Origin: Chloroflexota bacterium
GTDB taxonomy: Bacteria; Chloroflexota; UBA11872; VXOZ01
Assembly: GCA_964291655.2 (NCBI GenBank)
Contig: OZ219801.1
Span: 288,001 to 352,000, forward strand
Reading direction: 5' to 3'
DNA length: 64,000 nucleotides
Shown: one piece after another, positions 1-64,000 of the stretch
Position numbering within the stretch: the stretch's first letter is position 1
How the letters are laid out: the number at the start of each line of letters is the position of its first letter
The notes under the pieces: model-generated
What the model was told of the DNA's origin: nothing
Seen by the model: only the letters and a program-made list of their open reading frames with translations
The model's database searches: none
Program-made: the position numbers and the translations under genes

Positions 1-367
1 CCGAAGTCGCATCGAGCGAGGAAATCAGATTCCGGATAAGAAAGCCAATTGCGGCCGCAACCACAAGATTGGCCGCAGGACCTGCGGCAGCCACCATGGC
101 CCCTCCTGAAATGGGGCCGTTGCGTAGGTTAGCGGGATTATAGGGCACAGGCTTACCCCAACCGAAGCCGATTAGAAAGATCATGATGGTTCCCATCAGG
201 TCTAGATGGGAGAGAGGATTGAGCGTCAGCCTTCCCCGAGAGCTGGCCGTAGGGTCTCCCAGCCGATTAGCCATCCAAGCATGACTAAATTCATGCACAG
301 AGATACCAACAACGAGCGCAAGGAGCAGACCGAGAAATACCGCTGGGTTTCCTAGCTGGGCAAGCAA
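1..367 (-). CDS. Site-2 protease (M50 family) membrane metallopeptidase, runs off the window edge
   Basis: Manual translation from TTG at 367: MLAQLGNPAVFLGLLLALVVGISVHEFSHAWMANRLGDPT...GRLTLNPLSHLD...GWGKPVP...AAAGPAAN; HEXXH and GP motifs; GAGG RBS. Confidence 0.9.
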   Translation of the reverse strand, partial: MLAQLGNPAVFLGLLLALVVGISVHEFSHAWMANRLGDPTASSRGRLTLNPLSHLDLMGTIMIFLIGFGWGKPVPYNPANLRNGPISGGAMVAAAGPAANLVVAAAIGFLIRNLISSLDATS

Positions 368-552
368 ATCTGACCTCGCGTCGGACAGGATGGAGAGCGG
401 ACAGGCAGTCACTTTCATCGTAGCACTGAGCCCATAAAATGACAACGTCACTTGTCGTTACTAAGCGCTTTTGCTACGATTAAGCAAGCCGCCAAATCTG
501 GGGCGCAGTTTTATTTGTCCTGAGTGGGTTAAAAACTGGAGCAAGCGACTTA

Positions 553-879
553 ATGCGTGCAAGTGCTGCCCATGTAGATCCTGTGGAGATGTTTACGGGC
601 GTACATCGCAAGACGTTGGCATATGGCGACAAGGCCATGATTTGCCAGATTGCATTTGCGCCCGGCGGCGATGTACCTCTGCACAATCACCCCAACGAAC
701 AAACAGGGTATGTGCTGGAAGGCACGCTAAAGTTGACCATCGGCGAGGAATTGCTGATACTCAAGCCGGGCGAGACGTATGTGATACCCGGCCATACGCC
801 GCATGCCGCCACCGCTGACGAGCCCACCGTTGTGCTAGACATCTTTTCGCCGCCGCGCGAGGACTATAAGGATAGCTAG
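553..879 (+). CDS. Cupin domain protein
   Basis: [16 protein letters not shown] and IPGHTPHA cupin motifs. Confidence 0.85.
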
Positions 880-1051
880 GCGGTAATCCGCTGTGCCTCT
901 GGCATTATTCATTGCTGAGTGGTCAGGCGGTGCCGGTCGGGAGAGTTGCGGCCCACAGAGCATTGGGGACGAGATCGAACAAAATTGGCAACAACAGCCT
1001 GCAATTCAAGAACTAACATGACAGAACACCAATTTGAGGAGGAAGTGCGCT

Positions 1052-1294
1052 TTGCTTAGGATCCGTCTTGTTCGCATTGGTAAACGAAAACAACCCCACT
1101 ACCGGGTTGTCGTAGCCGACTCCAAGGTGGCGCGCAATGGGCGTCATGTAGAACTGTTGGGACACTATAATCCACGGACCGAGCCTTCAACTGTGGAGAT
1201 CGATACGGAGCGTGCGCAAAAGTGGTTGCAGCAGGGCGCACAGCCTTCAGACCGCGTGCGCAAGCTGCTTAAGATTGCCGGATTGGAGATCTGA
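1052..1294 (+). CDS. rpsP: 30S ribosomal protein S16
   Basis: MLRIRLVRIGKRKQPHYRVVVADS...GAQPSDRV; TTG start after GAGGAGG. Confidence 0.97.
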   Translation: MLRIRLVRIGKRKQPHYRVVVADSKVARNGRHVELLGHYNPRTEPSTVEIDTERAQKWLQQGAQPSDRVRKLLKIAGLEI

Positions 1295-1296
1295 GG

Positions 1297-1632
1297 ATGA
1301 ATCAAAGGCGATCCGGCAGACCGCGTGATGGTGGGCGTCGAGGACCGCGGCAGTGGGGCGGCGGCGGCCGCGACTATCGCGGCGACAGCGGCACAATCCC
1401 GGCCCTGACTGGCCTCATTGAGTTCGTTGCTTACGGCTTGGTGCGCAACGTGGACGCGGTACAGGTGCGTGAAATCGTGCGCTCTCAAGCTGTAGTCTAC
1501 GAACTGCGCGTCGCTGAGGAAGACAAAGGACGAGTGATTGGCAAGGACGGTCGTATCGCGCAAGCCCTACGCACGGTAATGCGCGCGGCGGCTGGAGAAT
1601 CGAGCCGACGTGTCGCGCTTGACATCATCTGA
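1297..1632 (+). CDS. khpA: KH-domain RNA-binding protein (KhpA/YlqC) with RG-rich N-terminal extension
   Basis: GRVIGKDGR GXXG loop; conserved position between rpsP and rimM. Confidence 0.9.
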   Translation: MNQRRSGRPRDGGRRGPRQWGGGGRDYRGDSGTIPALTGLIEFVAYGLVRNVDAVQVREIVRSQAVVYELRVAEEDKGRVIGKDGRIAQALRTVMRAAAGESSRRVALDII

Positions 1633-2197
1633 TCAGCCGGGCGAACAGATCACTGCTGAGGGAGCGAGTACCGTAGACCGGGGCGACGCGTACGACGGCT
1701 GGATCATCATCGGCCGGGTGACGGCCGCCCACGGTGTGCGGGGCGAAATTCGCGTAGACATTCGTACCGACTTCCCAGAGCGCTTTCAAAATCTCAAGCG
1801 TCTGTATATCGGTGAATCGCATACACCGCATCGCATAGAGAAAGTGCGCTTTACACCAAAAGGCGCGCTGCTGAAGCTCGCTGGCATTGACTTTCGTGAC
1901 ACTGCAAGTAAGCTTGCCCGCTCGTACATCGCGCTCCCCGAATCTGAAATGCCGCCACTCCCTGACGGCAGCTTTCATCACCACCAGATTAAGGGACTGG
2001 GAGTCTACACGGTTGATGACTGCTATCTCGGCACCGTCGCAGAGATAATCGCTACCGGCAGTAACGACGTATACATCGTGCGCGGCGATCAGACTGGGGA
2101 GATTCTTCTGCCCGCTATTGCCGAGGTAGTACACGACATAGACTTGGAAACCCAACGCATAGTCGTTCACCTCATTCCCGGTTTAGTGCCCGATTGA
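1610..2197 (+). CDS. rimM: 16S rRNA processing protein RimM
   Basis: IGRVTAAHGVRGE, TGSNDVY, ILLPAI motifs; synteny. Confidence 0.95.
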   Translation: MSRLTSSDQPGEQITAEGASTVDRGDAYDGWIIIGRVTAAHGVRGEIRVDIRTDFPERFQNLKRLYIGESHTPHRIEKVRFTPKGALLKLAGIDFRDTASKLARSYIALPESEMPPLPDGSFHHHQIKGLGVYTVDDCYLGTVAEIIATGSNDVYIVRGDQTGEILLPAIAEVVHDIDLETQRIVVHLIPGLVPD

Positions 2198-2267
2198 GCC
2201 TGATACTTGCGCGCCTTTCCAACCTATCTCGCCGCAGACAAGAGTTACCTTCCCTCTCACCCGCTCT

Positions 2268-2277
2268 ATGCTAAACT
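2268..2277 (+). promoter_or_regulatory. Extended -10 promoter (TGnTAAACT) for the putative 6S RNA
   Basis: ATGCTAAACT a few nt upstream of the hairpin RNA. Confidence 0.5.
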
Positions 2278-2279
2278 CC

Positions 2280-2430
2280 CGGGAGACATGACCTCTTGGG
2301 AACCGGTCAGTTCGCAGGAGTGGCTAGCTGGTCACTTCTTGGCCGATCGGTAGCGTAACCGGAAGCAGTGACGAAAATCACCACCAACGGACTGCCAGTT
2401 CTAACCAGCCCTGAGAAGACTGCTCTCGTT
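2280..2430 (+). ncRNA. ssrS: Probable 6S RNA (SsrS/SsaA-like)
   Basis: Folds by eye into a rod: CGGGAG/CTCTCG, TCTTGGG/CCC-GAGA, GGTCAG/CTAACC, GCAG/CTGC, central bubble, GTCACT/AGTGAC, CGGT/ACCG; resembles cyanobacterial-type 6S from memory; no ORF support. Confidence 0.7.
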
Positions 2431-2485
2431 TACTCACAGCGCAACCGGCCCAAAGCAGCAACCAAATAGACCGCGAACAAGGCAC

Positions 2486-3244
2486 ATGCTGCGCGTAGAC
2501 ATCCTTACCATATTCCCAGGCTACTTTCGCGGGCCGCTCGACCACGGCACGCTCAGCCGCGCCGTGCAGGGCGGGCAACTCACCGTTGTCGTGCACAATC
2601 TGCGCAACTGGGCCGAGGGCAAGCACAGAGTCACGGACGACTACACCTTTGGCGGCGGTAGCGGCATGGTCATGAAGCCGGAACCGTTTTTCCGCGGGGT
2701 CGCGGACCTCAAGACGCCGGAATCACATGTCATCCTGCTTAGCCCTTCAGGTCGCCTTCTAAACCAGCAGACTGCCACGGACCTGGCGGCACAGCAGCAC
2801 ATCATCATGCTCTGCGGACGCTATGAAGGTGTGGACGAACGAGTAGGGGCACATCTGGCGGATGACGAAATCTCCATCGGCAACTACGTAGTCAGCGGTG
2901 GCGAGTTACCCGCACTCGTGGTGCTCGATGCGACCGCGCGGCACCTGCCAAACGTGCTCGGCGGCGGGCCTGCCGCCGTCCGTGAGGAATCGTTCGCTAC
3001 CGGACTCCTGGAGTATCCGCACTACACGCGCCCCGCCACCTATCGAGGAATGCACGTGCCTGACGTCTTGCTCTCCGGCAATCATCATGAAGTAGCAAAT
3101 TGGCGACGTCGACAGTCGCTCTTGCGCACCCGCGAGCGTCGGCCCGACCTGCTTACGCATGAAGACTTGAGCGATGCGGACAGGGGCCTCCTTGCCGCAG
3201 AGGTAGACTGCGAATCAGCCGCAAATTGCGAAAACACCGACTAA
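2486..3244 (+). CDS. trmD: tRNA (guanine-N1)-methyltransferase
   Basis: DDYTFGGGSGMVM, CGRYEGVDER, LEYPHYTRP motifs. Confidence 0.97.
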   Translation: MLRVDILTIFPGYFRGPLDHGTLSRAVQGGQLTVVVHNLRNWAEGKHRVTDDYTFGGGSGMVMKPEPFFRGVADLKTPESHVILLSPSGRLLNQQTATDLAAQQHIIMLCGRYEGVDERVGAHLADDEISIGNYVVSGGELPALVVLDATARHLPNVLGGGPAAVREESFATGLLEYPHYTRPATYRGMHVPDVLLSGNHHEVANWRRRQSLLRTRERRPDLLTHEDLSDADRGLLAAEVDCESAANCENTD

Positions 3245-3293
3245 TGTGCTACGGTAGCATGAGTATGTGTTCGTAGAGCTATGAGAAGCAGAG

Positions 3294-3638
3294 ATGACAA
3301 CGATAATTGACGAAATTGTAGGATCGCAGCTAAAATCCGACCTGCCTGAGTTTTCCTCCGGAGATACGGTCCGCGTGAACGTAAAGGTTGTTGAGAGCGG
3401 TCGTGAGCGCACGCAGGCCTTCGAAGGTGTAGTCCTCGCGCGTCGCGCCTCAGGCATAAATGAGAACTTCACTGTACGTCGCACCACGCACGGCATCGGC
3501 GTAGAACGGACATTCTTGCTCCATTCTCCTCGCATTGAGAGTGTAAATGTCGTGCGGCGAGGTAGGGTACGACGTGCGAAGCTGTATTATCTCCGTGATC
3601 GTGTCGGCAAAGCCGCACGTATCAAGGAACGCAGATAG
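3294..3638 (+). CDS. rplS: 50S ribosomal protein L19
   Basis: FSSGDTVRV...[11 protein letters not shown]...RRAKLYYLR. Confidence 0.97.
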
Positions 3639-3658
3639 TACGCACCCTACAGGAAGGA

Positions 3659-4498
3659 ATGCCCGCTAGCGTGAAAAACAGCGGGCATTGTCGCGTAATG
3701 CGTACATCCGTTCGCATGGATAGCCTCGAAATAGAGCGGTCTTGGTTGGACCGCGGCGCTACGTTGATTGCCGGAACGGATGAAGTCGGTCGTGGCGCCT
3801 GGGCTGGTCCCGTAGTGGCCGGCATGGTTGCCGTTCCACCAAAGCTCTACCAATCGCTGCCGGTCGAATTGCATGGAGTTGACGATTCCAAGCTACTTAG
3901 TCCGAAGCAGCGCACGGCGCTCGCACCCAGTGTCATGACTCACGTCGCAGCATGGGGCTTGGGCGCGGTAACATCGCGCGAGATCGCGGTCGCCGGCCTT
4001 AGCGCCGCCGTACGTCTTGCCATCCGGCGTGCCTATGCAGACCTCAATGCCAAGCTCCAGCGCGCTCCGGACATTCTGCTTACCGATGCCGTGACCCTGC
4101 CCAATCCGCCGGTCCGCGTAGAGTCCCACCCCAAGGCCGACCAGCGCTGTCTCTCGGTCGCCATGGCCTCCATCCTCGCCAAAGTGCACCGCGACTGGCT
4201 AATGCGCCGCTTCGGTCAGATCTATCCCAGCTATGACTTTGCCAACAACAAGGGATACGGCACGCGCAGACATCAGTTGGCGTTGTCGCGGCTTGGCCCC
4301 TGCGCCATTCACCGCGCTACCTACCTTCCCGTCATGCGTGCCGCGTCTCAGCTTCTTCACCCAGCGCATGTAGCCCTAAGTTCCAATGTAGACCCAAGCG
4401 AAGCATGCCAGGATGCCGACTCAGGTCGTCAATGCATTGCAGCAGTGGCAGAAACTGCCTCCAACGTGCAAAGCAGCCAGTGGGGAGCCGGCCCATGA
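3659..4498 (+). CDS. rnhB: Ribonuclease HII (start may be 3716)
   Basis: GTDEVGRG, DSKLL, ASILAKV, NKGYGT motifs; follows rplS. Confidence 0.93.
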   Translation: MPASVKNSGHCRVMRTSVRMDSLEIERSWLDRGATLIAGTDEVGRGAWAGPVVAGMVAVPPKLYQSLPVELHGVDDSKLLSPKQRTALAPSVMTHVAAWGLGAVTSREIAVAGLSAAVRLAIRRAYADLNAKLQRAPDILLTDAVTLPNPPVRVESHPKADQRCLSVAMASILAKVHRDWLMRRFGQIYPSYDFANNKGYGTRRHQLALSRLGPCAIHRATYLPVMRAASQLLHPAHVALSSNVDPSEACQDADSGRQCIAAVAETASNVQSSQWGAGP

Positions 4499-4869
4499 GT
4501 GCAAGCCGGGAGCGCCAAACCATTGGACGATGGGGAGAGGAAGAGGCGGCCCGTTACCTAGCCGTGCAGGGCTACACTATTTTGACCCGCAACTATCGCA
4601 CCCCAGCGGGAGAATTGGACATAGTCGCGCGAGATGGCGACGCCATCGTGTTTGTTGAGGTAAAGACTCGGCGTACAACCAGTTTTGGGCCTCCCCAAGC
4701 GGCTGTGACCGCAGCCAAAGCTGCACACATTATCGCGGCGGCCCAGCATTACCTGCTTGACACCGAACAGATTGACGGGCCATGGCGAATTGACGTAGTA
4801 GCAGTTTTCGGCAACCCAAAGTCTTCGCCCCAAATAACGCTCATTCGCAGTGCAGTGGAGGCAAACTAA
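4495..4869 (+). CDS. yraN: YraN family (UPF0102) PD-(D/E)XK protein
   Basis: GRWGEEEAA...RNYR...GELDIVA...FVEVKTR; ATG overlaps rnhB stop. Confidence 0.9.
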   Translation: MSASRERQTIGRWGEEEAARYLAVQGYTILTRNYRTPAGELDIVARDGDAIVFVEVKTRRTTSFGPPQAAVTAAKAAHIIAAAQHYLLDTEQIDGPWRIDVVAVFGNPKSSPQITLIRSAVEAN

Positions 4870-4874
4870 AGCGC

Positions 4875-5948
4875 ATGCCAACGCTATGGAATTCGTCATT
4901 CACACGTGAAGAGCTTCTCTCCCGTGTCGGCAGCATGGACCAAGTCGGCGGGGCACGGCGGCTCCGTTGGGAAGAGGGGCCGGAAGACGCCATGCTTGCC
5001 GCCGAGATGCGCACCGGTTCGGGCTTGAACCTCTGGATCACGCCGACTCGCGGCCTGGACGTCGCACACGCCGAGTATAACGGTATCCCTTTAGCGTGGC
5101 GGTCTCGCACGGGCGACGTCCACAGCGCGTATTTTGAACCTCCCGGGCTCGGGTGGCTGCGCGGGTTCTTCGGCGGACTCATCACCACGTGCGGGCTCAC
5201 TTACCTGGGTGCGGCGGGCCCGGATCGGGAAGAAGACCTTGGCATCCACGGCCGCATTTCCTATACTGCAGCCCGGAACGTCCTTGTAGACAACGACTGG
5301 GACGGCGACGACTACGTGATGCGCGTGCAGGGGAAGCTGACCGAGAGCGCGGTTTTTGGTAATACCCTGGTGCTTACGCGCCGCATTACGGCGCGCTTAG
5401 GTGAGCCGCGGTTCTTCGTGCACGATAGTGTGGAGAATAGAGGACGCGAGCGTAGCCCATTCATGCTGCTTTACCACGTCAACATCGGCTTTCCGTTAGT
5501 GCATCGTGATTCACGGCTTCTCCTACCGACGGAACACGTTACACCACGTGACGAGGCCGCCCAAGTGGGGCATGAATTGTACGATCGTTTTGAAGACCCC
5601 ACACCAGACTATGCAGAACGCGTCTATTTCCATGCCATGAAACCGAATTCAGAAGGACGCGCGCAAGCTGCAATCGTGAATCCCGGCTTGCGCGACGGCA
5701 TCGGCGTGTATCTTCGCTATGACCCTCGGGAGCTCCCGTGCTTTACCGAGTGGAAGATGATGAATAGCGATGAGTACGTCGTCGGCTTGGAACCGGGTAA
5801 CTGCCTGCCGCTGGGGCGTGCTGTGGAGCGAAGCGAGGGCAGGCTGCGAAACTTGGAACCGGGAGAGGTGCAAGAGTTTCACCTCGAATGCGGCGTGTTG
5901 GACGGCAGCCAGGCAATCCGATCCTTCGAACAGGCCATGCGATCATGA
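4875..5948 (+). CDS. Aldose 1-epimerase-like protein (DUF4432 type)
   Basis: RGLDV, GLITTCGL, HGRIS, LYHVNIGFP, GLEPGN motifs. Confidence 0.8.
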   Translation: MPTLWNSSFTREELLSRVGSMDQVGGARRLRWEEGPEDAMLAAEMRTGSGLNLWITPTRGLDVAHAEYNGIPLAWRSRTGDVHSAYFEPPGLGWLRGFFGGLITTCGLTYLGAAGPDREEDLGIHGRISYTAARNVLVDNDWDGDDYVMRVQGKLTESAVFGNTLVLTRRITARLGEPRFFVHDSVENRGRERSPFMLLYHVNIGFPLVHRDSRLLLPTEHVTPRDEAAQVGHELYDRFEDPTPDYAERVYFHAMKPNSEGRAQAAIVNPGLRDGIGVYLRYDPRELPCFTEWKMMNSDEYVVGLEPGNCLPLGRAVERSEGRLRNLEPGEVQEFHLECGVLDGSQAIRSFEQAMRS

Positions 5949-6682
5949 AGCCAATCACCGTCCTCTGGTCCGATGGTGTCAGTGAAGCAGAAGCCAAAGA
6001 GTCCATTGGCGCCATGCGCGACTTTCTGCGCTATCTGCGGGGAGTCGCCGATGAACAGGACATCGGCCTCGCGCCGATAGTCTTGCGCCCATACGGCAAC
6101 TGGATACTCAAAGGCACCGCCGGCAAGGAAGCGTACCACTCATTCCGTTGGTACTGGGAATCTAGCCTCGACCAAAACACAGGACAGGTTTCCGCCGCAA
6201 CTTTCATAGAAATCGTCCGCTTTGAACCCTGGCAGCACGTCGATCCTCACCTGGATCTTGCTCTCCTGCACACAGAGTTGCGTAACGACACGACGGAAAC
6301 AGAAGGTGACTTTCCTTCAGTCTTCGCCTGCACCGAGCCCGACTTGGTCACAGTGATTTCTATCCGCCACCTTTCGCAAATTGCGGACTGCGATTTGCGT
6401 CTCAAGTGCCTGCGGAGTCTCGTCATGCATAACTTCGGTCATCTCGTCGGGCTTCCCATAGGCTTACAAACAACGAAACAGCACACGATAAGTGAATCAG
6501 TTGTAGACGCCAAGACTCGGGGACGAACGTGCGCGCTACCTTGTATCATGTACGAAGCACAGTCAATTGATGAGTTGATGGCGATTGCTACAGCAAGAGA
6601 AGACGACAGTCCGTTTCTGTGTGAGTTGTGTCAGGAAGTGATGCGCGAGATAGTGTTCACCCTGCACTTCTCTCCCAATTAG
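5945..6682 (+). CDS. Archaemetzincin-like zinc protein lacking the catalytic Glu
   Basis: HNFGHLVGL in place of HEXGHXXGL, followed by C-xxx-CIM and CELC; ATG overlaps upstream stop. Confidence 0.6.
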   Translation: MKPITVLWSDGVSEAEAKESIGAMRDFLRYLRGVADEQDIGLAPIVLRPYGNWILKGTAGKEAYHSFRWYWESSLDQNTGQVSAATFIEIVRFEPWQHVDPHLDLALLHTELRNDTTETEGDFPSVFACTEPDLVTVISIRHLSQIADCDLRLKCLRSLVMHNFGHLVGLPIGLQTTKQHTISESVVDAKTRGRTCALPCIMYEAQSIDELMAIATAREDDSPFLCELCQEVMREIVFTLHFSPN

Positions 6683-6743
6683 GCGGCATGCATAGCCTGT
6701 ACAGAGCTAAAGGCTACATGAGAGACGAATCACCACTGGAATT

Positions 6744-7670
6744 ATGAAGCAACTTGACCGCTTTCGCGGCACACTCGTTGGACTTGCCATAGGAGAGTGT
6801 CTCGGCGCAACCACCGAAGGCATGACGCCGCGAGAGATTCGCACCCGGTATGGATTGTTGCGAGACTTGCGAGGTCCCGCTACCGCCAGTGCCGGTGAAA
6901 TTGGCAATCAAGCCCGCTGCCTTGCAGAGAGTCTCGTCGCCTGCGGCGAATATGATCCGGAAGACGCCCTCCAGCGTTTGGTCGCATGGTCGTTTAGTTC
7001 ACAGGGCGTCCTCTCCCAGGACGTAACCAACCGCACGCTTGCCAAAGTAGCCACCGGGATGATGTGGGAGCACGCTTCGTCACTCACGTATTGGGAGTCC
7101 GGCGGCAAGACGACGGGCATTCACGTCGTGGGCCGGTGCGCGCCATTGGCCCTACTCTTCGCCCAGCATCCGGAGCAGAACATAGCCGCCACGTACAGCA
7201 GCGCCCGGCTTACGCACTATGATCGCATGTGGAGCTGGGCAGCCGTCACGCTCAACCTCATTATCTCCGCGCTCATTGCCGGCAACACCATCAAGGACTC
7301 TCTCAAGCTAATCTTGGACCACATGGAAGACTACGACGTGCCCGTACCGGTCTTAGAGCGGCTGTCCCAATTGGAAGCAACCACGTACATTCACCCATCC
7401 ACAATGGCATTCGATGCATTGGAAGCCGCCATTGTATGCCTGCTGCGCACGGAGACCGCGTCTTCGACGAAGTCAGCCGAGTCAGCGCTGGTTGAAGCCA
7501 TAAACTTGGGAGGCGCAAGTCAAGCGACGGGTGCAGTCTGCGGCGCGCTGGTGGGAGCTTCGCACGGGCTCTCTCACCTGCCCGACCGCTGGTGGCAACG
7601 TCTCGAAGACGTAGAGGCATTCGTCGAACTGGCTGACAGTCTCTGCAGCCTTGTGCACGAATCCCCTTGA
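6744..7670 (+). CDS. ADP-ribosylglycohydrolase-family homologue with degenerate metal-binding motifs
   Basis: GTLVGLAIGECLG, LAESL, RLTH, AINLGG...GAVCGALVGA family signatures; TDD and DxDT motifs absent. Confidence 0.8.
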   Translation: MKQLDRFRGTLVGLAIGECLGATTEGMTPREIRTRYGLLRDLRGPATASAGEIGNQARCLAESLVACGEYDPEDALQRLVAWSFSSQGVLSQDVTNRTLAKVATGMMWEHASSLTYWESGGKTTGIHVVGRCAPLALLFAQHPEQNIAATYSSARLTHYDRMWSWAAVTLNLIISALIAGNTIKDSLKLILDHMEDYDVPVPVLERLSQLEATTYIHPSTMAFDALEAAIVCLLRTETASSTKSAESALVEAINLGGASQATGAVCGALVGASHGLSHLPDRWWQRLEDVEAFVELADSLCSLVHESP

Positions 7671-8365
7671 AGCTTCCTGCCCCTCTGCAAGAAGCACAGT
7701 TTCTCTCGCGACCCAATCGCTTTACGTGTCTCGTGCAACTTCCGCGCCAAAGCAAACCCGTTTCCGCGCATCTTCCCGATCCGGGCAGGCTGCGTGAACT
7801 GCTGCGGCCCGGCGCCCGCGTGTGGCTGGAACCAAAGTCCGGCGCCCAGCGCAAGACTCGATTCCAGGTGTGGTTGGTGGAAAAAGACCAGACCCTCGTC
7901 TCACTGAACACACAGCTACCGAACGATCTCGTCCAGGAAGCCTTAGAGCAGGGCAGCCTCTCTGAGCTTAGTCAGTACACTTCATGGAAGCGGGAGTGCC
8001 GCGTTGGTAGCAGCCGGCTAGATTTCTTCTTAGAGAATGCCGGCGGCGCCTGCTGGATGGAGGTAAAATCGGTCACGCTTGTGGAAGATGGCCGCGGCCT
8101 ATTCCCCGATGCACCAACGGAACGTGGACGCAAACACGTGGCTGAGCTAACGAAGCTCCGACAGTCCGGCGCGCGGGCAGTCGTCTTCTTCGTCGTGCAG
8201 CGCGACGATGCTGTTAGCGTCGCAGCCAACCACCGCACTGACGCCAAGTTTGCCCAAGCTCTACATACTGCCCATCGCTGTGGCGTAGAGTTGATCGCCT
8301 ACAATTGCGTGGTTACGTCAGCCCTTGCAGCAATAAACCAGCGCATTCCTGTGATCGTGGACTAG
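7667..8365 (+). CDS. sfsA: DNA/RNA nuclease SfsA
   Basis: RPNRF, HLPDPGRL, RLDF, EVKSVTL, FPDAPTERGRKH. Confidence 0.93.
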   Translation: MKLPAPLQEAQFLSRPNRFTCLVQLPRQSKPVSAHLPDPGRLRELLRPGARVWLEPKSGAQRKTRFQVWLVEKDQTLVSLNTQLPNDLVQEALEQGSLSELSQYTSWKRECRVGSSRLDFFLENAGGACWMEVKSVTLVEDGRGLFPDAPTERGRKHVAELTKLRQSGARAVVFFVVQRDDAVSVAANHRTDAKFAQALHTAHRCGVELIAYNCVVTSALAAINQRIPVIVD

Positions 8366-8617
8366 CGCTGCTTAAGCGCCGCTGACATCGGTGGAGAGAA
8401 AGTGCAAAACGCCTAATTCAACGCGACAACTCTACTCAACATTCTGCTGATATAGCACCGGCAGATTGCAACTCTCGGCATCTCACCTTAAGTAGAATGG
8501 CCGAACCGGATGCCTCATTCCTACCCACGTGGAGTGTTGTAGTGCAGGCAAAATTCCGATTCGACCGCAATCGCAGTTTAAGAAGATTCTATAGTCGCCC
8601 GTCGAGCTAGGAATAGC

Positions 8618-9388
8618 TTAGTCCGGTGCAACAATTGGATTGGCGAGCGTGCCGATATTGTCGATGAGTACTTCCACGCGGTCGCCAACCTCCATCGGCC
8701 CTATGCCGCTTGGGGTGCCCGTTATGATTACGTCACCCGGCAACAGCGTGAACGCCTGCGACACATAGTGAACGATATAGTCCGGCTTGAACACCATGTC
8801 GGCCGTATTGCTGTCCTGCTTCGTTTCACCGTTAAGTTTTGTCTGGATCCGCAATCCAACCGGATCGATTTCGTTTACGAGCACCGGCCCCAGCGGGCAG
8901 AACGTGTCCATTCCTTTAGCGCGCGCCCACTGCCCGTCACTGCGCTGCAAATCCCGCGCGCTGACATCATTGGCGCAGGTGTAGCCGGCGACCACGTCCA
9001 GCGCCTCGTCTACCGAGACGCGATGGGCGGTCTTGCCAATCACCATCGCCAATTCACACTCATAGTCCAACTGCGTAGTGAGGTGGGAATAGATTACACC
9101 TTCTTCATGGCCAATAATGGCCGTCGGCGGTTTCAAGAACAGCATCGGCTCTTTTGGAATCTCCATCCCGCTCTCTTCGGCATGGAGCTTATAGTTTAAA
9201 CCCACACAGATTACCTTCGTTGGTGATGCGGGTGGCAAGACGTGCAAGTCCCACGGAGCGACAGACCGATTGCTCCGCGACCATCCTGTGAATGGATCAC
9301 CCACTACTGGCGTAACAGTATCTCCCTCAACAATTCCCCACGCCGGGCGAGAACCGTCTTGATATCGAACGAATTTCACCTGCAACAC
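8618..9388 (-). CDS. Fumarylacetoacetate hydrolase family protein
   Basis: CVGLNY..H, FLKP, DYECEL, NDVSARD, TGTPSG. Confidence 0.92.
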   Translation of the reverse strand: MLQVKFVRYQDGSRPAWGIVEGDTVTPVVGDPFTGWSRSNRSVAPWDLHVLPPASPTKVICVGLNYKLHAEESGMEIPKEPMLFLKPPTAIIGHEEGVIYSHLTTQLDYECELAMVIGKTAHRVSVDEALDVVAGYTCANDVSARDLQRSDGQWARAKGMDTFCPLGPVLVNEIDPVGLRIQTKLNGETKQDSNTADMVFKPDYIVHYVSQAFTLLPGDVIITGTPSGIGPMEVGDRVEVLIDNIGTLANPIVAPD

Positions 9389-9582
9389 TCCTTTAGATAC
9401 GTCTATCCCTCAACAAGGATAGTGTTTATCGCTGGCAGATGCAAAGCGCGCCACGTAGGGTAGCTCCGCCGATGAAGGTGAATGGCAATTGTCAGCGTGT
9501 GCATCAATCGTCAGTGGAATACCCTCCAGCAAGAAGTGATTCCGTCAGATTGCGCCGGAGACTTAGCCGGACAAGACCACCC

Positions 9583-10557
9583 TTACTGCATCGGTTGCGC
9601 CGCGAGTTCCTGACGAAAGTAAGCAATTGTCTCTGCCAAGCCTTCCTCCAAAGAAACTTCCGGAGTCCAGCCCAACCACGTCCGAGCCTTGGTAATGTCA
9701 GGACGTCGCCTTCTGGGATCATCTGCCGGCAGGGGCTTATGCACAATGGGTACATTGGTGCCGGTCAAGCGCACAATCATGTCGGCAAAATCGCGGATGC
9801 TGCGCTCGTCAGGGTTGCCCAGGTTGAAAATCTCTCCTTGTGTCTCGGCCGTAAACATAGCCGCAGCAATGCCGCGGACCAGATCGCCCACGAAACAGAA
9901 TGAGCGAGTCTGCGTGCCGTCGCCATATATCGAAATCGGTTTTCCCGCCAGCGCCTGCGCGATGAAGTTCGGTACGACCCGACCATCGCGGGGGTCATTT
10001 CGGGGACCGTAGGTGTTGAATATGCGAATTATGCGGGCATCAACCGCGTGCTGACGCACGAACTCCATGGTCAAAGCCTCACCAAAACGCTTTCCCTCGT
10101 CATAGCATGCCCGCGGCCCAACTGGATTGACATTTCCCCAATAAGTTTCGGGCTGAGGATGAACAAGTGGATCGCCGTAGACTTCGGACGTGGAAGCGTA
10201 GAGAAACTTTGCACCGTTTTCCCGTGCCAAGGTAAGCAGATTCTCCGTGCCGACAGAGTTTACTCGCAGCGTCGCAAGGGGGTACTGTAAGTAGCCCTCA
10301 GGGCTGGCGGGGCTCGCTAGATGAAATACCGCCTCTCCCTGCCATGCGATTGGCTCGGTGACGTCGTGGTCTTGGAGAGTAAATCGGTCGTCTTCCGCAA
10401 GATGTGCAACATTCTTGGCACGACCGGTTATGCCGCTATCAACGGCTGTGACCGTGTGTCCTTGGGCGATCAAGTAATCACAGAGATGCGAACCGACAAA
10501 TCCCGCCCCACCTGCGACCAGAATCCTCACTGAATCCACCGCCTCTTCGCTGCTCAC
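9583..10557 (-). CDS. UDP-glucuronate decarboxylase-like NAD-dependent epimerase/dehydratase
   Basis: GGAGFVGSHL, HLASPASP, STSEVYG, YDEGKR, RIFNTYGP. Confidence 0.92.
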   Translation of the reverse strand: MSSEEAVDSVRILVAGGAGFVGSHLCDYLIAQGHTVTAVDSGITGRAKNVAHLAEDDRFTLQDHDVTEPIAWQGEAVFHLASPASPEGYLQYPLATLRVNSVGTENLLTLARENGAKFLYASTSEVYGDPLVHPQPETYWGNVNPVGPRACYDEGKRFGEALTMEFVRQHAVDARIIRIFNTYGPRNDPRDGRVVPNFIAQALAGKPISIYGDGTQTRSFCFVGDLVRGIAAAMFTAETQGEIFNLGNPDERSIRDFADMIVRLTGTNVPIVHKPLPADDPRRRRPDITKARTWLGWTPEVSLEEGLAETIAYFRQELAAQPMQ

Positions 10558-10805
10558 AACGCGCGCTCATTGTAACACGCGCTTAAGCCCCTCGTGACCA
10601 GCTTCAAAATTCGCAACAGTAGGTTGCTGGCAATTGTAAGCATGTTTCCCAAGCGGTTTCCTACGTACCGACCGTTGGCATGCGTTGCTGGTAATCGGCA
10701 GATCACCACATTCCACGAGAAGTGCAGCTGCCCCTCTGCCTCAATCCCTGCCCATTGGATGCGATGGGCTTCAACGATGTCGATACAAGAAAGTGCACGT
10801 GTCGG

Positions 10806-10872
10806 TTGACTCAAAAGGTTCAGGGGTGTTACTATGATCTTTGCCTGTTTTTACACAGGCGGCTCCTTAACA
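10806..10872 (+). promoter_or_regulatory. 16S rRNA promoter and boxA-like element
   Basis: TTGACT (10806)-18 bp-TACTAT (10830) with TG extension; GCTCCTTAACA at ~10862. Confidence 0.7.
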
Positions 10873-10965
10873 GGTGAAGAGTGATGAAGGTAAGAGTGTT
10901 TATCGTAGGAGAGTTAGGCGCGAACATTTCGGGATACGGCGGTACTTTTTTTCTGTTATCGCTTT

Positions 10966-12499
<1,534 letters not shown>

Positions 12500-12619
12500 T
12501 AGGGTTTTTTACCCATTCCCGCCTATCCCTTGTTCACATACTCTCTCCTTACAAACACCCCCCTTCATCACCCTCCACCTGCTAATACCCGCCTCACTCC
12601 TACACTTACTCCAACGAAT

Positions 12620-12654
12620 GAAACCCCCTCCATGAGGAGGGGTCTTTCAATTTT
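12620..12654 (+). terminator. Intrinsic terminator after 16S
   Basis: GAAACCCCCTC-catgag-GAGGGGTCTTTC followed by AATTTT. Confidence 0.65.
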
Positions 12655-12952
12655 GACGCGAAGAACCCCTACACTTCTCGCGACGAAACATGAGTGGCCT
12701 TGCTAGGCTATTCAGTGAATCCCAATCGCGGGCACTCCACCTCAAGCCGTCAGCTCACTTTCGCCTAAACCCTTGCCCAAGCCGTCAACTTCACCAGCAT
12801 ATCCGCCGTTAACGGGCTTGGCGCATGGCTTCAATCTGCCTGCCGCGCCCTGCGCGGCACAGTTGCACACACCTTCAGGCTGCGCTATATTCCTTCTGTG
12901 CCTTGGGTCTCGCGCCGTCCCCAAAGACGCAACGGACGTGCAGTGGGGCGGG

Positions 12953-12961
12953 TGGTATAAT
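12953..12961 (+). promoter_or_regulatory. Extended -10 promoter for the tRNA pair
   Basis: TGGTATAAT ~33 bp upstream of tRNA-Ile. Confidence 0.65.
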
Positions 12962-12993
12962 AGGGGATGAATCGGCGAACCCTGGCAGTTTGC

Positions 12994-13070
12994 GGGCCAC
13001 TAGCTCAGTTGGTTAGAGCGCGCCCCTGATAAGGGCGAGGTCTGTGGTTCAAATCCACAGTGGCCCACCA
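12994..13070 (+). tRNA. tRNA-Ile(GAT)
   Basis: Cloverleaf GGGCCAC...CTGATAA...TTCAAAT...GTGGCCC-ACCA. Confidence 0.97.
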
Positions 13071-13125
13071 TTGCAAGCAAAATCGGCTTCGCGCTGGTGT
13101 TGCGTTTCTGGTCTGATCGCCGCAC

Positions 13126-13201
13126 GGGGATGTAGCTCAGTTGGGAGAGCACCTCCTTTGCAAGGAGGGGGTCAGGAGTTCGAGTCTCCTCATCTCCACC
13201 A
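13126..13201 (+). tRNA. tRNA-Ala(TGC)
   Basis: GGGGATG...TTTGCAA...TTCGAGT...CATCTCC-ACCA; G3-U70 pair. Confidence 0.97.
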
Positions 13202-13500
13202 TCCCGGCACAAGAATAGCTCGGCGGAATTCTAATATGCAGGCAGGCGCAAAATTCCGCAATGGCGTTGCCGTCACACCCTTGAAGTCAAGCCCTGGGCT
13301 GCTATGAGCCGAGTGGAGTCAGTTAACGCACGCTCGCGCGGCAGGGCTTGCCCGGTTGCTTCTGTTAGTCTTGCCGCAGGCGAGCCCCAGGGTTGGATGG
13401 AGCGCCGCGTTGTCGCCGCCCGAATCGTCTTGGAAGTCCGCCAGCTCGGCAGGCCTGGCTTGACTATCTCAGACTGCCACAACATGCGAGGCTATGCGCC

Positions 13501-14613
13501 ATGCTGAATTTACCTCATGCCGATGTCGTTGGGAGCCTGATTAGACCACCGGAGCTCCTCGCTGCGCGGGAGGAATTTGCGGCCGGGCGCATTTCGCCCG
13601 CGGCATTCAAGCGCGCCGAGGACGCCGCGGTCGATAGCGCCGTTGCTGCTCAGGAGGACGCCGGACTTGAGATCCTCACCGACGGCGAAATGCGCCGGCT
13701 CTCGTTCCAGAGTCAGATGCCCGAGGCGGTCGCCGGCTTTGGCGAATTCGATATTGACGCGTTCCTCTGGGGCGATTGGCAGGGCGACGAACGGGTAGGG
13801 GACTCGCGCACGGAGCGTCCCGCGACGCTGGGTGTCGTCGGGCGCCTCGAACGGAAGCGACACCTGTCAGCGGAGGAGTTCACCTACCTGCGCGGCCACA
13901 CCACGCGCATTGCCAAGGTGACACTGCCCAGCCCCAGCCTGTTCGCCAACTTCTGGTCGCCGGTGCAGTCCGCCGCAGCCTACCCCACGCTGGATGCGTT
14001 CTTGGCCGATGTGGCACAGATCGTCCGTGGAGAGATCGCAGAGTTGATCAGGCTGGGGGCGACCTACATCCAACTCGACGCGCCGCACTACCCGCTCGTG
14101 CTCGATCCGGCATGGGCGGCCTTCTACGCGGCCCAGGGTTCGTCCGCGGAGGACTGGATCGCCCAGGGCGTCGAGCTGGACAACGCCGTGATGGACGGTT
14201 TCTCGGAAGTAGTGTTCGCGGTCCACCTCTGCCGCGGGAACCAGGGCGGCCGTTGGCTGGTCGAAGGCAGTTACGACCGGATTGTCGAGCCGGTTCTCCA
14301 GCGCATAAACGCGCAGCGGCTGATGCTGGAATACGACGACCCCCGCTCCGGCTCCTTCGAGCCTTTGCGCGAGGTGCCCGACGACAAGCTCGTAGCGTTG
14401 GGGCTGGTCACGACCAAGTCCCCGGAGGCTGAGAACGTGTCCGAGCTGGAGTCTCGAATCGCCGAGGCTGCCCGCCACTTCCCCCTGGAGCAACTGGCCA
14501 TCAGTCCGCAGTGCGGGTTCGCATCATCCATCGTCGGCAATCCGCTCTCAATCGCGCAGCAGAACGCCAAACTCCGCATCGTCGCCGAGACCGCCCGCAA
14601 CGTCTGGAGGTAG
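13501..14613 (+). CDS. Cobalamin-independent methionine synthase II family protein
   Basis: HADVVGSL, TDGEMRR, HLCRGN, LEYD, SPQCGFAS. Confidence 0.9.
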   Translation: MLNLPHADVVGSLIRPPELLAAREEFAAGRISPAAFKRAEDAAVDSAVAAQEDAGLEILTDGEMRRLSFQSQMPEAVAGFGEFDIDAFLWGDWQGDERVGDSRTERPATLGVVGRLERKRHLSAEEFTYLRGHTTRIAKVTLPSPSLFANFWSPVQSAAAYPTLDAFLADVAQIVRGEIAELIRLGATYIQLDAPHYPLVLDPAWAAFYAAQGSSAEDWIAQGVELDNAVMDGFSEVVFAVHLCRGNQGGRWLVEGSYDRIVEPVLQRINAQRLMLEYDDPRSGSFEPLREVPDDKLVALGLVTTKSPEAENVSELESRIAEAARHFPLEQLAISPQCGFASSIVGNPLSIAQQNAKLRIVAETARNVWR

Positions 14614-14774
14614 ACTCTCCCGCGATGTTTGCCGTCGACTTACAGAGCGTCCCATTCCCGGTGCCGTAACCTGGCCTGGTTAGTAGCTTCCCCCACCGTG
14701 AACCAATTAGCTTGGATTTCCCCATCGGTGCAGCTACAATTACGCGAGAGACTAGCAAGACAGGAGTTCCTTCA

Positions 14775-15368
14775 ATGGGAGTCCGGTTAGTCGCGGGCCT
14801 GCGGCAGCAACCACCGGCATTTTGGATCAATGTGGCAGTGAAGATCATCTTGATCTCTCTGCTTGCATTCGGTGCCTTCTCCGGACTGCAGCAACTTGAA
14901 GGCAAGGCGTTCATTTGGCGCCTGGCCACTTATCCAATTGCCGCCTTTGTAGTCCCAGTAATCTGGGCAATGCGCGCGCGAGATACCGCGTACCCGTACG
15001 CCGCCGACATCCTGCTCACGCTGCCGTTCCTCATCGACACCGCCGGCAATGCCGTGGACTTCTACGACTCCATCTGGTGGTGGGACGACGTGAACCACCT
15101 CGTAAACTGGGCGCTGCTCTCCGGCGCCGTCGGGTCTTTGGCGTGGAGAAATGACGTTCGCCCCTGGCAAACCATCGCGTATGTCGTGGGCTTTGGCGCG
15201 GTTACGGCGATCCTGTGGGAGGTCGCGGAGTACTTTTCGTTTATTCGCTTCTCGGAAGAGCTTGCAACAGCCTACGTGGACACCTTGGGGGACATGACAC
15301 TGGGTCTCGCCGGCTCGGTCGTGGCCGGCCTGATAGCCGCCCTGTCACCCCGCCGCCAACAAGCGTAG
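14775..15368 (+). CDS. Integral membrane protein (DUF2238/YjdF-like)
   Basis: Several TM segments; YD..WWWDD..H, WEVAEY, DTLGD; AGGAG RBS. Confidence 0.65.
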   Translation: MGVRLVAGLRQQPPAFWINVAVKIILISLLAFGAFSGLQQLEGKAFIWRLATYPIAAFVVPVIWAMRARDTAYPYAADILLTLPFLIDTAGNAVDFYDSIWWWDDVNHLVNWALLSGAVGSLAWRNDVRPWQTIAYVVGFGAVTAILWEVAEYFSFIRFSEELATAYVDTLGDMTLGLAGSVVAGLIAALSPRRQQA

Positions 15369-15629
15369 TCGACTCGACCCAGGCCTCGCTGTGCAGACCC
15401 AAGCGTCCCTATGGCACGGTCGCTCCCATCCCGCCGTCATCCTCGTAACCCATGAACGCTGGCACGCAGCCCCCATCCTCTGCCACGCTTTCGGATGTAC
15501 AATGGTAAGGGATTGGGCGAGGTAGAGGATGCGAACTCTTAATCACGTATTGTGCCGTTATGTAGACTGGGGTCGGCCCGCCTTACGAGCCGAGCATTAT
15601 AGTCCTTAGACGATTTGCCGGAGGGCAAT

Positions 15630-16640
15630 GTGGCGCAGTTTAAGATTGTGGCCTGGGGACGTGCCAACGTGCCCGGCGATTACACATGCGAGCTGGAGGC
15701 CTTGCAGGGCGTTGCTGCCCAGGTCGTGGAAGTCATCGCAGAGACAGACGAGGAGTTTCTGGAACTAGCGCAGGACGCCGACGCCATCATCCTGAGTGGG
15801 CATGGGCTTTCGGAAAAGGTGATCAATGGCCTCAAGCAGTGCAGAATTGTCGCATTGGACAGCGTGGGCACCAATCACGTCGCGGTTGCGGCAGCCACAG
15901 CCAAGGGCATTCCGGTAACCAACTGCCCGGATATCAATGTCCAGGAGGTCGCAGAGCACACGGTAACCCTCATCCTGGCCGCTCATCGCCGCCTGCTGCT
16001 CATGGACAAGACGGTACGGGAAGGGATCTGGTGGGAGGGGCATGCGCCTATGCGTCAGTTGCCCCGGCTGTTCGGTCAGACGCTTGGACTTATTTCCTTT
16101 GGCAACATTCCAAGGTCCGTTGTGCCGTTAGTAAAGCCGTTCGGCCTCCGTCTTCTCGCCCACGATCCTTTCGTCATGGAGACCCTCATGATTCAATACG
16201 GCGTGGAGCCGGTTGGACTCACAGAGCTATTGCAGCGGTCGGATATCATCGCCAACCATCTCCCAGGATCCGCCGGCACCACCAAGATGATTGGTGAGGA
16301 GCAGTTCAGGCTCATGAAGCCCACTGCCATATTCGTAAATACGGGCAGAGGCACGACCGTAGACGAGGCGGCGATGATTCGGGCGCTGGACGAAGGCTGG
16401 ATAGCGCACGCCGCGCTGGACGTGCTGGCAAGAGAACCACCCGATCCCCAGAATCCCCTTTTCAGCATGGAGAATGTCACGTTGACGCCTCACGTGGCTT
16501 CCGCGTCATCCAGGGTTCTCGCCGTGAGCAAGCGTCGGATGGGATTGGAGATCGCATTGGTGTTGAGCGGCCGTTGGCCCCTCTCTTGTGTCAATCCATC
16601 GGTGCTGGCCGGCTCGGGCCTGCTGAAATGGCAATCCTGA
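15630..16640 (+). CDS. D-2-hydroxyacid dehydrogenase (CtBP-like)
   Basis: EVAEH, NTGRG, ALDVL..EP, TPHVA. Confidence 0.9.
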   Translation: MAQFKIVAWGRANVPGDYTCELEALQGVAAQVVEVIAETDEEFLELAQDADAIILSGHGLSEKVINGLKQCRIVALDSVGTNHVAVAAATAKGIPVTNCPDINVQEVAEHTVTLILAAHRRLLLMDKTVREGIWWEGHAPMRQLPRLFGQTLGLISFGNIPRSVVPLVKPFGLRLLAHDPFVMETLMIQYGVEPVGLTELLQRSDIIANHLPGSAGTTKMIGEEQFRLMKPTAIFVNTGRGTTVDEAAMIRALDEGWIAHAALDVLAREPPDPQNPLFSMENVTLTPHVASASSRVLAVSKRRMGLEIALVLSGRWPLSCVNPSVLAGSGLLKWQS

Positions 16641-16735
16641 GCCCGGACCGTGCATTTCTCATGCAACTATTCTGATTGTCTGTCCGGGTCATGCCCTCCG
16701 CTGGGTAGCCCTTGAGAACCTAAAGGTGAAACATC

Positions 16736-18376
16736 ATGAATGTGCTGGAGACCGTCGCCGGAATATTGAAGGCTGAAGGTGTGGAGTGGGTCTCGTGTTT
16801 CCCCTCCAACGAGTTGATTGAGGCAGTTGCCAGGGAAGGCATCCGCACCATCATGTTCCGGCAGGAGCGCGGCGCTATCATGGCCGCCGACGGTTTCAGC
16901 CGTGTCAATGACCGCAACAGATTCGGTGTGGCAATTACCCAGGGAGGCCCCGGTGGGGAGAATTCCATGGGCGGCCTCGCGCAAGCGTTCGCTGACAATG
17001 TGCCCATCCTCTACCTCACGGCAGGCCCACCCCTCAGCCGGTACGCGGTGCGACCCGATTTCTCGCCTGTGCGCACCTACCAAACCGTCTCTAAACGCGG
17101 TGAGGTCATCGCTGACCCCAGCCAGGTCACTAGCACCATGCGCCGGGCCTTTCATGCGCTGCGCAACGGTCCTCCCGGCCCGGTGATAGTTGAGATCCCA
17201 AGTGATATGGACGATCAGGAGGTACCGGAGGCAACGGCGCACTATCAGCCGCCCCGCAGGTCGTCGCAACAGCCGGCAAGCAACGGCATCAAGGAAGCTG
17301 TGGGGCTGCTCCTGAACGCCAAGCGGCCGGTCATCTGGTCGGGAATGGGCGTGCTGTTCTCCGGTGCAACCGAGGAACTGCAGGAGTTGGCAGAGCTTAC
17401 GCAGATACCGGTGTATTGCACCATGCCCGGCAAGTCTTCCTTTGATGAACGCCATCCTCTTGCGCTCGGTTCGGGCAGTCTCGCTACGACATTGCCTGCC
17501 CATCGCTGGCTACAGGAATCCGACGTCCTCTTTGCCGTCGGTTCGAGTATGACCAGAACAACCTATGGTCAGCCCATTCCCGACGGCAAGACCATCATCC
17601 ACAACGTCGACCGTATAGAAGACATCAATAAGGATTATTCTGTCGCCGTCGGGCTACCGGGGGACGCCAAACTCACGCTGCAACTGGTGATTGAGGAAGT
17701 GCGGAGTCAGATTGGCGCAACCGGGCGGAAGGACAACTGTCAGGTTTCCACGGAAATCAGTGCGCTGAGAGAGCAATGGCTCGCCGAGTGGCGGCCGCTT
17801 TTGGAGTCCGACGAAGTGCCCATCAACACCTACCGGGTTATCGATGAGCTGGAAAGAACACTGGACAAAGAGAACAGCATTGTTACTCACGATGCCGGCG
17901 CGCCCCGGGACTCCATCATGCCCTTCTACACCGCCACAGTCCCCCACAGCTACATCGGCTGGGGCAAGACGACCCATCTCGGCTTCGGCATCCCGCTCAT
18001 GATTGGCGCCAAACTGGCACGACCCGATAAGTTCTGCCTCAACTTCATGGGGGACGGCGCTTTCGGCATGTCGGGCCTCGACATCGAGACCTCCGTACGG
18101 GCCAACGCCCCGATCACCACGGTGCTCCTCAACAACGGCGACATGGCGACCTATCCGGGAGGCTATCCAGCGGCGCGGGAACGGTTTGAACTCACCAAGA
18201 TGGGCGGCAACTACGCCAAAATCGCAGAGGGCCTGGGCGCCGTAGGCATCACCGTGACAGACCCCGCCGGAATAGCGCCTGCTCTTGTGAAAGCGCAGCA
18301 ACTAAACGCCGACGGCGAAACCGTGCTGCTGGACATACACACCAACATGGAAGGCCGCAGGTCAAAGTTTGACTAG
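16736..18376 (+). CDS. Thiamine pyrophosphate-dependent enzyme (acetolactate synthase-like)
   Basis: RQER..MADG, GPG, GDGAFGM...NN TPP motif. Confidence 0.92.
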   Translation: MNVLETVAGILKAEGVEWVSCFPSNELIEAVAREGIRTIMFRQERGAIMAADGFSRVNDRNRFGVAITQGGPGGENSMGGLAQAFADNVPILYLTAGPPLSRYAVRPDFSPVRTYQTVSKRGEVIADPSQVTSTMRRAFHALRNGPPGPVIVEIPSDMDDQEVPEATAHYQPPRRSSQQPASNGIKEAVGLLLNAKRPVIWSGMGVLFSGATEELQELAELTQIPVYCTMPGKSSFDERHPLALGSGSLATTLPAHRWLQESDVLFAVGSSMTRTTYGQPIPDGKTIIHNVDRIEDINKDYSVAVGLPGDAKLTLQLVIEEVRSQIGATGRKDNCQVSTEISALREQWLAEWRPLLESDEVPINTYRVIDELERTLDKENSIVTHDAGAPRDSIMPFYTATVPHSYIGWGKTTHLGFGIPLMIGAKLARPDKFCLNFMGDGAFGMSGLDIETSVRANAPITTVLLNNGDMATYPGGYPAARERFELTKMGGNYAKIAEGLGAVGITVTDPAGIAPALVKAQQLNADGETVLLDIHTNMEGRRSKFD

Positions 18377-18387
18377 CAGACTCTGGA

Positions 18388-18942
18388 ATGCTGAGATTTG
18401 GGGCCATTCCTTTAAAGACTATAGGACGAGGACTTGTGGGTAGCAGGATTCGGCTTCCACACGAAGGCGAGGAGATCGACCGTCTCATTCGCCAGATCAG
18501 GGAAGCGGTTCAAGAGAAACGAACAACAGTAGTTGCCGGCGTCAAAGTGACATACTCGATTTGCGACCCATGGCCCCAAGGCATGGATTCGGCTTTGTAC
18601 GACCAAGATGGCAACATCTACTTGCCAGTAGAGCACGTACGGTCAAATCCCATCTCTGCCGATCTCACTGCATTCCACGAGCACACTGAAGTCCGCCACA
18701 AGCTTGCTGGCAGGGCCCACGGCTACGCCCACCATCGGGCATTGCTCCTTGAGTTTCTGGCTGCCAAGGACGTATACGACGCGGACGGACTATGTGATTA
18801 CGTCCACCGTAGGGTGTTCTCCTACCCAGACTGGAAGATCCCGAACAAGAGCGCAATTAAGGAAAGGCTATGCGAGCTTCTCTTAGCCGATCGACCCATG
18901 AGAGGCAAGCTACTTCGCGTCTTTACCGCGGCAAGGATGTAG
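18388..18942 (+). CDS. Hypothetical protein with possible metal-binding HExxE...H motif
   Basis: 184-aa ORF 11 bp after the TPP gene; AFHEHTE...GYAHHRA. Confidence 0.55.
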   Translation: MLRFGAIPLKTIGRGLVGSRIRLPHEGEEIDRLIRQIREAVQEKRTTVVAGVKVTYSICDPWPQGMDSALYDQDGNIYLPVEHVRSNPISADLTAFHEHTEVRHKLAGRAHGYAHHRALLLEFLAAKDVYDADGLCDYVHRRVFSYPDWKIPNKSAIKERLCELLLADRPMRGKLLRVFTAARM

Positions 18943-19105
18943 GCCATGCGAATTCTCTGGGCAAGTACGGCGAAGCTCAATGCATGCAGACAAGGTCAGC
19001 GGATTGCGAAGAACGCTTTCCCCAGCAGAATTGGGTAGAGTCGGTAGGGCGCCAGAACGCAATCCGGCTCCTCATTCCCCAATTCAGCGTCGACAGCGAT
19101 TGGAC

Positions 19106-19167
19106 ATCACGTCACAAGCTGACCGACTCCAACGGATAGGTCTCTAGCGGTCAGCTTGTGACGTGAT
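19106..19167. repeat. Perfect 20-bp inverted repeat with 22-nt spacer
   Basis: ATCACGTCACAAGCTGACCG ... CGGTCAGCTTGTGACGTGAT. Confidence 0.85.
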
Positions 19168-19726
19168 CGCATCCTCAAAATGACGGGCAGCTTTCTCAAA
19201 CTTGTCGCGGCAATCGGATTGCAAACCCCAACAACATGGCCGCAATACTCGTTGAGAGAATCGGCCCGCACAGGTTGGCCCGACTAAGGACACGTTACAT
19301 CAATGCAGTCGTCGATTTCGAGAACTCGCACTGTTCCATCCTTCGTTTGGCAGGAGCTGACCTGCAGCAGGGGAAGACAATCCTGGGCACGGCTATTCTG
19401 GCGAGATTTGGCTTCGTGCGCAAGCTATGCGCCGGTCTGAATCCCCGGTATCACTCTAGCCGGCGTGCCCTCTTCCGTACCAGAGAAGACATTAATGCAA
19501 GGACAAAGCATGCGGCGTCTCCATGAAATCGCAGACCGTCTTGGAGTAGTGAAGACCGGGCCCAATGGAAACCGGCGCAGTGGGTGGGGCGAGGGAACAC
19601 CCCATGCGCGGGGCGTGGCTGGCGGTCGATTTGACATGTACCTGCAAGTCAAAATACGGTGTGGGCAAGGGGCACATGTCGTGATGCCCTTCTATATAGG
19701 TCACCCTGAAAGGATCAGAGCAAGCA

Positions 19727-20368
19727 ATGGAATCTGATTACGAGAGATACCTCAGCGCTTTAGAGCGCTCCGTGTCGTACTTGGAGAGAGACGGCAAGTC
19801 CGCGAACGCGGTTACACTTGCCCGCAGCTTCGCAACGACGCCCGCAGACCTCTGGGACGCCGTCACAAACAAGGAGCGCATCCCGCGCTGGTTCTCGGGG
19901 ATCAGCGGAGACTTAGAGCTTGGGGGGAAATTTCAGATCGAAGGCAACGCGAGCTGTACGATTACGGCGTGCGAGCCGCAAGCGCATTTTGCCCTCACCT
20001 GGGAGTTTGCCGGGGACGTGAGCTGGGTGGAGGTGAGTCTATCGGAAACTGGAAGTGGGAGCGTGCAACTGTCACTCACGCACACTGCGCTGCTATCGCC
20101 GTTTTGGGACCAATACGGTCCGGGAGCGGTCGGCGTGGGCTGGGAGACGGCTTTCCTGGGACTCACCCTCCTTCTCGAACAGCCGGGCTGGACCAAGCCG
20201 GACGAAATGGAGTTTGCCACTTCAGCGGAAGGTAAAGCCTTCATCACCGGCAGCAGCGAGGGCTGGGCTCAAGCGTCAATTGCAGCCGGAACAGACACCG
20301 AGAAGGCGCACGCCGCGGCACGGAACACCACCGCGTTCTACACTGGCACGGAAGCTAGCCCCTCCTAA
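19727..20368 (+). CDS. SRPBCC/AHSA1 domain protein
   Basis: LWDAVT..ERIPRWF, GDLELGG, GPGAVGVGW. Confidence 0.85.
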   Translation: MESDYERYLSALERSVSYLERDGKSANAVTLARSFATTPADLWDAVTNKERIPRWFSGISGDLELGGKFQIEGNASCTITACEPQAHFALTWEFAGDVSWVEVSLSETGSGSVQLSLTHTALLSPFWDQYGPGAVGVGWETAFLGLTLLLEQPGWTKPDEMEFATSAEGKAFITGSSEGWAQASIAAGTDTEKAHAAARNTTAFYTGTEASPS

Positions 20369-20470
20369 TGCGAGGGTAGCTGAGCTCATCCACAGCGTTA
20401 CTCATTCCTGCATGGACGGAATGCCGTACCAATGGTGCCCTGCTGCTACACGCAACTGTCCTTTGGAAAG

Positions 20471-20913
20471 CTAAGGATTAAGGCGCAACGTCACATAGGT
20501 TACGACCGTTGAGGTAATGAGGCTTAATAGGCCTCCAATGAGAATGTCCACAGGCACCAGGATCCCGGTCCACGTGGCAAGCATCAAAAAGATCGGCACA
20601 ATGTACGTGGCGTAGGCCGCGCAGCCCAGCACAAAGCTGTTCTGCACGCCTTGCGCAGGTTGCGCTCCTTTACTGCCGGCTCAATTGCCAGGTAGCTATT
20701 GGCGAGGGCAATCAGCAAGAGAAACGCCAGCAGCGAGACGAACTCACCCCCACCCCACGTATCCGGCTGCTTCCCAAAGCTATCAAAGAGCACATTGTTG
20801 CCGCTTTCCACATACAGACTCTCGTACATGTTCTGCGCAATAGGCGAGAAGTTCCAACCTATGTCAACAACCGTGTATACGACGAATGCGGCTATGAATC
20901 TGACGAAATGCAT
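20471..20913 (-). pseudogene. Frameshifted DUF2177-like membrane protein
   Basis: Restoring one G near 20648 (GCG GTG) continues ...ERNLRKAVQNSFVLGCAAYATY...VDILIGGLLS...LNP* to the stop at 20471. Confidence 0.65.
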
Positions 20914-21149
20914 ACACACTTCTATTCTTGTCTCTGTTCAGTCACAAGCCCCAAGCGTAAGTCCCAACATTGATGGTCAGCCTGCAAGCTCTATAGTCTT
21001 GGCGCGGGCACGAAAAACCTGAGATCTCTGGGCAAATGGTGAGCAGCCAGCACACTTACGAATCAGATGTCTATGCAATATACTGAGCTTGAGCAACGAA
21101 TACGGTCGGTGCCGCACCGCAGAATCTTCGGAGAGTTCAGGAGGGATTA

Positions 21150-21797
21150 GTGCTGACTTCACTTGCCGGGCATGGGAGACCTAGCTTCAGATTTGCGCCC
21201 ATGTGTGTGGTGTTGCTTGCTTTCATGTTTAGTTTCGTTTGGTTTTTCGTATCAGCAGGGCAAGTGTACGCCTGCAAGTGTGCAGAACCTGGTCCGCCTA
21301 CGGAAGAGTTGGCAAATTTTGACGCAGTCTTCGTGGGCAAGGTCTTAGTGGTGCAGCACTCGTACGACCTAGAAGGAAAGACTGTCACCCCGGAGGACCG
21401 CTCCACCATCGGCTTCGAGGTAAGCACCGTGTGGAAGGGCGCCGTGCATGAGGTGATGTATATCACGACGCCCCCGACCGGCGGCAGTTGCGGGTATACG
21501 TTTGTTGAAGGCGAGGAATACTTCGTCTATGCGTCCGACAGCAACTATGGCGACGACAGCTATACGGCGAGTATTTGCAGCCGCACCGCCCTCCTGAGTG
21601 CCGCGCAAGCCGACCTCGACGCGCTGGGAGAAAGGGAAGCCCCGCAAGCGGGGACGAAAGGACCGGCACCCACAGACTCTGAAGACACTGCAACCGGCAT
21701 CAGCGCAGGTTGGGTCTTTGCCCTTGTCCTTGCCGCGGCCATGTTCCTCGTGGGGGCAGGCGGTTTCGTGGCGTATGCCAGACTTGGGCGCGAATAG
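21150..21797 (+). CDS. Membrane-anchored TIMP/NTR-fold-like protein
   Basis: Signal peptide ending VYA-CKC, FVGKV, WKG, SCGYTF..GEEY.VYA, CSRT, C-terminal TM. Confidence 0.7.
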   Translation: MLTSLAGHGRPSFRFAPMCVVLLAFMFSFVWFFVSAGQVYACKCAEPGPPTEELANFDAVFVGKVLVVQHSYDLEGKTVTPEDRSTIGFEVSTVWKGAVHEVMYITTPPTGGSCGYTFVEGEEYFVYASDSNYGDDSYTASICSRTALLSAAQADLDALGEREAPQAGTKGPAPTDSEDTATGISAGWVFALVLAAAMFLVGAGGFVAYARLGRE

Positions 21798-21876
21798 GTT
21801 GCGCACCTTGCGCAATGTGCCTTTCGCAAGAGGGCCCTAGGCGAAACAATGGATTGCGAAAACTTGGAGGCACATC

Positions 21877-22980
21877 ATGAGAGTTCGTTCGCATGACCCG
21901 GAGTGGGAAGGCCCCCGTGCAGACCTGGAAGTGGCCGCGTCAGCGCCCAAGGGCCATTACCGTGCCGCCGTGGTAGGTTGCGGTCGCATGGGCAGCACCA
22001 TTGACGACGAGCACGTTGGCAAGCCCCATTACCCTTGGCCGTGGGCCCATGCGCCCGCAATTCAAGAAGCGCGCAATGTGGACCTCGTCGCCGGTGTCGA
22101 CTTCGATCGGAGACGGCTGGCCTACTTTAGTGAGCGCTGGAGCGTGGAAGCCCTCTACACCGATTTGCGCGAGATGGTTGCCAAAGAACGCCCCGACATT
22201 GTCTGCGTCACCACAGGGCCGGTGGAACGCGCAGAGGCGGTTACCGCCTTGGCAGAGGCCGGTGTCAAGGCAATCTATGCCACCAAGCCCATGTGCCGCA
22301 CTCCCGCCGAGGCCGACGCGATGATCGAGGCCTGCCGCCGCACCGGCACTATCCTCGCTATCGCCGCCCACCTCAATTGGTACGCACCATACACCAATGC
22401 GAAAGCCCTCATCGACAGCGGCGAACTAGGGCCCTTGCGCTCGATGGTCTGCCAAAGTCCGATGCCGCTCTCGAACATCCACAGCCATACGCTATGCCTC
22501 TTTAGTCTATTCGTTGGCGCTCCCGCGCGGTGGGTGCAGGGACACATGGACGATCCCGAAACCGCCAAGACTAATGAAGACCAGAGCGGTTCCGGCATGA
22601 TTGGCTACGAGAATGGCGTGCTGGGTTTTCTTAATTCTCACGCGCCCTGGCGGAGTTGGAGCATGGAGTTCAATTGCGAGCGCGGTCGTGTCTTCACCCG
22701 CAATCACCACGCCTGGTTCGAGCTTTGGGGACGAGGCGAAAACGAATTAGATGGTGAATACCAGCGGCAGTTCCCCTTCCCTTGGCGTCCCCGCAGTTCA
22801 ATGACTGACGCCATCGAGGGCGTCGCCCGTTCAATCGAAGCCGGCGTGGAAGAGTCGTGTCCCGGCGAGTTCGGGCGCGAAGCCCTGGAGATCGGCATCG
22901 CCATTCGCGAGTCCTATCGCAGCGGCCAACGCATGGAGCTGCCCCTTCAGGACCGCAGCCTCCGCCTCGGCGGCTACTAG
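21877..22980 (+). CDS. Gfo/Idh/MocA family oxidoreductase
   Basis: VVGCGRMG Rossmann motif; KPM; family C-terminus. Confidence 0.88.
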   Translation: MRVRSHDPEWEGPRADLEVAASAPKGHYRAAVVGCGRMGSTIDDEHVGKPHYPWPWAHAPAIQEARNVDLVAGVDFDRRRLAYFSERWSVEALYTDLREMVAKERPDIVCVTTGPVERAEAVTALAEAGVKAIYATKPMCRTPAEADAMIEACRRTGTILAIAAHLNWYAPYTNAKALIDSGELGPLRSMVCQSPMPLSNIHSHTLCLFSLFVGAPARWVQGHMDDPETAKTNEDQSGSGMIGYENGVLGFLNSHAPWRSWSMEFNCERGRVFTRNHHAWFELWGRGENELDGEYQRQFPFPWRPRSSMTDAIEGVARSIEAGVEESCPGEFGREALEIGIAIRESYRSGQRMELPLQDRSLRLGGY

Positions 22981-23326
22981 TCTAGACTCTTCTACAAGAG
23001 CTCCAAACTTCGGTCGTCTGGCTATGCTACAATTAATTCGTATAGCTCTTGCACTGGGGATAGTGCTGAGTCTGACTGGATTTGGTGGTTTTCAGTTCGG
23101 TATTGACTGGGCTATTACTGCTAATTCTGGGCGTCACGATTGATGGCGCTATGCGATTCTTTCTGCTTCCTGCCTACCGTCTGATTCTCAAATAGCGAGA
23201 GTGAGACTTTGGTAGGAATAGCCAGATAGTGGTAGACACTGCACGTTGCGCAGCCGTAGAACAGCGAAGTACCGGGCTGCAATGCAGATTGCATTGTCGC
23301 TCTGATGTGGACACAGTAAGGAGAAG

Positions 23327-26290
23327 GTGGTGTCTAAATTTGTAAGGTCAATTCTCTTTGGCGTGTTAATCGCGTCGTTAGCAGTGGTGTTAGCTGGGTG
23401 TAGCGTTCAGCCTGTAGCGGAACCCGCACCTGCGCCAACTGCCCCGCCGGTTGCCACAGAAGTTCCCGCGCCCACACCGCCGCCGGAGCCGGTTGCACCT
23501 ACACCCATACCGGTCGCGGAGCTCACGCCCGATTCGGTTTTGCCGCTTGATCCTGTGGTGACGCATGGCACGCTGAGCAACGGCATGACCTATTACATCA
23601 GGCACAACGAAGAGCCCAGCAACCGCGTGCAGTTGATGATGGTCGTGCGGGCCGGTTCCGTCCTTGAAGAAGAGTCGGAGCGCGGACTGGCGCATTTCGC
23701 CGAGCATATGGCCTTCAACGGCACTGAACGCTTTGAAAAACAGCAGATCGTCGAGTACCTCGAGTCTCTCGGTGTCAATTTTGGCCCGGACCTCAACGCC
23801 TCCACCGGTTTTGATACCACGACGTATGAACTTGAGGTCCCGACCGAAGATGCGGAAGTCTTGGAAACTGCGTTCCAGATCCTCAGCGATTGGGCTTACG
23901 CCATCTCGTTCGATCCGGAAGAGGTTGAAAAGGAACGCGGTGTGGTCATTGAAGAGTGGCGCACGAGGTTGGGATACAGCGATCGGTTCCTCAACCATTG
24001 GATACCCTTGGTATTCGGCTCCTCGCGCTATACCGACCGCCTGCCAATCGGCCTCTTGGAAGTCCTGGAGAATGCGACGGCAGAAGACTTGCGCGGCTTT
24101 TACGAACGCTGGTATCGACCCAATCTGATGGCAGTAGTAGTCGTCGGCGACATTGACGTAGCTGAAATGGAAACTCTCGTGCGCCGTCACTTCGCGCCGC
24201 CTCCCGAAGGGGAAGCGATGCAAGAGCGTGCCGCCGTGCAACCGCCTACGGAGCGGCCCCGCTACCCAGTGCCAAGCCACGCAGAACCGCGCGTGACGGT
24301 GTTCACCGATCCCGAGGCTACCGGGACAAGTACGTTCTTGGTGCGTACAATTCCATCCGGTTTTGGCGAGACGCTGGACGCCTACCGCGGGATTCTGGTG
24401 GAGCGGCTGACGTTCATGATGTTCAATGCGCGGCTGTTCGAGCTTAGCCGCACCCCGAACCCTCCGTACCTTGGCGCCAATTCCTATCGCAGCGGCCTGT
24501 CGGATACGGCGGACATACTCGTCTTCGGGGCTGCAGTTGAGAAAGACGGTGTCGAAACCGGTCTCAACGCCATCCTCGAGGAGATGCAACGTGTACGCCA
24601 GCATGGCTTTACTACGTCCGAACTCGACCGCGAGAAGGCCAATCTGCTCAGCTTTATGGAAAGCTACTACGAAAGGCGCGGCCAACTGGAATCCCGGGGC
24701 CTCGCCGAGGAGTATATCGAGCACTACTTGAGCGGCACGGTCGCGCCGGGCATCGAGATGGAGTGGGAACTCACCCAGCATCTCCTGCCGCAGATTGCGC
24801 TGGATGAAGTTGATTCGCTGGCGACGTTCTGGACCGAACCCGGCAATACCGTCCTGCTCGTAACAGGCCCTGAAGACATTGGGCCCGGCACCAAGGACGA
24901 ATTGAAAGAGGCAGTTACCCAACAGCTTGTAAACGCACATGCCTTGGAAGTAGCAGGCTACGAAGATGAAGCCGCGGGCCAAACTCTCTTAGCGAATGTC
25001 CCATCCGCCGGTTCCATCACGGACGAGCAGACTATCGAGTCTATCGATGCCGTTCGATGGACGCTCTCCAATGGCATCACCGTAGTCGCCAAGCAGACCG
25101 ACTTCAACAACGACCAGGTGCTTCTCCGTTCTTTCAGTCCGGGTGGGAATTCGCTGGTCTCAGATGAGAGCTACTACTCGGCCACGCATGCCGCCTCACT
25201 TGTTGCCGGCAGCGGCGCCGGCCCGCACGACATTGTTGCCTTGGATAAGCTCTTGGCCGGTAAGCGGGTCTCCGTGGCCCCGTACATTGGTTCCCAGTTT
25301 GAAGGGTTCAGCGGCAGTGCTTCGCCGCAAGACCTGGAAACGATGTTCCAACTGATCACCCTGTACGCCACCGACCCGAATATTGACCCCGTTTACTTTG
25401 AGACCTACGTTACCAGGTTGCAGGACGCGGCCGAGAACCGCCTCATGGACCCGGATACACTGTTCTTCGACGAAGTACGTAGAATTCTCTTCCAAGACCA
25501 CTACCGGCGGCGCCCGCTCACCGTCGAGTTGCTTGATGAATTAGATATGGAGCGCGCACTGGCAGTGTATACGGACCGCTTTGCGGACATGGGCGACTCG
25601 ACGTTTGTGTTTGTGGGCGCATTCGATTGGGACGCGCTGCGCGCGTTGACCGAAACGTACTTGGCCAGTCTGCCGGTTTCCGGTCGTGCCGAGCAGTGGC
25701 AAGACCCCAATATCGATCCACCGTCCGGTCTCATAGACGAGGAAATCTATTTCGGCATCGAGCCGCGGAGCACGACGATATTGATATTCGCCGGGGACTT
25801 GGAGTGGGACCGGCAGGAAGCATTGATTATTGCGCTCATGGGCGAAATCCTCCAAATTCGCTTGCGAGAAGAGATTCGTGAGGAACTCGGCGGCACGTAC
25901 GGCGTCAGCGTTAGCGCCTCGACCTCCTCAATCCCAGACTCCGAGTACCAGGTATACGCCTACTTTGGCAGCGATCCCGATCGCGTTGAGGAACTCTTTG
26001 CCGCAATCCAGCGAGAGCTGAACTGGCTGATTGATGGCGGCGAACAGAAGTATCTCGACACTTCCAAAGAGCTCTTCCGTTCCTCCAGAGAGGAGCAAGT
26101 CGAGGAGAATTCCTTCTGGCTGGGCCAAATCAGATCTGTACTACAGCGCGGCGAGGACTTTGCCGTGATCAATAGTTACTTAGACCGTTTGGATGCTGTG
26201 ACCTTAGACCAAGTGTCGGCAGCAGCCGAACGCTACTTAACTCTTGACCGCTACATTCGTGTCGTGCTCTTCCCCAAGGAAGAGGAATAG
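23327..26290 (+). CDS. M16 family zinc peptidase (PqqL-like) lipoprotein
   Basis: LAGC lipobox; GLAHFAEH (HXXEH); NASTGFD; LREEIRE..GGTY. Confidence 0.92.
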   Translation: MVSKFVRSILFGVLIASLAVVLAGCSVQPVAEPAPAPTAPPVATEVPAPTPPPEPVAPTPIPVAELTPDSVLPLDPVVTHGTLSNGMTYYIRHNEEPSNRVQLMMVVRAGSVLEEESERGLAHFAEHMAFNGTERFEKQQIVEYLESLGVNFGPDLNASTGFDTTTYELEVPTEDAEVLETAFQILSDWAYAISFDPEEVEKERGVVIEEWRTRLGYSDRFLNHWIPLVFGSSRYTDRLPIGLLEVLENATAEDLRGFYERWYRPNLMAVVVVGDIDVAEMETLVRRHFAPPPEGEAMQERAAVQPPTERPRYPVPSHAEPRVTVFTDPEATGTSTFLVRTIPSGFGETLDAYRGILVERLTFMMFNARLFELSRTPNPPYLGANSYRSGLSDTADILVFGAAVEKDGVETGLNAILEEMQRVRQHGFTTSELDREKANLLSFMESYYERRGQLESRGLAEEYIEHYLSGTVAPGIEMEWELTQHLLPQIALDEVDSLATFWTEPGNTVLLVTGPEDIGPGTKDELKEAVTQQLVNAHALEVAGYEDEAAGQTLLANVPSAGSITDEQTIESIDAVRWTLSNGITVVAKQTDFNNDQVLLRSFSPGGNSLVSDESYYSATHAASLVAGSGAGPHDIVALDKLLAGKRVSVAPYIGSQFEGFSGSASPQDLETMFQLITLYATDPNIDPVYFETYVTRLQDAAENRLMDPDTLFFDEVRRILFQDHYRRRPLTVELLDELDMERALAVYTDRFADMGDSTFVFVGAFDWDALRALTETYLASLPVSGRAEQWQDPNIDPPSGLIDEEIYFGIEPRSTTILIFAGDLEWDRQEALIIALMGEILQIRLREEIREELGGTYGVSVSASTSSIPDSEYQVYAYFGSDPDRVEELFAAIQRELNWLIDGGEQKYLDTSKELFRSSREEQVEENSFWLGQIRSVLQRGEDFAVINSYLDRLDAVTLDQVSAAAERYLTLDRYIRVVLFPKEEE

Positions 26291-26645
26291 AGGATTACCC
26301 ATCCCGCTGGAGCAGGCAGATTGAATTCTCCTGTTCCAGCGAGATTTGTCATGCATAATTCTTCGTAACTGATCTGCGCGGCCCATAGAAGTGCTGCCGC
26401 ATCTGCCGTTGCGATTACGCATTGTCTCTATGTGCACTTTGCCATCTGGACTGATCTCGGTGATCTAGTGCGGTTCCCAAGCGTTTCTCAGCCACGAATT
26501 CAGCAATCTCTTTAGGTGCATCGCAACTCTGCCAATTGACTGTTATAGTCCAAGCCAGCCACTTCTCATCCAAACAGTCACGTGGTGCGCTGACGATGAC
26601 CTGCGTCTTCACATGCTTTTTCCGGCTTCCAGTTAGGACAATCTC

Positions 26646-27596
26646 ATGACTACTCTTGAGTCGCCACCTCTCTGGCAGGACTGTAGTCAATTTCTCGACT
26701 ACTGCGGTTATCTCAACCGTTCCCCTCAAACGGTTCGCACCTATGAGCAGATGCTCAGAGACTTCGTCTCCTACTGCACTAGAACGAATCGTCCCGTGAC
26801 ATGTGTTGAAGACCTCACGTTGCCCGTAATCACGGCATTCCTGGCCTGGAAGCGCACACATACGAGCGCGTCGACTCTCGCAAAGTATGCATCGTGCCTG
26901 CGCAGTATGCTCCGTTACTTTAGCTTGCATGAGGACCGTGCCGTACTTGCCTACGACAAGGTGCAACTCCCAAAATTGCAGCGCCACGCGCCGCGCAACG
27001 TCCCTACCGCTGAAGACATCGTGCACCTCTTCCGTTCCATCCCACAGGATTCCTTCCAGGGGAGACGTGATCGTGCGATCGTCATGCTCTTTTTCTCAAC
27101 GGGGCTGCGCTTGGCGGAACTCTGCGCGCTCGACCGTGCCGATCTGCCGTTAGAGCGTCTCGGCGCCGACCAACTGCTGCAAATCATCATTCGGGGCAAG
27201 GGCGACAAAGACCGGCCGGTCTTTCTACAGCAAGGCGCGCAACTGGCGGTGCGCGAGTATCTGGCCACCCGTGAAGACGACTTTCCACCGCTCTTCATTC
27301 GCTATCGTCCCGGCAAGTCCGCTGAGGATGACGCCGAGGACAAGGAAAAACGGCTCTCGCCACGCATGGTACGCAAGATCATTACGCAACATGCTCGGAG
27401 GTCCGGCGTGGGACATCTGGCGCCCCACGCGTTACGACATGGATTTGCGGTGGACCTGTTGCGAAACGACGTGAACTTGCGCGTGATCCAGGAGCTCCTC
27501 GGCCACTCCAGTCTTTCCACAACCCAGATTTACACCCATCTTGTGAATCGTGCTTTGGCGGATGCCGTGCGCCATCGAGCAGATCCCGTGGGGTAG
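26646..27596 (+). CDS. XerC/XerD-like tyrosine recombinase
   Basis: GLRLAE, GKGDKDR, HALRH, LGH, TQIY catalytic residues; N-terminal SAM-like domain. Confidence 0.9.
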   Translation: MTTLESPPLWQDCSQFLDYCGYLNRSPQTVRTYEQMLRDFVSYCTRTNRPVTCVEDLTLPVITAFLAWKRTHTSASTLAKYASCLRSMLRYFSLHEDRAVLAYDKVQLPKLQRHAPRNVPTAEDIVHLFRSIPQDSFQGRRDRAIVMLFFSTGLRLAELCALDRADLPLERLGADQLLQIIIRGKGDKDRPVFLQQGAQLAVREYLATREDDFPPLFIRYRPGKSAEDDAEDKEKRLSPRMVRKIITQHARRSGVGHLAPHALRHGFAVDLLRNDVNLRVIQELLGHSSLSTTQIYTHLVNRALADAVRHRADPVG

Positions 27597-27716
27597 AACG
27601 ACTGCTCCTAAGAGCCACGAACGCCGACTGAGGCTTGCGCGCTCAGGCTACTCTTAGGCAAACACGGTAGGGTGTCCAACAAACTAACTGTCTATTCATG
27701 CCCCTGGAGGTTGACT

Positions 27717-28724
27717 ATGAACGTGCGAGATATGGCAAATGCAGGGACGAATGGCGCCGGCAAGGATACCAGCCTGCGCGATTACATCCTCGAGGAGTTC
27801 ATAGAGGATTATCAAGAAGGTGAGATCAACCGGCGGGAAGCGCTCCAGCGCATCGCGGGGATCACCGGCAGCGTGGCCATTGCCAGTAGCATCCTCGCGG
27901 CCTGCGGGGCTCCGGAAGAGCAGGAAGCTGCCCCGGATACTGCCACGGAATCCGCCGCCGAGCAACCTTCGCCAACGACAGAAATGGCAGCCAAGGAAGA
28001 CTTGCCGCCAGGCGTTACTGTGTCTCCGGACGATCCTAGCATCGATGCACGCGCGGTAGAGATCGTAGTAGGAGACGTGACGCTGCTCGGGTACCTGGCC
28101 GGCCCGGCTGGCGACGGACCGTTCCCCGGCGTGCTGGTGTGCCACGAAAACCGGGGGTTGAATGAGCACATTCGGGACGTTGCCCGTCGATTCGGCAGAG
28201 ACGGCTACGTGGCGCTTGCGCTCGACATGTTATCGCGGCAAGGCGGCACGGAAGCGGCCGGCGGTGCTTCCAGCGCGCCTGGGCTGCTGAGTAACATCCC
28301 GCCGCAGCAGTTCGTGGATGACTTCAGGGCCGGGCTGCAATTCCTGCAGTCCCAGGCATTTGTGTCGCCGGACCGCTTCGGCATGACCGGTTTCTGTTTC
28401 GGCGGCGGTGTCACCTGGCGTTGCGCCACACAGATCTCAGAGTTGAAGGCTGCCGTGCCGTTTTATGGACCGAATCCGCCCCTGGCAGATGTACCGAACA
28501 TCCAGGCGGCAGTACTTGCCATCTACGCTGAGCAAGACCAGCGCATTAACGCCGGTATCGAGGCAATTGAAGCTGCGATGCAGGAGCACAACAAGACTTT
28601 CCAGAAGATTATATACCCCAACGCCAACCACGCGTTCCACAACGACACCAGTTCGCGCTACCATGCCGAGTCCGCCAATGACGCTTGGAAGCAGATGCTT
28701 TCCTGGTTCGCGGAACATGTGTAA
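27717..28724 (+). CDS. Dienelactone hydrolase family lipoprotein (Tat-type signal)
   Basis: NRREAL...LAAC; HENRGL; GFCFGG; HAF. Confidence 0.9.
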   Translation: MNVRDMANAGTNGAGKDTSLRDYILEEFIEDYQEGEINRREALQRIAGITGSVAIASSILAACGAPEEQEAAPDTATESAAEQPSPTTEMAAKEDLPPGVTVSPDDPSIDARAVEIVVGDVTLLGYLAGPAGDGPFPGVLVCHENRGLNEHIRDVARRFGRDGYVALALDMLSRQGGTEAAGGASSAPGLLSNIPPQQFVDDFRAGLQFLQSQAFVSPDRFGMTGFCFGGGVTWRCATQISELKAAVPFYGPNPPLADVPNIQAAVLAIYAEQDQRINAGIEAIEAAMQEHNKTFQKIIYPNANHAFHNDTSSRYHAESANDAWKQMLSWFAEHV

Positions 28725-28804
28725 GGGCACATTTTGGCGGAGGACTAGCAACAAAGTGCCAGAGTAGCTGCCAAGACTTCAATTCCCTTAACAGAACAAA
28801 GAGA

Positions 28805-28828
28805 GAGCCGCCCCGATTGGGGCGGCTC
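28805..28828. terminator. Bidirectional terminator between convergent genes
   Basis: GAGCCGCCCC-GATT-GGGGCGGCTC with A/T-rich flanks. Confidence 0.75.
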
Positions 28829-28885
28829 CTTTATAGTCAAGCGCTAAGCTCGGTGAAGACCGAGTAGATGAACTCTTGGCTAGAC

Positions 28886-30313
28886 TTACTTGGCTGCCTC
28901 TTCCGCCAAGATGTTCTCCAATATCGGCTTGACGTTCTTCAGGCCGTCGGCCGGGGCCACCGTGCCGGCAATCATGTCGCCCCAAAGCGGCCGGACCGCT
29001 TCTTCGAGCATCCGCGGCCACGCTGAAGTAACGAGCGCGGGATCACCGCCGTTGCCGCCGAGCGGGAGCGAGTTGACGAAGGCATCGACGCGCACACCCG
29101 GGCGTTCTTGATACAGATCACGCAAGAACTTCTCCGCGCCTTCCAGACGCGCCGGGATGTTACTGGTAAGCAGGGCCCAGCGGTCCTCGGGAATGTGGAA
29201 CTTTACAAACTCCCAGGCCAGATCAGTTGCCTTGGACTGGGTGCCAACCCCATAGCCCCAAATCTTGAACTCAGGCAGTGAGGACGCGGCCTTCGGGAAT
29301 GGCGTGAACGCCCAGTCGATATCCGTCGTGTCGCGGTACCCGCCAAGCTGCCAGGAACCCATCTTGATCACGCCGGTTTTGCCGAGAGTGAAGTGAGTGA
29401 AACCCGCGCCGGGCTCACCCAGATTCTCATTGGCCTGATCGCGCGAGGGCCACGACCTGTCCTGGAGTTGCAGCGCAATATAGGACTCGTACGCTTCGAT
29501 CACTTCCGGCGAATCGCAGGTGATCGACTGGAAGTCATCCGAAATCCAGGCGCCGTCCCAGAGCATGGGCGTATTGGGATAATAATTGATGCCGACCCGA
29601 TCCAGGCCGTACTGGGTGAACTTACCGCCGGATTCTTTGGTGAGCTGCTGCATCGTGTCACGGAACTCATCCCACGTCCACGAGTTGTCCCAGTCCTCCG
29701 AAGGCTCGTCAACGCCGGCATCAGTAAACAGTTGCCGGTTGTAGAGCAGCGCAATCGCCTCACCGTGATGGTAGGTGGTTAGGCCGTAGACTTTGCCCTC
29801 GAATGAGGAGAACGTCGTGCGGCCGTCTCTGGCAAACTGCGTCATGTCGTAGTTGTCGCGCTTGATCAGGTCATCCAGCGGCTGGACGAGGCCGTTGCGC
29901 ACATAGAGGGGAGGCGCAAGGCACATAAAGCAATCGACCAAGACACCGCCGGCCAACATTGTCGTCAGCTCGATGCCCTGCCCTACCAAGCTGCCTGGGG
30001 CCACAACGAGCTCTACGGTAGCGCCCGGGTTGGCCTCGGCAAACGGGTTCAGCATGACGGTCTCTACATTGCCCAGGTCTCGCTCAGAGAACCAAGAGTA
30101 GTACTGGATCGTAACTTCCTCGACCGCAGGAGCTTCTTCCGCCTGCTTCTCTTCCGCCATCTCCTCCTTGGGTTCGGCTTCGCCTCCCGGCATCGCGGTC
30201 GCCGTGCCGCAAGCCGCCAGGATGGTCACGCCCAGCCCGCCAATGCCAATACCGGCCAGCAGGTTGCGACGAGTCACACCAGTAGGAATTCTTTCTTCGT
30301 ACTCAGACTGCAT
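28886..30313 (-). CDS. Sugar ABC transporter substrate-binding lipoprotein (orphan)
   Basis: TRRNLL...LAAC; YNRQLF, WTWDEF, AWEFVKF; no permease adjacent. Confidence 0.88.
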   Translation of the reverse strand: MQSEYEERIPTGVTRRNLLAGIGIGGLGVTILAACGTATAMPGGEAEPKEEMAEEKQAEEAPAVEEVTIQYYSWFSERDLGNVETVMLNPFAEANPGATVELVVAPGSLVGQGIELTTMLAGGVLVDCFMCLAPPLYVRNGLVQPLDDLIKRDNYDMTQFARDGRTTFSSFEGKVYGLTTYHHGEAIALLYNRQLFTDAGVDEPSEDWDNSWTWDEFRDTMQQLTKESGGKFTQYGLDRVGINYYPNTPMLWDGAWISDDFQSITCDSPEVIEAYESYIALQLQDRSWPSRDQANENLGEPGAGFTHFTLGKTGVIKMGSWQLGGYRDTTDIDWAFTPFPKAASSLPEFKIWGYGVGTQSKATDLAWEFVKFHIPEDRWALLTSNIPARLEGAEKFLRDLYQERPGVRVDAFVNSLPLGGNGGDPALVTSAWPRMLEEAVRPLWGDMIAGTVAPADGLKNVKPILENILAEEAAK

Positions 30314-30622
30314 TGCTATTGCCTCCTTGAAAGCATGTAGCTAACCATTAACCCCTCAGAGCCACAACCGTAGCCCTAGTGTTCCTTACGTTACTCTCTC
30401 TGCCCAGAGTCGTCAAGCAGAATCAATGCGGCGAAAGCCCTATGGCTGCCAACGGGTGTTCTAATTGACAGGATGGTTGAACAAGATACCAGATCATGAC
30501 CTTCGGAGTGGGCCAAGGCGTCATCCACGTTGCAACCATTCATGCGGTCCCTATTGTGTCTCTTGATGCGATCCCATAGGAACAAACCATCAGGCCCAGT
30601 GGAACCCCTTCTGTCATTAGCG

Positions 30623-30686
30623 CTGAGCCTGCCCTACCATTCGCCCTGAGCCTGCCCTACCGTTCGCGCTGAGCCTGTCGAAGCGC
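30623..30686. repeat. REP-like element with 23-bp tandem expansion
   Basis: CTGAGCCTG recurs at 30623, 30646 and 30669, ending in GTTCGCGCTGAGCCTGTCGAAGCG. Confidence 0.75.
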
Positions 30687-30863
30687 AGAGAGTAGCGGTC
30701 TTGCTTTATGTAACCAAGAGAATCGCCGGCTATCGACTCGCGAATCCTGATTGTGTCAGGTGACTGGTCGACAGATGTCAGATTAAGAGAAGCAGAGCGA
30801 AGTGGTGTGTATTCCATGGACGCATATCACATTTTCCGCAATTTTGTGAATGCCTTGGGTACC

Positions 30864-30967
30864 TGTCATTCCGAACGGAGCGCAGCGCAGAGAGGAATCT
30901 AGAGTTATCAACCCGTTGGGCTACGAGAGACGAAAACTCCAGATTTCTCGCTGCGCTCGAAATGACA
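30864..30967. repeat. REP/MITE-like palindromic element
   Basis: TGTCATTCCGAACG...GAGGAATCT and AGATTTCTC...GCTCGAAATGACA inverted arms. Confidence 0.7.
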
Positions 30968-31166
30968 AAACTGGCTAACACCACCCGATGGAAAGCGGCT
31001 TCTGACGACGAGTTATTCACAATGCTTACACTTCCGGCAATAGTCGGAATCCAGATACAGGGGGCCTTACAGTTCCGTCTAGGGAAGTGCCTAATCTATG
31101 CTGCTCAAGACAGCGGCGATGCAACTGAGCCTGTCGCACGTGGGTCCGCAACGCGCACACATCGCT

Positions 31167-31973
31167 CTAATCGCCACTCTTCCGCGACGTTTCCACCACC
31201 TGCTCGTGCATCGCGATCATGAGACCGGCAAGGGAGATTATGTCGAGCACATTGTGGTGGAAGACCCCATCGAGGCTGGAGAGGTCACCATCCTCGAGGA
31301 ACTTGAAGTACATGCCCGGAACTTCGGCCGAGGGCACATCGTCCTGCCGTTTGAAGTCAAGGATGTGGTTTTCGAGTGTCTGCAGGCGGCAATTCGGCAG
31401 ACTCCGTTGCCAGAGGCGACGCGCGCCGTAGAGCAAATCGCAATGGAGGACATTGCCTAAATCCATTTTGATTTTGTGGGACTTCAAGCGCGCGCGTAAC
31501 AGCGGCAGATCGAAGCTGGCCCCGTTGAAGGTGGTCATCGTCGGCCACTGGGGCAACGCCTCCGCGACTGCCTGCAGCATGGCGGGCTCTTCCTCCGGGC
31601 TGCGAATGAAATGCTGCCGCACCACGAACGCATCGTCCTCAAAGTACCCCAACCCAACTAGAAAGACATACGTCCCCGGCCCACCCAGTCCGGTCGTCTC
31701 CGTATCCCAAAACACCATCCGCCGCAGGTCCGGCGGGTTGCTGCTCTCGGTCGCGCCACTCACACTCTCATTCTCCGACGTGCTCTGCCCAGATGACTTG
31801 GATCCCCCGCGACGATAGGACCGCGGCTTCCGCGCCCCTGCCGTACGCGCCACCTGCGCCGCATCCGCTTCCAGCACCTGCCGCATTGCATACTTGCCGT
31901 GCCGGTACTCAGGCGGATTGACCACGCTGCTAACTAAGTGAATGCCAAGCGGAGTCTCGTGAGTTTGCCACAT
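31167..31973 (-). CDS. RNase H-like DEDD exonuclease (YprB/MrfB-like)
   Basis: WDTETTGL, FNGASFDLP, HCDLL, HHNVLD. Confidence 0.85.
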   Translation of the reverse strand: MWQTHETPLGIHLVSSVVNPPEYRHGKYAMRQVLEADAAQVARTAGARKPRSYRRGGSKSSGQSTSENESVSGATESSNPPDLRRMVFWDTETTGLGGPGTYVFLVGLGYFEDDAFVVRQHFIRSPEEEPAMLQAVAEALPQWPTMTTFNGASFDLPLLRARLKSHKIKMDLGNVLHCDLLYGARRLWQRSLPNCRLQTLENHILDFKRQDDVPSAEVPGMYFKFLEDGDLSSLDGVFHHNVLDIISLAGLMIAMHEQVVETSRKSGD

Positions 31974-32270
31974 GTGATTCGATCCCTTGCTCTAAACTAG
32001 AGTGCGCGATTGGAGCCTTAAATTCTGCCATGTAGAACCGCCGCGGCAAGAATCCTGTTGCAGACAGAGAAACAAAGGAGAGGATTAACCTCTCCTACTC
32101 GCAGTGCGCACTTCCTTGGGAGAGTACGCGGATGTTCAATAGAGTAAAGCTCATAGGTTCCATTGTGAAGCGCACACGCGCCATCTGCCAACCCGTAGCC
32201 GCCACTGGCCATCGTAGCCGCTCATCTTTACGAGTGCTCTTGCACTTCACTCCTACCGGGCACTCTGCGT

Positions 32271-32471
32271 CTACACCTCGATCAACATAATTGACGCTTG
32301 CGGTTTCGGTATGCCGTCCTTTCACGTGCCTACCAGGTAGGAGGCGATCGCCTGATGTATGTTCTGCGTAATTTCCTCTTGTGCCTCGCCGGTAGCCACG
32401 CACCTGGGAAGAATCGGGTCAAACGCCAAAGAATTCTGCGACTCCCACTCAATCACGACCGCGTGCTTCAT
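32271..32471 (-). pseudogene. HicB-like antitoxin pseudogene
   Basis: MKHAVVIE...PILPRCVATGE..EEI.QNI.QAI..YL with in-frame TGA at 32322-32324, then DGIPKP...IEV*. Confidence 0.6.
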
Positions 32472-32521
32472 CGGTCACTTCGCCTGCTCAATCCTGCACG
32501 CTTCAAATTCCATCCCCTGGA

Positions 32522-33013
32522 CTAGATTGCCTCGTACGCTTTGCGGCTGCCTTTGCCACTCGAGCGCAGGCGCCGCTGTCTGACCAGGGAGTCTATGGCG
32601 GCTTTCACGGCGGGTTCGCCGCGGCGGCGAAACTTGCCGGTAATCTTGCTGAGGGTGCGTGGGCGTTCGCAGTAGGCATACACCTCTTCAGCGAGCAGTT
32701 CGTGGGCCTCAGGGAGGGGTGCGATCGGCCGCACCACGGTGTGACCGAGGTTAGAGTCTACATACTCGCCCGGAGTGAATTCCAAGCGCCCCTTACTCGC
32801 CTGCTGTGCCAAGAACTGTTGCAACCGCTTGCGCAGCACGCCGCCGGATCCGGCCGAACCGTAGCCGTGAATAACGTCCACGGCAGCGGCTGGGCCACCT
32901 GCAGAGCCTTGGAGCCATTCATTATAGAACCCGATAAAGTCTTGCAGAGCTTCTTGCCAGGTTAGCTCGTGTAGGTCCAATTCATGAGGAGACCCAACGT
33001 CATGGATAGTCAT
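32522..33013 (-). CDS. Smr/MutS2-domain protein
   Basis: ELDLHEL, VIHGYGS.GSGGVLR, NLGHTVV. Confidence 0.8.
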   Translation of the reverse strand: MTIHDVGSPHELDLHELTWQEALQDFIGFYNEWLQGSAGGPAAAVDVIHGYGSAGSGGVLRKRLQQFLAQQASKGRLEFTPGEYVDSNLGHTVVRPIAPLPEAHELLAEEVYAYCERPRTLSKITGKFRRRGEPAVKAAIDSLVRQRRLRSSGKGSRKAYEAI

Positions 33014-33078
33014 TGCAGATCAAGTATTCAGATGAACATTCAGGTTGCGCCCGCGCAATCTCACCGAGATTCAAAAAT

Positions 33079-33198
33079 CCTTGGGCAACGGCCTATTTTC
33101 CCACACAGTCGCCCGTGAAGTATCGTCGGTGCTGAGGGGCTTAACTACCGTGTTCGGGATGGGAACGGGTGTACCTCCCTCGCCTTGTCACCCAAGGA
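33079..33198 (-). rRNA. rrf: 5S rRNA
   Basis: Reverse complement contains CACCCGTTCCCATCCCGAACACGG and GTGGGAAAATAGG; CCTTGGG/CCCAAGG terminal stem. Confidence 0.95.
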
Positions 33199-33436
33199 AT
33201 TCTTGACTGGAATATGGAAACGTGTCGTAGATGCACTGCCACGCAATGTGCTGCGGCAAGCGCACATCAAGAAACGACGCGTTATGTCAATGTGCAGTCG
33301 TGAACAATGCGCAAGTCTTGATTGAGTGTGTTTGGCGTGCTTGCACGCCAAAGATAGCTGACCAAGGTGAGAGCATTCCCGCGCTTAGAGAATGACTCAC
33401 AGATTGCAGAACTCCAAATTTGCCAATTAGAAGCGC

Positions 33437-36525
<3,089 letters not shown>

Positions 36526-36608
36526 TGCTTCTAATCGGCAAAATTGAAGTTCTGCTTGCGCAATATTCACTTGTTAATGTACCGCCCCATCTCTAGGGCG
36601 CATCCCCT

Positions 36609-36638
36609 AATGTACCAAACATCGTGCCACGGTGTCAA
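36609..36638 (-). promoter_or_regulatory. Dedicated promoter of the 23S-5S unit
   Basis: Minus strand TTGACA-18 bp-TACATT with TG extension, ~85 bp upstream of 23S. Confidence 0.75.
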
Positions 36639-36849
36639 GAAACACGAGCCGGTCGTGATGACCTCTTGCAACCCGTTGCCTTGCGCATATTGCGACCCAT
36701 CGTCCGTGTTCACGGCCTGCCGCTTCGCCCGTTCGTGCTGAGGATGCTACGCCAAGCCCCTTTCGAAGCATAATCAGACGCCATCGTGACACACGCAGCA
36801 GGATGTCTCACAATTAGAAATCCTTCATTTCCGCGGACGCCGGGAATCC

Positions 36850-36893
36850 ATTCACCCCCTGGAAACCGCTAACGTCGGTTTCCAGGGGGTGAA
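36850..36893. terminator. Long inverted repeat, probable terminator of the vWA gene
   Basis: TTCACCCCCTGGAAACCG ... CGGTTTCCAGGGGGTGAA. Confidence 0.6.
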
Positions 36894-36945
36894 GTTCGCC
36901 GCGCTCAAACTGAGAATAAGCGCGTTGGACTACCTAAAGCCTGAA

Positions 36946-38667
36946 CTACCGGCTGTAGCCGGAGTCCGGCCGCTCCTTTTGCGCGGTCTGCGTCAGGTAA
37001 TCCAGCAGGAAGCTGAAGTCCTTATACGACGTCAGATCGCCCAGCTGCCGGTCCAGCGACCAGAGTTCATCCAGCAAAATTGCCAGATCGCGGTCCACTG
37101 GGGACTCGGCAAAGTCGAGATTGCTGTAGCGGTCTGCTGCCAGAGCAACAATAGAACCGAATTGCAGGAATGCCGCAGCGCGGGCATTCTCCAGCGCGTC
37201 GCTCGTGCTCAGCAGTGTCGCGTGCTGGCGGTTGGACTCGCCGGTAGAAGGCGTCACCCAGCGTATCTCCACCTCACCGAGCCTGGCGGTATCCCGCCGG
37301 CCTGTGTCGGTGAGTTGCAGTTCAAAGAATACCGTAGTTGCGGCCCCCGCCGGAATCTCCGCGAACTCCTTGCGGGCCTCTGTGAAGGACTCGTCAGAAG
37401 TAGCGCGGTTCTCGTAGCCAACAATCCGCCACACCGCGACCATGTCCGGGTCCCAGGTCACCTGGGCGCGGGTCTGATCGGCAAAGGGTATAGAGAGTGC
37501 CAGCCAATTTTCGCGGCTGAAGGTCGCCCGCGCCTGCTCTACCGTGCTGAGATAGCGGTACCAGCCGTTGCCGTGCTGCGCCAATTGCTCCAGCAGGTAG
37601 TCGTTATAGTTCTCTATGCCGACGCCAATGGTGATGAGGCGCAACGGATTGGTGTCGTCACGGTCGTCCGCCGACTCCAAAATGGAGAACGGGTCGGTGG
37701 CGTCCACGTTCGCTACACCGTCCGACATGAGAATGATGTAGTTGTACGCATCGGGACGCTCCCGGCGAATGCGGTCGGCAAGCTGCACACCGAGGTCCAA
37801 CCCGGCTTGCACGTTCGTGGAACCATGCGGCTCCAACAGGTCGATTGACCGCCTGACGGCACGGTCATCCGGGTCCCGGTGATCAACCGTCAGGTTATCA
37901 AGCACGCGGGTGGTGAAGTGGACCACGGCAATTCGGTCCTGGCCGCGCAAGCTGCGCCGGATGCTCTCGGCTGCCTCGCGAGCTATAGCTACGCGATCTC
38001 CCTCACGCATCGAACCCGAAGCATCGAGCACCAGGGTTACGTTGAGCGGGGTGTCGTCGTACGCCAGGTCCGCGGCCTGGAAGGCAATGCGCGCCAGGTG
38101 CAGACCGCTATCCAAGGGGTGCTGGATGACGTCCGTGGCGATGGCAAAACTATCATCGCGCAGCGGCAGCGCGTAATCATAATTAAACGCGTTGATCCAC
38201 TCCTCAGCCCGCACAGAGTCCGGCTCTACGCGGTACGCCGCGTGCGCCCAATTCAGCGCCAGGTGGAACGACGTGCGGTCGGTATCCAAACTAAAGGTAG
38301 CGATCGCATCGCGTGCCGTAGTTACAAACGTGGCGCGCGGATAGTCCCTAAACGTAGTCGCACCTGCGGTCTGCTGCGGCGGCCGCACTGCCGGTTGGCT
38401 TGACGTAGATTGGGATGATTGACTTCGGGATGCTGGAGCTTCCTTGGCTTCTGCTTCGGCCTTTGGGAGGGGAACTAGCGTGGGTACTGACCGTGCGGAT
38501 TCCGCCGCCTTGGCTTCCTCTTTGGGCCTCTCCACTATGGCTTCAGACTCTTCTGCCGCCGGGGCTTCCATATCCGCGGCAGTTGACATCGCTGGCGCCG
38601 CCCCGCAGGCCGCGAGCAGGAGCACACCCACTAGCAACAAAAAAATTGTCCCGCAATACCTTTTCAT
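36946..38667 (-). CDS. von Willebrand factor type A (YfbK-like) lipoprotein
   Basis: LAAC lipobox; TFSLDTD, RAEEWINAF, MIDAS DASGSM, SDG, VGYENR; GGAGG RBS. Confidence 0.88.
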   Translation of the reverse strand: MKRYCGTIFLLLVGVLLLAACGAAPAMSTAADMEAPAAEESEAIVERPKEEAKAAESARSVPTLVPLPKAEAEAKEAPASRSQSSQSTSSQPAVRPPQQTAGATTFRDYPRATFVTTARDAIATFSLDTDRTSFHLALNWAHAAYRVEPDSVRAEEWINAFNYDYALPLRDDSFAIATDVIQHPLDSGLHLARIAFQAADLAYDDTPLNVTLVLDASGSMREGDRVAIAREAAESIRRSLRGQDRIAVVHFTTRVLDNLTVDHRDPDDRAVRRSIDLLEPHGSTNVQAGLDLGVQLADRIRRERPDAYNYIILMSDGVANVDATDPFSILESADDRDDTNPLRLITIGVGIENYNDYLLEQLAQHGNGWYRYLSTVEQARATFSRENWLALSIPFADQTRAQVTWDPDMVAVWRIVGYENRATSDESFTEARKEFAEIPAGAATTVFFELQLTDTGRRDTARLGEVEIRWVTPSTGESNRQHATLLSTSDALENARAAAFLQFGSIVALAADRYSNLDFAESPVDRDLAILLDELWSLDRQLGDLTSYKDFSFLLDYLTQTAQKERPDSGYSR

Positions 38668-39035
38668 GACACTATCCTCCGTGTTGAATGCCCATCGGTG
38701 GAGCCAAGCAAGTGTTCTGCCAGGCAAGAGATGTTCATCTCGTTAGTTGGGCCAACCACCTGTCAACTAAGTCTACTTCAATTCCGGCTAGCTCCTCCTT
38801 TGTGAACTTGCTAACGCCATTCGCTGGTTTCTCTACGTACCATAAGCCAATACAATCAATGCCAGCCTAAACACCACCACGGTCCTATTTCACTACCCAT
38901 GAGATGCTCGCGACTAAAACCCCTGCTGGCGCAGCGCTGCCCTATCCACCCCCGGACACCGATTGCTCTCGGCATCCAGGAGGTGACAACAGGCACCCAA
39001 GCACGGGCGGCCTTTGCAGAACACGCCGACGCTGG

Positions 39036-40657
39036 TTAGCGGCTATAGCCGGAAGACGGGTTTTCCTTCTCAGCTGTGCCTGCGAGGTAGTTCAACAAGA
39101 ACGAGAAGTCCTGGTACGAGGTGAGATCGCCCAACTGGCCGTCAAGCGCCTGCAACTCATCCTGCAGGACCAACAGATCACGGTGCACCGGGGATTCAGC
39201 AAAATCGAGATTGCTATAGCGGTCTGCCGCCAGCGCCACGATGGCGCCGAACCGCAGCAGCGCATCAGATTGGGCTTCCAGACTCGCATCGCTTGTACTC
39301 AGTAGCGTGGCGTGCTGGCGATTGGATTCGCCGGTGGCAGGAGTGACCCAGCGGATTTCCACCTGGCCAAGCTGGGAGGTATCCTCTCGCCCTGCTTCCG
39401 TGAGCTGTAACTCAAAGAAGACCGTGGTAGCGGTGCCAGCCGGAATCTCCGCAAACTCCTTGCGGGCCTCCGTGAACGACTCATCGGACGTTACGCGGTT
39501 CTCATAGCCCACGATGCGCCACACCTGCACCATCTCCGGGTCCCAGGTCACCTGGGCGCGGGTCTGGTCAGCGAACGGAATCGAGAGCGCCAGCCAGTTC
39601 TGCCGGCTGAAGGTCGCCCGAGCCTGCTCGACGGTACTGAGATAGCGGTACCAACCGTTACCGTTTTGCGCCAGTTGTTCCAGCAGGTAGTCGTTGAAAT
39701 TCTCAATGCCGACACAATGGTGATGAGGCGCAGCGGATTTGACGAATCGTAGTCTTCCGCCGTTTCCAAAATCGCGAATGGGTCGGTAGCATTTACGTTG
39801 GCAACGCCATCCGACATCAAGATCACGTAGTTGTACGAATCTGGACGTTCATCGCGGATGCGGTCGGCAAGCCGCACGCCGAGATTGAGACCGGCCTGCA
39901 CATTTGTAGACTGATGCGGGGCCAGCCGGCCGATAGACCAAGCGACGTTACTGTCGTTTGGCTCACTATGTTCAACGGTGTACTGGCTGATCACAAAGTC
40001 GGTGAAGTGCACTACAGCGATGCGGTCCTGGGCGCGCAGGCTGCGCCGGATGCTCTCGGCGGCCTCACGAGCGATTGCTACACGGTTGCCGCTGCTCATC
40101 GAACCCGATGCATCGAGCACGAGAGTCACGTTGACCGGCGTATCATCATGAACCAAATCTGCCGCCTGAAACGAGATGCGCGCAATGTGCAACTCGCTAT
40201 CCAATGGATGGGCCACCACGTCGCTCGTAATGGCAAAGCTATCTTCCCGCAGCGGAAAAGCGTAGTCGTAGTTGAACGTGTTGACCCACTCTTCAGCACG
40301 CACCGAATCCGGTTCCACTCGATAGTTCGATCTCGCCCAATTCAAGGCAAGGTGGAACGACGTGCGGTCGGTATCCAAGCTAAAGGTAGAGATTGCATCG
40401 CGGGCTGTGCTAACAAACGTGGCGCGCGGGTAGTCCTTGAACGTGGTCGCGCCCGCGATCTGCGGTCGGGGCTGGGCGGGCTGGGCGGTCGAAGGCCGCT
40501 CAGGTGCGGGCCGGGAAGGGGGCGCCTGCGCCCGCGGCGCTTCACTCTTTGCCTCCATGGCGGGGGCCGAACTTGAGGCGGTAGACATAGAACCGCATGC
40601 CCCAAGTAGGAGGATGCCCACAATCAGCAATGAAATAGTCCTAAGAGATCTCTTCAT
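39036..40657 (-). pseudogene. Second vWA lipoprotein paralogue, frameshifted near 39715
   Basis: ORFs 39548-40660 and 39036-39551 join by restoring one base (LITIGVGIEN as in the paralogue). Confidence 0.8.
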
Positions 40658-41236
40658 CACACTTTCTCCTCGTTATCTTTCACCCCACGGCACTGTACCC
40701 ACAATACGTTAGAGACAAGTTACAACTGGGGACAATCTGTGGAGACTAGCTTCAGCACGAACGGTTCCCGCGAAAGGTGACGAGAGTGGATGATAAACGC
40801 CAATAAAGCCGGACACAGCCAGCTTTCACCGAGCATAGCCATCAATCCCGGACGGCATCTCCGCCCAAGACGCGGACTACATTTTGCTTCTCGGCATTCA
40901 CACTAGATGGATGGATCAACTTTCCATGAACAAGCGGGATATCACATCGTGCTTTAGGTAAGAAAAACGCGGTAATCTTCTGTGTTCAGGTCGCTAGGCC
41001 CTCCTCCTTCCATGCGTTGCATGGACACCATACGCGAGCACCACCCCTGGCTCGCACGCGCCCGCCAATTGCCTTTCAGGTACATCCTTACCCCAAAGAC
41101 GATCGTTACCGATTGGGGTGTACTGATAGACCTATTAGGCGTTTGGGGGATCGTAGTAACTATGGTAAGCGAAGTTCCGAGACTTGTCTAGACCTTTAAG
41201 GCCCTGGAATGCCTTGACAAGCCAAGAGTTGGGAGG

Positions 41237-42280
41237 TCAAAAGGCTGCGTGGTCGCCACCCAGCCAGCGGTATGGACGGGGGTAAAGCGTCAGTGAGCGG
41301 TCTTCCAACGGCAGCGAGAGGGGTACCGACCCCCAGAGTGCCGAAAACTTCGCGGCGATCGCCGCCTCGAGGGACTGGCGCAGGTCGTGGCCTGATACGG
41401 CTATCTCGGTGCCGTTTTCAACGGCCGAGATGAATGACAAGATCGAGCTGGCGAGGTAGCTGTACTGCGGCCAGGCAGAGGGCGTGAACGCCCGGTTGGA
41501 CTTGACCCGCGCGCCACTTGCATTGAACCCCTGGTAGATGTCCATCTCGTCGTCCCAGTCCCAGCGCAGGAGCGCATCCTCAGTCCAGACGTCGACGCCG
41601 CGATACGGAGTTGGCTCGCCGAATATTGGCGCCTCGATGCCGGTGCTCAGGGTGAACCGGCCGTTGATGATAAGGCCGGTGTCCTCGTCCGCTTCCAGGG
41701 CTTCCTGCGGCTTGCCCCACGCAATCACCTCGGTGATCTCGGCCTGTGTGAGCAGCCTGAGCACGGCGATGTGCTGGCAGCCACCACCGGAAATCTCGCC
41801 ACCCCACGCATGCACGGTAGCGCCCCGTATCTCGCCAAAGTCGCCGCGCCACAGCCAGCTCGCGGCCTCTTGAATATCTGTACGGGCGCTTTGCAGATTG
41901 CCACCGTGAAAAACAACGCCGCGCTCCGCGCAGGTGTCAATCATCTCGTCCACGTCGGAGAGCCGGGCGCCAATGGGCTTATCGGTGGATACGCCGCGCA
42001 CACCCGCCTGGGCCGAGGCAATCACGGCATCCTTGATGAACTTGCCGGGGAGAGCAGTGACCGCGAGATCGGGGACTTCGCCTAGCTGCCCATACATCTC
42101 CTCGGCGTCCTTGTACAGCGCCTTAACGCCGAACTGCTCACCGACGGCCTGCCGCCGCTCGTCATTGTATTCGGCAATAGCAACGATCTCGGTGTTCTTG
42201 AGAACGCCATAGAACTTGGCATACTCCTGGCCCATCCGACCGCAGCCGATGATTGCTACCCGTAACATCTCGTCTGTCAT
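41237..42280 (-). CDS. Gfo/Idh/MocA family oxidoreductase
   Basis: IIGCGRMG, DKPI; C-terminus resembles the 21877 paralogue. Confidence 0.88.
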   Translation of the reverse strand: MTDEMLRVAIIGCGRMGQEYAKFYGVLKNTEIVAIAEYNDERRQAVGEQFGVKALYKDAEEMYGQLGEVPDLAVTALPGKFIKDAVIASAQAGVRGVSTDKPIGARLSDVDEMIDTCAERGVVFHGGNLQSARTDIQEAASWLWRGDFGEIRGATVHAWGGEISGGGCQHIAVLRLLTQAEITEVIAWGKPQEALEADEDTGLIINGRFTLSTGIEAPIFGEPTPYRGVDVWTEDALLRWDWDDEMDIYQGFNASGARVKSNRAFTPSAWPQYSYLASSILSFISAVENGTEIAVSGHDLRQSLEAAIAAKFSALWGSVPLSLPLEDRSLTLYPRPYRWLGGDHAAF

Positions 42281-42389
42281 GATTCCCTCAATCCCATTTC
42301 GGTAATCTGACACCTATACGCTTGAGGCAGATGGTAAGCTACGAGAAATGGCGGGGCTTCCGTAGCAGAGCCGAACAGTGGATGCAGTG

Positions 42390-43424
42390 TTAGGTTGCTG
42401 GGAAACGAACTTGGTAAATTTCATCGGCGATTTTTTTCAGACTATCTACTACGCCATCCAGAATTTCTGGATACTCAACGTCCCTCTTCAAGGCGACCGG
42501 TGCCCATCGAGAGTCCTGCATTCCCAATGCGTCCCGTATCTCGGATGGCATATCTTGCTGAAAGTCGTAACAATCAACCCACAAAGGAGTTTCACCAGTT
42601 CTGTCGAACTGTTCGAGATTGATGCCGAACCACACAATCGTCCCACGAAGTCCGACATATCGACCGTAGCCGTACTCACGAGGTGTTGCCCTTAAGCCCT
42701 TCCGTCTGGCCCATTCCTGCTCAACTCCTCGTTAGGTAGATGCCTCAATGAGCCGCTTGTACTGGCGTTGGCGCATTTCCGAATCCAAGCCGGCTTTCTC
42801 GTCCCGGCGTATAGGCTTGAATGCTCCGGCATCGGCGTACTTGGCTAGGCTGCGCAGTTGGCGAATTTCAGTTTCGACACCAGACTCAGCATAGTCTCTG
42901 GTCCTGGCCGCCATGCTATCGAGAAGACTTCCCCAACTCACGATCATCACGTGCTTCTGCGTATCCCCTACACGCACACATCTGCGCTCTGATTCGACCT
43001 CCACTAGACAGCTGAACTCCTGGCTAATCCGTCCCTGCAACTGCGGCCAAAGCGACTGAACTCGCTCCTCCGGTACCAGGAACATCAGGAGCGCCGGACC
43101 ATCATCCGGGAGCACTCCAACGTATCCGTTGGGCTGATTTTCTGTGAGGCCTGCCCAGAACTTCACTTCGATGAGCACTCGTTCCACGCCAGTTTCGTCG
43201 AATCCCACTAAGTCCGGACGCGCTCCATCCTCTTGAGTCACCTGCGTCTTTACAGTTGTGACCGCGTTTACACCCCGGACACCGGACTGAATGACGTCGT
43301 TCAAAGCCACCCCGCAGGCGTCTGAGTGATCGAAGATGTGGCGCAAAGCTTCTGTAGCGATGTTCTCCGTGTTTCCAGGGAAGCTGGAAACCAGATACGC
43401 GAGCAGTGTATCGTTGTCGGGCAT
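42390..43424 (-). pseudogene. PD-(D/E)XK nuclease-superfamily gene with internal stop
   Basis: RPDLVG...LIEVKF; TAA at 42732-42734 is in frame with downstream ...GYGRYV...WFGIN ORF ending at 42390. Confidence 0.7.
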
Positions 43425-43435
43425 CGAACTCTCCC

Positions 43436-43804
43436 TCAGCTCTGATGGGCCGGATTCGCTGGATAGTCCTCCGGCTTGCCCGTGTCGCCGGGTTGGATGA
43501 CGAAGTCACGGCGGTCCCGGTAGAGACGTGCACGGTTCAGGACGTAGTTCTCCCCAGGTTTCAGGTCATCCCAATGGGTCATCAGCCAGTATTTGTGGTC
43601 GCCGATGAAGAGATAGGTGATGTACATGCGAAAGAAGCGGCAAGCCACGCCCTCTCCAGCGCGGAAACGCTCGCAGACGGCCTCCAGCAACTCCTGCTGA
43701 CCGTCCGTCTCAATCAGTACGTACTCGTGGGGCCACGTATCCCGGAAGGTAACCGCCTCCCGCCAGAGCGCGCGGGCTATCAACTCCGTAAGCGCTAATG
43801 CCAT
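43436..43804 (-). CDS. Hypothetical protein with WPHEY motif
   Basis: 122-aa ORF (TFRDTWPHEY...KYWLM...LNRAR) 11 bp upstream of the nuclease gene. Confidence 0.6.
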   Translation of the reverse strand: MALALTELIARALWREAVTFRDTWPHEYVLIETDGQQELLEAVCERFRAGEGVACRFFRMYITYLFIGDHKYWLMTHWDDLKPGENYVLNRARLYRDRRDFVIQPGDTGKPEDYPANPAHQS

Positions 43805-44130
43805 CTTCTATTGGCTCCCTCATTCTTCATGGCGAAGCCGCGCAGTTGGGCCGCAGGAAACTCCGTTTGCCGGAATTGACCAATGCAAACGCAACGTCAT
43901 TGAACGCCGCGCACGAAACTCCTCTCGCCACAGCTTGGTGGTACTTTACTCAAGCTGGCTATGATGGGCAACAAGCAGGTCTGCGCGTGAAGGGGTGTCC
44001 GGAGTTCTTCTCGCCTGGAGGAAACTTTGCGAAACACCTTCCCCTTAATGGAAGAGGGCCGGGATAGGGGCGGAAAGAATTGACGAATAGCTCTGCACGG
44101 GCAATGCCGACGCCGAATGCCAATGCCTCT

Positions 44131-44156
44131 GGATTCCGGCTTTCGCCGGAATGACG
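44131..44156. repeat. REP-like palindrome
   Basis: GGATTCCGGCTTTCGCCGGAATGACG; related copies at 36821-36850 and 51933-52056. Confidence 0.75.
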
Positions 44157-44524
44157 GGTAATGCAAGGGTATCCGTCGAAATCCCTGAGAAACGGGGTGT
44201 CGGGGGCGTTTTCCTGACGGCTTAACACCAGAAGCCGCCTATACCGCCAACCGGAACCTCAGCGCGAAGGTTCTCGGCTTACTCAAGCTTGGTGGGCCTA
44301 TTTTGACGATAGACAGAACCGTTTTCGAGTTGTGGCTGGGCGGCCGTTAGGCTTACCCAGCAGCGCCGTCCCGGGCTATGGCAACATATCCTGGGACGGC
44401 TGACTGCAATCGGAAACAAGAAGCCCAAGTCAAGCCCTTAACCTTGGCTGGAGGTGCCCGTTGATTTTATCCCGGGATGCGTTGTCATACCGGGACTGAT
44501 TTGTTCATGAGTCCCACACGTCAT

Positions 44525-44564
44525 AAATCCAGCCGCGAGCCGTTAGGCGGGTCACGGCTGGATT
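44525..44564. terminator. Hairpin downstream of the MMPL gene
   Basis: AAATCCAGCCG...CGGCTGGATTT. Confidence 0.55.
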
Positions 44565-44597
44565 TGGTCCCATCCGTTGATACCTGACCAAGTGCAG

Positions 44598-47042
44598 CTA
44601 TTCGTCAAGCATCTCGGATGCGCGTTCGACGGCGCCACGAAGTCGGTAGTTCTGGTACGCCGCCCAGAGGATCATCGCCGGTGGCACGACCACGATGGCG
44701 GCGATCAGAGCATAGGCGATGGTAATTGCCGTCACGATTCCGAATTGCTGGAAAGGTGTCAGTGTGGAGAACACAAGCACGCCAAACCCCAGTGCCGTGG
44801 TGAGCGCCGAGCCGAGCAGCGCTGATCCGGTCGTACCGAGCGTGCGGCGCGCCGCACGCTCCGGATCGTGGGAGTGCGCGAACTCCTCCTCATAGCGATG
44901 AATGATGTGGATTGTATAGTCCACGCCGATGCCGATGGACAGCGCCGTGATGAGCGCCGTGATAACGTTGTAGGGAATGCCGACCAAAGACATGGTGCCG
45001 AGCACGCAGAACAGCACCATGACGATCGGAGCGACCGCTATGACACCAAGTTCCGCCCGCCTCTCGGTGATCCAGAAGAACATGGAGAGGATGATCAGGG
45101 CTGCGAGCACGGTGGTGGCTATGGCGGCCGTCTGGCTGCTGGTCATGGCATCCACCACCTCGAGACCAACGATCTCGCCGGACGTCGCGACGATCTCCTC
45201 ATCGCGTCCGAACCACAGCCCTTCAATGTCCGCCACCATACGCCCGGCCCGCTCCTGGTCGCGCGTCAGCGCGTCGAAGCGCAGGAGTATAGTGTCCGGG
45301 CCGTTGGGGTTGTCCACGGCCACACGTGCGAAGCCAGGGGGGTCCAGCTCCTCCAGCCGGTCGATGATCGCCTGCAACTGATGCGGGTCGAGCCGGAACT
45401 GGTCGGCCTCGGCGACCATGGCCTGCAACTGGGCATCGTAGGCGTCGCCCTGTGTGCCATCCTCGGTCATCCAGTCGAGCAGCAGCAGACCCAGGGAGGA
45501 TTGTATGCCGCCGACCACGCCTTCGGGCCGGCGCAGGTCATCGTTGAAAGCGTCGGTAAAGTCGAGCACGTTGCGGACCGTTCGATCACTGGTCACCTCG
45601 GACTCGATCAACACCTGTACCACGTCGGTCGACCCGCCGAAAGCCGCGTCAAGCGTGTTGATGTCTCGGATGGCATCGCCGCCTCTGGGCAGGAAGTCGC
45701 GCGAATCGAAGACCGTATCGATGTTGGTGGAGGCGACGCCCAGCACGACAGTGATGATGCCGATTGCCAGCAGGAACGGTGCAGGGCGACGGGCGAGTTG
45801 GCCGCCCAGCGCCTCTACGGCAGCACCCACGCCGGGGATCGCACCGGAGATCGGTCGCGCCGGAGGCAGGGAGCCGCGCTTTTCGCGCCAGCGATCGAGC
45901 AGCGTACGAGCGGAGGTGAGCAGCACCAGCATTACGACGAGCCCCGCGACCACACCGACTCCTGCAACGACCCCAAAGTCGCCGTTGGCTGGAATCGGCG
46001 ACGAGAGGTTCGTCAGGAAGGAGACGACTGTCGTAACCGCGGCGAGAGAGAGGGGGATGAGCACCGACCGCAGTCCCAACCGCGCGGCAACCCGGACCTC
46101 ATGGCCTTCACCACGCTGCTCCCGATACAGACCCACCGTCTGGATCGCGTAATCGACCACCAGGCCGATCAGCATGATCGGCACCATCGTCGTCAGCGTG
46201 TTTGGAGCGCCTATCAGCCCGACACCGTTGGGTCCCAGCCATCCCTGGGCGCCTATCACCCAGATGATCGTGAGCACAAGGCCCAGCAGCGAGAGCAGCA
46301 GGTCAACGAGCGAGCGCGTGAACAGCAACAGCAGTCCACCTATCACGGCCAGGGCTATAACCATTAACACGACCATGTCCGAACCGGTCGCTTGCTCGGT
46401 CTCTTCAGCCGTGGTGGCCTGAGAAATGCTTCCGCCATCGAGCGGACCAGAACTCGCCTCAACGATTTCGCGGATCGCCAACTCGGCCTCGTTAAGGAAC
46501 TCCTCGTCATCCTTCGAGTCCCCGTCTCCATCCCCGTCCTCTAGCAGTCGCACATTAGCGATCGCAACTCCAGTGCCGTCGGCGTCGGTGCCGACCAGCC
46601 GCCCAATGGGCAGTTGCGCAGCCGCCTGGTCAATCTCCTGTTGAGAGAGCAAAACAAAGTCGTCGGCGCCTAGGGCTCTCCCAATCAATAGCGTTGGCGC
46701 AATGACCGGGTCGGGCTGGGCCAGAAAGGGAACAACACGCGGTTCGGTCATCACCCCATCCAGAACGCTGTCGATCTGGGCCAGACCTTGAGGTGTTAGC
46801 GCATCGCCCCGAAAGATCAACGTCACCGAGACTGTGTCCAGGGAGCTTCCGAACAGCTCGTCGATCGTTTCCGTGGCGGCGGCCACCCTGCTGTCCTCGG
46901 GCAGAAACACGGAGTTGTCTGCCTGGGGAGCCAGCCTGGTGATGCCAACTCCCAACGCAACCGTGAGGGCCAACAGCACCAACAGCGTCACAATCGGCCG
47001 GGCGGTGACAAGCCCGCTGAGTACGTCAAGAGTCTTAGTCAT
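44598..47042 (-). CDS. MMPL/RND family transporter
   Basis: Two halves with TM clusters; GLVVDY and GIGVDY motifs. Confidence 0.9.
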   Translation of the reverse strand: MTKTLDVLSGLVTARPIVTLLVLLALTVALGVGITRLAPQADNSVFLPEDSRVAAATETIDELFGSSLDTVSVTLIFRGDALTPQGLAQIDSVLDGVMTEPRVVPFLAQPDPVIAPTLLIGRALGADDFVLLSQQEIDQAAAQLPIGRLVGTDADGTGVAIANVRLLEDGDGDGDSKDDEEFLNEAELAIREIVEASSGPLDGGSISQATTAEETEQATGSDMVVLMVIALAVIGGLLLLFTRSLVDLLLSLLGLVLTIIWVIGAQGWLGPNGVGLIGAPNTLTTMVPIMLIGLVVDYAIQTVGLYREQRGEGHEVRVAARLGLRSVLIPLSLAAVTTVVSFLTNLSSPIPANGDFGVVAGVGVVAGLVVMLVLLTSARTLLDRWREKRGSLPPARPISGAIPGVGAAVEALGGQLARRPAPFLLAIGIITVVLGVASTNIDTVFDSRDFLPRGGDAIRDINTLDAAFGGSTDVVQVLIESEVTSDRTVRNVLDFTDAFNDDLRRPEGVVGGIQSSLGLLLLDWMTEDGTQGDAYDAQLQAMVAEADQFRLDPHQLQAIIDRLEELDPPGFARVAVDNPNGPDTILLRFDALTRDQERAGRMVADIEGLWFGRDEEIVATSGEIVGLEVVDAMTSSQTAAIATTVLAALIILSMFFWITERRAELGVIAVAPIVMVLFCVLGTMSLVGIPYNVITALITALSIGIGVDYTIHIIHRYEEEFAHSHDPERAARRTLGTTGSALLGSALTTALGFGVLVFSTLTPFQQFGIVTAITIAYALIAAIVVVPPAMILWAAYQNYRLRGAVERASEMLDE

Positions 47043-47339
47043 ATACGATGTCTTGTACCTCGTCCTGTTTATGAGTGGCTCAATGATACCCCATTCACCG
47101 GTTAGTTCAAAATCTCTGAGTCTGGTATTCTCTTCCTTATTTAATCATAAAACCAGCGCAGCTAGTGGATATGATTCGAAGAATTGCCCATCGTCGATGC
47201 GAGTTGCCGAAGAGTGGGATATCTTCCGTCCACTTCCCGCATAGACCAACGTCTTCGACTTGATGACTTGCACTCCATTGGAGTGAGGTCTGAAGGGTCC
47301 CTGTGTCGAGCGCCGCCGAGCATGATTCTATGAGGAGAG

Positions 47340-48083
47340 ATGAACGTGAATAGGACAGAAAATCTCATGCAAACCGACACTTTGGATCGAGAGGCCATGC
47401 TGGACAGGATCGAACGAAGTACTGATCTGCCGTTGATGATCCTCTCCACCGCGATGATCCCAATGCTCGCAGGGTTGCTGTTCTGGGAGCCGGGTCCCGT
47501 ACCGCGGGGCGCGGTCCTTGCCCTCTACCTGTTCATCTGGGCCATCTTCGCGGTAGAACTGGCGGCAAGGGTAATAGTCGCTCCCCAGCGTGCACGATTC
47601 ATACGGCGTAACTGGTTCGATGTGCTCGTTGTGCTGCTCCCGGCCGCTCGTCCGCTGAGGATTCCCCTGATCGTCCTCTATGGCTCGCACGCCTATGGCC
47701 GGGCGTTGCGGTTCGCTCACGTCGATTACTTGGCAGGTTACGCCATCAGCCTCGTACTGCTAATCTCCACTATCGTCACCTCGGTCGAGCGCGGGCACGA
47801 CTCACCGGTCGATTCCTTCCCGGATGCCCTTTGGTGGTCTATTGCCACTGTGACGACGGTTGGCTACGGCGACGTCGTCCCCGTGACAACGGCTGGGCGC
47901 GCGTTTGCGTATGTCCTGATGGTGGGAGGCATAGGACTCTTCGGCGCGTTCACGGCCAATCTAGCATCGATCCTGGCGAGACGCAAAGACCCGGTCCCGG
48001 CTGGCCTCGCATCGCTTGCCGACGAGATTCGTGAACTGCGCGAGGAAATCAAACAGTTTCGGGAGCAGGATGTGTCACGCTAG
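47340..48083 (+). CDS. Potassium channel protein
   Basis: ALWWSIATVTTVGYGD selectivity filter. Confidence 0.92.
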   Translation: MNVNRTENLMQTDTLDREAMLDRIERSTDLPLMILSTAMIPMLAGLLFWEPGPVPRGAVLALYLFIWAIFAVELAARVIVAPQRARFIRRNWFDVLVVLLPAARPLRIPLIVLYGSHAYGRALRFAHVDYLAGYAISLVLLISTIVTSVERGHDSPVDSFPDALWWSIATVTTVGYGDVVPVTTAGRAFAYVLMVGGIGLFGAFTANLASILARRKDPVPAGLASLADEIRELREEIKQFREQDVSR

Positions 48084-48227
48084 CTGCCAGGTCGCCGGGG
48101 CGCACGCTGCCTGGCGCAGTCGCTCCGGTTCAAGAGGGCTCCGGGAATACTGTTCTTGCGGCACGGCAGACCCACCGTAGTGAGACTGATGTTGCTGACC
48201 ATAGTGCTGGCATTTGCAAGCTAATCG

Positions 48228-48770
48228 TTACTTGTAGTAGACAGCGATGTATACATGAAACAGACCCAGCACCACCGTGACCGCCGCCAGCGAGACGTGG
48301 GCAAGCCCCCACGATACAGTGTAGTATCGATTGTTGAATCGGATGCCCAGAGGGCTCGCGGCGCCAACAAGCATATTGCCCAGGAAGACCCAACTGAGCG
48401 CAGCCAGGTAGCCGTAGCCTACCTCCACGCTGTGCACGTAGAAGAGGAGCGGAACGAGGGATCCGGTCCGCTGGTGCCATGACAGCAGTCTCCGCAGATT
48501 CCGTCGCTTGAGGCGTGAGTAGAAGAGCCACCACTGCCATCCCACGTAGGAAATCAGCCCGGCGCCGGTTACTTACTTGAACACGTCAACCGACTGGAGA
48601 TTGGCGAGCCACTCCCATCGCAGCCCCCCCCCCCCCCCGACATCCTGCGCCACGTAGAGGAGCACACCCACGACGCCCGCCGCTCGCCACCTCCAGACAG
48701 CCACCGGCAACACGAGGGGGCGGCTCGTACGGCCACGCGCGCGGGACCCGCTTCGTCCGGCAGCTTCCAT
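48228..48770 (-). pseudogene. His-containing membrane protein with internal stop and poly-G tract
   Basis: ORFs 48573-48770 and 48228-48545 are in the same frame, separated by TAA at 48573; G15 run at 48624-48638. Confidence 0.6.
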
Positions 48771-48801
48771 TAGCGCCTCACTCCGTCTATAGGCTCAACC
48801 G

Positions 48802-49380
48802 TCACTTCACCTCCTCGCCACTTTGCGCCTCCAGCAGCAGGCGAAGGGTTTCGGCTGATGGAAGGAAATAACCGTCGCCGGGCCACTTCTCCCCCACAAG
48901 CGGAGGGTCGGCAAAGGTGGCAACCTTATTCAAGTAGTGCTCATAGGCTTCTCGGACGCTCCGGCGCAGGGCCTGCACCAGAGCCAACGCTTCGGCCATG
49001 CCTATTTCGCTCTCAGGGTATGACCACGTGGTTGCGCCCATCACGTCGCCCACTTGCCAGTCCGTCTTGGGCGAGTCCGGGTCGCTGTTGTGGCAGATCA
49101 CACAAGCCTCGGTCGGGGCGATGTCCGAGAACATGGCGGTCTGGAATCCGAGCTCCCTGTCCAGGAAGAACTGCGGCTCACCCGTGCGTCTGATTTCTTC
49201 GAAGTGCTCGGTCTGCTGGCCGGTGAACCTGTTGGCGTCATTGATCTGGAAGTCCGAGCCCAGGAAGAGATACAGGGGTACTGAACTACGTCGGAGACCC
49301 TCGGCCGTCTCCCGCAGGAAAAGGGCTGGCAGTGGCCCGGCGTCGAGTCCCTGGTCATGCCAATCCTCGTCAAATCGAAT
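48802..49380 (-). pseudogene. 5'-truncated DUF3365 (Tll0287-like) heme c-binding protein
   Basis: Open frame ...AGPLPALFLRE...FLGSDFQIN...CVICHN (CXXCH)...GDVMGA; breaks off at 49380. Confidence 0.7.
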
Positions 49381-49415
49381 CCACCAAACTGGACAAAATC
49401 AAGAACTTTCTCCAT
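49381..49415. repeat. 35-bp repeat, copy 1 (probable IS terminus)
   Basis: CCACCAAACTGGACAAAATCAAGAACTTTCTCCAT; 30/35 identical to 51835-51869. Confidence 0.75.
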
Positions 49416-49779
49416 CACCTTTACTTTGGTAGTGTGACCGCCGGGCGGAGTCGGAGCCAAGAGCGCCGGAAAAGAGCGGCCATCGGCCTGGCAAGAAATG
49501 AGAAAGCTCCTGCCAGGACGCGGGGGCTTTTCTTTTGTGCTGAACCCTCCTAGTGAAAGGCCGTAGCAACAGGGCGCGAGGTTCCCAACGGGTATACTCA
49601 CTGGTATTGGGGTGGGGTTTCGTAATTTGCCGCCATGTCGTGTTAGTCGGCTGCGCCCACAGAGGGTCGTTTTGTGCGTGGTGTTGCAAGGCCAATCACA
49701 ACTTTCGCGTAGGATGTTATCGCGCCAATATTAAAGAGGGGTAGCCATTACAGTGCCTCAAGAAGGATTGACTACTACC

Positions 49780-50000
49780 CAGGGTCTTTCGATTATTGCT
49801 GAGAAACGCAAAGCGAGAGAATTTGGGGAATATAGGGGAATAGGAGTAAGATGGGGAGAGTGAGGAAGTGGGTGTGTGAAATGAGGGGTGAAAGAGAGTA
49901 AAGTGAGGGAACTGTCGATACTTGAGGTAATGTGGAAGTTGCCCGACCCACGCAGTGGACACGGCCGGCGGCATCCCTTGGGGGCGATTCTGGGGTTGTT
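49780..50000 (+). mobile_element. ISAs1-family transposase 5' remnant
   Basis: CAGGG end at 49780; LPDPRSGHGRRHPLGAIL N-terminal motif. Confidence 0.65.
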
Positions 50001-50028
50001 GGGCGGCTGGCGCATCCCCAGAGGCTCG

Positions 50029-51255
50029 ATGCGGGGCGTGCTGCTGGTCGTGATTGCCGCCCTGGCCGTCGGCGCCGGGACCCTCGCGGCCTGCGGCGAC
50101 GAAGAGAGGGCGCCCCTCAAGATCGGCGCGCTGCTGGTGAACAGTGAGGCGCAAACGGAGACGGCCCTCGACCGCCTGCGCTCCTTCAAACTGGCCATCA
50201 AGCACGTCAACCAGGCCGGCGGCGTGTTCGGACAACAGGTGGAAATCGCGGAAGGCGACACCCTCAACCCTGCCGAGGAGGCTCGACGCCTCATTGAGGA
50301 TGAGGGCGTTCATGCCATCGTCGGACCCAACTCCAGCGCTCACTCGCTCATGGTGATTGAGGTCGCGGCGCCGGCGGGGGTGCTGGTGATCAGTTCTTCG
50401 GCCTCTTCCCCGCTGCTCACCGCCAACGAGGATCGCGACCTTTTCTTCCGCACGGTCCTCTCCGACGCCGCCCAGGGGCCGGCGCTGGCGCAGCTCACGC
50501 GCGAACGGGGCTTCGAGAACGTGGGAGTCATCTACCGGGACGACGCCTGGGGACAGGGTCTGGTGGAGGCCTTCCGGCAGGCGTGGACAGGCGGCATCGT
50601 GGCCGTGAGATCCTCGACCGAGCTTCGTGAGAGCTACCTCGACCTCATCGAGGAGAGCGCGCGCGACGAAGCCAAGGCCCTCGTCCTGCTCACCTTCGGG
50701 GCCGAGGCCGAGATCATCCTCCAGGAGGCGCTCGACAGCGGCCTCTACGAACAGTTCCTCTTCGGCGACGCGCTCAGGCGGGCCAGCCTGGCGGAGGCCG
50801 TGGGCGGGGGAAGGCTGGCCGGCATGTACGGCACCGTCAGCGGCCCATCCCATGAGAACGCCCCCACCCGGATGTGGGACGAGGCGTTCCATAACGAGTA
50901 CGGGAGGGGCACGGAGGCTACCTACGTGAGGGAGACCTACGACGCTGCCATCGCCATCGCCTTGGCGGCGGAGGCGGCAGGCGACGCCGAAGGGGTGGTC
51001 ATTCGCGACGCGCTGCGGCGTATCGGCTCGGCGCCCGGCGAACAAGTTCTGCCCGGCGCGGAGGGTATCTCCCGCGCCCTGAGCACCATCCGTGACGGCG
51101 GAGATGTGGACTACGAAGGCGGCTCCGTCTCCATGGACTGGGACGAGTACGGCGACCTTCGGCGAGGCTACATCGGCATCTGGCGGTTCACGGCCGACGG
51201 CGACATTGAGGACGTAGACGTCATCGCCTACGAGGCTGAACCGCAGCGGAAGTAA
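50029..51255 (+). CDS. Branched-chain amino acid-type ABC substrate-binding lipoprotein (orphan)
   Basis: LAAC lipobox; VNQAGGVFG, IVGP..S, FFRT..SDAAQG. Confidence 0.85.
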   Translation: MRGVLLVVIAALAVGAGTLAACGDEERAPLKIGALLVNSEAQTETALDRLRSFKLAIKHVNQAGGVFGQQVEIAEGDTLNPAEEARRLIEDEGVHAIVGPNSSAHSLMVIEVAAPAGVLVISSSASSPLLTANEDRDLFFRTVLSDAAQGPALAQLTRERGFENVGVIYRDDAWGQGLVEAFRQAWTGGIVAVRSSTELRESYLDLIEESARDEAKALVLLTFGAEAEIILQEALDSGLYEQFLFGDALRRASLAEAVGGGRLAGMYGTVSGPSHENAPTRMWDEAFHNEYGRGTEATYVRETYDAAIAIALAAEAAGDAEGVVIRDALRRIGSAPGEQVLPGAEGISRALSTIRDGGDVDYEGGSVSMDWDEYGDLRRGYIGIWRFTADGDIEDVDVIAYEAEPQRK

Positions 51256-51364
51256 TCGACGACCGGAGTCCGATAATGGGGATCCTCAACTGAAGCCCAC
51301 CACAGCCGGGCGCGACGAGCCGCCCGGCTCCTTCCCAAGGTTCATTTAGAGCCAATTTCAGCCG

Positions 51365-51834
51365 TTACATACCCCTTTCAGGGGGTCCCCCTGGCGGGTT
51401 GTGATAGCCAGGCTTGATGCGCTTCAGACGGGCGGCTTTGCTGGAGCGTACCGGCTCCAATCCCTCCAGGACACTTTCGTCCCATAGGGCCAAAGGAGTT
51501 TCCCCAGCCTGTTTCAGTTCATCCAGGGCCTCATCGGACCGGTACCAGAGGAACCGCTCCAACAGGGTGTGAGACCATTGGGGAGAGCGCAATAAATTGC
51601 TCAGCCGCTTGGTGCCCGCCGGAGCTCTATCAGGAGATAGAATGTGGGCCCTCGGCTCCCTCACGAGCAGTCCTGACCGGCTGTGGCGCAGGCGGACCAT
51701 GGCGGTCAGGGCCAGGAAAAAGGTGCGCACCAGACGCCGGTCCAGCTGATCATCCAGCCACCCCTCCAGCGGCCCGATGAACATTTCCAACAAATTCGCT
51801 ACCGGTTGGGCTTGCCTCCGCCCCTCACCAGGCC
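51365..51834 (-). mobile_element. Truncated IS4-like DDE transposase fragment
   Basis: LDRRLVRTF, APAGTKRLSNLL, LWDESVLE; truncated at both ends. Confidence 0.65.
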
Positions 51835-51869
51835 CCACCACATTTGACGAAATCAAGAACTTTCACCAT
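51835..51869. repeat. 35-bp repeat, copy 2
   Basis: CCACCACATTTGACGAAATCAAGAACTTTCACCAT. Confidence 0.75.
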
Positions 51870-51932
51870 TTGCTTCCGGTTGGAGCCAGGGTAGTCGCGG
51901 GGCAAGGGACTGGTTGATAGGCCAAGGGGGTC

Positions 51933-52056
51933 CGTCATTCCGGCCTTGAGCCGGAATCCAGAGTCTCCCGACAGGCCAGATTTCCAAGAGCAAGGGATTA
52001 TGTGGATTCCGGCCCCGTATTGGGGTACGGGGTGACGTTCTTTCGCCGGAATGACG
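51933..52056. repeat. Paired REP-like palindromes with a nested mini-palindrome
   Basis: CGTCATTCCGGC-cttga-GCCGGAATCC ... GGATTCCGGC[27-nt insert]TTTCGCCGGAATGACG. Confidence 0.75.
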
Positions 52057-52173
52057 AGGCGGACGCTCTCCCCCATCCTAAAGCCGCGGGGGCCCGGACG
52101 ACTTCGCCCGGGCCCCCGCCCTCTGCTCCGTCCGGCTCGCTTGGGGGCGAGCCGGACGTAATGTTTCAGCGCG

Positions 52174-55100
52174 TCAGCCGCACTTGACGAGGACGTACTC
52201 GCCCTTGCGGTCGTCGTTCTTGTCTACGGCATCACGGCCGTCGTTGTGGTCGAGGAATTCCTCCACACCGCTGTGCTGACCAACGAGGATGCTGCCCCAG
52301 ACCCTGATGTCGCTGGTGCCGCCATCGCAGCCCTGATCGATGATCCTGGAGCCGGACCGGTCCAGGTCATTGGGGGCTTCGGCGTCAAACACGACTGCCC
52401 AGTTGTTCCATGCGCTGGACCTAGAATCTGTGTCCAGTTGGAGGGTGACGTCGGTCCACACCTTCTTGGCGAGGTGGACCCTCACCCGGCCGTTCTCCTG
52501 TTGCGAATACACGGTGAAGACGACGGCATCGTCCTCGACGACCTTGAGGATCGGGTTCGGCTTGGTCGACTCCGTGTCCTTGACCCGGAACTGGTAGTAG
52601 CGCTCGGGGTGGTACACGAAGTTGTCGTCGTGGGAGTTGAACGTCAACGGCATCCGCTTCCCGGTAGCATGATCCTTCCACGCGTCGCCTCCGAAACAGT
52701 TGTATCCGCCAGGCGTAAAGCATTCGGCGAAATTGCCCGTGTAGAGGTGCCACTCGGACTCTTCCCGGATCGCCAGCGCGCGGTGGCCGACCTCCTGATC
52801 CAGATTTTGCCAGGCCGACCATTGGGTGCCGTCGTCATTGGTCGCCGTGCGCACCTGGAGCGCGACCCGATTATTGCCGCCCCTCGTGCCGCTGTTCAGG
52901 ATCAGGTCGAACTGGTCACCTTCCTTGATCGTGGTGACACGGCCGATAGGGGTGTCGGCAGTGTTCTGACCGTGCACAACCGTCAACCAGACATCGGCGG
53001 TGATTGTGGTATTAGTCGCCCGCCAGCCATTCGTGTTCCTGGTGGCGTGGTACATGCCGGTGTCTGTCATTGTGATCGTACTGACTTCGGTGGTATGCAC
53101 ATCCGGAGCGTCCCAGCCGGCGCCGTCGGTCTCGTGCCAGACCAGCTTGACCGTGCCGTTGCTCCCGTTGGAGCCGTCTGATAGCCAGTCCCACGAGACC
53201 TCACAGGTGGCCGTCCGGTTAGCTGTGTTTCCGCCCGCGTTTGCACCCTTGTTGAAGGCGCAGACGCTGGGCTGCCAGTAGACGGCATGCCCGTGCTCCA
53301 GGTACATGCGCGCCGCCGAGGCTCTGCCGCCCTTGCGGATGTCCTCCTCCCGCGGGGCGAGATAGCCCCTCAGATGCTCACCCGACAGGGTGATGGTCTG
53401 CGTGCCGCTGGTGCCCTCCTTGATGGTGAACGTCGATCCGTCGCCATCGCCGTCCGCGTCGTCACCGAGTTTGCCGGTATTCCCGGTGACGGTGACGGTG
53501 GCGATGCTGTCCCGGAAGTTGATATTCAGGAGGTCGTAGGTGCCGACCACGGAGGTGCCGCTGTCGCCCACGTCGTGGTAGACCAGCTTGGCGCCGTTGA
53601 GGGTCGTGCCGGGAGTCCCGTCGTCGGTCAGGTTGTATGTGATCTGGGCCCGACGGTAATTCCTGTTGTTGAACGTCAGGTAGGGGTTAGAGCAGTTGTT
53701 GTCCAACCAGCCCTGGTAGGTGCCATGCGGACTGCTGGTGTTGCCCCAGGTGTTCGTGGCCACCCTGGTGGGGATGGTTTGGCCACCGGTCTGCGGCTCG
53801 ATGGTGATGTAGCCGCGCATCCGGCAATTGCCAGTGCCGACCTGGGGCTTGTTGACCCAGACGCGCACCTCGATCGTGCCCGATGTGCCTTCCTTCAGCC
53901 TGACATCGGCGATGAAGGCATCGGTCGGACCATTCGGACTGATCGGGTGGGGGACTACGGTGCCATTGTAGGAGAGCGCCGACTGCGCGCCGACGCAGAA
54001 GGTGCCATCGGACGACAGGCGCGTGCCCGGGTTGCACTGTGCTTCGACGCTGGCGGTGGCGGTGACGCTGTTCGTGCCGTCGCTGGCCGTGACGGTCATC
54101 GTCGCCGTCCCGGTGCTGGTGTTCTTGATCGAAATGAGCTCGTCCCACTGGCTAATCGTCGCGATGGGGTTGTCGAGCGTCACCGTAAAGGTCAGCTCGG
54201 CATCCGTCTCGTGGCCGAAGTAATCGGTCAGCGTGAGCTGCGTCGGCGAGAGGCTGGTGGAAAGGTTGATGGACGTGGGCAACGGGTTGTCCAGCGTCGG
54301 CATTGGCGCGGGCGGCGGGCCGTTGTGGAATATATCGGTCAGCGCCGGCGCGATTTCGTCCCAGATGTCGGTCCAGCTCCGCGCCGCCAAAGCTCGCGCT
54401 CTCCACGCGGGGTACGGCTCAATCGACTCCTTCTCTACGTCCTGCCCGAGCGCGAGCAGGACGCTGTCGTAGAGGTCGGTATGCGAGGAGAATTGGCCAA
54501 AGAGGGGATGGTTGCGCTCGGCCTCCACCTTGGCGATCAGGTCCTGGTAGGGAGCCCAGAACTCGGTGTAGGTCGGGGTAGCGCCCGAACCCGGCGCGTC
54601 ATCGTCCGTCACGATGACCGTCGCCGCGCCCTGCGTCGCCGAGACGGTGAAGCGCGGGTTGTCGCGCGGGTCCGGCTGCAGCGTCAGTGTCAGAGAGCCA
54701 TCGGACTCGTCGCGGTCGTCGTCCAGCGTGGACACGGTGATCGTGTTGCTTCCGGACGTCCCAATCACCTCCACGATCTGCCCGTCGCCGGAGGTGAAGC
54801 GGCCGTCCTGCGTCACCATGGCGACGAAGGTGATGGCCATAGTGCCGGTCGGCGCGGGGTTGGCGGTCACGGTGAAGGTGGCAGAGCCGCCCTCGGTGAC
54901 CGCTCCGCCGCCCACAACGCTGATCTCAGGCTTCGCAGCGGGAGCCGGCGGGTCATCATCGTCCGCCACGGTTACGGTGGCCGCACCGCCCGACGTGGAC
55001 ACGGTGTAGCCGGTTCCGGTATTCAGGGTGGCGGTTACCGACCCGTCGGCCTCGTCCACGCTGTCGTCACTGGTGGCGACGGTCAGCGTGTAGCTGCCGG

Positions 55101-56637
55101 AGGTCGGGATGCTCACCGTCTGCGCCCCGGTGGTTGCGCCGTAGTCCCCGCTCTGCGAGACCGCGACGGTCACGTCCAGAGAGGCCGACGGCGCCGGGCT
55201 GGCGCTGACGGTGAAGGTGGCGTCGCCGCCCTCGGTGACCGCGCTGCCGCCCACAACGCTGATCACAGGCTTCGCAGGGGGAGCCGGTGTCGGCGTGGGT
55301 GTCGGTGTCGGTGTGGGTGTCGGTGTCGGCTGCTGCGAGTCGCCGTCGGTGGAGCCTTCGCACTGCTCCAGGGCTTCCAGAGTGCGCGCCGTGCGGTCCC
55401 AGCGGGTGTTTCCAAGCCAGTTGGCGATCTCCCACGCCAGACTTGCTGGCATCGGAGTAAGACCTGTGCTGGTATCGACACCGAGCGCTTCCAGCACCCG
55501 GTTCCAGCGTTTGACGCCCGCCGCCGCCCTGGTGGGGTCGAGAGCGTCCCGCCAGCCGGTTACCTCGTCCGCCGTTACGGCGTCGTCTGGCAGGTTGCAG
55601 ACTTGCTCCGTCTGCTGAGCCGGCGGGTCGTCATCATCGGACACCGCCGCCGTGGCCGCGCCGTTGCTCGACGACACGGTGTAGCCCGTTCCGCCGTTGA
55701 CCGTGGCCGTCACCGACCCGTCGGCCTCGTCGTCGCTGTCACCGGTGGTCGCAACGGTCAGCGTGTAACTCCCGCCGGTCGGGATGCTCACCGTCCGCGC
55801 CCCGGTGGTAACACCGAAGTCCCCGCTCTGGGTAATGCTCACGCTCACCGACAGGGCCGCGTGAGGTGCCGGGCTGGCGGTGATGGTGAAGCTGGCGTTA
55901 CTACCCTCGGTTATATCGCCATCGCTGGCGATGCTGATTTCCGGCACGTCGTCATCCGACACTGCCACCGTGGCCGTCCCGTTGGACGTGGACACGGTGT
56001 AGCCTGTTCCGGTATTCAGGGTGGCGGTTACCGACCCGTCGGCCTCGTCGGCGTTGTCGTTCGTGGTAGAAACGGTCAGCGTGTAGCTGCCGGAAGTCGG
56101 GATGCTCACCGTCTGCGCCCCGGTGGTTGCGCCGTAGTCCCCGCTCTGCGAGACCGCGACGGTCACGTCTAGAGAGGCCGCCGGCGCCGGGCTGGCGCTG
56201 ACGGTGAAGGTGGCGTCGCTGCCCTCGGTTATATCGCCAGAGCTGGCGATACTGATTTCCGGGGCGGTCAGGCACTTCTCCAGGGCTTCCAGGGTTCGGG
56301 CGGTGCGGTCCCAGCGGGTGTTTCCAAGCCAGTTGGCGACCTCCCACGCCAGGCTTGCTGGCATCGGAGTAAGACCTGTGCCGGTGTCAACGCCTAACGC
56401 TTCAAGTACGCGGTTCCAGCGCTTGACGCCCGCGGCGGCTCTGATGGGGTCGAGAGCGTCGCGCCAGCCGGTTACCTCGTCCGCCGTGATGGCGTCGTCC
56501 GGCAGATAAGAGGCGCAAGCGGTCTCATCGCCCTGGGCGTTGGCGACGGATTCATTGTTCAGGAGCAGTAGCGAAATTGCCACGAAGGACAAGACCGCCA
56601 GACCGTAGAGGGGGAGCTGCCACCGTGAAATCTTCAT
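52174..56637 (-). CDS. 1487-aa secreted/surface protein with Calx-beta-like repeats, a repeated Trp-rich helical domain and a PT linker
   Basis: Signal peptide; four ...TEG..A.FT...DEADGS.T.TL...A.V.V.DDD repeats; two near-identical ~75-aa repeats; GGAGG RBS. Confidence 0.85.
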   Translation of the reverse strand: MKISRWQLPLYGLAVLSFVAISLLLLNNESVANAQGDETACASYLPDDAITADEVTGWRDALDPIRAAAGVKRWNRVLEALGVDTGTGLTPMPASLAWEVANWLGNTRWDRTARTLEALEKCLTAPEISIASSGDITEGSDATFTVSASPAPAASLDVTVAVSQSGDYGATTGAQTVSIPTSGSYTLTVSTTNDNADEADGSVTATLNTGTGYTVSTSNGTATVAVSDDDVPEISIASDGDITEGSNASFTITASPAPHAALSVSVSITQSGDFGVTTGARTVSIPTGGSYTLTVATTGDSDDEADGSVTATVNGGTGYTVSSSNGAATAAVSDDDDPPAQQTEQVCNLPDDAVTADEVTGWRDALDPTRAAAGVKRWNRVLEALGVDTSTGLTPMPASLAWEIANWLGNTRWDRTARTLEALEQCEGSTDGDSQQPTPTPTPTPTPTPTPAPPAKPVISVVGGSAVTEGGDATFTVSASPAPSASLDVTVAVSQSGDYGATTGAQTVSIPTSGSYTLTVATSDDSVDEADGSVTATLNTGTGYTVSTSGGAATVTVADDDDPPAPAAKPEISVVGGGAVTEGGSATFTVTANPAPTGTMAITFVAMVTQDGRFTSGDGQIVEVIGTSGSNTITVSTLDDDRDESDGSLTLTLQPDPRDNPRFTVSATQGAATVIVTDDDAPGSGATPTYTEFWAPYQDLIAKVEAERNHPLFGQFSSHTDLYDSVLLALGQDVEKESIEPYPAWRARALAARSWTDIWDEIAPALTDIFHNGPPPAPMPTLDNPLPTSINLSTSLSPTQLTLTDYFGHETDAELTFTVTLDNPIATISQWDELISIKNTSTGTATMTVTASDGTNSVTATASVEAQCNPGTRLSSDGTFCVGAQSALSYNGTVVPHPISPNGPTDAFIADVRLKEGTSGTIEVRVWVNKPQVGTGNCRMRGYITIEPQTGGQTIPTRVATNTWGNTSSPHGTYQGWLDNNCSNPYLTFNNRNYRRAQITYNLTDDGTPGTTLNGAKLVYHDVGDSGTSVVGTYDLLNINFRDSIATVTVTGNTGKLGDDADGDGDGSTFTIKEGTSGTQTITLSGEHLRGYLAPREEDIRKGGRASAARMYLEHGHAVYWQPSVCAFNKGANAGGNTANRTATCEVSWDWLSDGSNGSNGTVKLVWHETDGAGWDAPDVHTTEVSTITMTDTGMYHATRNTNGWRATNTTITADVWLTVVHGQNTADTPIGRVTTIKEGDQFDLILNSGTRGGNNRVALQVRTATNDDGTQWSAWQNLDQEVGHRALAIREESEWHLYTGNFAECFTPGGYNCFGGDAWKDHATGKRMPLTFNSHDDNFVYHPERYYQFRVKDTESTKPNPILKVVEDDAVVFTVYSQQENGRVRVHLAKKVWTDVTLQLDTDSRSSAWNNWAVVFDAEAPNDLDRSGSRIIDQGCDGGTSDIRVWGSILVGQHSGVEEFLDHNDGRDAVDKNDDRKGEYVLVKCG

Positions 56638-57249
56638 GACGCACCTCCCTCAGCGTCGCGGTCCGGGCGTGGGGTAAGTCTAGGTGTATGCAGGTTCATA
56701 GTAAGCCACCTCCGGTTCAGGTTTGAGTTCCTGTCGCAGCCAACCCTGGCTCTCCATCGGGTCATCAACGTCCTCCTTATCGAATAGCATTCTAATCAAG
56801 CGCCACGGGGATCCCCTGGCATCCGGTCGCCTCGTCGCGCGACCATTAGAGTATAGCAGGTTTCCAGCGCACTGACCAAACTGCGCGCCGATTCGGGGAG
56901 TAGTTTGGGCAGTGTATCATTGGTCAGAATCTTGCACTCTCCAGATTAGGATACGATCAATACATAACCAATGTCAATACAACGCAATATCATATAGATG
57001 GAGTCTTTGCTTACGCTCAGGGGGGCAGCCACGCCTGTGATATCGACCCAGCCTTCTTCAGACGTCATGTCCTGCTAACTCCTTACAAGCATAGGCTTGC
57101 GGGCTTCTACCGTCAATCTACAGCCATTCGGAAACTCTAGACATGAGTTCAGTTTTTCGGGCAACAAAAAAGGCTTGCACACATGGCCGCGAGCGGCAGC
57201 GCGCCCAAGCCCTAAACGCAAAAGGGGCCGCATACATGACCGACCAGAG

Positions 57250-57282
57250 AGAGGGCATCGCTCCATAGGCGATGCCCTCTCC
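57250..57282 (-). terminator. Hairpin after the helicase gene
   Basis: GAGAGGGCATCGC-N7-GCGATGCCCTCTC. Confidence 0.6.
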
Positions 57283-57296
57283 CCTTGTGTGTTTGC

Positions 57297-59681
57297 CTAG
57301 CGTCCAGCGCCGACCGGCTCGGCCTCCCGCTCCCGTTCCATCGCCCACTCGAACAAGGACAGCGACGGGGTCTGGGTCTTCCGTCCCTTCGGCTTGACCG
57401 GCTCCTCGGCCATGAACTCGGCCCAGGAGAACAGCGTCTGCTGCGGCTCCTCGGCCTCCTCGTGGTGGTCGTTCCCGTTGCCATTGCTGTTGGCGGGCGC
57501 GTGCCCGTTAACCGGAACCAGCTCGACCGTCGGCCCGATGCCGATGGGGTCGCGGTGACCGTTGCCATTGGCGTGGTGACCGTTGCCCCAGTATCCAGTA
57601 CGGGGCAGGCTGTTGACAGCGACCGTCTCCGGCTCGGCCTCCACCAGCTTCCAGCCGTCGTCCACCAGCAGTTCCTCGGCGGTGGCCTCGGCGTTCCGCG
57701 CCTGGGCGAAGACCTCCTCCACCGTCTCTGCTTCGTCGTTCTCCTCGCCACTGACGATCTTGCGGGCCAGGGCCATCATCAGGTCGTCGCCGTCGTCACC
57801 GAAGGCGGCTAGCCCGTCCTCCGGCAGCTCGCCCTCGACGGCCAGGGAGCTTTGCAGCTTCTTCGCCACCAGCTTGAGGGCGTCGGCCTGTAGGGTGTTG
57901 CGGTAGGACATGAACACCACTTTCACCGGGCGGGTCTGCCCGATGCGCCAGGACCGTCGGGAAGCCTGACGCATAACGTACACGCTATAATCCGTTTCCC
58001 CCCAGCAGATGGTTGGGAAGTCGATGAGGTCGAGTCCGGTTTGTACCAGCCTGGGGTGGCATATCAGGACATCGATGCCCTGCTTCACCCTGTCGGCGAC
58101 CCACTTCTCCCGCTTGTCGGGAGCCACGGCGTCGGCCTTCATCACCGCCACCCTGAAGCCGTGCCGGGTGAGGATGTCGTCCATCCGCTCCGTCACGTCC
58201 CTGGTCCCCGTGTGGGTCACGTAGACCAGCACCCGGCGGCCCTCCAAACGTTCCGTCGCCACCAGGTCGATGAGGGCCTTCTCCTTGGGGTAGAGTTTGT
58301 CCTCGGAGAGGGGCGGTACCTGGACTATGACGTCGCCGCTCCTGGGGTCGAAGACCGTCTCGCCCCTGGTGCAGCCGTCAGGGTAGGCGAGCAAGGTTTG
58401 CAAGTACGTAGCCAGCAGTCTCTTCGAGCCGGACTTGAGGGCCTCGGCCAGCTCCTTCCTCAGCTCTTCGAACACGGTGTCGTAGGCTGAGCGCTGGGAA
58501 TACCCCGTCGCGTCCTCCTCCGTGTCCATCGAGGACAGGAGTATCTGCTCCTCGTAGGGAGGCAGCCCCGACGCCACGTCGGAGAGGCGCAGGAAGACGG
58601 TGTTGCCGATCAGGTGGAAGAGCGCCGATGGCACGAGTCCGGGCCGCTCCCTGGTCACCTTGCGGTACTTGCGGCGCCTGCTGCTTCTGCCGTCCTCCAC
58701 CGCATCGTCGTCGGGCTTGCCGATGGAGTGCTCCTCGAAGCCGTAGCGCTGTATCCAGCGGTGCTCGTCCGACCTCTCGAACTCCATCCTGATCTCCGGC
58801 GAGAAGCGGTAGAGCAGGTGGAAGATGGTCGAAGCATAGCCGCCCAAAAGGGTTCCCGTTAGCGAGAGGGACTTGCCGCAGGCGTCGGCGAGGACACCGG
58901 CGGCGATGCCCTGAGCTGAGCCGCGAGACTTAAACTCGTGCACCTCGTCGCCGATCAGCAGGTCGAAGAAGCCCCGCATGTGATGTTTCACGTAATCGGC
59001 CAATGGGTATCTCTTGGGGCCGGACTTGTCGGCCTGCCAGAGGGGAGCGCCGCAGTCGGCGCAGGTGCGCTTCCTGCGGTTGAGGTCGGCGTCGGTCAGG
59101 GGAACGCCGTCCTTGTCCACCACCTGGGTCGTGCAGTCGGGGCAGCAGGGCACCCGGAAGGGCTCCCCCGTCTCCTCGTCCCTGACGAGCCTGCCCCTGG
59201 ACGTGGCCCACATATAGATGACGGCGGCCTTCCAGCGGTAGGAGAGCTTTGCTCTTTCCCTGCTCATCACGGCGAAGAGGGGGCCTGAGCCGATGGAGAG
59301 CTTGAGCTTCTCCAGGTCGGTGATGGAGGTGACGACGGCGGCCCGTGCCAGGGGAACCGTCTGCTCCACCTCCCGCTTCCACTTGCCGGTCAGGTGAGGC
59401 GGGCAGATGATGAGCACCCGCTCGAAGCCCGCCATGTACGCGGCTGCGGCTCCAATGAAAGTCTTTCCTGTGCCCATTTCGCCCACCACACTCGTGCCAC
59501 GGTGGATTCCGAGGGAGAGGGCTGCGCCCCTGATGGCATCGGCCTGCGCCCCCAGGGGAGTCCTGAGGAGGCGGGGCAGCTCGCCGCCGTTCTCCGAGGG
59601 GCGGTACAGCGGCGGGTAGGACGCCACCACCCGCTGGGCGATGGCGTCCTTGTACGTGTCTATGAAGTCTCCGAGGTTCAT
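57297..59681 (-). CDS. SNF2/DExH-like helicase with Zn-ribbon insertion
   Basis: GEMGTGKT, DEVH, LTGT, QASRRSWRIGQ; CPDC...CADC; AGGAG RBS before ATG 59681. Confidence 0.88.
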   Translation of the reverse strand: MNLGDFIDTYKDAIAQRVVASYPPLYRPSENGGELPRLLRTPLGAQADAIRGAALSLGIHRGTSVVGEMGTGKTFIGAAAAYMAGFERVLIICPPHLTGKWKREVEQTVPLARAAVVTSITDLEKLKLSIGSGPLFAVMSRERAKLSYRWKAAVIYMWATSRGRLVRDEETGEPFRVPCCPDCTTQVVDKDGVPLTDADLNRRKRTCADCGAPLWQADKSGPKRYPLADYVKHHMRGFFDLLIGDEVHEFKSRGSAQGIAAGVLADACGKSLSLTGTLLGGYASTIFHLLYRFSPEIRMEFERSDEHRWIQRYGFEEHSIGKPDDDAVEDGRSSRRRKYRKVTRERPGLVPSALFHLIGNTVFLRLSDVASGLPPYEEQILLSSMDTEEDATGYSQRSAYDTVFEELRKELAEALKSGSKRLLATYLQTLLAYPDGCTRGETVFDPRSGDVIVQVPPLSEDKLYPKEKALIDLVATERLEGRRVLVYVTHTGTRDVTERMDDILTRHGFRVAVMKADAVAPDKREKWVADRVKQGIDVLICHPRLVQTGLDLIDFPTICWGETDYSVYVMRQASRRSWRIGQTRPVKVVFMSYRNTLQADALKLVAKKLQSSLAVEGELPEDGLAAFGDDGDDLMMALARKIVSGEENDEAETVEEVFAQARNAEATAEELLVDDGWKLVEAEPETVAVNSLPRTGYWGNGHHANGNGHRDPIGIGPTVELVPVNGHAPANSNGNGNDHHEEAEEPQQTLFSWAEFMAEEPVKPKGRKTQTPSLSLFEWAMEREREAEPVGAGR

Positions 59682-59842
59682 GGTGTCTTTCTCCTGTGCG
59701 TAGTGGCCGGAGGACGACGCCGGGACGCAAGAGCCGCCCCGTGGGGGCGCTCGTGTCCCGGCAACGCCCCCAGGCGTCTGCTTGGATGTGCGAGGCACCG
59801 TCCTGTGGCGGGCCTCGTTGTGTGCGGCTCTGCGAGAGCCGT

Positions 59843-60040
59843 CTATGTGGCGGCGGGAATGGGCGGTCTTGCTCTGGCGTCCTCGCAACACCTTCCCGTC
59901 AGGTGGTACGCCCTCATAGGCGAGGAGACGGCCCTGCCGTGGTCGTCGATGTCCACCGATGCGGTATACATGGCCGGTTCGCCGGGTGCGATGGGCTGCC
60001 CGCACCGGCAGCAGGTTTCCAGTGCCATGGTCGCTTGCAT
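59843..60040 (-). CDS. Small Cys/His-rich protein (possible Zn finger)
   Basis: AAGGAGG RBS; CCRCG...YH...CC. Confidence 0.6.
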   Translation of the reverse strand: MQATMALETCCRCGQPIAPGEPAMYTASVDIDDHGRAVSSPMRAYHLTGRCCEDARARPPIPAAT

Positions 60041-60149
60041 TGTTTCCCTCCTTATATAGGGCTGTGTTGCGGCCTAAACAAAGCGAGGCCCGCCGGTTCC
60101 CGGTAGAGGGAGTGACGGGGCCTCGTGGGTGCGACTCGGTGTGAGCCGT

Positions 60150-61187
60150 CTATGCTGCGATGTCGGTGATCTCGCCGTCCTCCAGGTCGAGGGCCACCAC
60201 CGTGGTCTTGAGCCGCTCCCTGTGTACCTCCTTCTCCGGGGAGTCCTCGACCATCACCATCTCCTTCGAGGTGCGCCCCTTCACCAGGATGCGTCTGCCC
60301 TCGGATTCGAGGACGAGGTTGTCGAGGAAGCCCGCAGCCACCAGCATGGCCATGTGGCCGCGACGCAGGGGCATGAGCGGCCTGGTGCGGTTGTCCTTCG
60401 CAGGCCAGAGGGAGTCCGTTATCTCCGTGCTGGCCCACAGACCCGACCGCCTGGCCTCGGCAGCAGCCGCGACGGGATCGACGGTCCGGGTGGCGAAGAG
60501 GATGTCCCCGCTGGGCGAAGTGGCAGGGGTGTACTCCGGGTAAGGATAGGAGCGCAGGGGCTCCGGCTCCCCCAATGACCACTCCATCACCATGCTCTCG
60601 GCGGCAGCGTCGGGCACGGGGTCGGCCTTCCGATAGCCCATCAACACCACCTGGTCGAACATCTCCCGTTCGGGCACTGGGAACGACCAACACCGCATCC
60701 TGCCGTAGTGGGTGGACAGGTAGCGGGCGGAGTAGGAGAGGCGCTGCCTTGGCACGATGAACACCAGCAGGCCGTTCTCTGCCAGGTAGCGGGTGCAATG
60801 GGTGAGGAAGCTGTGCTCCACCCGCTTGTCTTCCGCATCCCAATCATAGGGCGGATTCAAGACCAGCAGGCCGAAGGCCCCGTTCGCTATCGAGGTGGCG
60901 AACAGGTCGGAGGCCAGGGTGCGGTGGAGCCGCTTCTCGGCCTCCTCCGCCCGGTCCCGGTGCAACTCGACGCCGTAGGTCTCGATGGGTATGGCGTTGG
61001 GCCGGTCGAGGCGTTCGGCCAGCCTCTGGAGAGCATCCCCGGCCCCGCAGCAGGGGTCGAGGATGCGCAGGGTCTCCCTGTCCCTGTAGTAGTAGCCGGT
61101 GGGGGTGTGGATCAGGTCGGCTATCAGGTCCACCACCCTCTCGGGCGTCGGGTAGTAGCCCCCTTTGGCGAGTGCAGCTAGTCTCAT
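60150..61187 (-). CDS. N6-adenine DNA methyltransferase-like protein (DUF6094 type)
   Basis: GYYPTP, LDPCCGAG, NPPY; AAGGAG RBS before ATG 61187. Confidence 0.85.
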   Translation of the reverse strand: MRLAALAKGGYYPTPERVVDLIADLIHTPTGYYYRDRETLRILDPCCGAGDALQRLAERLDRPNAIPIETYGVELHRDRAEEAEKRLHRTLASDLFATSIANGAFGLLVLNPPYDWDAEDKRVEHSFLTHCTRYLAENGLLVFIVPRQRLSYSARYLSTHYGRMRCWSFPVPEREMFDQVVLMGYRKADPVPDAAAESMVMEWSLGEPEPLRSYPYPEYTPATSPSGDILFATRTVDPVAAAAEARRSGLWASTEITDSLWPAKDNRTRPLMPLRRGHMAMLVAAGFLDNLVLESEGRRILVKGRTSKEMVMVEDSPEKEVHRERLKTTVVALDLEDGEITDIAA

Positions 61188-61216
61188 GTCATGACTCCTT
61201 TCCTTTGTTGCCGCTT

Positions 61217-61624
61217 TCAGGCGGCGATTCCGATGTCCTTGTGTGTTGGTTTCAGGCCAAGCATCTCGCCGATTGCCCGGTTCCTCTGGTAGCAGAGGAC
61301 TTGGTGTGTGCCGATGCTCTCGGCGCAAGGCACGCAGTAGGCGGTTATCAGCTCGGCGCGGTTGGCGACGGTGATGCGTCGCACCAGCACCGAGCCTCCC
61401 TCAGGGAGCGTGTGGCGGTAGAGCATGACCAAGGGGTCGCGCCGTTCGGTCTCCGTTGCGGGTCTGAAGAAGTGGGGCTGGCCTGAAGAGACCAGGTGCT
61501 GCGAACCGTCGTGACCGCAGTACCGGCACGTCTTTCCGTCGGAGCAGAACCGCTCCCAGGCCCCGTGGTTGCGCTGTCCGCGCCGTTTGCTGCTGCGCTT
61601 GGCCTTCCTAAGCGTCCTGTCCAT
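61217..61624 (-). CDS. Hypothetical Cys-containing protein
   Basis: MDRTLRK...CRYCGH...H...CVPC; 4 bp from the upstream stop. Confidence 0.6.
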   Translation of the reverse strand: MDRTLRKAKRSSKRRGQRNHGAWERFCSDGKTCRYCGHDGSQHLVSSGQPHFFRPATETERRDPLVMLYRHTLPEGGSVLVRRITVANRAELITAYCVPCAESIGTHQVLCYQRNRAIGEMLGLKPTHKDIGIAA

Positions 61625-61628
61625 CTCT

Positions 61629-62246
61629 CTACTCTCCCTCCGGCAGGACGAGCCTTCCCGACGACACCGCCTCGGACAGGTCATCCCTGAGCTTGTCGGC
61701 CTTGGGGGAGCACCTGTAGGCCGAGACTCCGACGGACTGGAGCGGGAGAATCTCCCCCTCGGCAAGGCCCCGCTCCCAGATCCAGTCGGCCCAGGAGCCG
61801 TGCAGGGGGAGCGGGCTGCGACGGTCCAGGAAGCGGTGATGGAGCGCAGGGGCCTCTTCTTCGCTCTGCGTCAGCAGCAGGAAGGAGTCCCGCTCGAAGC
61901 CGTACTCGGCCATCTTCGAATACACCAAGGCGTGCCAGCCGCCGGAACCGGGGAGCCGGGCGATCTTGGTCGTCCAGGTGCCGACGCTCTCGTATGGGAT
62001 TACGCAGCGTTCGTAGCCGCCGGTCAAAGCCATCCCATCCGCGCCCCTGATGAGGTGGGCCGTGTCCGGGGGCTGCTTGAGGAGGGAGGCCCAGATGGCC
62101 TTGAGCGCGGTCTGGGAGCCGACCATCGAGACGAACCAGAGGCCGTCGGTGCGGTCGTCGCGGGCGAAGGCGTCGGCGGTGGCCGAGAACCCTCCGGCAC
62201 TGATGGTGAACAGGTCTTCGGGGTCTATGACGTTAGTTGCGAGCAT
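61629..62246 (-). CDS. Hypothetical element protein
   Basis: 205-aa ORF with AAGGAG RBS; PLPLHGSWADWIW. Confidence 0.7.
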   Translation of the reverse strand: MLATNVIDPEDLFTISAGGFSATADAFARDDRTDGLWFVSMVGSQTALKAIWASLLKQPPDTAHLIRGADGMALTGGYERCVIPYESVGTWTTKIARLPGSGGWHALVYSKMAEYGFERDSFLLLTQSEEEAPALHHRFLDRRSPLPLHGSWADWIWERGLAEGEILPLQSVGVSAYRCSPKADKLRDDLSEAVSSGRLVLPEGE

Positions 62247-62343
62247 GTTGAGTCTCCTTTGTCGTGTGGGATGGGAACGATGCGCGGGGGAGCGTGTCCT
62301 CGCGTGAGAAGCCGGAGGGCGTGGGCCGCCCGGTCGTCGAGCT

Positions 62344-62874
62344 TCAGCGCATCAGCCCCCGCTCCTTGAGGCTGACGAACCGCTTGCCGCCTATGACCAC
62401 GTGGTCGAGAAGCTCGATGCCCAGGAGCTTGCCCGCCTTGGCCAGGTCCTTGGTGATGCGCACGTCCTCAGGACTGGGCGTGGGGTCATGGGAAGGATGG
62501 TTGTGAGCAACAACCACGGCAGGCATGGACTCGACCACGGCGGCCCGGAACACCTCGGCTGGCCTGACCACCGAGGAAAATACGTTCCCTTGATACACCG
62601 TGCGCTGGCCCAGCACCCGGTTCCTGCGGTCTAAGAGCAGCACCCTGAGCTGTTCCTGGGCCAAGGCGGACATCTCCTTCCCCAGCAAGTCGTACACATC
62701 GTGAGGGGTGTTGATGGAGGGCAGGTCTTCCGTGGAGCGCTCCGGCAGGGTCTCGACCTCGTAGCGCATCGCCAACTCTCCCAAGAGGCTCAGGTTGCTG
62801 CGCAGGGCTTCGAGTACCAGAACCTGCTCGGAGCTTGCGGAAAGGTCCTCGGTGGCGTTCTTCTTCCTGGTCAT
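62344..62874 (-). CDS. radC: RadC/JAB-domain protein
   Basis: EQLRVLLLD, HNHPS.DPTPS.ED, LLDHVVIG. Confidence 0.9.
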   Translation of the reverse strand: MTRKKNATEDLSASSEQVLVLEALRSNLSLLGELAMRYEVETLPERSTEDLPSINTPHDVYDLLGKEMSALAQEQLRVLLLDRRNRVLGQRTVYQGNVFSSVVRPAEVFRAAVVESMPAVVVAHNHPSHDPTPSPEDVRITKDLAKAGKLLGIELLDHVVIGGKRFVSLKERGLMR

Positions 62875-63000
62875 GTGGGCCTCCTTCTGCCTTAGGTTGG
62901 AACAAAGAGCGGGGCCGTCCTCCGGTAGATGGAGAACGGCCCCGTGTTTGGTGCGCCCGGCTGAGAAGGGCGTCTCGCTGTGCGGTTGTGAGGCTACGGG

Positions 63001-63375
63001 CTAGGCGAAGGGAGAGTCCTCCTCGGAGTGACCCGTGTCGCCGCTCCCGTTGCCGTTAGAGTCGAGGAAGACGACCTCGGAGGCGTGGACCTCGGTGCGG
63101 TGGCGGTTCTGGCCGTCCTCGTTCTGCCACGAGTTCTGGACGAGCCGCCCCGCCACGTAGACCCGGTTGCCCTTGCTCACGTACTCGTTCACCGCTTCGG
63201 CGGTCTTGCTCCAGCAGACGACGTCGTGCCAGTCGGCCTCGACCTGCCCATCCTGGCGGCGGCGGTCCGTGGCCAACCGCAGCTTCGTGATAGCGGTGCC
63301 ATTCGGCGTGTAGCTCATCTCTGGGTCCGTTCCCACCCTGCCCAACAGTTCGACCTTGTTAATCGTGCGTGCCAT
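63001..63375 (-). CDS. ssb: Single-stranded DNA-binding protein
   Basis: INKVELLGRVGTDPE, WHDVVCW, GRL; acidic tail DSPF. Confidence 0.93.
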   Translation of the reverse strand: MARTINKVELLGRVGTDPEMSYTPNGTAITKLRLATDRRRQDGQVEADWHDVVCWSKTAEAVNEYVSKGNRVYVAGRLVQNSWQNEDGQNRHRTEVHASEVVFLDSNGNGSGDTGHSEEDSPFA

Positions 63376-63517
63376 TTCGATTTCCTCCTGTGTGTGTAGT
63401 AGCGCGAGTCTTCCCGCGCCCGTTTGAAATGAAGCGGGGCCGCTTTCCCGTAGAAGGGAACACCGGCCCCGTCCTGCGCTTTCCGTCAGGGGAGCGTCGT
63501 TCTGGCTGAATCCGCCT

Positions 63518-63892
63518 TCAGCGAGACCGGCTCCTGATCTCGCCGATGGTCTTCGGTTGCCAGTACAGGTCGCGCTCCACGGCAGGAACGCCGCCGAACA
63601 CGGTCGCCTCCGCTAGCTCGTCGAGAGAGAAGTAACCGATTTCGCTCTCGAACCCTTCGCCGAGGCCGAAGCAGGTTCCGGTTTCCGGGTCCCACTCCGT
63701 TACGTACCAGGTCCAGTTGCTGAATGGGCTGAATAGCTTGGCGACGGCGAGCACGTAGTCGTAGTCCCTGACGTTCTCGTTTGCGTAGAGGGCGGGGATG
63801 GTTTCCCCCTGCTCCCTCGTCATCAATTCGTGTCCGCGCAGTCCGCTGTTCGCGTCCTGCCAGACCATCGTGGTTCCAGTCGCGTTGGACAT
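63518..63892 (-). CDS. DUF2958 domain protein
   Basis: KLFSPFSNWTWYVTE...FGL...EIGYFSLDEL...ERDLYW. Confidence 0.8.
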   Translation of the reverse strand: MSNATGTTMVWQDANSGLRGHELMTREQGETIPALYANENVRDYDYVLAVAKLFSPFSNWTWYVTEWDPETGTCFGLGEGFESEIGYFSLDELAEATVFGGVPAVERDLYWQPKTIGEIRSRSR

Positions 63893-64000
63893 GGTTTCTC
63901 CTTTCATGCTGTTAGATTGGGACTCTGCGGGGCCGTCCCGATGAGGGGAGACAGGCCCCGTGTGCGCTTCCGCAAGGGGAGCGTCTAGGAGACCCGCACG

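Follow-up and report, generated by a model that had tools for sequence, protein, structure and literature searches.

A two-hairpin unit lying between genes of an integrative conjugative element is a real, previously undescribed conserved signal. It was found in a 64,000-nt stretch of a Chloroflexota genome (the window), in the gaps of one operon read from the minus strand. On this gene-sense strand the unit, about 70 nt long, comprises in order often the stop codon of the upstream gene, hairpin B (ACG-stem-CGC), a linker of 2-9 nt, hairpin A (ACG(G/A)GGCC...CUAC loop...GGCC(C/U)CGC) and a U/C-rich tail, which ends about 35 nt before the next start codon. The stems are nearly all G+C, and within one element four different hairpin-B stems occur, and the stem bases are near-identical at all junctions. 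Comparison with Rfam returned no family match, in agreement with the initial annotation, which had called the structured repeat undescribed.

The carrier is a Dehalococcoidia integrative conjugative element, and the operon is devoted to replication, recombination and anti-restriction. The co-directional genes punctuated by units (52174-63907, minus strand) encode a 1487-aa protein, a helicase, a 65-aa protein, a DUF6094 methyltransferase, proteins of 135 and 205 aa, RadC, SSB and a DUF2958 protein; the 1487-aa ORF is the last gene of the operon and is without family assignment. Past the window the operon extends to genes for an exonuclease, a DUF7007 protein, Rad52 and a DnaG-like primase. The Pfam match of the element's candidate relaxase is to Replication-relaxation, a family on which nothing about oriT or nick sites was found; several ORFs upstream in the element are without any family, and an Rfam search over 40 kb of the rest of the element returned a group II intron and a tRNA only. 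Hardly any study has dealt with conjugative elements of Chloroflexota, Dehalococcoidia included, and this work defines a conserved cis element with its covariance model and five fixed junctions in an ssb/radC/methyltransferase/exonuclease-annealase/primase operon.

The initial annotation had reported six copies of one architecture, and five of them belong to the family. A strict hairpin-A pattern matches the plus strand at the hairpin-A interval of each unit given here, and a covariance model built from relatives recovers the same five. Unit P1 (hairpin A 63927-63961, hairpin B 63964-63984, minus strand like the others; model match 63913-63988, 58.0 bits) lies upstream of the DUF2958 gene, and its hairpin B adjoins the TAG stop (63985-63987) of a Cas4/RecE-like exonuclease gene. 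Unit P2 (hairpin A 63434-63472, hairpin B 63476-63497; model match 63424-63501, 68.3 bits) lies upstream of ssb and is followed, towards 63376, by a third small hairpin and an RBS. Unit P3 (hairpin A 62909-62945, hairpin B 62953-62973; model match 62899-62977, 65.6 bits) precedes radC; its hairpin A has 14 pairs on the minus strand, one of them U-G, its tail reads TCTTTGTTCC, and it is listed as terminator-like in the consensus scan. Unit P4 (hairpin A 60083-60126, hairpin B 60131-60149; model match 60073-60153, 46.9 bits) occupies the junction between the methyltransferase gene (stop 60150) and the 65-aa ORF. Unit P5, a divergent copy at the junction of the 65-aa ORF (stop 59843) and the helicase gene (hairpin A 59790-59818, hairpin B 59824-59842; model match 59780-59846, 25.6 bits, E 0.0018), folds with z-scores against shuffles of -3.80 on the sense and -3.12 on the antisense strand. 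The GTAGA loop caps described for three copies are present, and the frequent contact of hairpin B with the upstream stop was seen in three of the five units (59843, 60150 and 63985).

The sixth interval, 62282-62333, was rejected as a family member, with neither nhmmer nor the covariance model giving a match there. Its fold is no more stable than those of shuffled sequences, whichever strand is taken (z +0.38 and +0.18; -0.16 and -0.77 in a second test). A separate long imperfect hairpin with 33-nt arms (59706-59775, minus strand), just upstream of the helicase start codon, is also outside the family.

The restriction of the unit to one operon of the element held in searches of the genome and of the class. 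In the 3.47 Mb genome the strict hairpin-A pattern has 20 matches, five of which are the units and 15 of which are scattered singly, while nhmmer gives 4 matches and the covariance model 5, all inside the one operon. Seven of 98 genomes of the class carry the family, each with 1-4 clustered copies. REPs are high-copy, genome-wide repeats, and GTAG is the tetranucleotide kept beside their stems. The unit resembles REP/BIME sequences in being a short G+C-rich palindrome between co-directional genes and in its plus-strand loop motif GTAG; it differs in copy number, each genome having 4-5, and in being confined to a single mobile element. The spread as an ordinary genome-wide REP that the initial annotation had considered was searched for, and copies were found only in this operon. 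The unit is neither a REP nor a chance hairpin.

Position and orientation are conserved as well. The unit recurs at the same gene junctions in 46 of 46 syntenic related elements, pointing with the genes, and gene order is otherwise rigid in all of these loci. Of the related loci, 43/45 have it ahead of DUF2958, 44/45 ahead of ssb and 43/44 ahead of radC; at the P4 junction it is present in 11/32 related loci among the 150 best matches, with further cases among weaker ones. On the gene-sense strand lie 183 of 187 model matches in 80 related loci, the remaining four coming from a single locus whose genes are themselves inverted. A stop codon adjoins the unit in 47 of 99 unique units, and the distance to the next start codon has a median of 35 nt (range 26-139, n=96). 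Some relatives have added genes or insertions between units, such as an extra ORF between DUF2958 and ssb, or about 2.7 kb inserted before radC in relative L035.

Multiple alignment confirmed the compensatory stem changes that had been described. Across 91 aligned sequences, 97.3% of stem cells pair, compared with 94.1 +/- 0.3% in shuffles (0/500), and pairing falls to 38-55% when the partner position is slid. Changes on both sides are found in 61 stem cells (0/500 shuffles).

The initial annotation had placed the fold on the template strand, reading the imperfect pairs as plus-strand G-T, and this the alignment does not support. The consensus fold of the 91 related units reaches -21.2 kcal/mol in the gene sense and -13.6 kcal/mol in the antisense. 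In the apical stem of hairpin A the preference is clearly for the mRNA strand, with 109 U-G cells (42+44+16+7) against 11 C-A cells (10+1); unique hairpin-A cores, when folded, form more pairs on the sense strand in 30 cases and on the antisense in 18, with 26 ties. Wobbles are spread about evenly over the two strands in the lower stems (19 sense against 22 antisense distinct states) and in hairpin B (17 sense against 21 antisense G-U). Among the window copies, the plus-strand G-T reading holds for every closing pair and, beyond these, for the B hairpins at 63434 and 63927. Both hairpins of the 60083 copy, and the A hairpins at 62909 and 63927, have minus-strand G-U wobbles instead. The strand signal drawn from a few G-T pairs in one sequence largely vanishes or reverses with 91 relatives, and the case shows the limits of inferring a folding strand in this way.

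Two further observations qualify the strand comparison. The plus-strand G-T at the stem base, an A/C mismatch on the mRNA strand, is invariant in 88/91 and 90/91 units; because it never becomes G-C, becomes A-T in three cases only and does not covary, it is not demonstrable as a pair. Individual units fold slightly better in the antisense, in 94/117 with their flanks (mean 3.6 kcal/mol) and in 68/91 alone (mean 2.0 kcal/mol), an edge that stems mainly from the closing G-U pairs and the hairpin-B loops. With DNA parameters the units fold at about -20 kcal/mol on either strand, a near tie, and a stable fold on either strand does not discriminate since this is true of any palindrome.

Downstream of hairpin A, the sense strand is biased in composition: the next 10 nt are 38% T and 12% G, compared with a background of 15% T and 33% G. 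The unit before DUF2958 is without a U-rich tail. Like terminators, the units are G+C-rich sense-strand hairpins downstream of genes. A terminator scan demanding at least 5 T in 8 accepts only the hairpin A of P3 and a 5-pair fragment at P4, and its total of 5 sites in 8 kb is not above chance (4.0 +/- 2.2 in shuffles). Operons of related elements end in clear U-runs, next to which the units would make poor terminators.

The best explanation, to which we give an even chance of being correct, is that the unit is a cis element of mRNA-level punctuation, either an attenuating terminator or a 3'-end protector in a polycistronic mRNA. It is favoured because of the sense orientation, the position in gene gaps, the T-rich tail, the consensus fold and the U-G bias of the apical stem. 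From the observed structure, conservation, position and orientation of the unit, we infer a mechanism as follows. Transcription of a cistron would be followed by folding of the RNA into hairpin B, right after the stop codon, and into the strong hairpin A, whose tail is rich in U and C. The folded unit could then serve as a leaky intrinsic terminator (attenuator), as a barrier, or as both; in the barrier variant, the 3' end of the upstream cistron would be protected after cleavage within the U-rich tail. Neighbouring genes would in this way be expressed at different levels, and unscheduled read-through would be blocked. Invariance of the ACG/CGC stem bases, together with the CUAC loop in hairpin A, hints at recognition of the folded unit by a factor of the element or the host, perhaps one for antitermination or processing. 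Against the mRNA reading stand the missing sense wobble bias in hairpin B and the lower stems and the slightly better antisense energies. Neither the conserved loop nor the invariant A and C of the two stem bases would be explained by a plain terminator, and an attenuator has against it the weak U-tract and the lack of an antiterminator in the Rfam and Pfam scans, the latter giving no antiterminator-type match among the element ORFs scanned.

Known conjugative systems offer a close parallel. The pLS20 conjugation operon is described as having more than 20 internal intrinsic terminators that are read through by conAn (PMC8955417), and Tn916 as having internal terminators, including the adjacent pair T2a/T2b, with the antiterminator canT (PMC11658703). 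Shared with these accounts are recurrent sense-oriented hairpins behind genes of one long conjugative operon, with a pyrimidine- or U-rich tail (PMC8955417, PMC11658703), and the adjacent double hairpins of the unit recall T2a/T2b (PMC11658703). Unlike both systems, the units form one sequence family in which the ACG/CGC bases are invariant, the CUAC loop is conserved and a fixed partner hairpin follows the stop; their U-tract is weak, one junction has none, and the scans gave no antiterminator to go with them. If they are attenuators or processing sites, the design with many internal terminators of Firmicutes plasmids and Tn916 reaches a distant phylum in a more stereotyped form. RNase III processing sites lie between genes of phage T7. 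In E. coli operons, protective structures are reported to shape operon stoichiometry through differential mRNA decay, and they can end or protect mRNA segments (PMC5927463). The units likewise are stable, conserved in relatives and placed between cistrons of a single transcript; the E. coli structures in that report are mostly inside coding regions and mutually unrelated, whereas the unit is one repeated module filling intergenic gaps (PMC5927463).

A more tentative possibility, with perhaps a modest share of the likelihood, is that the unit is a dedicated recognition module through which an element-encoded factor would punctuate the establishment operon, either on RNA for antitermination or processing, or on single-stranded DNA as priming or loading sites. 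Both stems share an invariant non-Watson-Crick base (A/C on RNA, G-T on template DNA), and hairpin A carries the conserved CUAC/GTAG loop. In the DNA variant, the units would be evenly spaced sites on the incoming strand for the element's DnaG-like primase. If real, such a module would be a novel level of control, private to the element, in the conjugative elements of a phylum that is uncultured.

An unlikely alternative, the proposal of the initial annotation in its variant with a priming site, is a single-stranded DNA signal on the template (plus) strand, which, if that strand is the one transferred, would remain folded in SSB-coated DNA in the recipient and direct complementary-strand priming by the DnaG-like or host primase at intervals of about 0.5-3 kb, or else protein loading. 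Precedents are the hairpins that direct primase at the phage G4 complementary-strand origin and at RSF1010 ssiA/ssiB with RepB', which contacts the hairpin base of ssiA (PMC13037366), and the ICEBs1 site sso1 (PMC4595007), with element and host primase routes to the second strand reviewed for ICEBs1 (PMC4595007). Hairpins that escape SSB and guide primase, and a primase that reads a hairpin base, are described (PMC13037366), and the units likewise have two or three stable hairpins in a row in an element with its own primase (PMC13037366, PMC4595007). The operon's DnaG-like primase, SSB and Rad52 also approach the plasmid leading-region gene set (PMC11541004). The invariant closing G-T of both hairpins would suit this model; hairpin-B cores are more stable on the plus strand in 64 against 22 of 91 (mean 0.7 kcal/mol), and 20 of 32 four-base loops in the aligned units read G-N-N-A on the plus strand, a very stable DNA loop type (PMC13037366). 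The apical stem of hairpin A degrades on the plus strand, however, the closing G-T never covaries, and the sense-strand T-rich tail would go unexplained. Conservation of a plus-strand CTA next to hairpin B is limited to junctions where this triplet is the stop codon. Before ssb and radC its place is taken by various triplets (TAG, CAG, AAG, CGG, TGG, GCG, TCG and others), so that no conserved start trinucleotide for a primase is apparent, a difference from known primase sites. Known primase sites, compared here by description only, occur once or twice per replicon, whereas the units number at least five per operon and are tied to gene junctions. A role on single-stranded DNA would make the units the first priming or loading sites that exist in multiple copies and are linked to gene junctions.

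Quite improbable is an element acting at the DNA level, needing both strands or neither, as a hot spot for recombination and module exchange or as a cruciform for a DNA-binding protein. Its signature would be equal wobble tolerance on either strand, and the parity in the lower stems and hairpin B fits, as do the near-identical stem bases at every junction and the insertions between units in some relatives. The rigid gene order of the 46 syntenic loci speaks against it, the tail and apical-stem biases are left unexplained, and the four different hairpin-B stems in one element argue against one sequence-specific duplex binder.

Very little probability attaches to a hairpin-type promoter on the single-stranded template, Frpo- or N4-like, that would drive early transcription of each downstream gene. 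In its favour are the distance of 26-139 nt from the units to downstream start codons, the precedent of repeated single-strand promoters ahead of leading genes (PMC11541004), and the hairpin promoters of the phage N4 virion RNA polymerase, which are without sigma-70 boxes (PMC13037366). Like Frpo and ssi sites, the unit is structured, repeated and placed ahead of ssb and adjacent establishment genes in a conjugative element; Frpo is described as a long hairpin that rebuilds a -35 (TTGACA), a -10 (TATAAT) and an A+T-rich UP element (PMC11541004). The unit differs in being some 70 nt of nearly pure G+C stems without such boxes, and template folding is not favoured, the strand arguments against priming applying equally. 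A promoter scan of 56000-64000 bore out the absence of sigma-70 boxes, with no -35/-10-like site at any unit on either strand and its three sites all within 56850-57116. No single-subunit RNA polymerase was recognised among the element ORFs, the 1487-aa ORF being still without assignment. Least probable of all is a selfish or decaying MITE/REP-like repeat without function for the element, which the short palindromic form and the degenerate look-alike at 62282-62333 might suggest and which the low copy number in a single operon, the few clustered copies in class genomes, the fixed junctions and the compensatory changes in the stems contradict.

Further in favour of the mRNA reading, other hairpins in the unit-bearing operon are also better formed in the sense orientation. 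After the stop of the last gene stand two GC-rich hairpins in tandem, with GGCUUUAGG behind them (52085-52160, minus strand), unit-like in architecture and at the expected position of a terminator; they fold at -78.0 kcal/mol in the sense and -68.9 kcal/mol in the antisense with the same parameters. Between rad52 and the DUF7007 gene, a 20-pair stem is continuous on the sense strand only.

Between window positions 52174 and 64000, every ORF lies on the minus strand. In transcription order, the genes encode DUF2958 (63518-63907), SSB (63001-63375), RadC (62344-62874), a 205-aa and then a 135-aa ORF, a DUF6094-type methyltransferase (60150-61187), a 65-aa ORF, a ResIII/Helicase_C helicase (57297-59681) and, last in the operon, a 1487-aa ORF (52174-56637). 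The latter has zero Pfam or NCBIfam matches and a single PHROG match (phrog_19495, function unknown, E 1.5e-15). Past the window end, the minus strand carries genes for a Cas4/RecE-like exonuclease, DUF7007, a Rad52-family annealase and a DnaG-like primase, together with a group II intron insertion. Farther along, on the opposite strand, are TrbL/VirB6-, VirB4- and coupling-protein-like genes, accompanied by genes for a Replication-relaxation family protein, a ribbon-helix-helix protein and a large serine recombinase, the sole recombinase seen in the element. The G+C content rises from ~0.58 to 0.63-0.69 across roughly C1:338000-378000 (C1 is contig OZ219801.1; the window is its 288001-352000 stretch). 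The operon belongs to an integrative conjugative element, which is placed in Dehalococcoidia by the titles of related records. The group II intron occupies L001:2140-4900 (C1:353140-355900; L001 and L002 are stretches of C1 beyond the window end), in the same operon, where it is transcribed ahead of the exonuclease gene, and contains a reverse transcriptase and maturase ORF (RVT_1 plus GIIM, L001:2299-4035, minus strand) and an Rfam Intron_gpII match (L001:2196-2296, minus strand).

Junctions of this operon carry a stereotyped two-hairpin unit. Read 5' to 3' on the gene-sense strand, it consists of an often present stop codon, hairpin B, a linker, hairpin A and a tail. Hairpin B is formed by ACG, a stem of 5-8 pairs, a variable loop and CGC, and is joined to hairpin A by an A-led linker of 2-9 nt. 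The 5' side of hairpin A reads ACG(G/A)GGCC, followed by the apical stem and loop, and its 3' side reads GGCC(C/U)CGC; its loop contains CUAC in 59 units out of 91 and CCAC in 19. Behind hairpin A the tail is U/C-rich: over the 10 nt past it on the sense strand, T reaches 38% and G falls to 12%, against backgrounds of 15% and 33%, a T-rich bias absent from the DUF2958 junction. The stop codon of the upstream gene adjoins 47 of the 99 unique units, and within this set the upstream stop is TAG in 83 of 98 cases. From the unit to the start codon of the next gene, the median distance is 35 nt (26-139, n=96).

The initial annotation had grouped six intergenic sites into one family. This grouping holds for five, named by the start of hairpin A on the + strand (59790, 60083, 62909, 63434 and 63927), but not for the putative degenerate copy at 62282-62333, which was matched neither by nhmmer nor by R1, a covariance model built from relatives, and which folds no better than shuffled sequences on either strand. 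Across the 3.47 Mb genome, a strict hairpin-A pattern matched 20 times, and five of these matches correspond to the reported sites, which lie within 4.2 kb on the + strand. An nhmmer profile iterated on relatives recovered four genome copies, every one in this operon. The same four score between 46.9 and 68.3 bits with R1, which also detects the 59790 copy (25.6 bits, E 0.0018). Among 98 genomes sampled from the class, seven have matches, each with 1-4 clustered copies, so the unit is family-specific and low-copy. A REP-like repeat spread genome-wide is rejected, since the genome copies all lie in one operon and copies per class genome are few.

A full-length match to the 4.3 kb region, 82% identical, occurs in one congeneric genome, where loops change and stems are kept. 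In 80 loci with a gene for a relative of the DUF2958 protein, R1 gave 187 matches at E <= 0.01, of which 183 lie on the gene-sense strand; the other four are on the opposite strand of a single locus whose neighbouring genes are likewise inverted. Units are present in all 46 loci sharing the order primase-Rad52-DUF7007-exonuclease-DUF2958-SSB-RadC-205-135-methyltransferase-65-helicase. When the 150 best R1 matches are assigned to junctions, a unit stands directly upstream of DUF2958 in 43/45 loci, ssb in 44/45, radC in 43/44, the 65-aa ORF in 11/32 (with weaker matches beyond the 150) and the helicase in 1/28. In the remaining 34 of the 80 loci, the anchor is a second DUF2958 paralogue with no unit around it, so their lack of units is not evidence that the unit is dispensable, and that reading is rejected. 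The helicase gene is seen in 28 of these 34 loci, nearly always at the left edge, which places the second paralogue downstream of the helicase (as in related loci L029, L040, L041 and others, L041 sharing a contig with locus L051); this paralogue is absent from the present element. A pattern scan of metagenomes yielded no two-hairpin unit in any of the 80 metagenome loci listed, the matches being chance hits in G+C-rich coding DNA.

Support for the structure itself comes from alignments of relatives, in which 91 to 117 unique units were used depending on the analysis. RNAalifold predicted both hairpins from the 91 distinct units. Five pairs change on both sides, such as a hairpin B pair that is U-A in 47 units and C-G in 39, and a hairpin A pair that is G-C in 76 and A-U in 9; this number of pairs is itself not above column shuffles (131 of 500 reach it). 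Paired cells amount to 97.3%, against 94.1 +/- 0.3 in shuffles, and cells changed on both sides to 61, against 24.2 +/- 7.6 (0/500 shuffles reach either value). Relatedness of the sequences inflates such tests, but the control with slid partners is clear, with only 38.5-55.2% of cells pairing. A UAGA straddling the 5' base of hairpin B complements UCUA in the hairpin-A loop (columns 2-5 and 61-64 of A1, the 91-unit alignment; for example, window 63985-63988 with the hairpin-A loop). The match is perfect in 39 of 91 units and one unit shows a matching change, UGGA with UCCA; at the radC junction the pairing fails (1-2 of 4 pairs). With 271 paired cells against 262.7 +/- 3.0 in shuffles (7/2000 reach 271), a flank-loop tertiary contact is barely above shuffles and would be only a lead.

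The proposal that the units fold on the template (+) strand was not borne out; evidence favouring the sense strand, neutral evidence and evidence favouring the + strand coexist. The consensus fold of the 91-unit alignment has an energy of -21.2 kcal/mol in sense and -13.6 in the reverse complement, which lacks hairpin A's apical stem. The four apical pairs of this hairpin are U-G in 42, 44, 16 and 7 cells, versus C-A in 10, 0, 0 and 1. When 74 unique hairpin-A cores were folded per strand, 30 formed more pairs in sense and 18 in antisense, with 26 ties, and G-U pairs numbered 62 and 40, respectively. Hairpin B is neutral (17 G-U in sense and 21 in antisense across 69 unique cores), as are the distinct wobble states of ungapped lower stems (10+9 versus 9+13). 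Individual units are more stable on the + strand in 94/117 cases with flanks (mean 3.6 kcal/mol) and in 68/91 without (mean 2.0 kcal/mol), an edge that stems mostly from closing pairs and hairpin-B loops; with DNA parameters, the strands differ by 0.3 kcal/mol. The nucleotide pair closing the two stems is A/C in sense, hence G-T on the + strand, in 88/91 and 90/91 units, is A-U in only three cases and is never G-C. Because this position never covaries, it represents a conserved sequence feature rather than a demonstrated pair. The description of imperfect pairs as + strand G-T is only partly true: within the window, internal wobbles fall on the mRNA strand in hairpin A of 60083, 62909 and 63927 and in hairpin B of 60083 (four), and on the + strand in hairpin B of 63434 and 63927 (three). 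A 20-pair hairpin between the rad52-like and DUF7007 genes (L001:5768-5810, minus strand), outside the B+A family, is uninterrupted in the sense fold and acquires internal loops in the + strand fold.

The best-supported reading, at about even confidence, is that of an mRNA-level punctuation element, which would act as an attenuating terminator, a site of 3'-end protection or processing, or both. As had been noted, sigma-70 boxes are lacking: no sigma-70-like promoter was found at any unit, and the region's three promoter-like sites lie at 56850-57116, just upstream of the 1487-aa ORF. Two sites listed by a terminator scan fall in the units, one at hairpin A of 62909 and one at a fragment of 60083; the scan counted 5 sites in all, which does not exceed shuffles (4.0 +/- 2.2). 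In related elements, the operon ends in hairpins followed by clear U-runs, beside which the unit tails are weak. The closest known arrangement is that of many intrinsic terminators within a conjugation operon combined with processive antitermination: the pLS20 operon is described with >20 intrinsic terminators bypassed through conAn (PMC8955417), and Tn916 with T1, adjacent T2a/T2b, T3 and canT (PMC11658703). The present unit goes further in being stereotyped: each module consists of two hairpins whose ACG/CGC stem bases are invariant, and a loop is conserved, features of the alignment that point to a factor that would recognise the module. No antiterminator was identified in Pfam scans of the element's ORFs or in an Rfam scan of the element. 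Neither at the gathering score nor with E allowed up to 5 did the unit itself match an Rfam family. It is assigned to a known kind, terminators or stem-loops that punctuate a conjugation-associated operon between its cistrons, with a motif new to Rfam. A new type of module, dedicated to recognition, is a possible but less likely reading.

Readings based on single-stranded DNA, namely hairpin-guided priming or transcription from the transferred strand, are possible but less likely. The operon's gene set resembles that of plasmid leading regions, where such genes are described as transcribed from the transferred strand (PMC11541004), and a primase gene is present in the element; priming guided by hairpins is described for phage G4 and for RSF1010 RepB' with ssiA (PMC13037366), and second-strand origins are reported in ICEs (PMC4595007). 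However, the units do not fit the Frpo definition of rebuilt -35/-10 boxes, and the putative CTA primase start is conserved only where it doubles as a stop codon; elsewhere the triplet varies, so the idea of a conserved start is rejected. Moreover, the candidate relaxase is a match to the Replication-relaxation Pfam family, for which the literature listed gave no oriT or nick-site information that would indicate the transferred strand. Searches for a description of conjugative elements of Dehalococcoidia found none; the papers listed either lacked the term Dehalococcoidia or were general literature.

Returning to the limits of the element, tandem hairpins after the last gene are more stable in sense (-78.0 vs -68.9 kcal/mol). 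The second DUF2958 paralogue is missing here, the 163-aa ORF that follows the 1487-aa gene (window 51365-51856) being unrelated. Given this and the terminator-like hairpins, the element seems to stop or to be truncated near window 52100. On the right, at the edge of the high-G+C block, a tRNA gene (L002:5910-5982; C1:376910-376982, minus strand) overlaps the 3' end of the large serine recombinase ORF call. Integration may have taken place at this tRNA gene; a direct repeat of at least 14 nt joining the left end to it was not found. Just outside the right end is an IS481-like transposase (rve, HTH_32, LZ_Tnp_IS481; L002:8569-9762, minus strand). Elsewhere in the window, the rRNA genes are unlinked (10966-13198 and 33080-36525), with 16S followed by two tRNA genes on the + strand and 23S-5S about 20 kb from 16S on the minus strand.
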